Positions 1 through 64,000 of a stretch of 64,000 nt of DNA are shown piece by piece. Position 1 is the stretch's first letter. Each line of letters begins with the position of its first letter. The position numbers and the translations under genes were made by a program. This stretch comes from Octopus vulgaris (taxonomy: Eukaryota), in contig OX597816.1 of NCBI GenBank assembly GCA_951406725.2, forward strand, positions 32,364,001 to 32,428,000. The letters run 5' to 3'. Below the pieces are notes generated by a model, which was given only the letters and a program-made list of their open reading frames with translations, searched no databases and had not been told where the DNA came from.

Positions 1-188
1 ATTCGTTCTTCGCAACACTGGACAGCATTCAGATATGATCGATCCGATTGCTATAAAAATGATAATTCTTTCGAAATTGGCGCGCTAAACACAAATTGTC
101 GTTTATGCAAATCTTTAATATTTACTCCACAAATATTTTGTCGTCAATGCTGTACTTTCCTGTGTGACTTGTTTTGTCATAACTGTGT

Positions 189-190
<2 letters not shown>

Positions 191-277
<87 letters not shown>
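191..277. repeat. (AT)n microsatellite
   Basis: Pure AT dinucleotide run; source of the YIYI ORF at 164..466. Confidence 0.98.
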
Positions 278-279
<2 letters not shown>

Positions 280-1859
280 TGTTTTAATCCCAAGCAATAC
301 CGAGTTTCTCTATGATATCGATATGATATCGATTCACTTTTGTTCTTTTACTTTCAATTCTAAAGTGATACGACTAAAATATTGTTTCACTTTCAATTCT
401 AACGTGAAAACACTAACATCATCTTACTTTACACAACATACCGTTCAATTACCAGTAAATAATTAACGCAGCAATTGTAAGGTTGCAAGATAATTACAAT
501 ATATATTACCCCTTAAATAACATTTAATACACGCGCTATATATAATATATAATTCACCGTTTCTCTGTCTGCCTGAATCCAATGCATTCTCAAACTTCTT
601 CACCAAATAAAATCAAATTTTACAAGGTAACATAATAAGACCCCGCGAGTGTCAACATGTAATTTCTTTTCCTTTCCATTAAAACAATACGATATTTTAT
701 TGACATAATGTTTCTATAGTCAAATCTAGCACAAGACAATGACGTCAATGTCACATTTTTTATATCGTGTGTATGTGCTTCTCAGTGTATGCTTGTGAGT
801 ATGTGAGAGTGCATGTGTCTGTTGGTGTATGTTTCCTCGTTTGACGACGACATCCCATTTTGTATATGATTGTCTATATATATTTGAGTGTATGCGTGCG
901 TATGTGTCTGAGTGTGCGTGTGTGTTTCCGCGTTAGGTATGCTATTCAACCCACTCACACACAGACACACATATCTACATGTACATATACATATGTGATG
1001 ACGGGCATGCCTCATTGTATACCTGTGCATATCTGTCTTACTATATAGTTTTACACTCCACAACTGTCAACATGCCATTCTCTTTCATTTCGATTAAAAC
1101 AATATAGCATTTCATAAACAATCTTGCTTTTGTCAACTATAGTACGAGTAGTTTTATATAAGTGTATATATGATTATGTATGAGTTTGCGCGTCCAATAC
1201 GTACGTGATAATAAAGGACATTTTATAGTACGACGGAGACGCCACATACAATGCGTCTGAGAGTGTATGCGTTTGCGTGTATTAATGTGTATGTCGCTCT
1301 GAATGTGTGTTTTTCTGTGTCAGGTGCGTTAGTAAATATACGCACATATCTACAAAAAGATTTACACATTTGACCACTGACCTGCGTGAATTTATGCCTG
1401 TAGGTGACTCTTTTGCTCTATGTATGTGACAGTCAGTGCGATTGTATGTGTTTGTATCGTCAAATTTTGTATATTAATATAAATATGTGTCTTTGAGTGT
1501 GTGTTTGCGCGCTTATTACGTACATTATTAGACACACACACGCATACATCTACACATTCATATACACATGTGATGAGAACAGCTGGAGGTGAAACTCTTG
1601 ACAAGAACCAATTACGTGGCAAGTCCAAGTTATATAACATACAAATCTACCATTCAATTAATATTCCATAATCATCGCAGAATTTGCAATGTTGCAAGTT
1701 AGTTACAATTTGCTTATATGTAAACAAAACTATAGACACACGACCAACATACAGCTGCTTTAAAAGGTAGAGTCTGCATCAAAAGGAAGATGAGATTTTC
1801 TCAAGTCCAGCAAAGGCAAACTGCAACACATGAGATAGTATCTTAATTCTCGGTAACGT

Positions 1860-2220
1860 GAAGGCTTTTCAAATTAGACCTCACATATCGTTCCAGCAGG
1901 GTCGGGTAGCTTCTCATACCGCAAGACAAACAATGCAGTTGCTACGGCAGTACTTTGGGGAGAGAATAATATCCCGCTACAGCAATGTCATCATCTCGCC
2001 TTCGTATTCTCCGGACTTGACTAGCCAGGATAGTTCTTTTTGTTAGGATACCGGGAAGAGAGGGTTTACATCAATAAACCGGCGACCCTGGTGCAACTGG
2101 AGGAGAATGTCAAGAGAGAAATCAGAAAAGTGTAATCAAAGGATGTTATGGTACACGTTTTGGTAAGAGTAAGGGCTTGCTAAACCAAAAGTTTTAAGCG
2201 ATGTCATTTTTCATATGTGT
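1860..2220 (+). mobile_element. Tc1/mariner transposase C-terminal remnant
   Basis: Translates FQQGRVASHTA...YFGERIISR...SPSYSPDLTSQD, then in another frame GY.EERVYINKPATL. Matches the FQQDxAxxH and SPDL motifs of IS630/Tc1/mariner DDE domains; frameshifted. Confidence 0.8.
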
Positions 2221-2400
2221 GCAAAATTTGACACGTGCATATTAATTTCCATTATGTCCTTTATTTTGCGTTAAATGTTCATGCATTTATTTGTAAATTT
2301 AAGGAAGTTATCAAAAAAAACCAACATAAACCGTGTGTATACACAAATATATGTGTGTGTGTACACAAATAAATATATACATACATATATATATATACAT

Positions 2401-4217
2401 ATATTTACAGTCATTTCCAAAAAATAGTGTTGGATGTTTTGCACCCGTATCAAATTATGTGTATGTGTGGAACCATACCCGTCTCATACGTCTACAAGAA
2501 CTTAAGGACACATTAACAATCAGGGATTACCCCACGTCACTAATTGACAATGGGATCCAACGCGCCCTAAAACTCAGCAGACAGGAACGTAGACGCCCTA
2601 AACCTGTTACATCGAAAACCCATACTCTACCATACATCTCTACACACAACCCTCTCAACAATGAAGCTTTTGGCACCATCCTCCAGAACATTCCTGTATT
2701 AAAAAAGGACCATAGAATGAACCAAATCCTCCTAACACACGAAATCATAAAGAACGAAAGGCAGCCCAAATCATTGAAATCCATCCTAACAAATTCCAAA
2801 GTACTGCCAACCACAACAACTAAACGTACAGTAAACAAATGCAATAGACCCAACTGTGGTATATGCGTCAACCTAATAGAAGGTACGGAATTCCTTTTTA
2901 AACAAGGACAACGTTTCACAGTAAAACAACTTCACATGCGCATCAGAAACTTAGTATATGTCTTAACTTGCTCGGGCTGTAATGAACACTACATAGGCCA
3001 AACTAAAAATAGCCTCCGCCAACGCATGACTGTCTACAGATCCCAAATAAAAATACAGGAATACAGAAAAATACCACTTAGGGCACATATTGATACCTGT
3101 GCCGCACAACCTCATCCCAATTTTAGAATCTTTCCCCTCTTCAAATTTAAAGACAATGCCACTCATACCCAGCGAATAACCATGGAATCCCACCTTATTA
3201 ATAAATACAGACCACTTCTAAACACATCCCCCTAAAACGAACACACAACAAACACACTTACACCTGCACACACCCTACACACACTTTTATCCAGATATTA
3301 ACACCATGACACACACAAATATATGGTTCCACACATACACATAATTTGATACGGGTGCAAAACATCCAACACTATTTTTTCGAAATGACTGTAAATATTG
3401 ACTTGACACAAACACGTTGCTTCCCGATACAGGCACAAGGCCAGCAGAACTATAAATATTGAAAATTGTACCCACACACGCACACATACACCGCGCGCGC
3501 CCCAACATACGTATATACACACACAAACACACGCAAACACACACACACACGCGCACACATACATACATATAGCTCTTCCTGTCCTAGACTAACTTACTTT
3601 TCCAGCTCAAATTCAGTCAAGCGGAAAATACACTCCTTAACTACGCGCTAAAATGATATTCAAAATATCCACATGACGTCTACTGACCAGCCTGAACAAT
3701 AATTTTCAACAACGCTATTTTCGAAATCTCCATACACCACCCACATCAACATTAATTCTAAACATTCACGTGACCTCTCTATTAGGACCACATTCACGTG
3801 ACATCTTTATTATGAACAAGTTGAAATTTTAGGCGCGATACTAGCCAAATTTTAACATCTCTGGAGCCTATTTTCTTACCCCAACACCAACTTCCATTCA
3901 AACATTCACGTGACCCCTTTATAATGACCAATCAAAATTGTATTAAACCAAGCAAATCTTAAACAAATCTGGAGCCTCTTTTTTCACATATAAGAGACAG
4001 CAAACCCAACATAAAGTCAGATAAGAGAAAAAAATCAATCAGAAAGGAACTCTATCTCACTCAAAATATCTTTTGATAAGCATAACAAATGCGCAACCGG
4101 CAAAAAGAACATTTACCTAATTAAATACATTCTCTCTTACTTAAATTATTTTGTCAGCATTTTCTTCATTTCCTTTTTTTATATATCACAACTCGTGTTC
4201 CACATCTCCTTTTGTAA

Positions 4218-4218
<1 letters not shown>
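2401..4218 (+). mobile_element. 5'-truncated Penelope-like element (probably Neptune clade) with inverted 5' pLTR fragment
   Basis: GIY-YIG coding remnant 2478-3235; 77-bp inverted repeat 2401-2477/3322-3398; long 3' non-coding region with a degenerate HHR-like motif near 4068-4110; both ends abut (TA)n. Confidence 0.85.
2478..3235 (+). pseudogene. PLE RT C-terminus/linker plus GIY-YIG endonuclease (decayed)
   Basis: ORF 2333..3235: RDYPTSLID (thumb end), LPYISTHNP, RQPKSLKSILT, Cys-rich linker CNRPNCGIC, NLVYVLTCSGCNEHYIGQT (GIY-YIG), RQRM, MESHLINKYRPLLN. The N-terminal 48 aa come from microsatellite and inverted-repeat DNA. Confidence 0.9.
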
Positions 4219-4272
<54 letters not shown>

Positions 4273-4516
4273 ATTACGCACACACAAACACGTACAAACC
4301 CATATGCATCAGGAGCGAAAAATGTGAAATAGGAAATATTGTGACAATGCGAATATTGTCACAAAACCTTTGTATTTCAGGCGCAAATGCCGATCCCCTG
4401 AAGAAAAATCAGTCTATGTAATGTCTAGCGTCATGTTAGAAACAGCAGTCACTCTCAAAATATTTATGTACGGTTGATGTAAACAAACTTCAGACTGTTG
4501 GATGATGTGACCGCAT

Positions 4517-4950
<434 letters not shown>

Positions 4951-5169
4951 GACTTATAAATTACCCTTCATATTGGTTCTGGCAAATTTTCAGGCCCTTC
5001 CCATCCGTATATCACAATACTTGGTATGGATCTTTCTTTCTTTCTTTTTTTTTTAAGGGATGAAATAGATTTCAAGGATCTCCTAAGAGATGTGTATGTT
5101 GACATCAGGAGATTTTTACCAGTGTTCCTAGGTTTCAAAATGATAGAAATAATGGTTTCAGATTTTTGC

Positions 5170-5310
5170 ACAAGACAAGCGGTGTTGTGGAACAGGTAAA
5201 GCAAGTTGATTACATCGACCCCATTGCCCGATCGATTCCGAAGGGGTGAAAGGTAAAGTCAACTTAGGTGGTACATAAAGATGGATGCTGTTAAGCATTT
5301 TGCCCGATGC
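5170..5310 (-). mobile_element. Degenerate SINE family A fragment
   Basis: gttgattacatcgacccc...gaaaggtaaagtcaac...aagcattttgcccg resembles the copies at 23.5 and 61.1 kb. Confidence 0.6.
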
Positions 5311-6894
5311 CCAAATACCTGAATATTAACATGGTACTCTGAAAATATTGGACTCTGTACTATATACGGTTAATACTGATATAAAACCTTTTCTGTGAAG
5401 AGGCTATCAGCACTTATAAAATTATTGAGTTGAGAAGATAGTATAAGCGCACTCATCGTTATGGTTCATTCACATTTCTGAATTTCCGGATATATTTTGT
5501 GCCCTCTTGCACAATAAAGTATTGCTTGGAAAATTATAACACAAGATATTCTTGTTGCAATTTCATCAAGGAGATGCAGATTAGTAAAATAATTTGAAAA
5601 TCAATATAGATATCTATTGTATAAAGCTAAGGCTATATCCCACATTAAAATAGTTTTTATACATTTTTCTTGAAACATTAAATGCTTAATGATCGAGGAA
5701 TATTTTGTGAAATTTCGTATTCTTTCGCCAGCCTATGAACATTTCAGTATAATCCAGACGGTTGAAACGAAAACAATTAAATTTCTCGCAATTCAAAGTA
5801 GATGTACGTGGTTCCTTACTGTGTTAGTGACTATCATAGTTAAAATAATAAGTTCTTTTTAGAAGCAACGCTAAGTTGAAAAACACAGGAACCACGGCAG
5901 AGACATTTTCTACATTTAATGTGTAATATTCTGTGAACCACTTTCCATAATATTAAAATGAATATGAATGTTCAAAGAGTTATCGGTTTTATAGATCTGG
6001 ATAAAAATTCCAAATGTTAAAATTATCTGTGGAAAAAATAAATCGTGAACATGCTAGCGAATTTGGAATTCCATGATCTACTATTACTTAACCTCATAAA
6101 GAAAAAGAAAATTTATGCACCACATTGAGAAGTCAAAGTATGTATAGACAAAATTCAACTGCCCTCTTTTAAATGCTGAAGCGAAAAAAATAATTTTCAT
6201 GATTTGAGAGAATGATGTTGTGATCTTCAAAGTGAAACGAAACTTATTAAAGCGTTGAACTATGACTAATTCTTATTTCGATGGATGTTGTAAATTGGTT
6301 TGCATCTTTTTATGAATCCTCCTAATAGGTGTCTACATTGTAAATTATTTTTTATGTCAACCAATGCCAAATGTCTATGCAGAAAAGCTTATTCAATTCC
6401 AACATATTATCGGTTCATAAAAATTAAAATATTTACTCAATGGTAAAGAATTTCCAACAAATTGACATGCATATTCACGTCTTAACATTCAAATAGGTGG
6501 CTAAATTACACCCAAATACTTTTAAGTGGCTGCGGTTCAAAGCTTCAATGGTCAAATCAAAATTTAACATATATCACAAATTCAAATAATTAATTAAACT
6601 CAATGCAAAGTCTATTCCAATAAGAGTTGTTACTGATAAATACGCAAGGATAACAATTTGTTTTATTGTGAAGTGTCTAAGTCTACATTGGATCAATGAT
6701 TATATCCAATCCAATATGGCCTAAGTGGAATTTAAACTCGGATCATAAAGCTCTACAGTAAATTTTGAAAGACGTTTCCCACACACGCACAGTTATGATA
6801 ATCTATGAAATTCATGGATTACGATGAAAAAATCAATTATTTAATTTATCAAAAACATTCTTTACAGCGTTATTACGGCCATGCAATTCATATA

Positions 6895-7045
6895 CTCTTT
6901 TATTCTTTTTCTTGTTTCAGTCATTTGATTGCGGCCATGCTGGGGCACCGCCTTTAGTCGAGCAACTCGACCCCGGGACTTATTCTTTGTAAACCCAGCA
7001 CTTATTCTATAGGTCTCTTTTGCCGAACCGCTAAGTGGCGTCAAG
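6895..7045 (-). mobile_element. SINE family B, 3' portion
   Basis: cttgtttcagtcatttga..gcggccatgctggggcaccgcctttagtcgagcaactcgacccc aligns with 34095-34215. Confidence 0.85.
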
Positions 7046-7305
7046 CATATATAAAAGCATATATTTAATATCTTTATACGTAGTCGTCTATTGTGAAAGT
7101 CACACGTATAACTGCAGTACAGTACAACTTACGTTCTTTCTAATTAGAATATCTGATTTAGTTATAAACTCCAAAAACTGACATAACAAACAACGCGGGA
7201 AACGTAAATAAGCACCAACAACTAATCTACAAATATAGATTTGTTGAAAGAATTGTAGAGATTACTAACGATTCTCATATCATCCATCTTTTGCCTTTCA
7301 GAAAT

Positions 7306-7559
<254 letters not shown>

Positions 7560-7599
7560 GGGTGCTGTGAAAGCGCTGTCGTCTGAATCATGCAAAATT

Positions 7600-8650
7600 G
7601 AAAATATCACTAAAACCTCATTTTAACAGATATATTTACCAAAATTACATAAATATAACTTGAAATACTATTAAGTAAATTTATTCAATAAAATTGCCTT
7701 CATCTTCGGCCTCCAGACGACTTCGGAATCTCCTGCAACTCTTCTGACCTTCTGAAAAGTCACCTTTTTAAGTCGGCGAATGCTGCAGTAATGCTTGTCC
7801 TCAGTTCATCTTCCGAGTTTGTTGGTCTCTCGCTCAACTGTGCCCCACATGTAATAATTAAGGAGGCTGAACTCTGCGGAGTTAGATGGTCAGATGTTAG
7901 GTGTGATGTGACCGAAGAAAATATCTAACAGTCATGATTGTGTGACATGGTGCAGAATTCTGTTGCCAAACATACGGTCTTCTGTCATCCAGTCTTTTCA
8001 CCCAGGACAGCACTATCTGATCCAGGCACTTGATGTACTCCTCCGGAAAGATGAATGGAGGTATAACGTCACCATCACTAGTAATCACTTGAAACACCAT
8101 CATGTAGCCTGGGTGTTTGATCTTTATTAGTCTCGGTACATGTTTTGAGGACTAGGCAACATAATGGTTGTTGCATGTGGGTTCACCATCTCATTCTGAC
8201 GGAGTTTGTTCTCTTCTAAAAAAGCAAGGCATGTTCGGTTGGTGAGGATGCATGAGATTCTTGTAAGCTTCATAGTGGGGTTCTTCGTTTATGCTTGAGG
8301 TCTTGGGATAAAGATTGGTCGTCCCTCATCTTCTATGAGGAATAACGTGTGCCTCCGTGCACTACGAGTCTGAGAAGCTCAGACATTTCCATGTCTCTTA
8401 TGATGAAGCTGATTCATTTGGAGGGATCGTCCTCAATCATGGCCTAGATCTCACCAAAAAATGTAGGAGTACTTTACTTATCGAAACTATGTGAGTGAGA
8501 TTTCTGAGCTACCGTAATATCGTAATCACCATTAGATTATTACAACTCTTTTCGAATCCTTTGAAATAGTGTATGAGATAAGAAATTGCTCCTGGCTCGC
8601 ATTAGACGTGAAGTTGAAAATACTGTTGGGCCCATAACACTGCATGGATA
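7600..8650 (-). mobile_element. Tc1/mariner-superfamily (maT/DD37D-like) transposase remnant
   Basis: ORF 7897..8103 MVFQVITSDGDVIPPFIFP...YVWQQNSAPCHT, followed by a PSNSAEFSLLNYYMWG-like reading (the WPPxSPDxNPxDYxxWG motif); many stops. Confidence 0.75.
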
Positions 8651-8768
8651 CTAAGTGAATCATGCGTAATTTTGAATGAAATCGGTTGGGTAGTTCTTGA
8701 TTTTTAAGGATTCACATAGATAGACTCACAGACACACATATTCTTAGTTTTATATATTAAGATATGCA

Positions 8769-8916
<148 letters not shown>

Positions 8917-9399
8917 GATATATATAGATATATGTGTGTGTATGTGCATATGTATAAATAGCCAAATCAAATACGCAAGGATTCAGCGAATCGATTAGAA
9001 ATAACATGAGGACGTGCATGTGTTATGTATAAACCTGACGCGTTTTGAAAGGAGAGAGTTAGACGTTTTGATTATTGCGCTTTGTCGGTAACGAGAAAGA
9101 GGAGGGTCCAAATAAGGAAAACAAATTGCCATCTGCACACGTGTAGCTACCCTCCTCCACAAGCACACATACACACACATACACACACGCACACTCACTC
9201 ATACATATACGCACACCTTTATAATTATAAATATATTACAGTATCGCATTTTGTCGAGGACCACCAGAAGGTATTATATACCGCTAGTCAAAATGCGCTT
9301 CAAATTCTGCGTTGTTTGCGGCATTATTTTCCGTCTTAACACGAATTGCTTAACAAAATGCCCTACCTTCCAAAATGGATGCCATCAAAGTTGTATTCT

Positions 9400-9650
9400 T
9401 AAACACTTGAACGATTCGTAACAACACAGGGCCACCTGTTGTCTGTGAATCTTGTGACATGTACGGCATAGCGACGCCAGTTCTATTAGTACTCTCTGAT
9501 CACAACATTCATTCCACTCGAAGTATCTCGTTGAGAGTAAGTTCCTTTATTGATAAACATAGCATGAATCTTTCCATGGTGTTTTGCATCATGACGAATC
9601 TTCGTTCAATCCACTTAAGAATAGCTCTCGTCTCACAGGTTGCGATTAGA
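9400..9650 (-). mobile_element. RTE-clade LINE C-terminal remnant
   Basis: Minus strand reads TMERFML...NEILR, then YAVHVTRFTDNRW, resembling the RTE xMERxML...WAGHVxRxxDxRW motifs. Confidence 0.6.
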
Positions 9651-10598
9651 TGATATCAACTTTTCTCACCAATAAATAGAAACAGAAATGAAGCAAAAAA
9701 CAGCAAAATATTTCCGGTTCATAAACGTGTTTCCGTTTCATAATACACCAACAGTGAATTTTAACTTTTCTTCACTCATTTTCTAAATGTATCTTCATCT
9801 ATAAACTAATTTTGCTCTAGACTGTATGCCGAATTGTAACCACGAGGAAAAAATATGTTCTCACCGTTCTTTATATTAGCAGCAATCGTTGCTCAGAGAA
9901 TGCAAAACCTTGGAACGTGTTACACGAATAACATAGAAAATTCCCAAAATTTCACCTTAATCCCTAAACCGATCGATACTTAGGTGAAATTGTCATTTAT
10001 TTGAACATCCTTAGGGCGTATTAAACAATACCATAATGGAAAAAGTGGGACAAATGCCTCAATTTTTATTGCATCTTCTTCGAGTAGCTTTGAAATGACT
10101 GTGATGAAAGTATTCTAAAATTCACCTGAAGGATTTTTATTTGTGACTTTATCTTCAGCATCCACAAGGAGGGACACGGATGTACTGTAATTTGCATTCA
10201 CACGAAAAATGTCTGAATTCGATAAATTACAATACTTAGAGTATTTTTGCATATTTTAAAGTATTTGTGGAGGCAGAAGACGTTGTCACAGAAGAAAAAG
10301 AGCATGCTCGAAAAGTCGTATTTTCGAATAATTTCATCTCAGTCATTTAAAAGGTACCCGAAGATAATGCAAAGGAAACTGTATTTCATAGATAATAAAT
10401 AGAGGTGTTTTTTTACCATTTGTTTCATTTTTCGTTGCAGTTGAGGAGAGAAAATAACTCTATTGCATATATATTTTTTATACATACATACAAAAATATA
10501 CATATATGTATGTATGCATACACACACACACATATATATATGTATTTATATATATATATATATATATATACATATGTATATATTTATATATATATATG

Positions 10599-10648
<50 letters not shown>

Positions 10649-10656
10649 TATATCTA

Positions 10657-10721
<65 letters not shown>

Positions 10722-10730
10722 ATGTATATA

Positions 10731-11128
10731 CGAGCAAAATGCCCCCGTCCAATGGACGGTGCTGCGTTGTTATACATTAAACCAAATTTTTTTCCAAACA
10801 ACTTGTTCGACTGATTTAACCAAAATTTGAGACACCAGGAAAAGAAGAAATAAGGATAGACTTTTTTCTATTCCAAAGTTAAACCATTTTATTCACCCAA
10901 CGCTTAGTATCGATCGCAACAGCTGATGTACTTGCGCGTACAAATGCACATTACCACGGCTTTATCGACCACATCCTCACCTGGAATCGATGTTTGTAAT
11001 TTTTTTCAAGACTTATACACACCATGATACCATCGGTATCTATATATCAAATTTGAGCGCAATCGGATGGAGGATGACCGAGATCCTAGAAGGCACAGAA
11101 ACAGACAGAGAGAACGGATTTTATATAA
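10731..11128 (-). mobile_element. Short non-autonomous Helitron-like element
   Basis: Perfect hairpin CCGTCC-AAT-GGACGG (10745-10759) lies 10 nt from a minus-strand CTCG|T end (one mismatch from CTAG|T). The other end reads TATATAAAATCC..TCTGTCTGT on the minus strand. Flanked by TA-rich microsatellites. Confidence 0.6.
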
Positions 11129-11129
11129 T

Positions 11130-11450
<321 letters not shown>

Positions 11451-12661
11451 GCATAAAAGATGGAAGTGGAAAGGGAACAGAATGAAATCTAAGACATTTC
11501 AATTCAGAAAGACTTTAAGAAAATTACTTAAAAATGATATAAAGGAAGTATAAATTATTGCCGGTTTAGATTATGAATTTTGTCTCATCAAATATTTAAA
11601 AAAAAGCGTTCTAAAAATTTGGCGTAAAAATAGCTTATCTTCTGTTTGATGGTGAAAAGATATCTGGAGTATTTTCGTTGAAATTTTCTTTAAATGATTT
11701 GGCATAGAGTAAGATGTTACAGAGAAAGAGAGGCGTTTTGGTACTCTATGGTCTAAAAAAAAACAGCTATGGGTTCATGCTAAATGATAGGCTTAAATGC
11801 ATATATATATATATTGAATGGGTTTTATGCCCAACTGTGTGTGAGTATTCTGTTGAATTTGTGTTTGTGTTTTGTGGTACACACCCATACACACACACAT
11901 ATACATATATATATGTAACCAAATACATACGCACATACATAAAGAGATACAAAAAAATGTTCTTGATTGTTAATTATTATATGTATCACTGTCAAATCGT
12001 GATATATTTCTAAGTTCTACAACCTACTTAACCAAGTGATTATTGGCTTTAAAATGAATTTCCTAGCCCGCAAAACGTCTATAAAGCATCGTTTTTATGT
12101 CATAGTCTTTATATGCCACCATAAAATATAACTGTATTATTAGAGGTTCAAATTAGTAGTAATAAAAGTAATAATTTTTTAAATAAATCTACATTAATAT
12201 ATTTTGTAATGTTTATTTAATGAGAAAAAGAAACTGAGGGGATATTTATATATTAATAACCGAATATTACATTACATGCTTAGAACAGCAATCGTCTTTT
12301 GAATATTATTTTCCCTATTCTGTCTTCTTTATTGGAAATTCAATTCAGTATAGAAGCTGTTACGGCTTGTCACACACATAAGCAAATACGCTCAAACATA
12401 CACGCACACACACACAAACACACACACACACAGAAATACAGATGTGTGCAGGCGGGTCGTACACTGGAAAATTTTGTCAACATGCAGCTTTATATTGAAA
12501 TACATATTTTTGTGAGATGATTCCACTTATGGTATTAAGCATTACAGAACGTGTGGATATCTAATCATCAAGCATAAGTTTTCATTGAGATATGATTTGG
12601 GCATGGAAATGACGTAAACAGTTAAAATTAAAACAAATATAAATAAAACGTAAAATTGCTT

Positions 12662-12756
<95 letters not shown>

Positions 12757-12787
12757 TATTGATATATATATATATATATTTATTTAT

Positions 12788-13450
12788 TTATAATAAAGGG
12801 TTAATTGCAACAAGTTGCTCAAAACCACATACCGAAAATATTAGAAATCGCAGCCAAATTGATCGCTATTTCTCCTACTATTAAAAAAGTCTCCGCAAAC
12901 AAAGATAATTTGTAACCCGTATATGGCTAAACGAAAGAAAATAACGAAATCTCAGCCCATGGATTAATTATAGACGAATAGACGAACCGTTTCTGGATTA
13001 TATAAATGTGGGGATGCTAGCAGTCCGTCAGATCGTTCCATGTCGCTGGTTGGGCCGGTGTGACGAGTAAATTTTTTATCCCTAGCATTTCCAGATTTAT
13101 AGGAAATATTATATTGACAAGGAAATGAGCCTTCGACTCTAATACAGAAACGGCTCGTCGATTTGTCTATAATTAATCCATAGGCTGAGATTTCGTTATT
13201 TTCTTTCGTTTTGGCATATACGGGTTACAAATTCTGTTTGTTTGCGGGGACTTTTTTAATAGTAGGAGGAATAGCGATGAATTTGGCTGGTATTTATAAT
13301 ATTTTCGGTATGTGGTTTTGAGCAACTTGTTGCAATTAACCCTTTACTATAATTAATATAATCCTTACCAAATATGATATTTTCCATACCGATAAATCTA
13401 CTAGGTGAAATTTATTAATTTTATTAAATTAATTACATTTCACCCTTTTT
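12788..13450 (+). mobile_element. PLE pLTR-like non-coding element with a ~210-bp inverted duplication
   Basis: Arms 12788-13000 and 13140-13352 are reverse complements (roughly 90% identical by eye); 13250-13450 is homologous to 16370-16565; flanked by (TA)n. Confidence 0.7.
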
Positions 13451-13589
13451 GTATATATATATACGTATATATTGTTGTATTTAGGAATTTTCATTTTTCC
13501 AGTTTAGCCAATAAAAACACACGCACTATATATTTGGTGTTACTTTGCTTCAGCGTTATTTATTTTTTACATTAATCTTCATCTTATTT

Positions 13590-13636
13590 CGGCCAGAGTT
13601 CCTTCGTCTCACTCCTGTGAACTCATCGGTGGTCCT
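13590..13636 (-). ncRNA. Degenerate minimal hammerhead ribozyme motif
   Basis: Minus strand: GGACCA-CCGAUGA-GUUCAC agga GUGAGAC-GAAG-GAAC-UC-UGGCC. Stems I and II are present but the core has two substitutions. Confidence 0.4.
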
Positions 13637-13647
13637 TTTCTTATATA

Positions 13648-13714
<67 letters not shown>

Positions 13715-14169
13715 TAGGTGTTTTATATGTCTACGTGTATATTTTTGCACGCTTGTGTATGTGCCTGTCTGAAATACTGAGAACGATAACAGGTTTTATA
13801 AAGTGTTTCTATTCCAGTTTACGAAAGGAAACGCAGAAATCTATTCTTAGGTTTTGCAAATACATATTTATCAGATGAAGATGTTGTGTTAACTTGTCTT
13901 TCTTCTCATCATTACGAAACTGATCTTTTGAATTTCTCTTGGCAAGAAATATTAAAGCTGGAAACATGTGTTGTATATACCGAGAAAAATAAAATAAAAT
14001 TGATATGAAATCAGATCGTATATTTAGCTTCTGACTTGATAAAATCAACAGCAATCAGAGAGGATAAGCATGATAACATATTAAGTAGTATGTGTATATA
14101 ATGTAAGACCACCTGCATTTAAGAAAATAGTTCAAGAAACGCTCCTCTGGACCTATTGATTTAATTCAT

Positions 14170-14870
14170 TATTCATTCGGTTGTCATTGTGCCGTATATC
14201 ACTTAAGGCGATAGCCAGATCATTCCACCTTCTAAAATTGAAAGCGTCTCTGCATTTAAGATATTTTCTCTTTCTCCGCCAAGTTTTTTTTTTCGTCAGC
14301 CACGTCTGTTTTATATTGTGGAACCCATTGCAAAAGCGATCCTGACAACTGAGTTCGGTTTATAGCGACAAACGCGACTCAACCTTTTCATCTACTTGTT
14401 TCAACAGATTCTTTATTTTGGTTTCAATTTAGGCTTTGTGTGTACGTGTGTATTGGAGATCATTTTCGACAGTTTACCATCGTAATTTGCCGTAAATATT
14501 TATTTTGAAATACCTCCAATTTCTTTTCAGTCACTTTTGGTTATTTTCCAACTGTCGGATTCATAGAGGATGAGGCTAAGTATATTGCTTTTATAATATC
14601 GTATTTTGGTACTCTTGTTGTGTATAAATGATTTCCATATTGTCTAATATGTGCGGGAAACCATCGTGTCTGAGAATCTTTCGAAGTGTATCTTAGTGAA
14701 GGCCATCGAAGTTTGCTTTCAAACTCAACAGAGAGCATGTACAAAGACGAGTTCCATTCATAGCATTGTTCGAGTATTTGGCGAATTACAAAAATGTTCT
14801 CGATACCTGATTCTCGTTTTCTGTACCCAGCTTGCACTTGGCGAACTATCTGTTCTACTGCTTTTGTAAG
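14170..14870 (-). mobile_element. RTE-clade LINE fragment (RT subdomains plus C-terminus, internally deleted)
   Basis: QAGYRKRESGIENIFVIRQILEQCYEWNSSLY (RT QAGFR motif); further downstream KKLEVFQNKYLRQI..ISN and an RRGxxxKTW-like motif. Confidence 0.85.
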
Positions 14871-14879
14871 GTGCTATAT

Positions 14880-15060
14880 GATATGGGTGAGTTTATTACT
14901 CGTCAAAACATTACGAATTATTTTCCCAAAAGTTTTACAAAATGTCCGGATCAATGACGAAATTCCGAACAACTGGAGAAAAGATCTCATTTTAAATTAC
15001 CAATGAAAGGTGATGCTTCGAACTATAATAATTTGAGTGGAATCACTCTATTATAAATCC
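14880..15060 (+). mobile_element. Inverted 5' segment of the same RTE LINE
   Basis: Plus strand EIPNNWRKDLIL / LPMKGDASNYNNLSGITLL matches the pre-RT motif IPxxW...LPKKGD...NYRGITLL. Confidence 0.8.
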
Positions 15061-16190
15061 TCTAGATCTAACAACATAAAATTTCTAATTTTCAGATCAC
15101 TATTTATTCAAGAATAATACTGAATATTAAAATGGAATATATATGAGGATACAGTTTATTTAGAAAATAGGATTGATTTTCATAATTAACAATAACACAG
15201 TTGAAATATATATATATATATACATATATATATTAGAAGAAATGAGGTACTCAGAAAATCGGATGGTTTATATTTACAGATATTTATTTGTATATTATAT
15301 TTTTTATACTTCATATAACTTAGATCATGTATTAGCGCATTCTCCCATTCTAGTGGGGTTTTCAAATCGAACTATGTTACTGTGTGAAAAGTTTTGACCA
15401 TTTTATAGTGGTATTGAATTTGTAGTGGTGGAACGGAATATAAGACAGTGCAAGAGGGTGATGGAGAGGAGAAGTGAGAGAGAGCATGTGTGTGTGTGCG
15501 TGCGTGTGTGTGTGTGTTTGTATTTGGAATGAGTGCTAAAGAAAAAGAGGGGAAGGGAGAGGGAAAAGAAGAAAATAATTTTGTTTCTCTGCTGGACAGG
15601 GGTCTAAGGTTTTGGGGAAAAAGAATTTCAGTTTTGACCATTTCATAGTGTTATTGAGTGTGTGTTGGCGGGGAGGTAGACCATAAATTATATTTCTTTT
15701 TATCATTGTGAAAGAGTGTGCGTGTGTTTAATGAGGGATGGTCAAATGGTTTTTGGGGTTTAAAGAAGAAGAATTCTTTTTATGATTGTTTTGTGGAGTT
15801 GTGTGTGTGTGTGTGTATGCATGAGAGTGGGAGGGTGGGTGTTGTGAGTTTGGAGAAGGGAGAGAGGAGATAAAAGAGGAAGGAGAAATAATTGTGTTGA
15901 TATGTTGATATTTATACCACTATATATATATATATATATATATCAGTAACAATGAAGGGTGAAATTAATTAATTTGGAATAATTATCAATTACCCAAACT
16001 TCTTCTCTCATCAGCGCAGGATACAAACAATAATGAATGATTGTATATTGAGTTTTTAGATACTAGAAGGCACCAACTCAACTCAGTATCAGAGCGAGCT
16101 AGAAGCCACATCTAGTATCACCAAATTCAAAGTGTGAATGAAAGTTTGTGTCACCAGTCCCTTCCCACCCGCGTGTAGCCAAGACAAAGT

Positions 16191-16276
16191 GCTGATGAGA
16201 GAAAAGTTTGGGTAAGGTAGAATTATCTAATTCTTATACTTTCCTAAGACTTGATCTGGAAACGTACGTCCGTAGG
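16191..16276 (+). ncRNA. Second, damaged copy of the hammerhead
   Basis: CUGAUGA...GAAACGUACGUC is present, but stem II closes with UCUG instead of UCUC and the 5' strand of stem I is replaced by the inversion junction. Confidence 0.65.
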
Positions 16277-16770
16277 TGACTTAAAACTGTATGATAGATT
16301 GCCGTCAATTCATTCTCTCTTACCTGTTTGTGTTTGCCTTTCAAATGCTGTGTTTTTACTGAGATCTCCTTTTTAGTAGAAGAAATAGCTATAATCTCTT
16401 TGACTGCTATTTCTAAATTCGGTGTGCGGTAAGGCAATTCGTTGCTAAACCCTTAATTGCTTAGTATTACTTAAATTTTCCTCGAATGAGGCTTTTACAT
16501 GCCGAAGACTACTTGGTGTAATTGATAATTATTCCAAATTAATTAATTTCACCCTTCATTGTTTCTGATAGCCATATTCATCCCAGTAAATGACCACAGC
16601 ACTTTGTCTTGGCTACACGCGGGTGGGAAGGGACTGGTGACACAAACTTTCATTCACACTTTGAATTTGGTGATACTAGATGTGGCTTCTAGCTCGCTCT
16701 GATACTGAGTTGAGTTGGTGCCTTCTAGCATCTCAAAATTCAATATACAATCATTCATGATTGTTTGTAT

Positions 16771-16862
16771 CCTGCGCTGATGAGAGAAGAAGTTTGGGTA
16801 AGGTAGAATTATCTAATTCTTATGCTTTCCTAAGACTTGATCTCGAAACGTACGTCCGTAGG
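16771..16862 (+). ncRNA. Type I hammerhead ribozyme, apparently intact
   Basis: Stem I CCUGCG/CGUAGG; core CUGAUGA (16777-16783); stem II GAGA...UCUC enclosing a long hairpin; GAAA (16845-16848); palindromic stem III ACGUACGU; GUC cleavage triplet ending at 16856. Confidence 0.85.
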
Positions 16863-17171
16863 TGACTTAAAACTGTATGATAGATTGCCGTCAATTCATT
16901 CTCTCTTACCTGTTAGTGTTTGCCTTTCAAATGCTGTGTTTTTACTGAGATCTCCCTTTTAGTAGAAGAAATAGCTATAATCTCTTTGACTGCTATTTCT
17001 AAATTCGGTGTGCGGTAAGGCAATTCGTTGCTAAACCCTTAATTGCTTAGTATTACTTATATATATATATACATACATATACATAGAATATTAGAAAAAA
17101 AAAAAACACCTTTTATCGAATCAAAATGAACAATATATGTATATATATATATATATATAACTTGCAACACC

Positions 17172-17237
<66 letters not shown>
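17172..17237. repeat. (TAG)n microsatellite
   Basis: Read directly. Confidence 0.95.
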
Positions 17238-17238
<1 letters not shown>

Positions 17239-17984
17239 TAAAAATGAAATATTTCACAGCGGAATATTTGAAACTAATACATAGTCTATTGTTCTCAGTT
17301 AGTTTTCACCATATGAAGACTAAAACGATACTGTAACTCCACTTGGGAAATAAGATACAAGAAAAGGGTATGTATTTTGCAGTTTTCAGACTTTTGTATA
17401 TCATATAATTTTTTATACGTATGCTTACGATCCTACTCCCCAGCAGCTATTGTCTTATGTGCGCAGTTACATTGCCATAAACAGAATCAAATCATAGCTC
17501 AAATGCCTACCTACAAATGAAGGGTAGCCACCAAAACTTGAAAATGACAGTTTGGTCAAAACACTGAATTTCTGAGACAATCGGTATTTTGAAAGTATTT
17601 TGAAAGGAGTATGTAGATCTGTATGTACTTCAAACATTTTATGTTTGGCAAACGGATTTCTTCCTCAAATACAACGGAGGATCATTCCACATGGCAATCT
17701 TAGATAGACATGGAAACGAAATTGTCAAGGTTGGTTGAAACACCATCAATAATAGGCCTTTTCGATCAAGATTGACCTAATCCGAAACAAAATCAACAAC
17801 CAAAACACGAGCTTATAAACCTGCCAAATCCTATTACCGAAAAGCAATCATTGGAAAATTAGAAATATACCGGAACGAAAGAGTTACACAAAGAAAATAA
17901 ACTGGAGAAAGTTTTTCTTCAATGCCTTCAATCGATACATATCAATCCCATAACATAACATATAAGGTAAGAAATTCCGTGAGG

Positions 17985-18025
<41 letters not shown>

Positions 18026-19534
18026 ATGCAAACTTGAATGTGCGGTCAAGCTGTTTCAAGATCGAACTTAATCAATGGGATTTTGGACAAGGCGTTCCTA
18101 ATATTAATTTTCGTTGAGCAAGACTACAGAAGGAAAATATGTAGCATTCTGTCGAATACGCGTGTGTGTCAGTGTATGTTTGTGTATATAAATACTGATG
18201 CATATATGCAAGATCTTCATGTACACGCGGGTAAGCAAGCTCACACATATACACACAAATGCATATATACATACTTACACATCCACAATGTCTGATACAA
18301 ACACACATACATATACATTTGCACAGTATGTATTACACACATATTATCATATGCATGTAAGTATTTGTAAACACAATATTAGAGTATTTATCAATATATA
18401 TTCGTATACAATTGGAATTCAATTTCTAAATTCAAATAACTGTTGTGGATGACACTTTTCTTCATATAATTATATTTCCATAAAAGGAATACTTTAGAGT
18501 CAATCATATCCGAAGTCATAGGAAGAATATAATTGAAACTGACTATTACAATGCACGCCATGTATTTACTTGTATATGAAAATAAATGCCACTGACACTT
18601 ATAGAATTCGACTCAAAATACACGTAAAGACAGTCACAGACATATATAAATATGCATGTGTATAGGAATGCATTCGTATCTGTATTCGTACATGTACATA
18701 CTTATATACAAATTCTTAAATATATTATAATGTGTATGAATTTAAGAGATATTATTCGTGTACGCGTCAGTGTACGTATTAGTACAGGTTTCTAAATGGT
18801 GAAATAATGATACAAGACTGAAATGGTTATACGTCCAAATGTTGGAACACACAATTCCGTGACGCATGTTGCGAAACAATTCTTCACTTTGTTTCCCACT
18901 TAATTGGAGTTGACAGATTCTTTAACAACATATATCAGATTTCGTTTCTTTTAAATAATCTTCCGTTATTCATTCCTTCTATATTCAAAAACCTACTCTT
19001 CCACCGCATTTACACCTGTAAAACTGACAAATGTGTGTGTATCTGTGTAGAGAGAGAAAGTGAAAGAGAGAGAGAGAGAGAGAGGGGCTGTCACACACTA
19101 ACAAACAGATAGAATGAGAGGGAGAGAGAGGAAGAGAGAGGGGTGAGGGTGAGAGAGAGAAACTGAGACCTCTACTAAACCAGAATAGTATTTTTCTATC
19201 GTTCTATCTGAGAGATATATCGAATATTTTGGAATATGCCTAAGTGAAATGTGCAAACGATGAAAGGATCAAACAAGAAGATTCTGTTTATTAAGCATCA
19301 GTTACATCAGTGAATATCTAGTTAAATTTCTGTCATTTCACCTTATCAGGTGTAGTATAACATTAAATAGTTACAATTTCGGGCAATGTCACACAATATA
19401 GTTGTTCACTTCCATTTCTAGCATATAAATCCTCATTATTAAATTACGCAAACATGTAGAGATTAAGAGAGTAGTTTTATTTTTATTTAAACTTCATGTA
19501 ATACTTCTTGCTAACATTGTAAACAACTGATGCT

Positions 19535-19930
19535 ACGAGGTGGCAGAACCATTACGTTCTGAGTTCAAATTCCGCTGAGATTGACTTAGCATTCATTATT
19601 TCAGAGTTGATAAAATATATAGCTATTAATTACTGGGCTTGATGCAATCGAGTTATCCACACGTTCAAATTTGCTGACGTTGTGCCAGAAATAGAAATCA
19701 ATATAACATATTATTAATGCTGCGAGCTGGAAGTGTCTTAGGCACGCTGATGTAAATGCCGCTAAGCATTCAGCCAGTCGTTGCATCCTGGAATCATATT
19801 CCAACGGGCTCGAGTTTGGCTTTCATCCTTCCGGTATTGAAAAAGACCAGTACCAGTGGAGCTTTGGGGGTTGGTCTAATTATGTTAGTCCCTCTCCAGA
19901 ACTGGAATTTTTGTTATGGATTGTACCTTG
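19535..19930 (+). mobile_element. Two degenerate SINE family A copies
   Basis: tacgttctgagttcaaattccgctgag (19554-) and gctttcatccttccgg...agtaccagt (19820-). Confidence 0.6.
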
Positions 19931-21180
19931 AAATCATGATTATCTGCAATTTACAAACACGCACTCACACACACTCACACGCACACAAGCTAATACTCAC
20001 ACCCATTCAATTCAAGCCTATACGCATATACTTGTGTGTACACATATATGCATATGTAGGTATATACGTGTGTATCTGTGTGTGCGTATATGCACGTTTT
20101 CAATTATTACTCTTTCACTTTAACATAAACATTTGCCTTAATGCTTACAAACACCTAAATTTTTGTGCATAAATACTTTTTCTCTATATATGAATTTAGA
20201 AGCGCATTTATCGTGTTTTAATATATGCGTTGTTATCAAGCAAGTCCCTTATTTGAAGTCTTCTAACACTGTAACTAACCCCATAAATTACTTTGTTTTA
20301 TGAAAAGCAAATTTAGCTTCTATACAAATTCCATTCGTTTCATTCCCTTCTCAATTTCCGGGCGGTATTGATATAAATGTGTAGGCGACGTATATCATTA
20401 GCTGTTGGTATTTCTAAATCTCATTTTCAATAAGGAACAAATGTTTTCTGCTGTGGTTAGAGTAGAATAAATACAGACTCGTTCTCCTTATATCGAATAT
20501 ATGCTTCCATAATAATTCTACATCCCCATTCACCATAGCAAGCTCAAATTTGTAACTTATTCATATTTTATTATTTCCGTTATTAACATAATTTTCATTG
20601 CTTTTGTTATTGTTATCATCATCACCATCAACATCATCATCGTCGTCATCTTCTTCGTCGAGGTCGTAGCCGTCAGCATCATAATGAATTTCATCATGTT
20701 GTCAGCTAGTTGACTCGCAAATATGCCGGTTAGAATACGCGGTGACAGTTCGTAATGTATTGATAAATTAATTACCAGTTGAGAACTAAAGTCGATATAA
20801 TTAATTAAACCCTTCCCACCACATATGTTGATCTGCGTCTATAGTGGAAACGATTATTAAAATAATAATTATCATTATGTTTGTTTCGTGTTAGAATCGT
20901 TTCAGCCACAGGTAAAATGCCCTCAATTTTGTAGTCACTCAGTACGTTTTGAGTATAAATCCCACCGGAGCTGTGCCCCACTTTCATCTTTCCATATTCA
21001 CTAAAACAGTGTTCCAGTGAAATACTGTTGTGAATGTAGTCGAAGAAATAGTTTCATTCCTGATCTATATGAGAAAGTCTTATCATAAACGATGTCTGCT
21101 CCATTGTTTCTTTCTTTCATTGTCACATTTCATTCACATACACACAGACATACCTACACTCATATATATATATATATATT

Positions 21181-21416
21181 ACGGAGATGTACTCGCATAG
21201 CAAGTAATTTGATCTGAGATCGTGTGCTGAAAGGAAAACAATTGCAGCGTGGAAGGTGTTTATAAGCCATTTAAGAAAACACAAAAGCCGTTCGATTCAC
21301 TTCAACATTGAAGTTTAATTTGTCATATCACTTGACAAATTAAACTTAAATGTTGAAGTGAATCGAACGGCTTTTGTGTGTTTCTTAAATGGCTTATAAA
21401 CACCTTCCACGCTGCA

Positions 21417-21421
<5 letters not shown>
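21181..21421. repeat. Fold-back element with an 88-bp-arm hairpin inside (TA)n
   Basis: Arms 21238-21325 and 21333-21421, 7-nt loop TATCACT, one substitution and one small indel. Confidence 0.95.
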
Positions 21422-21467
<46 letters not shown>

Positions 21468-22154
21468 GTATGCTTAAGTACCCATATTTGTTTACATACT
21501 TTATTGTATATGTACCTCATTGTATATAACTTATTGTTATACATATGCGTAAATATTATTGAGAAGTTCTTATACGTTTATATTACATACATTGGATGTA
21601 TCCGTTTCTCTATAGCTACATATATTTGTGAAAACGTATATACACACTCACACATACATATATACATTGAACAAACGGGTGAGCCACCAACATATAGCAG
21701 AAAATTATATTGTAAGGTATTATGCTCTAGTGATATGAATTACATTGTTTATATTCCTGTGTGATTAATATATTGAAAGATAAGATTAGGTAATAGAATA
21801 CCAAGATTTAACAGTCACGTAATAAACCATACATTATTATTGCAGCCAGATTGTGTTAATTTTAATTGTTTTCATAATTCCTCCAAGTTTTACGAATATA
21901 TGCTTGCAAGGAACACTTTCTATAAGATAAGAATGATCATGCGAATATTGACGTATTTTGCGTATTTTGCCTGAATTCCTAGCATTTAATATTCCGCTTA
22001 TCTAGATATATAAAATATTTGAGTCAGCTAAACGATGAGAGGATGAGAAGCATGTAAATGGGAATAACTAGATCGGCATTTGCATGAATGTGCGCCAAGT
22101 ACTAGGAAAAAATTCCACTCATCTTCAGGCCTGATAATGATTCAGGACATGCAA

Positions 22155-22520
22155 GGAGGTGACCTGACAGAAACGTTAGCACGCCTGTTGAAACGCTTAG
22201 TGGTAGTCTGTCTTGCCGTTCTGAGTTCAAATTCCGCTGAGGTCGACTTTGCTTTTCATCCGTTCGGGGGTCGATAAATTAAGAATCAGTTACGCGCTGT
22301 GGTCGATGTAATCGACTTAATCCGTTTCTCTGCCCTTGTTTGTCCTCTCCGGTAGTAAAGTTATAGGAAGTTCGTCTGTCTTCATGTTCTGAGTTCAAAT
22401 TCCGCCGAGGACGACTTTGACTTTCGTCCTTTTGGTGTCGAAAAATTAAGTACCAGTTGCGTAATGGGGCTGATCTAATCGACTGAACCCCTCCCCAAAA
22501 TTTCGGGCCCTGTGCCTAGA
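22155..22520 (+). mobile_element. SINE family A dimer
   Basis: tRNA-like head with B-box GAGTTCAAATTCC present twice (about 22223 and 22391). Confidence 0.85.
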
Positions 22521-23474
22521 TTGTGCCTAGACAGGACATGTGTAAATCAGAGACTGCTGTTGAACGATAGATATCATAGCGTCAATTAGAGTTATGTCTT
22601 AGAACCTGATTTCAATAAAAAATAAAATCAATTCTTTCCAATACATGTTAATATATTCCAAATATTATGTGTCTTATTTTCCAGCTTAAATTCATTTTCG
22701 CCTCATTCAACTAATATATACACCCACATTTAATCGTATCATATAACATCAATATTAATTTAATGTTTACTTCCTGAAACATGTTAACAATGATCCTCTT
22801 TAAAATAGCTTCTATGACGATTAAAATCAAGTGGAACCATGTACTATTAGGACAAATATGTTGAAGCTACATTTTGAAACGATTTATAGAAATATATAGT
22901 AGGAAAGTTTCATATGCAGGAAAATATATCATATGTAACGTTTCTCTTAAAATGATGAAACAAATATCACGAACCTATATTAAACTTGCGAAGTCGAAAA
23001 TCATTATTACATTTCTTGTCGTAACAGTTTCTGCTGATTTTGTTGATACCGTTTTTGTTAGCATTTTTATATAATTTAATATTTGTGAAGAAAATTAAAT
23101 ATCGATATAAATCATGAAGAACATTTTATATACAATAACCATTACTTGCACATGTGTCATTACTCTCCATGGACGTATGCTGTATTCACATACGTTTCTT
23201 TCTTTCGTTGCTGCGATTAGAATATCTGATGGAAAACTAAAATTTAATCATTTCTCAAAAGATCCAACTTTCTCCAATGCATATTTAAATTTGCTAAGGA
23301 TTATTAAATTCACCATTGGCGCCTATTATGAAATACATCTGGATGGAAGAACAATCTGAATAGTATTCTGGGAAATCTCTCCTTTTTTTAGGTATTGTTC
23401 CATACCATATTATGCTGAAGTTTTACACGAGAACAACTCATAAGAATTGTTATATCTTTCTTTCTTTCATATAT

Positions 23475-23705
23475 ATTTCTTTATTGCCCACTGGGGGCTA
23501 AACACAGAGGGGACAAACAAGGACAGACAAGGGGATTAAGTCGATTATATCGACCCCAGTGATTGACTGGTACTTATTTAATCGATCCCGAAAGGATGAA
23601 AGGCAAAGTGAACCTCGGCGGAATTTGAACCCTGAACGTAACGGCAGACGAAATACCGCTAGGCATTTCGCCCGGTGTGCTAACGTTTCTACCAGCTCAC
23701 CGCTT
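23475..23705 (-). mobile_element. SINE family A, full length
   Basis: Reverse complement of gcggtgagctgg.agaaacgttagcac...ggttcaaattccgccgagg...aataaagaaata; close to the 61.1-kb copy. Confidence 0.92.
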
Positions 23706-26049
23706 TTAAATAAGTTGGACTGTTGTCTTCATTTTCATTTTTATATTCACTACGTTTCGGAGGTGGGAAAATGGGGAAATGCAGAAACTCCTGCCATTGT
23801 ATGTCTACTCAATATTAGATGCCTCTCAGAAAAGACGAAAATGATATGTGGTCCATCTGACACCAGACGAATTTTCGGAAGAAATTCGATACTTCGCATA
23901 CATCTATTCCGAGTGAAGCACCCTATAGAAGATAACATGTACTTCAATCGATGCAGCAGCGGTAAATTTCACTAAGTAGAAACATGTAGTAACCCTTAAA
24001 GTAGGAGTGGAAGGGCATCGGAAAACCCTGACACGAGGGACTATTGAAAAGTCACGTACAACCGATCGCGTATGGAAAAATGTAGAGCAAAACGTAGGTC
24101 AAAATAAAAGATTGAAAACACCAGTAGAAAATTAGAAAACTTAAGGAAACAGCGCATATTCTTGGGCAGCCGACAAGACAGGCCAAGTGGAGAGATGTAT
24201 ATATCATGGGAACCAATAACTAAGAATGGAATAGGCGGATTGCCTCATAAACATTCGGTGTATACGACTTAAAAGTGCAGCCTTTAATTGCCTACGGTGC
24301 TTATATTGCGGAAAATGAAATCAAATACAACAGACATTGGTTAATGCAGTGCAGGCACTTAGAGACACTAGGTTAGTTGACATAATTCATGTGAAGCAAA
24401 ACATGTTACGAAATGTTGAAAGCAGAATGGGAACAGTATATCCCCGCAGATAAGATAAATATTAGGTCCGAAATTGGGATATACGACATAGTTCAACAGA
24501 AGACACTTGAAGAGGCTGGGGCGTACATCAGTAGAAGAATAGTGTAAGTAACAATTCCAGATGTGGGCATTAGATATCCATAGATAACATAATTCTTCAT
24601 CTTGGCAATGCGGAATTGCACGCTCTGTTTTAGTAAAATATAATATATCTAATGAATACAAATATTACATTACCAGATATATAAACTTGTTATAGTAGTG
24701 ATTATAGGTGTAGGAATGTAATATTTCCAATATTGCTTTACGAATTTCACTAATTATACAGAAGATCACAGTTTTATACTCATTTTAATTCTATGCATCG
24801 TTCCAATCAAATATACTTTTCACCTTTTTATTTTCGATTCATTACAAATAATCTTCAGTAGTTATTTCATACCAAATTCCTTTTCTTCTGTTAAAAAATT
24901 GTTAAAATGGATACGTCATATTTTAATATAAACATCTCATAACTAATTCCGAATTACATACCATTACGTTTGAAATTCAATCCTGTATGGATGGTTTGTA
25001 AATTCCTCTAGAATATTTACTGGAATACTCTTCTGAATTTATCATGTTTACACAATCGTGCAGATCTACGGGTGCATAACTTTTGCCGAAGATTATATTA
25101 GAGAAAACAAAATCAAATGCAAATGTTCCATTGTTTCAAATATCTGAGAGCATGTTGAATTTAAAGGATTTGTTATCACAGAATGTTTGTGTTTTCTAAT
25201 ATCGTTGTATGCATTTCTGCTTTTGTAATCTCCACTTAAATATCTATGCATATCTAAGTATTCGCATTGTTTGCTATGTATCAATAACTATCTATTTATT
25301 TGTAAATACCGAGGATATTTGACTTGGAGTCGATAAATATCTATTATGCTCAAGTCCTACGATATTAAGTCGTAAACAACTTAATACGCATTTATCTCTA
25401 AGTACCCACCATAATTGATCAAAAACAAACAAATATTTATGTACTTTATGCACCTAGAATTTTTGCCATGAATATATTGGTGCATATTCCTTTCAGTAGT
25501 TTGGAAAATATGCTTTAACCAATATCACAAATGGAAACTGATAAGAATATGATCAGTTTTGAGATATAGTGTGTCTGTTACCATAGATATTTCAGTCCTT
25601 TTCACCAAAAAGCCTGGCTAAAAGTGATAGGGAAAATTATCAAATTCAATGTACGGAGAAGAACATACGATTTTCTGAGTATAATTTGACCACTAGTTCC
25701 GATAGGAAATGAATGAAATATCCAAATTCGATGAATACGCACAAAGGTCAATACAATCCAAGCGAAAGTCATGCAACGGAGCACATATCCAAATCAAGAT
25801 GTTTTCAATTTAATACGATAAGTAAAACAAAACATTCTCACTGCCAAATAAATATCGTATACAATTATCGGTAAATGAAATAACACAGACGCATCTATAA
25901 CCCATATCAGGCATTGCAACATTTACATCTCACACAATTAAAACGTAATGCACATTCTACTTACCTGAGGTAGGTTAACATTACTGATATACGTAATAGA
26001 ATACATTCTAAGTTCAAAACTAAAACATAAAACACCTCACACAGTAGAA

Positions 26050-26640
26050 ACTATTTACTCTGTGTTGTTTGTTATGTGTGTTGGCTTTCTGTCGGTTATG
26101 ACAACGAGGGCTACAGTTGTCTTGTGTTCCAGCCTACTATCCAAATTAACGTGCAAGTTGTTGAACACTCTACAGACACGCGTAATTTTAACGTTGTTCT
26201 CCAGGTATCAGTGTGACACAGAATGTGACAAGTCTGTCCCGTTGAATTGTAGGTACAATTCATCTTTGCAAGCTGGGTGATCTGGTTTAACGTGATAGAG
26301 GGAAAGACAAAAAACAAATCAGGTATTCCGTCTGTTACGACAATGAATGTTACTATTGACCGGATCAACGGACAGCTTGCTATTAAATTGACATGCAAGA
26401 GGCTAAGCCCTCTGCAATCATGCGTAACCTTAGCGTAAAACTGAGCGAGACTGAGCGAACCAGAGCGTGATGAGGCTGGCCCTTTTGAATTACAGGTAAA
26501 ACTTAATTTTGCTATCTGAATGGACTAGGGCATCACGAAATAAAGTTTCTTGCTGAAAGACATTACACGTAACCAGCACGCCAGCTCATAACTTTAAGTT
26601 TGTAAGCTGAACACCCTCACTACTAAGCCACGTGCGTTCG
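26050..26640 (-). mobile_element. SINE family C (degenerate tRNA-like head at about 26580-26640; body partly repeated in tandem)
   Basis: Head resembles 29300-29375 and 46070-46160; 26110-26280 is a diverged copy of 26370-26520. Confidence 0.55.
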
Positions 26641-26923
26641 CTGTCTAGTCAACCAAATATGTCTCCAAACATCACCTCCTTCTCGTTGGTATCACTGCCC
26701 TTAAGTATTACGCCACAAGCGAAAAGACAGTTTTGCCCTAGTCCATTCAGATAGCAAAATTAAGCTTTACCTGTAATTCAAAAGGGCCAGCCTCATCACG
26801 CTCTGGTTCGCTCAGTCTCGCTCAGTTTTACGCTGAGGTTACGCATGAATGCAGAGGGCTTAGCCTCTTGCATGTCAATTTAATAGCAAGCTGTCCGTTG
26901 ATCCGGTCAATAGTAACATTCAT
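26343..26923. repeat. 190-bp inverted repeat, 201-bp spacer
   Basis: 26343-26532 versus 26734-26923, 3 mismatches counted. Confidence 0.95.
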
Positions 26924-28114
26924 GCCTGTTACTCCGCGACGAACGTATCGCAATATTCTAAAGAAGCCACTTTGTGATCAATTAGCTCTTACATTTTGGG
27001 TGGTTCAGAACTTCTAAAGTTTTGCATTGTTCATAATTTATATACGAATTATAACAGGTAAGCTTTTCTTAAATTTTATCAACACATTGACTTCTCACGG
27101 TCGCAAAATCCTTTACGTCGTTAACGTCGTAACAATGTTCACCCATGTTAACCAACTGTATCCCACAAAACAATAGACATATAAATATTAAAGCTAAACA
27201 GAGACAGTGTTTATCTCACTATTTTGTGAATTATGTCTCTAACACTGCTCTTCATTCTCCCCTCTTCAATAAACTTCAATTTTTATTGCAAATATATTTC
27301 AAATTATGTAAAGTAATTATATCCACATGTCTAACATACTGTCAGTTTCTGATAACCAATACTATCAATTTTATAGTTATTCAATAAATGTTTTGTCGTA
27401 ATTGGAGAATTTTTTTTCTCTGTTTTAAGTGCGATTTTTCTTAGTCTGACTTCACCTTTCATTTTGCACTCACTATAAAATTCGATCGACCATAAAATTT
27501 TTAAACTTTTACCGTTGGAACATATTATTGAAATACCGATCACTTTTGTTAAAGCAACCCAGAGTTTATTGTGGTTAACGCTCACTTTCAAAGAATAACA
27601 ACGTTGATATATAATGCGTTTTCATCTTTGTTGGAAATAAGACCAATGCAGGCATTTATAGTCCATAAGTATATTTCTTTTTAAATTTCCAATAATTGCA
27701 TTAATACGACTAGAATTTGAAAGTATTATGAAATTTTAAAACTTGAAAGCTTCAAGTATTTATATGTGTCACATATATTCCAAAGTTTTAAACGGAATTC
27801 CTTATGACAGAGAAACCTATTATACAATCTCCGTTCGGTTATGAAAATGAAAAAAACACGCAAGAAATCTCTCAAAAATGTTATCCTATGTTATTCAAAA
27901 CGTTTATGTGTGCCATGATAGAGGAGAACCTAGGATATTATTTTTAAATCTACGACCTGCTCTATCATGGCTGAATTTGCAATCAACCAAAACGGTAACA
28001 TGTGGAACTCTTGTTAAAGATGATTTTCCTTATCATTAATAGTACAGCTTGTCCACATACAAAGCTTGTAGCGTGTTTAAAGATATTACTAAACTATATT
28101 AACATTAATGGACC

Positions 28115-28267
28115 ATATTTACCGGTTTGGATCGTTTAGTTTTCCCGGTATTCATTATTTGTTCTCATTACCCGGTCTCATGTAGTAGGTTATACGATAT
28201 TTACCTGTTTGGAATATTTAGTTTTACCTGTTTCCTTCCTTTTTATTCATTATCCTGTCTCATGTAG
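28115..28267. repeat. Diverged ~82-bp tandem duplication
   Basis: atatttacc.gtttgga...tttagtttt.cc.gt...tcatta.c.gtctcatgtag occurs twice (28115, 28197). Confidence 0.75.
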
Positions 28268-29199
28268 GTAAAGATTTCTACTGGACTAGATTTATCAAAA
28301 GGTATCTAAAATGACTTGAAAATTGTAGGGATGTCACATTTCTCACATAATTTTACATTTCAAGTAGACGTGTTTTCTTTTTTTCCTAACAAAAATGAAT
28401 GTCCAAGCAAAAGCTATTTTATTACATATTGGAAATAAACCAAGGATTTTTTTTCAAAACTCGGGAATCGATTATTTTCTCCATCAGGATAGAAGTAACG
28501 CATCAACATAATTCCCCACCCTTCATAATTCCCGCCTTTATCCTGGGATAAAACGCACTTCATACTCTGCACCAACTTTAGGATTTACGGAATTCGTATA
28601 TGCCTGGCGGAAAATCATATAGAAAAGCACAGCCTTTATTAGAACGTATAGCATATAAGAGAGATTTGCATGCTATGTCCTGCAAATGGAACTTTCAGGT
28701 ATCTATCTTGTTGACAAATGACAAATATGCACCAATATACATGCCGATCATGCTGATACGCCACATTTCTGTTTCCTCTGGAACCGGTTCCTATAACGCC
28801 GCAACATGAACGTTAAATGTAATATAATCACATGCGGTGTGCGTATGCTAAAATATATAAATTTGTTAATTGAAATATAACTTTATACTGATAGAGGGTA
28901 TAATATTTCTATACGAACTAGTTATAACATGGCAGACATACGAGTACCACTTTAATATTTGTGATATATGTAACTGTTGTTTTGCAGTTTGTTTAAGCTG
29001 TGCTCGATCACTTCGATGAATGAATGCTTTCAAGTGTGATCAAACATGTTATTTCCAGTAGATTCTCAGCGACTATAAAATATCTAGATAAAGGTGAAGA
29101 TAAAGAGTCTGGGCAAGGTTGTTTATGGAAAACCAGATGTCGCTCATGGATATCGGCTTTCCCTCTCCACACCACCGATGTTATCCATGCTAAAGACAC

Positions 29200-29375
29200 C
29201 GGCTGACACAGATTGCCACCGGTGATGTTGTGACACATTTTCACAGGTAGGTAAACTGGAGCAACGTCATATAAAGTGGGTTGCTCAAGATAGCAACATA
29301 TAGTCCGGCTTGGAAATCAAACTCAGTATCTTATAATTGCGAGTCCGTCGCTGTAACTACTGAACCAAGCGCCAT
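29200..29375 (-). mobile_element. SINE family C fragment with tRNA-derived head
   Basis: Minus strand ggcgcttggttcagtagttacagcgacggactcgcaa...gagtttgatttcc (A- and B-box-like). Confidence 0.65.
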
Positions 29376-29599
29376 TGCATTGTTATCTATATCTTAACAA
29401 TATGTGAAGAAACAATACCTGTCGTTAATATATATTCTAACAGTTTTGAATGTACAATGAAACAGATATATAAATAACAATCCAGATTTATTTGCAGTTG
29501 AGAATAATGATAAAAAGACAAAACAACTCAATTTGAGTGGACTTGGTAAACAGGAGGTGAAAAGAACCCGTCGTATATATATGCATATCTGTGAACGTG

Positions 29600-29810
29600 T
29601 TTTGTGTGTATTTTTGTGTGTGTTTTTGTACATGTATATTTTTTGCGTTTGTGTCTATCAATCACAACCACTTGACAAAATATGTTGGTGTGTTTACGAT
29701 CCCCGTTAATTAATTTTAAATTTTAAGTGCCAGTTGGAACAATTCGTTGACTAATACAATCACTGTTAAAGGCAATCCGAGTCTTATGACTGAAACGATT
29801 AAAACGACTC
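29600..29810 (+). mobile_element. Degenerate SINE family B fragment
   Basis: cttgacaaaatatgttggtgtgtttacgatccccgt...atgactgaaac is the reverse complement of the family B body. Confidence 0.55.
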
Positions 29811-31266
29811 GCAAAGAATAACATGTGGTTAAACGATCTTCATCTGTTGGAATTATCGTATAACTGATGCTTTTATTTAGTAACATTAGTTTTCATATAC
29901 GAAGTATTATATTAAGAATGTAAACGCAAAAGTAATTTATTTGTAGACTTAACTCTTAAATCACGGAAAATTAGCTTGATATATCACACTCAAAGCCAAC
30001 TAACTGAGAAACTTTGAAGTTTCATTTAGTTTTCCGGATTTATTTTTATACTATTAGGCACAGACACAACCCACAATGTTTTATTTCCCTACGATTCCGA
30101 ATCTGTTGTCCCAAGAAAACAAATATTGTGAAATAACACTGGAAATATTTGCAGAAAACTTCCTCCTGACTTCGATCTGAGCACAATCATAGAAATATAT
30201 ATAGAGTAAACAATGCAAAAATAAGAGAGAAGATGGTCCAAAATCAATAAAGTTCCACTGTGGGAAAACAATTTTTGCTGTTAATAATGATATCTTATCA
30301 AGACTACAACTGAACATTTTTGTGATATGATATTTTCAGCAATTTTACAGAAATTATGAGAAAAATGCGATCCCTGAATTTTGTGCTTGATAACGGATAT
30401 GCATTCACTCATCATCTTTTTACTAGATCTCTCTGGCTCAGAAGATCTGTTATATTAATCTTTAGAGATACTCCACGGCCGACTCAAGTAGTGTCATTAT
30501 ATTCACTGAAATGTTCTGTGGTTTGCATAACACTCTTCAGAAACAGTGCTTCTCTGTCGAGAATGATGTGTCATCGGTTTTCTTAATTACCACAATTAAG
30601 GTGATTTCAGAGTAATATCATCTCAACGTGATCAGTGATTCAAGATATGTGTCAGACATAACTGAATATTTCGATAACCTTGAAGTCATGTGTGCCAAAA
30701 TAGGAATAAACCTTTCAAAGCGAACTGAAATGGAAGTAATTTTGAGAATTAACTCGGTAGAAGGAATATAAAACGTTTGAGGTTAAAAGGCATCATTCTA
30801 GAGTTAGGTAAAAGCATTCTTCATATCAAATTGTCCCTGCAACAAATAGAGCCGAGTAGTATGATACATTGCATATTGAAATAATTCCACTTTGGTTTCA
30901 TCCTAAAATGCACTACTCCATATTGTAGAATGAGGGAAATTTAAATGAATAAATGTGACACTTATTCCTATGTGTATTCTCGTCATGTCTGAAATTTTGG
31001 AGCGATGAACCCAGAGGAACTGAAGAAATGTCAGATTTAACCGCTTCTTGTAATCCCAGATATTCTTCAATGTTGCCACGTATTTGACATGTTCCAAAAG
31101 AAAAGTGACAGGATTTGTGTGACCTGCTTGTGAATTTTGAATGCAAAACAATTTAAGCGTGTTTGACTAATATGTAATTTTGTAGATAAATGTAGTTTCG
31201 TGGAATTTCTCAAGTATAGTAAGATAAAAAATAAGCAACGGAATCGTTGCATTAGCTAGGTGAGAG

Positions 31267-31460
31267 GTGGTCATGCTGGAGCACCGCCTTTAGTCGAGCA
31301 ACTCGACCCCATGACTTTTTAGTTGTAAGCCTATTACTTATTATATCGGTCTCTTTTGTCGAACTGCTAGGTTACGGGGACGTAAACACACCAGCATCGG
31401 TTGTCAAACGATATTGGAGGGACAAACACAGGCTTTCATTTTACATCTACCAAGTTTACA
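31267..31460 (-). mobile_element. SINE family B internal fragment
   Basis: Near-identical to 34115-34281. Confidence 0.9.
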
Positions 31461-32299
31461 GGGAGTTACACTTAGTCAAAAGTACACCCTTCACAATGTT
31501 AATAGCATTACAAATCAGACCACTCAACATTTCAGTTGTGAACGAATGCGTACCATGAACGCGAGCATCTCTGCAGTCGTTACAGTGAACATGCATTATA
31601 TATTTGCAGGCTAAGCAAGCATATTAGTTCATTTATGAGGACAAGTTCTAGAGACACAGAGGTTCTTAAAATATATGTGTACATATATACGAGTGAGTAA
31701 ACGAACAACAGATGAATACTCAACGCATTCATTGGAAGTTACATGTATAGATCAAAACGGTTCGATTCTGATTCTTAGGTACTCTGACTTTCAAGCGCAT
31801 GGCAAATTCTCGGCCAGTTGAGTCTGAATGAGAAGTTGATTGAGAAAGTCAAAGTTTATTACTGGACGTTACTCAACGTATGGTTGCGAAAGATCACGCA
31901 GCATTGATGTCTGTATTTGAGCGACAGAGGCTAGATGGAAAATACCGCATGGTGAACAAGAAATCGACCACGTGGTTGACAATATATCGGTCGTGTGGTT
32001 GGCGACTTGTAGGAAGGTTTGTATATGTATATACCCGTATATTTGAGTGTGCTTAGTTGTAAATTGACACATCCGTGCGCACACATATACACACACACAT
32101 AAACACACAGGAAGGCACACATGCACACACGAGCGCGCCCATATATGCACACAGAATCTCACACATACGCACACAGACACTTACACTCGTGCATAACTTT
32201 ATCTCCAAATACATATGCCCGCACAAACCCACATCACTGCGCATACATACAATGTGCAGATGCCTTGGCGCACTCACACATGTGCGCGCGCATTGAGAA

Positions 32300-33010
32300 G
32301 TGCTCAGTATTGGTGATTTGTGATCATGTTCATGGGGCTTTATTTGTAAGAGTGACCTTGTCGTAGGTGGTGCTAGGGGTTGCTGGTACTAAGGGGGTAT
32401 TTCCTGCTTGCCGGTGGCCATGGCTTGAAATTTACGAGAAGGGTTTAATTTTGGTGGGAGCAATGCGGTACATTAAATTTACTGCAGAATGGTACATGAT
32501 ATGTAGTTTTTCTCGGAGGCACAGCTGCTAATTTTTGGCGCTGGGAGAATACGGTGGCCCCCTATCAATATTAGTTCACTAGGTGTTTCGTCTCAGAGTT
32601 CACAAATCACCAGAGAAGGCGTGACAGGATAGTGGAGCCTTCTCTCACCCTGGAGATAAATGAAAGCGTGTGTTGGGACTGTTTTCCTTTGAAGTCATTG
32701 GTTGTCATACTCGTGTACTGCCTAGCATTGCCATCGGATGGATTTAGGCTGTCTCTGAATTATACAACCCTTGGGAGGCAGGAACCTCCTTGTGTGCAGG
32801 TGGTAGGATTTCGGAGGCTATAGCCCGGGGTTGGTGATTGTGGGTGTGCGTTTTTAACTCGGGTGAAGCGTGCGATGTTAGATGCGACGGTGCCCAATCA
32901 GGAATTCCTTAACTTGATTTTATGGGGGTTGAAGTGTTTGTAATCCTTATACCGTTTCTTCATTCGGCCATTATTTACCATTATTTACAGGCCGAGCACT
33001 TTGAATTTTG
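32300..33010 (-). mobile_element. Decayed PLE GIY-YIG C-terminal region
   Basis: Minus strand: GGSCLPRVV*...QYTSMTTNDFKGKQSQHTLSF and YSP...QLCLREKLHIMYH..NL, resembling the CL..xVVY...YIGxTxxxFKxR..H and CxLCxxEK motifs of PLE endonucleases. Confidence 0.65.
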
Positions 33011-34069
33011 TTTTGGTGGGGTTTTTATGTATGAATGTATATACACGTGCGTATATACACAAACACTCACACACACACATATATATATATTGTATATATA
33101 TGTGCATGTATATATCTATATCTATCTACGTATCTAACTATATACATCTGTGTGTGAGGGTGTTTGCAAGTGTGTGGTGTGTGTGGGTGCGTGTGTGTAT
33201 ACATGTATATATATATACGTACCTGCATATATACAAACAAACATACCTGTGTTAAGGAATGCTGAAGTAGGTCTTTGCAATTATTTCTCACTCTCGTTGT
33301 TTTATCACACGTCGGCCGCTATTAATTTGCCAAACGATCAAGGTGTTCATTTTGGAGTTTGGATTTATGAATATTTCATGTGCCACAACATTATTAAGTA
33401 AGCCTTCTAAAGTAAATTTGATAGCCGCTTCATTTGTGCTGCCTTCCCACGGAAATTCTTACACATCTTAAAAAAGTTTTTCGTTGAATCGATGGAACAG
33501 TTTCTCGACTATATCTTCGTGTTTCTAAATTTAGTCCACAGGTTTTGGCTTACACAAAACATATTGGCTGCATATATACTACAAAAGAATATATAAAATA
33601 TCAGTTAAATAGTGGGATTGACAAGATATTAAAGAAGTATCTTGTATGTAGTTTATAAGATTAACTAAAGGACCATAGATTAATATTAGCTACGGATTCA
33701 AACCCACAAATTCTATTGCGCAATACGCTCTATCATTTCAAATTATAACGCTTTCTTTTCTTAATTATCTTTATTTTGTAACAAGATCTGTTTACAATAT
33801 CATTATGTTCTGTATTTTAAGGCAGCAGATAGGTATTTATTCTATTATTGTCTTAGACATTGTATAGAAATATCTCCACTGGTGCGATTATAAATTCAAA
33901 TGTAAACATCATCTACCTACATCTAATTAACTGACATCAGTGACGCTCCATATATGAACACGTAAACATTTGTAGGTTACATATAATATATGCAATGGTA
34001 AATCTAATAAGCAAATCAACGAGCTTCATGGAATGGATGACACAATAAGCCGTAGCATGTATGTACTCT

Positions 34070-34470
34070 CTTTTTAATCTTTTTTACTTTTTTACTTGTT
34101 TCAGTCATTTGACTGTGGTCATGCTGGAGCACCGCCTTTAGTCGAGCAACTCGACCCCATGACTTTTTATTTGTAAGCCTATTACTTATTATATCGGTCT
34201 CTTTTGTCGAACTGCTATGTTACTGGGACGTAAACACACCAACATCGGTTGTCAAACGATATTGGAGGGAAAAACACAGGCACGCAAGCATATATATATA
34301 TATGCATATATACATATATACGACATGATTCTTTCATTGTACATCTACCAAATCCACTCACAAGGTTTTAGTCGGCCCGAGGCTATGGTAGAAGACACTT
34401 GCCCAAGGTGCCACGCAGTGGGAATGAACACAGGTTGGTATGTGAGCTCCTTACCACACAGCCACTCCTA
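34070..34470 (-). mobile_element. SINE family B, near full length
   Basis: Minus strand begins aggagtggctgtgtggtaagg (A-box-like), carries an internal (TA) tract and ends in an A-rich tail. Confidence 0.9.
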
Positions 34471-34991
34471 CGTATATATATATATAAATCTTATGTATTA
34501 TTTTTTTTTGTTCAGGCGGGGCTTGGTTATATTTGGGAGATATATTTGGGAGGCTTTTGATTTCAAATTGTTGTTGCAGTAAATATTAGTCTTTTGAGAA
34601 AGACATTATATGACATAGTTCCTTTTACCATTTAGTTCTGACTTTATGAATGCCATGAGCACGTGACTCAATATTTGTTACACAGTTCAGTCATGATAAA
34701 AAAAAAAAACAATTCATGAAGTCACGCATGACGACGACAAATATTTTCAAATTTCAACACCTTATAGATGAAGTAATCGCTTAGATAATACATAACAATG
34801 TTTCAAGTCATTGAGTGGAGTTCGCGAAGAGTAACGAATTAAAGACAGTTAGTGGAATGTATCAACCCTACTAAAAATATTTTAAAACCTGGTCTGGCAA
34901 TTAATCTATCAAACACATCGACACACTTGCATGTACGCAAGTACATTCATATGCACGCGCATACACACATATATAAAACTGTGTGTCTATA

Positions 34992-35047
<56 letters not shown>

Positions 35048-35056
35048 TTTATATAC

Positions 35057-35467
35057 ATTGTTTATTGCCCACAAGGGGCTGAGCATCGAGGAGACAAACA
35101 AGGACAGACAAAGGGATTAAGTCGATTACATCGACCTCAGTGTGAAACTGGTATTTTATTTCTCGACCACGAAACGATGAAAGGCAAGGTCGACCTCGGC
35201 GGAATTTGAACTCGGAACGTAGCAGCAGAAGAAATACCTATTGCTTTACTGCCCACAAGTGGCTACAACTCAGAGAGACAAACAATGACAAACGGATTAA
35301 ATCTATTATATCGACCCCAGTGCATAGGTGGTACTTATTTAATCGACCCCGAAAGGATGAAAGGCAAATTCGCCCTCGGCGGAATTTGAACTCAGGACGT
35401 AACGGCAGATGAAATACTGCTGAGCATTTCGCCCGGCGTTCTAACGTGGTCTGCCAGCTCTCCGCCT
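35057..35467 (-). mobile_element. SINE family A dimer with TSD
   Basis: Full unit plus a 5'-truncated unit; tatatatgcat(t/c)tatata repeated on both flanks. Confidence 0.9.
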
Positions 35468-35479
35468 TATATATATGCA

Positions 35480-36122
35480 TCTATATAATAATCTTCTCGT
35501 TCGTTCACCCTTTATACATTAGTTCGAGAGGTGGCGGAGTATTGAGTGAAAGGGGGAGTAAAAGAGTGTGAGTAGATTATAAAGTGAGGAAGAAGTAGAT
35601 AGAGGTATAATAAGGTCAACTGCATCACGTGATTAATTGAAGGGGGAAGAGAAGAGCGAGAGAAGACGATAGTAAAGGAAAAGCGAGAGAGAGAAGGGTT
35701 AACGACGTGCTATAGAGGGGAAAGGGAAAGGTGAAGAGAAATAGACGTGTTTATGATAAAATATTCAGCTGCGTGTAATGTTCTCATGGTGAGTTGAATG
35801 ACATTCAGATTAGGAGACTTGGGCAGCGGATGAGTTATATCAATAGAGAGATAGATAAAGTTAGTGGAAGTGAGAAGTTAACAGAAGAAAGAAATGTTAG
35901 ACATGAAAACAAGAATTGCATACTTAGAAAAAAAGTTCTTCTAGGGTAGAGAGAATGAAGGAAATACAAAGAGCTTGGAAGGACATTTTCAAATGTAATA
36001 TATTATTGTATCTGGAAGTGAAATACTTACCAAAATAAAAATAAAAATGCAAAACATAATTTCTGTGTTAAATAGCTTCTTAACACTTTTTCGTTCTTTC
36101 CAATTTTCACGGCTCTCACTAG
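35480..36122 (+). mobile_element. Candidate non-autonomous Helitron
   Basis: A|TCTATATAATAA start and CTAG|T end (36119-36122); the subterminal hairpin is only partial (cacgg). Confidence 0.4.
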
Positions 36123-36127
36123 TATAT

Positions 36128-36160
36128 ATTCTTCTTCTTCTTCTTCTTCTTCTTCTTCTT

Positions 36161-36259
<99 letters not shown>

Positions 36260-36260
36260 A

Positions 36261-36335
<75 letters not shown>

Positions 36336-36447
36336 CTTTTTTTTTCTTCTTTCAAATTTGCTTCCATTTCTTGCCGAGTGTCTTCCCAACTTCTAGGGCA
36401 AAGAAACTCATAGTATATACATTGGTAGGCCATTAAACTAAACTCAA

Positions 36448-36529
<82 letters not shown>

Positions 36530-36600
36530 ACCATCATCATCATCATTATTATTATTGTTGTTGTTGTTGTTGTTGTTTTTGTTGCTGTTGTTATTATTAT
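36128..36600. repeat. Compound CTT/ATT/GTT microsatellites interrupted by a ~100-bp unique insert
   Basis: Read directly; insert at about 36345-36447. Confidence 0.95.
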
Positions 36601-37400
36601 TCAGTAAACATATTTCAATCACGTGATTATTTTAATCCCGAGAGATAGCTTCGCGTGACTTGGTATATGCTGTGTTTTGCTGTGATGCTCTTATTTTCAC
36701 TGTATTGCATGTGCTCGATGTAGATTGTTAGCGAATCCTAGTAGTACTATTTTGGGTTTGTAATATATATTTGTAATTCCTAGTGTTTTGATAATATATA
36801 TTTGTTTGCATGGATTTTTTTATTATACCTAAGAGATTTCCTATTATAGGGATTTTATGTATTTTTAGGCTCTACATTCGGGTTTGCACTATTTCCAGAA
36901 CTTTGTATTTTGAGAAATTTTCCGATTATTTTGTGATTTATTTTATCGTTTATTGGAAATGATATATCAATTAAAAGACATTCTTTTTTCTTTATGATCC
37001 CTGAAAACTATATTCGGTTTAACAGCCTTTATCTATGTGCATTGGCATATCTCTATCTGTGTACATTGGCATACCCAAATTATAACTGAATTATTTTCTG
37101 AGATATTTAAGGTGTGCTTATAACATCTTTTTTATTCTAATGTTATTCCATTGTGTTGGTATTACCTGCAGTCTATTTAAATACCGAGTCTGACATGTCT
37201 GTGATAATTTCAGACATACTTATACCACATCACTCATTATACCTCGGCATTCCTGGAGTGCGTGCATTGCTGTGTGTTCTGATTTGCTTTTAGGACAGTT
37301 GTATTGCATCATTGTTTTGAGGTGCGGTTTCGTTTTGGTCTTGTAATATGTTAGTGGGTATATTGTGTGTTGAGTGTGTCTAACGAAAATTGAGTTCTTG
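36600..37400 (-). mobile_element. R4/Dong-like LINE 3' fragment (restriction-like endonuclease)
   Basis: Minus strand W.MPMYTDR...KPNIVFRDHKEK..LIDISFP (RLE PD..D motif); the 3' end runs into (TAA)n. Confidence 0.7.
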
Positions 37401-37739
37401 TGTAGGCTATCCGATGTTGAGAATAAATGTTCTAGAGTTTGTTTATTTTATTACACATTTACTATTGAGAGCGAACCTTATGTTTGTGGAAGTTTTCAAT
37501 TCGGTTGTACTGTTAAACTGGCAGTTTTGTTTTGTGTGGGCTGTTCATAGCAAGGTTGGTTTTCAGATTTTTTTTTTATCAAGTTATGGCTTCTACGTTT
37601 TTATGTATCCTTATTTTTTCATAACCATTGTTCTAATTATTACTGGCATTTTTTTTTATCTACATACTTCACGCAAATACTTCACTTTGAAATGTCCATA
37701 GCTTGATAATTTCACCACTATTTTTTTGCACAAAGTTTT

Positions 37740-38000
37740 GCTCAGAAGGGACTGTAATATCGATCAGGAAGCAGGTTCTTTACTGAATCCTCGATAACAA
37801 TGTCTGAGATAATAACTTCAATGTCTATGTCAGTGTGAACAGGCATATCCCAGACGATCGTGGTTTGGACGGTGTCGTTTAAATGGTTTGGCACATGTTT
37901 ATAGCAATTTTCTAGTATTGCCATATAGTCCAATAGGTAAAACTACATTTCCGGTGATACCTATATAAATATTCAGATAGGACAAAGACTGGACACGAAT
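37740..38000 (-). mobile_element. Second R4/Dong-like RLE fragment
   Basis: ORF 37742..37933 YKHVP...TIVWDMPVHTDIDIEVIISDIVIED. Confidence 0.7.
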
Positions 38001-39839
38001 ATGATGTGAACAAATGATACATTTTCTCAGATACAGACTCAGCATCTGGCGTTAGGGCGTTGTTGCTGTTGATGTTTTAGTTGTTATTATTGTTGTTCTT
38101 GTTACTGTTATTACTATTATTATTATTATTGTTGTTGTGTTTGTTGTTGTGTTTGTTGTTGTTGTATTTGCACAGCTTCTTACGCTGGAGATGTACTAGG
38201 GTGTCAGATATTTAGTATCAGTGAACTAAATGTAACAATCCTCTCATTTCAAGCATCATCCTAGGTATTCGATTACAAAATCCATCTGAAAATCATAGTC
38301 CCAGAGCATCGTTACTTATCCATATTCTGCATAATATTACTTGGTGCATGATCATGCTCGTTCTCTGTTACTTTATATTGGTATTTACGGTATAAGAAAC
38401 AATGAAGATATGCACACATCTTATAGGAGCGGCATTTGTATCCCCTTTGTGCAAGGCTCTCACATCAACTTTCCAATTGGGTCACATTTTCCGTACTCCT
38501 TCGATAATTTCTGTATTTCTGGATGTCAGACGTTTTATAGATGTTATGCTGACATCTTTAGGAAAGGAAGCATTAATTAAAGGTGTTACGACTATAAATA
38601 TGTTTCATTGAACTAATTTTTTCCAAATAACATTTCAAAACAAAAGAAGGAAAATAATATTCCAACATTCAAACTGTCCGTAAATGTATAAATATATCTG
38701 TAGGTCACTCAAATAAATCAATATAAATTTTGTATGATCAATATCAGTGATGATGAATAAAATTGCATTCGGACCAGTAATATCCTTAGACGATATAATT
38801 AATATCGTGCAAATTACGTTTTCTTTTACATTTTAAATATATTTATAACCTTTCATGTGTAATATTATCCTAAGATTTAAATACCTGAAAGCTTATACTG
38901 TATATGCAGAAGCATTCTATTGTTATTCATAGATTGCATGATGTATTCTAATAATTTGTTGTTTCTGGAATATTTCTGCCATTATTCAAGAAAATATTAT
39001 TGAAGAAAATATTATCACTTCAGAATTATTTCTAATCTCATATTTGAAGTTTTAAACATTCAGTATACTACCACAAATGAAAAAATATATATTTGCAAGT
39101 GGATATCATCTCAGGTAATTTCTGTTGCTGGTGTTTTATTTTTTAATATCTGCCTAAAGTATCGCTGTCCAGTCAGTAGTCATTGAGATATTTATCAACT
39201 TGTTAGCAAGTATGTGGATCACATCTTCTGGATTTCCAACTACATATACGTTCTACAAGAATCACAATTATTCTAGCATCTTCGATTTGGTCATAGACAT
39301 AGTATGCTTAAGGGAGTATCAAATTCTTAAAAAACCCGTCTTTCAGTGGACTTTCTCCGCAACTAACCTTACTTCCACTAAGGTGTAGATTATAATAGAT
39401 ACACTTTTGAAGTTTTCTTTTGAGATACTTTTCTCCACGTTCATTTTTATGGACAGAATATGTTAAAGTATATATTCGAACCCAAGAAAAATATCTTCTA
39501 TCAGAGACGTTCAAGCCATAAACATTTTGCTATGATTGTGTTTCAATGTGTTTTCCGGTTTGTTTGATTGTCATTCCAAATAAATTAATCGGATGATATT
39601 CGCATTCGGTTGAATTTTACATTTTTTGTCAGAATCCTGAATTTTCATGTTGGAGGCTTATAATGTTAAAGAAACACGGGGATAGATCTCAGCAAGTGTA
39701 ATTTTTCTTTCTTAAACAAAATGTAAAGCTCAAAATGAGACATGAAACAATGTCTTATTTTAACATTTACAAAATTATAATGGCAGAACACCATTGTGTT
39801 GAAAACTTCAGCAGTGACTATTGTCTTCCATATATATAT

Positions 39840-40254
39840 GCGGCGAACTGGCAGAAACGTTAGCGCGCCGGGCCGAATGTTCAACAGTATTTCGTCTGTC
39901 GCTACGTTCTGAGTTCAAATTCCGCCGAGGACGACTGTGCCTTTCATCCTTTCGGGGTCGATATAAATAAGTACCAGATACACACTGGGGTCGATACAAT
40001 CAACTTAATCCGTTTATCTGTCCTTGTTTGTCGCTTCTGTGTTTAGCCCCTTGTGGGTAGTAAAGAAATAAGTATTTCGTCTGTCGTTACGTTCTGAGTC
40101 CAACTTCTGCCGAGGTCGACTTTGCCTTTCATCCTTTCGGGGTCGAAAAATAAAGTACCCTTTTCGCACTGTGGTCGATGTAATCGACTTAATATCTTTG
40201 TCTGTCCTTGTTTGTCCCCTCTATGTCTAGCCCCTTGTGAGTAGTAAAGAAATA
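39840..40254 (+). mobile_element. SINE family A dimer with 15-bp TSD
   Basis: TSD TATTGTCTTCCATAT at 39819-39833 and 40255-40269; second unit starts at gtatttcgtc (about 40072). Confidence 0.93.
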
Positions 40255-41127
40255 TATTGTCTTCCATATGTGGTGAAATAAAAGCATGCAATTCCATTGT
40301 TGTGATACATTGAATGTTATTTAAATGATATTCACATGTAGCATAATCTATTATAATCATAGTGTAGTCTGAAGATTTCTATCGATATTAAAGTACATGC
40401 TATTCAGTATTAGCCTCACTGTTTAGAATCCTTGCAAACAAAGCAGTGATTTTCAATCTATGGTAAATACATTTGATTTTGTAAAGTTTCTGGCTTCGTG
40501 TAGAAGAAATTACAGAAGGACCAATGCGCTATGGTTTTATTCAACATATTCCCCTCTTAGATTCACATAATTATTGCAACAGTCCGTCAGTTTTTTAAGC
40601 CCTCTAACAGAACACGAAATGTTGGGATTTTACGCAGGCCTTTCGCAGTACCCTTAGAGGCAGGGATTTTTCAGCATCCCCTCTTAATTAGCTTGAAGAT
40701 AAGTGATAATTTCCATACGATATTTTCCTCATTTCTATCAAGGACAGTAACATACATTAGAGTAGTTTTATTTTTCTGGGCACAGAGTTTTAAATAATTA
40801 ATAGTTATGTACTTTTGTGAGCGAGTAAATATTGTATATTTTGAAAGAAACGACAACAATCGGAAATTCTACATTTTTATGAATTTTCTATAAATATTAA
40901 TAGCGTAAACTCCATTGCGAATTGAATATAAATATGATATTTAATTTACGAGATATTTACTGATATCATATTATCTACAATGCTTACAGTAGAAAAAGGA
41001 AAATTAGTGTTAATTGTCTTGTAGGTCTGTTAAAATGCTCTGTCGTAGATGAATGTGAGTTCAATAGGAACAGAGTTATAGTGATATTGTTTGTACAGGT
41101 AGACGAAGACAACACAGAAGTTTGTTC

Positions 41128-41129
<2 letters not shown>

Positions 41130-41165
<36 letters not shown>

Positions 41166-41190
41166 AACCACATGGTTCCGGGTTCAGTGA

Positions 41191-41256
<66 letters not shown>

Positions 41257-41328
41257 ATGTTTGTGTGTCATGTACAAATATATTTATATGTGTATATAAT
41301 AATAATAATAATAATAATAGTATAATAA

Positions 41329-41380
<52 letters not shown>

Positions 41381-41418
41381 TTTATACGTATATATATATC
41401 TATATCTGTCTATCTATA

Positions 41419-41480
<62 letters not shown>
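41130..41480. repeat. (AT)n, (AAT)n and (ATT)n microsatellite cluster
   Basis: Read directly. Confidence 0.95.
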
Positions 41481-41482
<2 letters not shown>

Positions 41483-43585
41483 TGTGTTTTGTGATTTTAC
41501 CACTCACCAAAGTGAATGGTAAAAGTGAATTGGCTAGTAGGAACTGATATCATCAGACGATATCCAAATTTTATCGGGTGGTTCGACGCAGAACCGTAAC
41601 ACCCACACGTTGGTTGCTCACCGGAAGTGCCCAAGACACTGTCTGTTCCTCATCGCTTCCTAATTTCCAGCTTAACTAGTCTCTTACATCTAAGCCGACA
41701 TGATGCTCTTTCATCTGCCTCTCTCGTCCTGTGTACACCTACCCTTCTCTCCTTATCTCTCATTCAAGTTGATGTAAGCATCCCAATACTGACTGAAAGG
41801 GTATCCTCAACAGCCTTCATCGACTGGAATAAGTCATTCCTGCCAACCCTTCTCCCTGCAATCCATCAGGCCTTCAGATCTTGCACACTTTCGTTCATGG
41901 GCCTCACCACACCCAACTTCTCACGGGACTGTGATTTCATTTACGGACACCAGAGCCACATCTGGCATCAGGTATGTATGGACAACCTATGGCAACTACA
42001 ATCTCTTCCCTGATTGAAAGTGCTGTTCTACACCCAACCAAGTTGTGTGTTAGAGTGCCCCTTTCTCCCAAAAGTCTACACAGCCGGTCTTCCCTCAAAC
42101 CCCACGTATGCATGTTTGTTGGTGTCGGAAGTGTGTCATATAGCACCCGAAGCATGGGTGGGGATGCAAAAAGATTCCAGCCTCCACATGTCAGTCCATC
42201 TGAGCTTCCTCTTAAGGAGGTTTTATTTAGCCAATGCACAGTGATAGACCAGCTCCACAGTTCTTGATTTTTTTCTTTCTTCCTCCTGGTACCGCAACGC
42301 CTCTTGAGTCATAGCCCGCCTCTCTCTGATGCCTGTTTTCTTCCGTTATTGAAAAGAGGAAGAACCAAGCCGCTGGTGACCCCTGAATTTACCTCCAATG
42401 ATGTCACGTATTTTCAGCATGGCTTCTACTTCTGCTACTGTGGTGCTAGCTACCTACTGTCGCCCAGAACTTGTTTGTAATACCTGCATGTTTGAAAACT
42501 TAATCGTTTCAGTCACTGTACATTATTACAATATAACAGTTTGCTACTTTAAATTCCTCCGCTACGGATGACAGGGTAAATTGTTGCTGTCTCGATCTTA
42601 TGTAAAGACCTATTGAAGTAAAGCGTGGAGCAGCGTCTAGCCATCTTCAGAGGTATTTATTTACCTTCCTCTCCACACTTTCCACACTTCTCATTGGACT
42701 ATCACACAGAGTCAACAACCATATAAGTCTTGGGAAAATTCCTTGCTGGTAGAGCCATACCTTGTACTTTCCTGAAAACTCTGATATATCAATCCTCAAC
42801 AGCCACTCCTGTGTTGCTTCACAATATTGGTGATATTGCTTCTCTGTGATAGGGACTTTTCAAACATCTTTCCAAGGCATTTTATAGGATTTTCCTCTGC
42901 TGATGGATTGACCTCTCGTTGCACTTGCAGCCTGATTTTGTTGGTTACTCACACGCACAATCATCATGCACCTGGATGTTTTGGGCTTAAACCTCATACT
43001 TACCCACGTGCTTTGTTTCTGAGGTTATCATTGTGAGTCTCCTCAGAGATGTCTGTACCTCTTCTTTGGAGCTGGTCAATTCCCTGATTTGGTTTCCCTC
43101 AGCAGCTTTCGCGTGAACCTATAAATGGTTCATACTTTTGCACATTTTCTTCTTTCACGTGTGTTGTAGTTGTTACCGTAACATCATACATGAAACCTTT
43201 TATTGGTTGCTCACAGCTGCTTGATTCCATGTTGGTCCTTGGGCTTCTCTATCAACAGTTGATATGAAGAGATTCATATTCATGGCGAAAAGAAGTGAGG
43301 AAACCGTGTACGCAGTTATTATTCATGTCTTATGGTCTTGCTACCGAGTTGTTAAACATATTGTTCTAGCAGTTTACTGAATGTGCCACGAAACTGCTAA
43401 CTACTCCCTTAATATGCGGGGGAATATGATAGCAGTTAAGGGCTGCATACCTGAGTGCATGAGGAATTGATTCTTATGCATTTTCCAGATCCAGCCAAAC
43501 CACTGTCAACAACGCTCTGGAATGGACCTACCTGCATGGACCATTCTATATTAAGTAAATCAGTATCTTCTCTCATTAAGAACGC
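41480..43585 (-). mobile_element. Hero/NeSL-like RLE non-LTR retrotransposon, 5'-truncated and decayed
   Basis: Minus strand LTVVWLDLENA*ESIPHAL (RT), TVSSLLFAMNMNL, GFMYDVTVTTT (FMDD), LRVLYDTLPTPTNMHTWGLREDRLCRL..ERGTLTHNLVGCRTAL (CCHC knuckle). Confidence 0.85.
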
Positions 43586-43810
43586 GAGTTGGAGAATCGT
43601 TAGCACGCTGGGCAACATGCACAGCGGTATTTCGTCCGCCTTTACAATTTGTGTTCAGATTCCACGGATGTCCACGTTGCCTTTCATCATTTCGGGGTCA
43701 ATAAAGTGTCAGATGATCCCTAGTGTTGATGTAATGAACTTCCCCCCAACTGCTCCGAAATTACTGGCTTTGTGCCAAAAATTGAAACCAATATTTGCTC
43801 TCGGTATCTT
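43586..43810 (+). mobile_element. SINE family A, degenerate
   Basis: gagttggagaatcgttagcacgctgggc...gcggtatttcgtc...gcctttcatcatttcggggtc. Confidence 0.8.
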
Positions 43811-45547
43811 ATTGTTGTTGAAAGGGAGAGGATAGTGATAAAAGAAGATAATATTGATGGAAAGAGTTGTAGTCATATAGCTGGAAACAGTCCATCGCAA
43901 TTATATACAGAAAGATTACTCTATATCTATTCGTATCACAAGAGGTGTTGCTTTTTCTAGAAAATGGACCTACGTCTGTTTCAGCATTGAATATACAATT
44001 GTTCGATCAACTGAGCTATACTACCATAGAAGCATAAGTGCGTGAGGTACTAATTACATGCTTGAGGTATTAATTAAAAGAATGGATATTTAAAATAGAA
44101 AGAAAATTAGTAGGACTGGATGCTGCACTTTATTCCCATCTGCATTGGATCAAACCGAGACTATTAAACGAGCCTTTCCAAAGATGCCACGCTTCGGTTC
44201 TCAGTGTCTGAGGAGATCGTTTCCAATTACGAATGCATTATTTGACCTACTGTGTTTCTTAAATTCATGTTAAATCACTGATTTTTTTTCTTTCATTCTG
44301 CGTTCAGAAAATGTTCATAATGATGTATATACATTTGCACAGCTACTGATAATGCATACGCGTGTTTTCAATCCTCGTGAAACTGAAAGTATATATAAAT
44401 TTGAAACATTCAAGAAATATCATTGATGGCGTCATAAATACGCTGAACGTATGAATTGCGCAAGTTCAAATGACACACATGATTGAAAGCATTTTCTTGT
44501 CTAGGATTGGTCGAATATTATTAATTTTGACAAGGCAATCTCCCCAAATGCAAGATGAAATGTTGCATATTCAATATTTCAACACAACGTTCAAATGAGA
44601 TACAATGGAATTTGGTAACGTTCATAATTCCTAAAATGTTTGGTAATAGCGCACGCAAAAGGAAATTGGCTTCCATCCATAATTAAAGCAATATTACGTA
44701 TACAGGTAGCTATAAGATTAATTCCAGCAGTAAGAGGCTTACTAAACAGTAATATGCAATGTTGGTACCATCCTATTAAAAATTGTAAAGGATGTTGTGC
44801 TGCTTAGAGACTTAGAGGAAATTGAAGAGAGATGACGCGACAAGAGCGAAAGGGAGAAAATGAGAGAGGTGGAGAATAAGATAGAGGTGAAATACAGAAG
44901 TGATTCCACGCCAGACAGTAAGAGTGGGAAGAAAAAGAAAAGAAGGAATGGCATATACAAAATTTCACATAGCATAACTATGCGCGCAGATATTAATTAC
45001 ATTTCAATGATTCAAGTTTGATTTGTGACCTATAAGCATTAATGATATCAGCCGGTAGATAAATACTTGCAACTGAATATATTATTGGAGATAATTTTGT
45101 TTGGACATTAGAATAGGAACAATTATATTGCGCGTTTGATTCATAGCATCTGATGTTCGGTTGTTACCAAAGATTCATAAATATTAAATCTTAAATGTGT
45201 TTACTTTGCACAGCAAAGGTCTTCTGAAAATATGTACATAAACAGGTTCAAACACTAGGATTTCAGGCCAGCTGAACTATAGGCCCACGAGAACGATTTG
45301 GGATAAAAATACCCGTGTTCTTAAGATGTATGAGTCAAATCAGAAACTTACATATAGGGTATAAAATTGGATATTTAAAATATATGCCGTTACTATATAT
45401 AGGCATGCTAAAATACAAGACAGAAAATGCGCTCCCACAATATATCTGTAAGCGGCGAAGTATAACATTGATATTTAATGAAGAAAGAAAATGGAAGTAT
45501 TATGATAGAAATGGTAGTTACGTCAAGACTGAAGTGAGAACGGGTTG

Positions 45548-45709
45548 TCTTCTTCTTCTTCTTCTTCTTCTTCTTCTTCTTCTTCTTCTTCTTCTTCTTC
45601 TTCTTCTTCTTCTTCTTCTTCTTCTTCTTCTTCTTCTTCTTCTTCTTCTTCTTCTTCTTCTTCTTCTTCTTCTTCTTCTTCTTCTTCTTCTTCTTCTTCT
45701 TCTTCTTCT
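45548..45709. repeat. (CTT)n perfect microsatellite, about 54 units
   Basis: Read directly. Confidence 0.98.
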
Positions 45710-45989
45710 AATCGGGACTCACGCCACTAGCCACAAAGAATAATCTCTAATTCGAGCCTACACTAAGCTATCAAGAATGCGTGCGGCAACTTGAACATCC
45801 ACCCACTACACGCGATAGACTGGCGGTTGCACGGGCGCGAAAGCTACTTTGTTATCCTCATTCCGTAAACGGTGTTTTTATTAACGGGTGGAGAGCTGAC
45901 ATATTCTGGGGCACAGAGGTTTCGCAATCTAGACTATGGTCTCAGAGTTTACCACACCATAGTGGGTTACACCATGATTCCTCTGTCTG

Positions 45990-46160
45990 TAGCAGAAGTA
46001 GGAAGAAGGAGTGAGAGAAAGTTGTGGTGAAAGATTACAGCGCCCCACCCCGCTGGAGCATGTTTTGCTCAATAAACACACAATACCCGGTTTGAGAGTC
46101 GAAACCGCATTCTTACGACCGCGAGTCCACTGCCCTAACCACTGGGCCATTGCGCTTCCA
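45990..46160 (-). mobile_element. SINE family C head (tRNA-derived)
   Basis: Minus strand gcgcaatggcccagtggttagggcagtggactcgcgg...ggtttcgactctc (A and B boxes). Confidence 0.7.
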
Positions 46161-47589
46161 CGGGTTGTTGTTGAGATTGTTGAAGTCTTCGACAGTCATT
46201 AATGAGCTGGCATATGATCATCAATTTCAAGACACCAAGATATCTATATTTTTCTTGAATCACTACCAAAAATGTACCAAAGGGCTGCATCTTATGACTG
46301 ATAAACAGTAAAATTGATGTTAAAATGCTCAATATAATAAATCACGAGTTTCTTTAACTTACAGCCAGATTCCGGTTATCAAATATTGCGCAGATTGTAC
46401 TGAAGTAAAGAAGAAGAAGAAGAATCCTCACTGAATATATACTAAAATTATTAACAATTGGAATGTGCGGGTAAATGAGTTTGATGTTTAGTAGAATGTT
46501 AATTTCTCTGATGAACTCAGATAACACGAAAACCTGACCAGAGTTGTAATGTTCCATACAAAGATCCGACACATATTTTTATGAATCTATGTTAAATCTG
46601 ATACATTATTTAGAAGAATGATTATTGAAATCGTTACCGATTTTACATGTGTAGGTTTCATTTTCCATGTTACAATCTTTCATACTGTAGTGATCGGTTC
46701 TAATATCATTTGGCATAATATCTAACAGATTTCAATGTGTTTCAATTTCCACAGAATTGCTGCTCTAGATAATACAATGTTAAAATTATAGCAACGTGCT
46801 TGCTTTCCTCTTAAAATAAGAATTGTTATGAGTAGCATTTACAAAAAATATAATGCAGTTTATCTTTTTAAAATATCATATCCTAAAATTTAAGTGCAAA
46901 ATAGAAGATTTTAAAACATTTAAAATATATATTATCGATGTACATTTATCTGAATATGTATTTTACTAAAAATGCTGAGCTGTATTCAGGTTTACATATC
47001 ATTTCATATAATCTATTTGCAATATATGGTCGGTGGGTATTAAGGAATGTTATATCAATGAGGAACTGCGATGAGATACTTGCCATGACAAAACTTGTGA
47101 ATTTATATTTAAGTAGAATAAAATTAGCCTACATGCCAATGAAAGACGAAAGAGAGTAATAGAAGAAGAAGAAGAGAGAGAGAAAGAGAGAGAGAGAGAG
47201 GGAGAGAGACAGTGAGGGAATCACAGTCATAAAAGAAAGAATCGGCGGAGTAGGTATTAAAGATGTATATGTGTATACACATTCAGGCATTTAGAATTTA
47301 CAAACATTCACATATAAATATGTATGTATGTAAGTATGTTTGTATGTATGTAAGTATGTATGTAGATATGTATGTATAAATAAAATTGTGTGCAGATGAG
47401 TTTTGCACACGTAATAGCACACACATAAGCAGATTCGGCATATGTATTCCTATATAATATATGCAAATATACAAAAACGTATAATCAAAAGTTATGCAGA
47501 ATCACGTGTATCTACTATACATTACTATGTGCGTGCGCGTGTCTATGTTGTGTTACGGTGCATATACACATATACACACACGTCTACCT

Positions 47590-50360
<2,771 letters not shown>

Positions 50361-51484
50361 ATGCACATACAAATGTGAGTATGTATTCGTATACATGTAT
50401 TTGAGTGTGCCCGTAATCATACATGTATACTTTTTAATTTCCGCAACGTAAACCTCTCTGGTGTAACCACGCTTTAAATGCAGTGACTCGGAAAATTGCC
50501 ATTGGCTTTGAATATACTTACAATTTCAATTGCTCCCTCCTCCCAACCGCTAATTTATCAATTGCAAATGCCGAAGAATCAAGTTAGGATAATTGGTTGG
50601 TAGGTGGTCATCCAAAATGCGACGATATTGCAAGCATGTCGCGACGTTATTTTGTATTTTTAATCAGTCTTATTATAAAATATGTTTCAAATTGGAACAT
50701 GCACCTTTGTCAAATGTTATCATACACGAACCCCTATTTCCGTTTCTAACTATTCCCCGATCTGTCTATACATCTTTAGAAAAGCGAGTCCCTCATATGT
50801 AAATTTATCAGTTGTTTTCTTTCCAGAAAATTAATAATGCAGGTTCTATTTTTGATCCTTTTTTTTAATTATATCTAATTTTATTTTTCTACTTAAATCA
50901 GACCTCCAGAAATATTTTGCCTAACATTTGTTAGCGACTCTCTGTTAACAGAAAATATTTCTTTATTATTTTTAGAAACATATGTAAACAATCTTATAAG
51001 TCTCTAGTTTGTATGCACACCGGTCCCTTGCGGAAACCTACAATCACTTCCAAATACATATCTCCATGAGAAAGGATCAGTAAATATAATTAATTCCTCA
51101 ACGCGCATAGAAGAAACACAAAACTACAAAAAAGACCACCATTCCTGTTACCGCATTGCTGAATTCTTCCAACAACATTAAGAGACACAAAGTTCACTCA
51201 CATTTACACATATAAACAGCCAACCCCACACAAATATCACACACACAACACACACATATGCACACAAACAAACACACATGTTATTATACACACACTCATA
51301 GACTTTACTCATGCTCATACCACACATTCACGCAGAAACGTTTTTCTTTTATACTCTCCTGTCTTGGAAAGAATTTCTTTCTTCACTCATCCCCTTCCGG
51401 TCATTTCAAAATGTAACCACATGGGGATCGTTGACGATCTTTTCCCTCTATCTTCCTTTTCTCTTGGACTTTCCTCGCTGACCT

Positions 51485-51519
51485 GTTTCTGACGAAGATC
51501 TTTGCTCGAAACATAAAAC
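51485..51519 (+). ncRNA. Minimal hammerhead motif, copy 1 (stem mutations)
   Basis: GUUU-CUGACGA-A-GAUC uuu GCUC-GAAA-CA-UA-AAAC. Confidence 0.65.
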
Positions 51520-52290
51520 TATTTATCTTTTCTTCCCTGAGCGTCTGTTAATTCTTTCATGTATCACATCCTCGCGTCGTTGTTTTTCTCGTGATTTCCT
51601 TTCTCTGTTTTTATCAAATGTATTTACCGCACGCTCACACGGACCTCGGCAGTTCCTAATTCGCGGAATTCTTTCTACCGTCGGATTACATTAAATTGTT
51701 CATTCGGAATACGCTATTTGTGCATCTTGATTGTTAATCTTTATAATTTGTCGGTGATTCGTTTTCTTTAAATTGTTTTCCCTCGACCTAAGTACTGTTC
51801 TAATTCCACTTTCTTCCTTTTTCTTCTTTCTCTTCGTATTTTCTTGCACTCAGCAACAACTACACCGACATTCACACCGTCTCACCATGCCTGACCTACA
51901 TTACTTGCTCCACCATCTCCACTCTCTTCTGTCCTGTTTTCTTTCCCACTTTCCCACTCAATACCTGCAACCCGTAAGAAAAAACTCGCTTGCTTTCTAA
52001 ACAAAACTCGACACTCTACACATCTCTCATACCTCCGGCGTCACATCTCACCTGTGGCTTTAGTTTGAAGTTCTACGCTACCACCTATTCCTCTCCCTCA
52101 ATCGAGCTCACCCTCACCCGCACTTCATGCCCGCCTCATGAGCACCAACGTCCGTTTTACCCGCTCTCTCCTTCATTCTTTGACCACCAATACCCACCAG
52201 CTCACCTACTTTCCTCCCTCTGCACCATCCACACACCCACACGCCCCACCCGGACATTCCCACCCCTAAGCCGACCCACCAGTTTCTCCT

Positions 52291-52325
52291 GTTTCTAACG
52301 AAGAGCTTTGCTCGAAACGTAAAAC
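52291..52325 (+). ncRNA. Minimal hammerhead motif, copy 2 (core mutation)
   Basis: GUUU-CUAACGA-A-GAGC uuu GCUC-GAAA-CG-UA-AAAC. Confidence 0.65.
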
Positions 52326-52405
52326 TACTTTTCTTTGGTTCCCTGAGCGCCTGCTAATACATTGCATGTACCATATATGTGTGCGTAAGTGTATAAATGT
52401 GTATG

Positions 52406-52497
<92 letters not shown>

Positions 52498-53730
52498 CAG
52501 AGATATGCAGAGACAATGACACTTGCAAATCTCACTCCAAAATTGGTTATTCTCCGGATTATATCAATTCCATTACATCTCTTGAAAATCGGGTTCAAGG
52601 AATTGTTTTGCAAATGGAAATGCGGCAGAACGTTTCTTGAGACAAATCGTTTCAAGTATTTTGCTGATCCTAAATATATTCAGCATCCCCTCTTAACGTG
52701 TATGACACGGCTATCAGAGAATCTCTATTAGTGGCAAAATAAATATCCAGATGGGTGACTATATTTTCACCATCGTCGACTTCGGACGAAGTTCTTCAAC
52801 ATGAAATGCTTTTCCAGATGTTTGGTTCCTTGGTGCTCATCTTCACTGAAAGTTTCTCTTCTGCTGCAATAATCTTTCGTCTCGCAATTGGCATGTATTA
52901 TGATGAAATCATGCACTGACACAAATCGAGACCAAACTAGAACCCGAATAATCCAGAAATCTCTATTAATGAGAAAGCGATAAAATCGATGTATATCTTA
53001 CATACAATGACATTAACTATGGGAAACACTGTCACTTACAGAATTGCGAATACCATGTGCTGTTTCTGGCAGATAGATACATCTTCACCTGCATTTCTCT
53101 CCATACAACATATAACTAAGTAATACCATATTCAATTTTGTGAGTCAAAAAGCATGAGCTATATACCAAAATCCACTAAAATTCGAAACAAACTGTCGTA
53201 AGCCATTTTACACACTAGAGTAATTATATCTAACAGCCGTATAAGTATTAGGCAGGCATTAATACCTAGACTCAAATGTCCATGGTATACTCATGTAGCT
53301 AAGATATAAAGTGAATCCATTCACAAAATTTGGGACTGATTTCTACCAATAAACTTTCCGTTAGAGCACCAATAAAGCGATATAAAGGTTAACTGAAGTT
53401 AAATCGGAAGATGTGTTATATGAACAAAGCAGTAAGTTCTTTCAACGACACAGTACTAACTGGTGAGCTCAGTGCGTGCATGCTACTGAACTCTTTCAGC
53501 TTATTGGGTTAGAAGGGCTTGCAGAGAAATAAAGAAGAATGAATACACAGAATCGCCTGAATTAATTACATTTCGTAAGTGCGTTTACATTTTCGTTACA
53601 ATTTCTCAGTCTGTACTTACTAATTTAATATATGTTTAATATTTCCAGGATATTCTTGACCAAATATTGAAATCTCTCAGCAACAAACACTGTCAAAAAT
53701 ACACCGCGCGCGCGCACACACACACACACG

Positions 53731-53762
<32 letters not shown>

Positions 53763-54415
53763 CACAAACACATACATAGAGTCAAACACACGCACACAGA
53801 GTCAAACACATATATATGAATAAATATGTGTATATTTGTATACATATACATGCATACAAACATATGCAAATATTATTGCTATATTTTAAAGTTTGTATTA
53901 TATTTATACGATTGATACTATATATTTTTAAAATTTCTATACATATATACGCGAGTGAATGTACATCTTTCTAAGTTTATGTAATAAGAAAAACGCCATA
54001 TAATTTTATCTGAATAAAAGCGCTCTAGTGAACTATTTCACCACTCGACTGGTCGGCAGAAGTTTCGGTTCCACTCCTTCAAATTCTAAAGTTAGACCTT
54101 AAGAATACTATAATTTCTTCTCTAATACAATAATTGGCCTTTTTTCCCTCCCGTCCAGGATAATCCGTTACATTTTCTGCTATGTCCTATCGACCTATTT
54201 TATATATTCTGGAATTCATATTGATTTTCATTTCACTATCTCATAACCCATACATAATTGTATGTATCAGTATATACCTATGTATTTATACAGACAATCA
54301 CACATTGCGTATATATACGTAAATAGGTGTATATAGGTATGAATATGTAGTAATGAAGTGATGCATTCATACATACATACACACACACATACACACATAT
54401 ATATATATATGTATG

Positions 54416-54470
<55 letters not shown>

Positions 54471-54663
54471 GAGAGAGAGAGAGAGAGAGATACATATGCA
54501 TATATATACACATATATTTATATATGTAGGTATGTATGTATATAGTTAGATAGATAAACAGAGATAGAGAGAGAGAGAGATAAGCGTTTCTTTACGTGTA
54601 GGTCATTGTGTATATGCGAGTGTGTATTTGTGCAAATGTATGAGTATTAGTATGTATATATGA

Positions 54664-54716
<53 letters not shown>

Positions 54717-57382
54717 TCTGCTTGTGTGATCCTATTTTTTCCATATATTGAAGTGTGTATGACCTCACTAAAATAAGTTTTCTCGCACCATTACTATTCC
54801 TCTTTCTGTTACTGAGAAGCAAAGTATTCACCAGCAACTCTGTTGGAGTTGAGTGGATAGCAACATAATTATAGTGTGGATGCGAATATTTCTTAACAAA
54901 AATATTCGCTAAATTTGCAATGTAAATGCAAAGTATCTGTATGGATCCAATACTTTCCTGTCTATAATAAACTCGCTCAATCTTTGTCAAATAACAATGC
55001 TCAAGTGATCACAAGTTTCTAGAGAGATCCATATCCCTCCTTCTTTCTCTTTCTTCCTCTTTCTCGTCATGCATACACACACACACTCTCTCTCTCTCTA
55101 TCACACACAAACACACACACATATTTGGTCCTAAGGTATCTTTTGGAGGACTACGGGTAAACGTGTTCTCCCGTTCCAGTCACTCATTGCAACTAAACCG
55201 GCTCCCGTCCGTCTTGGTTATGCTTGCTTGATCTTGCAGGAGGTTGTTAGGGCACCCATCGGAAATAAAACAAGATCTACAAAAAAAAAAAGGGCCGCAG
55301 GGCTGTTGTCTTTGTCCCTCACCACACCAAACAAAGACACCAGACAGTGGATCAAGTGGGGGGAATTTAGGGCTCCAAACATAACAATTGATCACAACGG
55401 AAGAGGTCGATGCCTGACGGACACGCTAGAAAGGCGCAACTCTAGTGACATTACAGTAGCGGCTTTCCGTTGCAAACCATATTCTGGATCTCGCATGTGA
55501 AACTATGCAGTGCCGCAGCAGAAGCATTTTGGGACATAGATATACAATTTGAGAAAGTTGAACAAGCGTAAAGTACCTTGCGCATGCTTCTTTTGTTCTC
55601 ATGTAGCTTAATACCTGATGCAATGTTCATGCAACGGGGATTCCCCAACTTTGCTAATTCTCAGACAGAGATAATTACAATTAAAAGAAGGTTACATGGT
55701 CTGTCGATTTTTCCCGTGGTGAACTGAGTAGTACTGAGAAGCCATTAGGATAGAACAAAAGATAAAAAATCCCTAAATTAATTTTCGAAAAGTATGTCAA
55801 CTGATATCAAATATATGCGAGTAATAGTCTTGTACAGTTTAGGAGGAGGAAGGAAAAGGTGGAAGGCAGAAGAAAACAGAAGGAAAACAGTTGAAATATT
55901 TGTATTGGTAATGAGAAATTTTTGCGGCCATAAACAATTATCTGAAGAAGGTGATGAGATAAATTGACCGACTAATAAGATTCCGTCCTACAATCACTGT
56001 AGACATAGACATACAAGTGGATACACAAACAATTCACACATCAAGCCGAACGTATGCGCACAATATATACGTATCCCTAAAGGCGCGCGCGAACAGGCAG
56101 CATTTATACGCATCTATACTTAAAAATTCACACGCGCGCAAAAGCACATTTTCACACATTGACCGAGCGCACCTACATATGAAGATTCTCTTCCGCATAT
56201 AAGTATATACACAAACATACATAATTGTTTAAAAGCGCGCATATGCGAAAGTATAAATCTATGCACGTGTGCGCACACACACATTCATGACAACACAAGA
56301 GTACGCAGATACATATGATAGGTGTATATGCACATACGCGTATCTGTGAAACGAAACTTATATTCGCTCTCTGGCATTTCTAGTTGCTCACTGTGAGCTA
56401 TATCGAAATTATCAATGTGGAAAAAAGGTAACTTCCGATCACAATAATCTGTTTACGTTCATTATTGTACAAAGTGCATATTTCGTTTTCAGTGGCTGAT
56501 ATGTTTTTGCTTGATGGTTTCAAATAGCCTACACACAAATCAGGCGATGTAACCCTAGTGATATATGCACACTCACACACAGACACACAGACACACTCGC
56601 AAACAGACACACATTGAGAAATACAGAAAACATACATACACAAACTCACACATTTATTGCCCGATATTATATAAATATAAATATATCTATCTATCAATCT
56701 ATATATCTCTCTATCTGTCTATCTATCTCGCTCTCTCTATATATATTTTAATAGTTTTCACCTTTTCCTTTGAAGTAAGAGTGACACAAACCACAGGTAC
56801 GTACAGAAAAAAATTAGTAGCATATCAATATTATTGATAAGTATATAAATTTTTCACTTTTAAGGCGCATGGGAATAGTTCTTGTAATCTCTATAATATT
56901 CAGTGTGTATAATCATTTCGTTTATTGGAAATGTATACACATACAAATTTATAGAATATTAAACTATTGACTTACTCTAATATATTTCCTTCTTACAACC
57001 AATTAAATTTCTGATGCTTTAGTTTTTTAAATATTATTGCCATTATTTTGTAAGCAATAGTGTAGTTTAAAGTAATCGTAAATTTATACTTTTGCTAACC
57101 ATCGGCGTATTTAATAGCAACGTACCGCTTTTATGTCACCTGGCAATTTAACACCCTACTGCAATCATACCATTATGCAATCTGTGTCCTTCTTCTTCTT
57201 CGTCTAATTCTCTGCTACCTCCTTCTTTACTTTACTTCTACCGCTGTTTAGGATAACACCTACGCGAATATTATAAACAGTACATTCAAAAGAGATATCT
57301 CTATACTTCAATCCACAGCAAGACACTTTCAGGGTACTTGACCATTTAAAATCCTACTACAATCATAGCACTCTCTCGTCCG

Positions 57383-58008
57383 TCTTCTTCTTCTTCTTCT
57401 TCTTCTTCTTCTTCTTCTTCTTCTTCTTCTTCTTCTTCTTCTTCTTCTTCTTCTTCTTCTTCCTTTTCTTCTTCCTTTTCTTCTTTTTCTTCTTATTCTT
57501 CTTCTTCTTCTTCTTCTTCTTCTTCTTCCTTTTTCTTCTTCTTCTTCTTCATTTTCTTCTTTTACTTCTCTTCTTCTTCGTCTGCTTCCTTTTCTTCTTT
57601 TTCTTCTTCCTTCTTCTTCTTCTTTTTCTTCTTTTACTTCTTCTTCTTCTTCGTCTGCTTCCTTTTCTTCTTTTTCTTCTTCCTTTTTCCTCTTGTTCTT
57701 CATCTTCTTCTTCTTCGTCTTCTTCCTTTTCTTATTCTTCTTCTTCTTCTTCTTCTTTTCTTCTTCTTCTTCTTCTTCTTCCTTTTCTTCTTTTTCTTCT
57801 GCTTTTTTTCTTTTTCTTCTCCTACTTTTTCTTCTTTTTTTCTTCTTTTTCTTCTTCTTCTTCTTCTTCCTTTTCTTCTTTTTCTTCTTCTTTTTCTTTT
57901 TCTTCTCCTTCTTTTTCTTCTTTTTCTCATTTTTCTTCTTCTTCTTCTTCTTCTTCTTCTTCTTCTTCTTCTTCTTCTTCTTCTTCTTCTTCTTCTTCTT
58001 CTTCTTCT
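57383..58008. repeat. ~625-bp degenerate (CTT)n polypyrimidine tract
   Basis: Read directly; source of the K/E/R and F/S ORFs. Confidence 0.97.
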
Positions 58009-58254
58009 CCCAATTCTTCTTCCCTGACAAAAATTCACAACGACATCGAACCCTCAAGAGTAAACAAAAGAGACAGAGACAAGCAGAAAGAAGGAAAATG
58101 CACCTTGTACTTGAATATTATGCAAATATTCTTTTAAAAATCTTTTCATTAAATTTTTTACAAAATTTGTTTTCCATACTTACAGTTGAAGACATCTCAA
58201 TGAATGAAACCGTTACTATTTTTTAGAAATTTATTTCAGCATTTTCTACCTTGA

Positions 58255-58410
<156 letters not shown>

Positions 58411-58594
58411 CTACTCTATATATAGGGGAGAGCTACAGTTCACATATACATACACATACATATAAGCATGTATGTATGCCTCTATTTGTACATCGGAAGT
58501 AAAAGTTAATAACCAATAAATATATTTGTTCACACAAATAAGACACGTTTGTCGAAATAATTGCGTGAGTAAGCGTAATGTTTCTTTTCCAATA

Positions 58595-58808
58595 TTTTTT
58601 TCTACTTTAGGCACAAGTCTCGAAATTGTGGGGGAGTCGGCCTGTGTATTAGAACGACCCAGTACATAACTCGTACTTAATTTATGGACCTCGATAGAAT
58701 GAAATGGAAAGTTGACCTTAGGGAAAATTGAGCTCAGAACGTAAAGAGATAAGAAATACTGCTAAGCGTTTCACTCGGTGTGCTATCGTTTCTGCCAGTT
58801 CACCGCCT
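58595..58808 (-). mobile_element. SINE family A (alternative tail), with imperfect TSD
   Basis: Minus strand ggcggtgaactggcagaaacgatagcac...; flanks tgtttcttttccaata / tgtttccttttctaata. Confidence 0.8.
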
Positions 58809-58849
58809 TGTTTCCTTTTCTAATAGAGGAATACACATGTTTCTACAGT

Positions 58850-59332
58850 GCCTATACTAGTTCTTCCTTACAGCGACAAAAACAAAAAAATGTGCACCTT
58901 CATTTTTGAACGAAGTGCATGGAGATTCTCCCACAACGACTGGTGACACTACTGAAAGTAATATCGTGCACAGATTGTTTAAGAATTATAGACAGTAGGA
59001 AGGTAGCTATATAGTCCAACGACTCAGCGGTAGATCGGAAGCTGTGAACAATTATTCAAAGCAACAGCAGAACGAACGAGAAGAGATTTAACAGGACAGA
59101 CAGGTCAGAATACGTGCGCGTGCAGCAACATCTGATCCTTTGGACCACGACGCCCCATCCATCTCCCGAGGAAGTGAACATTCAGCCATACACGAACGAC
59201 GAGGTCAATACGATTACAGATTGAATTCCTATACTTCAAAAAACAAAAACAAAACAGTTGAGAAAATATATTACAATTAATAAGTCATTTATAATTATTT
59301 AATTATAATGAGTTACTTTTCAATCACCCTGT
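58850..59332 (+). mobile_element. Possible mariner remnant with a TIR-like end
   Basis: gttacttttcaatcaccctgt (about 59311-59332) resembles a mariner terminal repeat; coding similarity is weak. Confidence 0.35.
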
Positions 59333-61069
59333 TTGTGTATGTATGTATACACACAAACACACACACACATATGTATATATGAGTGGTATAGATAATTATT
59401 GTTGTGTATCTGTGGAAGAGAAATGCAATGGATGAGAGAATTTCCACCCCATGGAACACACTGAAAGCTGTCCAATGTTTGTTTGAAGGTGTGAGGTAAT
59501 TAGGATAGATGAAGCTACATGAATTTTAGTTTTCTTAAGGACTAGCCCAAGGTAATATTAGACAATAATTAATTCATAGGAAATCAGAAAACGTGTACTA
59601 CGGTGCCGCTCTGGCTTTAATTTTTTTCTTTTATAAACGAACATTCCTTATTAATTCTTCTTTGGTCTGAAATATTGTCAGTTCATTAGTAGAGCGGGAA
59701 GATAAGCATTTTGGGAGATTTGGTATACGTGCATATGTTCAGATATTATTCAACTGTAGAAATAAGTTGCAACGTAATGGTGCGAAGCTGTATCGGACTT
59801 TGCCATTCCTTTGGATAACATTGGTAACGTAGAGAGGGGAGGCTGATACGCATGGATTACTACTGGTCTTTCATACACAATATTAAGCGGACTTTTTTCT
59901 TGCAACTTTACTTTTCGCTTCGTTACATATTAGTTTTACTCTTGTCACGTGTGAATATTTTAACCAATCAAACGTTTTAAACCACCAATACTTATAGCGA
60001 ATTTGATATTTTAGCAGATTAGAGATTCATGATTTCTTTCCCGTATATTGACAATTTCAGCAAAATTTAACTCTCTGTATCCGGTTTACTATTAAATATT
60101 GCCGTATAACATGAAAACGCTGCCTCATTTAATTTATCTCTCTCTCTCTATCTCTCTATCTCAATCTATCTACCTATCTCTCCCTCTCTCTAATCTCTCT
60201 CTCTCTCCATCTCTGTTTCTCTCTCTCTTTCTTTCTCATTTGCTTGACCGGTATTTCACCTTTGCTAATGCATCGGCTTAATTTGGTAATTTGAATGCAT
60301 ATACGCCATTTAATTTGTCATTTTACTGAATTCATTTAACGGATAACACGCATTTAACTGACAAAACATGCATTTGAAACGATCGTTTCCTACGTATTAT
60401 AAGCCACTTAATTGGAAAACTTGCATTACATATTAGTAGTTCTCGTAACACTCCCACGCACAAACAAATATCTTTCTTATGTGAGTATATTGCTCAAAGC
60501 ATATTGAGGTTTTCACTAACTTAATTTATCTTGTAATTAATGATGCCTTATGAACTCATTCCTATCACAAATTTGTATTCGCCAACCAAACAATGGATAA
60601 TTAAAAATGCTTTCTTCAAACAACGAGATGAAACGAAGTCCACGTTTTGTTCGTACGCAGAAAACCGAATACATAATCATGCATACAATCATTTTCTTTT
60701 TCTTTTGTCTTTGGCTTCTGTCTCTAAAATTACCCCTTCAATTTCCTATACAATTATAGGTCATCTAGTAGTAGCTACGAGTTTAATCATTCTATTGTCT
60801 CTGATTCTTTATAACCATGAAAAATCATTCATATACATACACACATACAGACAGACAGACATACAGACAGACAGACGTACGTACACACATATACACTCAT
60901 ATCTTTGTATCATGTCATCGCATAAGAAGAGTCCGGCTTTTAAATAAGGAAAAACAATTGACCATATCTTACGTTCTAATGAACCTTAATTGTCAATTTT
61001 TCCATGATCCCGTTGTTTCCATGATTCTTTAATCAAATCTTTGCATCTACTCGTAAGCTTTATAATCCC

Positions 61070-61300
61070 TATTTCTTTATTACCCACAATGAGCTAAACA
61101 TAGAGGGGACAAACAAGGACAGACGTAGGTATTAAGTCGATTACATCGACCCCAGTATGTAACTGGTACTTAATTTATCGACCCCGAAAGGATGAAAGGC
61201 AAAGTCGACCTCGGCGGAATTTGAACTCAGAACGTAGCGGTAGAGGAAATAATGCAAGGCATTTCGCCTGGCGTGCTAACGATTCTGCCAGCTCACCACC
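61070..61300 (-). mobile_element. SINE family A, full length, with TSD
   Basis: 18-bp repeat CGTAAGCTTTATAATCCC at 61052-61069 and 61310-61327. Confidence 0.93.
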
Positions 61301-61399
61301 TTATAATCCCGTAAGCTTTATAATCCCATTAATGAAAAAACTTACCGTTTTGAAGAGAAGAACTAACTTGAAACATCAGTTTGGTTTCCTCAGATGTTT

Positions 61400-62330
61400 C
61401 GAGTGTTAATCAATCCAACTGGTAATCTGCAGGAGCAAGGTCTGTGGAATAAGGCGGATGAGCACCAATTTTCTCTCAGCTAAGTTCCTCGATCTTCCGT
61501 GTTGTGAGGTTTGAAGTGTGGGGGTCTTGCATTAGCCTGATGGAAAAGCACTACATTTTGATTCACTAAATCACGCTATTCTTTTTAAAACAGCGTTCAA
61601 ATGCTTTAATTGCTGACACAATATATCTGAATTGATGGTTGCATTAGTTGGTAGTAAATGAAAGTGGATGACTCCTTTGCAATCCAACCAAAGAGAGTGA
61701 TGAAACACCTTCAGATGGAGTTCTCTTTTCGGTTGTGGTTTGGCTTTTACCACTTCCCCAAGCCAATGTTTAAATCGCGTAACATTTTGTTAAGTGACTC
61801 ATTTTTCATCATCGGTCACCTGTCTGTCTAAAAAGGCCAGCTGGGTTTACGAGAATGAAGAGAAAAACAGATATTCGTTTGGGATTTGCGGTTACCTAAT
61901 GACAAACCAATGAGGCATATATTTTCCGATGATTTTGACAATACAAAGCTTTTGACGATGGTGAAGAGGAATAGTATAGCTTGAACAAAGCGTGCTTGCC
62001 CATTCTTTGACTTGAACTGCATGATATTCTTCATGTTCTGCCAAAGGGAGCTTGTCATCAAACTCAGTTGGAGATCCAGTTTGGACTCATCTTCAAGGCA
62101 GAAATTTCCACTTTTGAATTTCACAATCCTTGTTCTGCAAGTTCTTCTATTCATTCATCAAGGCACACTTCTCCATAAGCTGATTGAATATGTCAAGTCG
62201 CTTCAGCTGCAGAGTTGCGATTTTTAGACTCATAAAGCATTATGTGCCACAAATATAGCCGAGACATTTTCATGTTTAAAGAGATATAATTAATGAAATT
62301 TAAATTAAATTATCCTGTAAAATGAAATTT
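61400..62330 (-). mobile_element. Mariner (DD34D) transposase pseudogene
   Basis: KFKSGNFCLEDE (HTH region), VTDDEK, LWLDCKGVIHFHLLP...TINSDILCQQL, an HQANARPHT-like motif and an HPPYSTDLAPADYQL reading. Confidence 0.88.
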
Positions 62331-62519
62331 AATGTTCAAATACACCTAGATGTTACTAAATATTATCAGATATTTCAAAACATTTTAAAGCACCTATCGG
62401 ATGATCTGACGTCTATACATGTATAAACGGATATATTTTCTTGAACAGCTAAGGGAAATAAACTATTCATGTTCCTAGCCAAGGGAAATAACCGGATCAT
62501 TGTTCTTTGATCATCCTAA

Positions 62520-64000
62520 ATACTTCGAAGGTCAAGGTTAATGGTCAAAGGATGGAAATTGACAATAGGTGGCTCGTGCCCATATCACACGTTGTCGTCT
62601 AAAACAATGCAGAACCAAGTTAATGTTGAGTCATGCAACATAAAGAATATTAAATATATATGTAAATACATCAATAAAGTTTCAGGTATGAGAGTTTGGG
62701 GATTTGAACTGGAGAGAAGGCAGGAGAAATTCAGCAGTATGATTTGGGCAGGTATATTTACCCTAATAAAAGCTTCGAATTCCACGAGCGCGTCATCCAA
62801 CAGTGGTGAATTTATCTGTACATCCACCAGTAACTACTTTGCAGATTTCTTCAAAATATTCCACCGTGACATTTTAGGGCTGAACAGTATTCTATGTTTA
62901 GGTTTCCGTGTTCTATACCTGGACACACAATTGATGAAATAGATGCAAGCATAAAGCATGCGTTGAAGGCTGGGAAGAACATGCTGTATTCAGAAATGGG
63001 GCCATTGGGAAGGTTTACACTATGCACCCTTCTTTCTGCATCTACTGCTGCACATTGTCAAACCATGGAAGTCACAATGGGGAAGTCTGCGTGACCTGCG
63101 CAGAAACCGGTGCCAAATAGGGATTGCTGTTGGACGATACTCACTCGGACTTGATATTGGAGGAGGCAGTAGTCAGCAGAGCACCAAGTCAACTGTTCCA
63201 GCTATTTTCTAGTCTGTTGATGACGTGTGGCTTGGGTTAACCTCTCAAGCTTTGGGTGACCCACAATACTAGCATGACAGAAGACATGCTACAAAGGATT
63301 CAAATGCAAGCCTCAGCAGAATTTACCACGTTTAATAACGCTATTTACAATGAGGCATTACTTGACCTGGACACCTGAGTGTAAGATATGAGAAATTAAA
63401 GCATTGACACATGTGGTCTACCTCTATTGGAGCAGGCACAAATAATCTCGCAAATCAGTACCGGCACGAAATCAGCTGTGACATCGAGGAAATAACGGCG
63501 TATATAGCTAATAACGAACACAAACTGATGGAGGATCAAATGGATGTTTATAAGATCATTATTCCGAGCAATGAAGCTGAAAGTGGTGGTCTTTTCTTTC
63601 TGGGTGCTCCAGGTGGAAAGGGCAAGACATTTTCCATCAACCTTCTTCTGGCTAAACTGCACCAAATGAAACTTTACCACACCGGTGGCGTCAGGAGGAA
63701 TAGCTGCATCTCTGCTAAGTGGTAGCCGCACAGCTCATTCCTGTTTCAGTCACACTTTGGACCTGTCCAAAAAAAGAGAAGGCAAATTGCAACATCAGTC
63801 GTAGTTCTATAAAAGGCAAACTTATGGGTGAATGCATGTTGATCATCTGGAATGAGGCGACACTGAGACATAAGGTTTTGTTTGAAGCTCTTGACATGGC
63901 ACTTCAGCATCTGAAACACAACACCAGTCTTGATTACAGGGGACTTTAGACACACTCTTCCCGTGGTTCGATAGGGAGTAAGAGCTGATGAGGTAAATAC
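62520..64000 (+). pseudogene. Helitron Rep/PIF1-helicase pseudogene (continues past the window end)
   Basis: Rep end IDNRWLVPY..VNVESCNIKNIKYICKYINK; helicase LFFLGAPGGKGKTF (Walker A), GIAASLL, LIIWNEA..HK..FEALD, GDFRHTLPVV; multiple stops and frameshifts. Confidence 0.92.

What the first reader, a model, noticed from the sequence alone, without database searches (positions are those of the whole stretch)
16191..17059. 586-nt ORF-less, ribozyme-delimited repeat unit: candidate retrozyme or circular RNA
Seen: the layout is C-D-B-C (about 1.5 units), with HHR cleavage triplets ending at 16270 and 16856 (586 nt apart), few differences between copies, no coding capacity and (TA)n at both ends. 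Established: metazoan non-LTR retrozymes are tandem non-coding repeats with type I HHRs that yield circRNAs and are thought to be mobilised by PLEs. Inference: a 1.5-mer is what reverse transcription around a circular or multimeric RNA would leave. Alternative: a bare tandem pLTR of an autonomous PLE. The upstream HHR here is damaged, so this locus may not release monomers itself.
Basis: partly seen in the sequence, partly recalled or inferred. Interest (0 to 1): 0.75.

Follow-up and report, generated by a model that had tools for sequence, protein, structure and literature searches.

The report
Penelope-inserted hammerhead retrozyme, 586-nt unit
This is one young copy of a protein-free repeat, present hundreds of times in this animal genome, that carries a predicted self-cutting RNA and was likely pasted in by a Penelope-type retrotransposon enzyme; the kind is known, and cutting and RNA circles remain untested.

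Summary
The 586-nt unit, both cut triplets (16270, 16856), the lack of an ORF and the damaged upstream ribozyme are confirmed. The genome holds 613 exact matches to the ribozyme junction. Copies are head-to-tail multimers up to 5.2 units, and none examined is joined to a Penelope ORF. Hammerhead stems covary across sister families. Among 109 loci, 40 of 55 two-armed insertions end at unit ~197 on one arm and ~300 on the other, never the same site on both: the Penelope 'tail' signature. Units and arms within a locus share one haplotype (1% apart, against 4.2% between loci). Seven arms start at the predicted cut site (1.1 expected), a post hoc hint of cleavage in vivo and of some linear templates. 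Verdict: a new family of a known kind, the metazoan non-LTR retrozymes. The mobilising element was not found; cleavage and circles are unshown. This scan has reported the same kind repeatedly elsewhere in this genome.

The parts
15921..15943 (.). (TA)n target, left flank
15941..15993 (-). inverted arm, outer piece: unit 248-300, ending at the distal fixed 3' end
15990..16194 (-). inverted arm, inner piece: unit 327-531; joined to the outer piece over a 4-nt microhomology (15990-15993), skipping about 300 nt that include the cut site
16191..16194 (.). head-to-head junction of the two arms, 4 nt shared
16191..16276 (+). 5'-truncated upstream hammerhead: no stem I 5' strand, C>G at 16258, cut triplet ending 16270 intact
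16271..16856 (+). one complete 586-nt non-coding unit, cut site to cut site; 37.7% GC; folding z-score -6.3
16338..16561 (+). about 220-nt module (unit 68-291) shared at 70-80% with sister families; holds or abuts both fixed 3' ends; likely the signal that recruits the reverse transcriptase
16771..16862 (+). complete type I hammerhead motif, predicted cut after 16856
16857..17059 (+). partial second unit (1 to about 203), ending at the proximal fixed 3' end
17059..17084 (.). (TA)n target, right flank

Best explanation
The stretch 15941-17059 is one insertion of an ORF-less, hammerhead-bearing 586-nt repeat family (a metazoan non-LTR retrozyme) that was likely written into a TA microsatellite by a borrowed Penelope-type reverse transcriptase/GIY-YIG protein. 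Shown in sequence: the family, its multimers, the TA target, two fixed 3' ends about 100 nt apart, one of each on two-armed copies, and one haplotype per insertion. Inferred: transcripts are cut by the hammerhead, likely as a double hammerhead because stem III is short; doubly cut monomers would be ligated into circles; the enzyme would bind the ~220-nt module and prime internally from both nicked target strands, at ~197 on one and ~300 on the other, on one RNA; running on past the unit junction gives 1.5-mers and multimers, and the two cDNAs join head-to-head over microhomology. A minority of templates were likely linear RNAs cut only at the upstream site.
For: 613 exact junction matches, 0 for the reversed control. 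Arrays of 5.2, 4.2 and 3.8 units; a sister family has 7 units. Of 109 distinct loci, 55 were two-armed: 40 with one end at 186-210 and one at 285-310, none with two ends of the same class, 14 with one such end plus another end, 1 with neither; 54 single-armed: 48 proximal, 6 distal. Differences: 348/31904 within an arm (1.09%), 162/16100 across arms (1.01%), 4.24% between loci, on 40 loci. On 54 loci, 198 variant sites were shared by all copies in a locus (32 private to that locus, 15 of these on both arms), against 124 split sites, 97 of them private to one locus. Hammerhead pairs in 9 sequences of 3 subfamilies: 96.6% of cells paired, 6 of 13 pairs with two-sided changes, 0/500 shuffles reaching the covariation score. 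Stems I and II form in the circular fold with pair probability 0.94 or more. 5' ends within 8 nt of the cut site: 7 against 1.06 expected on the second arrival, P 1e-4; 0 against 0.85 on the first (135 arms). Inverted 5' copies, a tail on one end and TA targeting are Penelope features (PMC8557442, PMC3846280); internal two-site initiation and extension of both strands were shown in vitro for an anole element (PMC11167929).
Against: No cleavage or circle is shown; Li et al. found cleavage in only 1 of 9 predicted retrozyme dimers in vitro (10.64898/2026.07.22.740005). No Rfam hit. Stem III has pair probability near 0 in the monomer fold, partly because the program forbids 2-nt loops. No autonomous partner was found: the two coding families examined lack the module. 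Arms of exactly one lap are only suggestive: 5 against 1.16 expected, P 0.007, but one unrelated control window among 64 also reached 5. Broad windows at the two start sites show no excess of 5' ends (4 against 4.6; 5 against 4.9). The cut-site excess is post hoc, from mixed samples, and favours linear templates. The covariation set is small and its members are related.
Confidence: 0.8

Rival explanations
1. Same element and enzyme, but the templates are only linear, partly cut multimeric transcripts of homogeneous arrays; no circle is involved.
For: 7 arms begin at the predicted cut site, 4 of them at unit position 2; uncut RNA was the main substrate for the anole element in vitro (PMC11167929); the one-lap excess is weak.
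Against: Truncation of about 0.0025 per nt would shorten arrays at every round, yet 4-7-unit arrays exist; variants private to a locus are shared by all its units and both arms; no arm stops at the cut site on first arrival in the two samples not selected for crossing it (0 of 39).
Confidence: 0.25
2. The unit is the pseudo-LTR of an autonomous Penelope-like element that was not sampled, and these are its 5'-truncated or ORF-deleted copies.
For: The insertion pattern is wholly Penelope-like; Li et al. report that retrozymes are related to pLTRs; only a fraction of the copies and two coding families were examined.
Against: The unit closes on itself with no fixed breakpoint. No linked ORF in 30 loci, in 40 loci taken in order along one chromosome by the ribozyme junction, or in 40 loci of sister families. 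At least five further ORF-less periods share the module (455, 559, 565, 594, 602 nt).
Confidence: 0.1
3. A satellite grown in place by unequal crossing-over, the hammerhead being an inactive relic.
For: Within-locus homogeneity is also what local duplication gives; Li et al. discuss this route.
Against: Copies are dispersed, have fixed 3' ends in TA tracts and inverted arms with the same haplotype; ribozyme stems covary.
Confidence: 0.03

Closest known systems
Metazoan non-LTR retrozymes (Cervera and de la Pena 2020, PMC7229834; read: passages and parts 2-4 of 6)
   Same: Tandem non-coding units, type I hammerhead in each, GC under 50%, well-folded monomer, Penelope-like elements in the same genome; short stem III, as in axolotl ribozymes that cut well only as dimers.
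   Different: Unit 586 nt against 150-450 bp there; very long stem II; head-to-head arms and two fixed 3' ends do not appear in the parts read ('inverted' has 0 occurrences in the main text); RNA and cleavage are shown there, not here.
Vertebrate non-LTR retrozymes (Li, Clavereau and Pollet 2026, bioRxiv 10.64898/2026.07.22.740005; read: parts 1-3 of 5)
   Same: Non-autonomous, Penelope-related; unit length within their 51-972 bp range; monomers, dimers and multimers.
   Different: They tie families to pLTRs of named elements; no partner was found here. No mollusc among their listed classes. This locus fails their 'two complete ribozymes' test.
Endonuclease-positive Penelope-like elements (PMC8557442 and PMC3846280, passages; PMC11167929, parts 1-2 of 4)
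   Same: Partial tandem plus inverted 5'-truncated copy, tail on one end only, microsatellite/AT-rich target, internal two-site initiation, hammerhead upstream of the start sites.
   Different: No ORF; tail about 100 nt against 30-40 bp.

Membership tests
Metazoan non-LTR retrozyme | Type I hammerhead motif in the unit | tested here: met
   no Rfam hit
Metazoan non-LTR retrozyme | Head-to-tail tandem copies | tested here: met
   up to 5.2 units
Metazoan non-LTR retrozyme | Non-coding, no linked RT | tested here: met
Metazoan non-LTR retrozyme | GC below 50% and strongly self-paired monomer | tested here: met
   37.7% GC; z -6.3, 0 of 100 shuffles as stable
Metazoan non-LTR retrozyme | Unit of a few hundred nt | tested here: met
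   586 nt: above the 150-450 bp of the 2020 paper, inside the 51-972 bp of the 2026 preprint
Metazoan non-LTR retrozyme | 'Active' copy: two consecutive complete ribozymes (Li et al.) | tested here: not met
   this locus has one complete ribozyme; other loci of the family have several. This concerns the copy, not the family
Metazoan non-LTR retrozyme | No LTR, primer-binding site or polypurine tract | not tested
   no LTR layout seen; no search for a primer-binding site was run
Metazoan non-LTR retrozyme | Self-cleavage | not testable with these tools
   indirect only: 5' ends at the cut site
Metazoan non-LTR retrozyme | Circular RNA in vivo | not testable with these tools
   only assembled contigs of runs guessed to be RNA were available
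Autonomous Penelope-like element (pLTR of) | Continuous with an RT plus GIY-YIG ORF | tested here: not met
Autonomous Penelope-like element (pLTR of) | Partial tandem, inverted 5' copy, tail on one end, microsatellite target | tested here: met
Autonomous Penelope-like element (pLTR of) | Target-site duplication | tested here: inconclusive
   cannot be read in (TA)n

The most novel reading that the evidence does not exclude
The copies record the whole cycle: a Penelope RT dimer primes one RNA at two sites 100 nt apart from both target strands; a ~220-nt module shared by at least six ORF-less families is the portable signal for this; and 5'-truncated 1.5-mers like this one are cut asymmetrically (the intact downstream core cuts the upstream site, while its own site stays uncut), giving the linear templates whose copies start at the cut site, while complete dimers give circles.
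Probability: 0.25. Interest if true: 0.6.

Novelty: new member of a known kind. Interest (0 to 1): 0.33.

Why it matters
Mobilisation of animal retrozymes by Penelope elements has been proposed from co-occurrence and sequence kinship. This family shows the Penelope insertion signature directly on ORF-less multimers and names a ~220-nt candidate cis-signal and two start sites that can be tested with purified protein. The kind itself is known, and the scan holds many similar reports from this genome, so the gain is mechanistic detail rather than a new system.

Tried and rejected
Rfam scan: no hammerhead family, only microsatellite noise. Expression: no RNA holder listed; 14 runs guessed to be RNA hold part of the unit. 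Contigs of 4 of them cover 19-23 of 30 bins, some cross the cut site; this cannot tell circle from uncut or read-through RNA or DNA, so it is not used as evidence. No control stretch was laid on these runs. Partner search: the dominant 765-aa RT+GIY-YIG family has its own minimal hammerhead and TA-anchored ends but no match to the unit or module in 12 loci; in the GIY-YIG loci L038 and L057 the module sits in separate insertions bounded by TA; a second coding family lacks the module in the 3' flank shown for 3 loci, with module hits in 2 of 12 loci (the query locus, and L255, which was not examined further). Neighbouring RT pieces were judged unrelated: L272 (three TA runs between), L291 (starts mid-RT beyond the 3' TA), L168, L169, L214, L075 (wrong side or strand). 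A spaced cluster on C1 is a segmental duplication with a LINE. Naiad-type proteins were not used as queries. An apparent A-B-A-B alternation in a 5-unit array was two private substitutions. Variation at unit 100 lies in a homopolymer and is alignment-ambiguous. L300 was dropped as a cut-site stop because it continues with one mismatch (not counted). Short inverted arms in L020 and L024 fell below the cut-offs and were counted as single-armed. Part of the output was cut (L205-L208); those loci were re-mapped only for L208.

Full report
Observation. The direct repeat with period 586 is real, with 4 substitutions and one indel between the two copies of the overlap. The downstream hammerhead (16771-16862) folds with stems I and II and has both core motifs; the upstream one has lost the 5' strand of stem I and has a broken first stem II pair. 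The unit has no ORF. Rfam does not detect the ribozyme, likely because of its long stem II and short stem III (inference). The insertion is larger than reported: an inverted arm at 15941-16194 holds unit 327-531, jumps over a 4-nt microhomology to unit 248-300 and ends in the left (TA)n; it meets the direct arm head-to-head over 4 shared nt.

Family. A search of the own genome (2.8 Gb) gave 1945 candidates, 40 scored, 151 matches; the 21-nt ribozyme junction occurs 613 times exactly, the reversed control 0 times. Copies are dispersed and include arrays of up to 5.2 units. Related ORF-less units of about 583, 594 and 602 nt (77-91% identical) and more distant ones of about 455, 559, 565 and 591-595 nt share a module at unit 68-291; hammerhead motifs with their own stem I were seen in most of them. 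A 22-nt motif of that module, in a form that excludes the 586 family, occurs 2190 times. In 9 ribozymes from three subfamilies 6 of 13 pairs change on both sides and no shuffle of 500 reaches the covariation score; the set is small and related.

Not attached to a coding element. tblastn with a 765-aa RT+GIY-YIG protein of this genome found nothing in 30 loci. Of 40 loci taken along C1 by the junction pattern, 2 had RT nearby, neither continuous with the unit; of 40 sister-family loci 1 had RT, on the other strand. 5' ends fall all round the unit with no fixed breakpoint. The dominant coding family is Neptune/Nematis-like by its cysteine linker (feature from PMC8557442; no tree built), targets TA and has two 3' ends about 40 nt apart, but does not share the unit. 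The partner is therefore unidentified.

Insertion anatomy. Over 109 distinct loci, 3' ends lie at unit 186-210 or 285-310, nearly all followed by TA. Of 55 two-armed loci 40 have one of each and none has two of the same class; single arms are 48 proximal and 6 distal. This is the Penelope pattern of an inverted 5' copy with a tail on one end (PMC8557442, PMC3846280, passages), explained by two internal start sites and extension of both target strands (PMC11167929, parts 1-2 of 4); here the tail is about 100 nt. Units and arms in one locus differ by about 1%, loci by 4.2%, and lineage and locus-private variants are shared by all copies in a locus, both arms included. So each insertion was likely copied from one RNA variant. 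In the window, most differences between pieces are private to this locus, as expected for changes during or after insertion.

Circle or linear template. For a circle: long homogeneous arrays despite a truncation rate of about 0.0025 per nt; no stop at the cut site on first arrival in 39 arrivals; five arms one lap long, a weak excess because one unrelated control window matched it. For linear cut templates: 7 arms begin within 8 nt of the cut site on second arrival against 1.06 expected, four at position 2. This is post hoc, but it is the only hint here that the ribozyme cuts in vivo. A co-fold shows that the downstream core can form all three stems with the upstream cut site, and axolotl retrozyme ribozymes with a short stem III cut well only as dimers (PMC7229834). 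A 1.5-mer with a truncated upstream core would then be cut once, upstream, giving just such a template; this step is a hypothesis.

Comparison. It meets the sequence-level features of metazoan non-LTR retrozymes (PMC7229834, parts 2-4 of 6; bioRxiv 10.64898/2026.07.22.740005, parts 1-3 of 5); cleavage and circles could not be tested. Searches for retrozyme+hammerhead+Penelope, octopus+Penelope+hammerhead and retrozyme+inverted+target-primed+circular template listed no paper on this family or on two-armed retrozyme insertions; the library is incomplete and supplements were not seen. Earlier notes of this scan describe the same kind, with the same two-end rule, on other DNA of this genome and call it an octopus (host not checked here); a look-up by sequence found no note on this unit. 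My reading and the end tabulation preceded those look-ups.

Verdict. Real, ordinary in kind, informative in detail: new member of a known kind, interest 0.33.

Noticed in passing
window 12790-13452: Two-armed insertion of a sister family (about 559-nt unit) in (TA)n; the family has a type I hammerhead with the U3-A8 core variant and a 7-unit array at L103.
   Followed up: partly
window 2474-4250: 5'-truncated Neptune-like element (58% identical to the 765-aa protein), 3' region with a minimal hammerhead-like motif and TA-anchored end.
   Followed up: partly
L061-L072 (e.g. L070 681-5526): Very young coding Penelope-like family, about 4.7-kb unit, with many intact 781-codon frames; in L065 and L070 an additional upstream 479-codon frame with no Pfam match.
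   Followed up: partly
L255-L265: Second abundant coding Penelope-like family (18357 candidates), GC-rich, with a pyrimidine-rich 3' region and a very small hammerhead-like motif.
   Followed up: partly
L008, L183, L092, L150, L049: Several further short type I hammerhead families, some in tandem, many with U3-A8.
   Followed up: no
L129 1293-1886: A 197-nt tandem made of the shared module alone, three copies, without the rest of the unit.
   Followed up: no
L274, L287, L305, L277, L268: Arms truncated about 13-25 nt upstream of the cut site, at the base of the long stem II hairpin; possibly a stall site, but the sample was selected by a pattern there.
   Followed up: no
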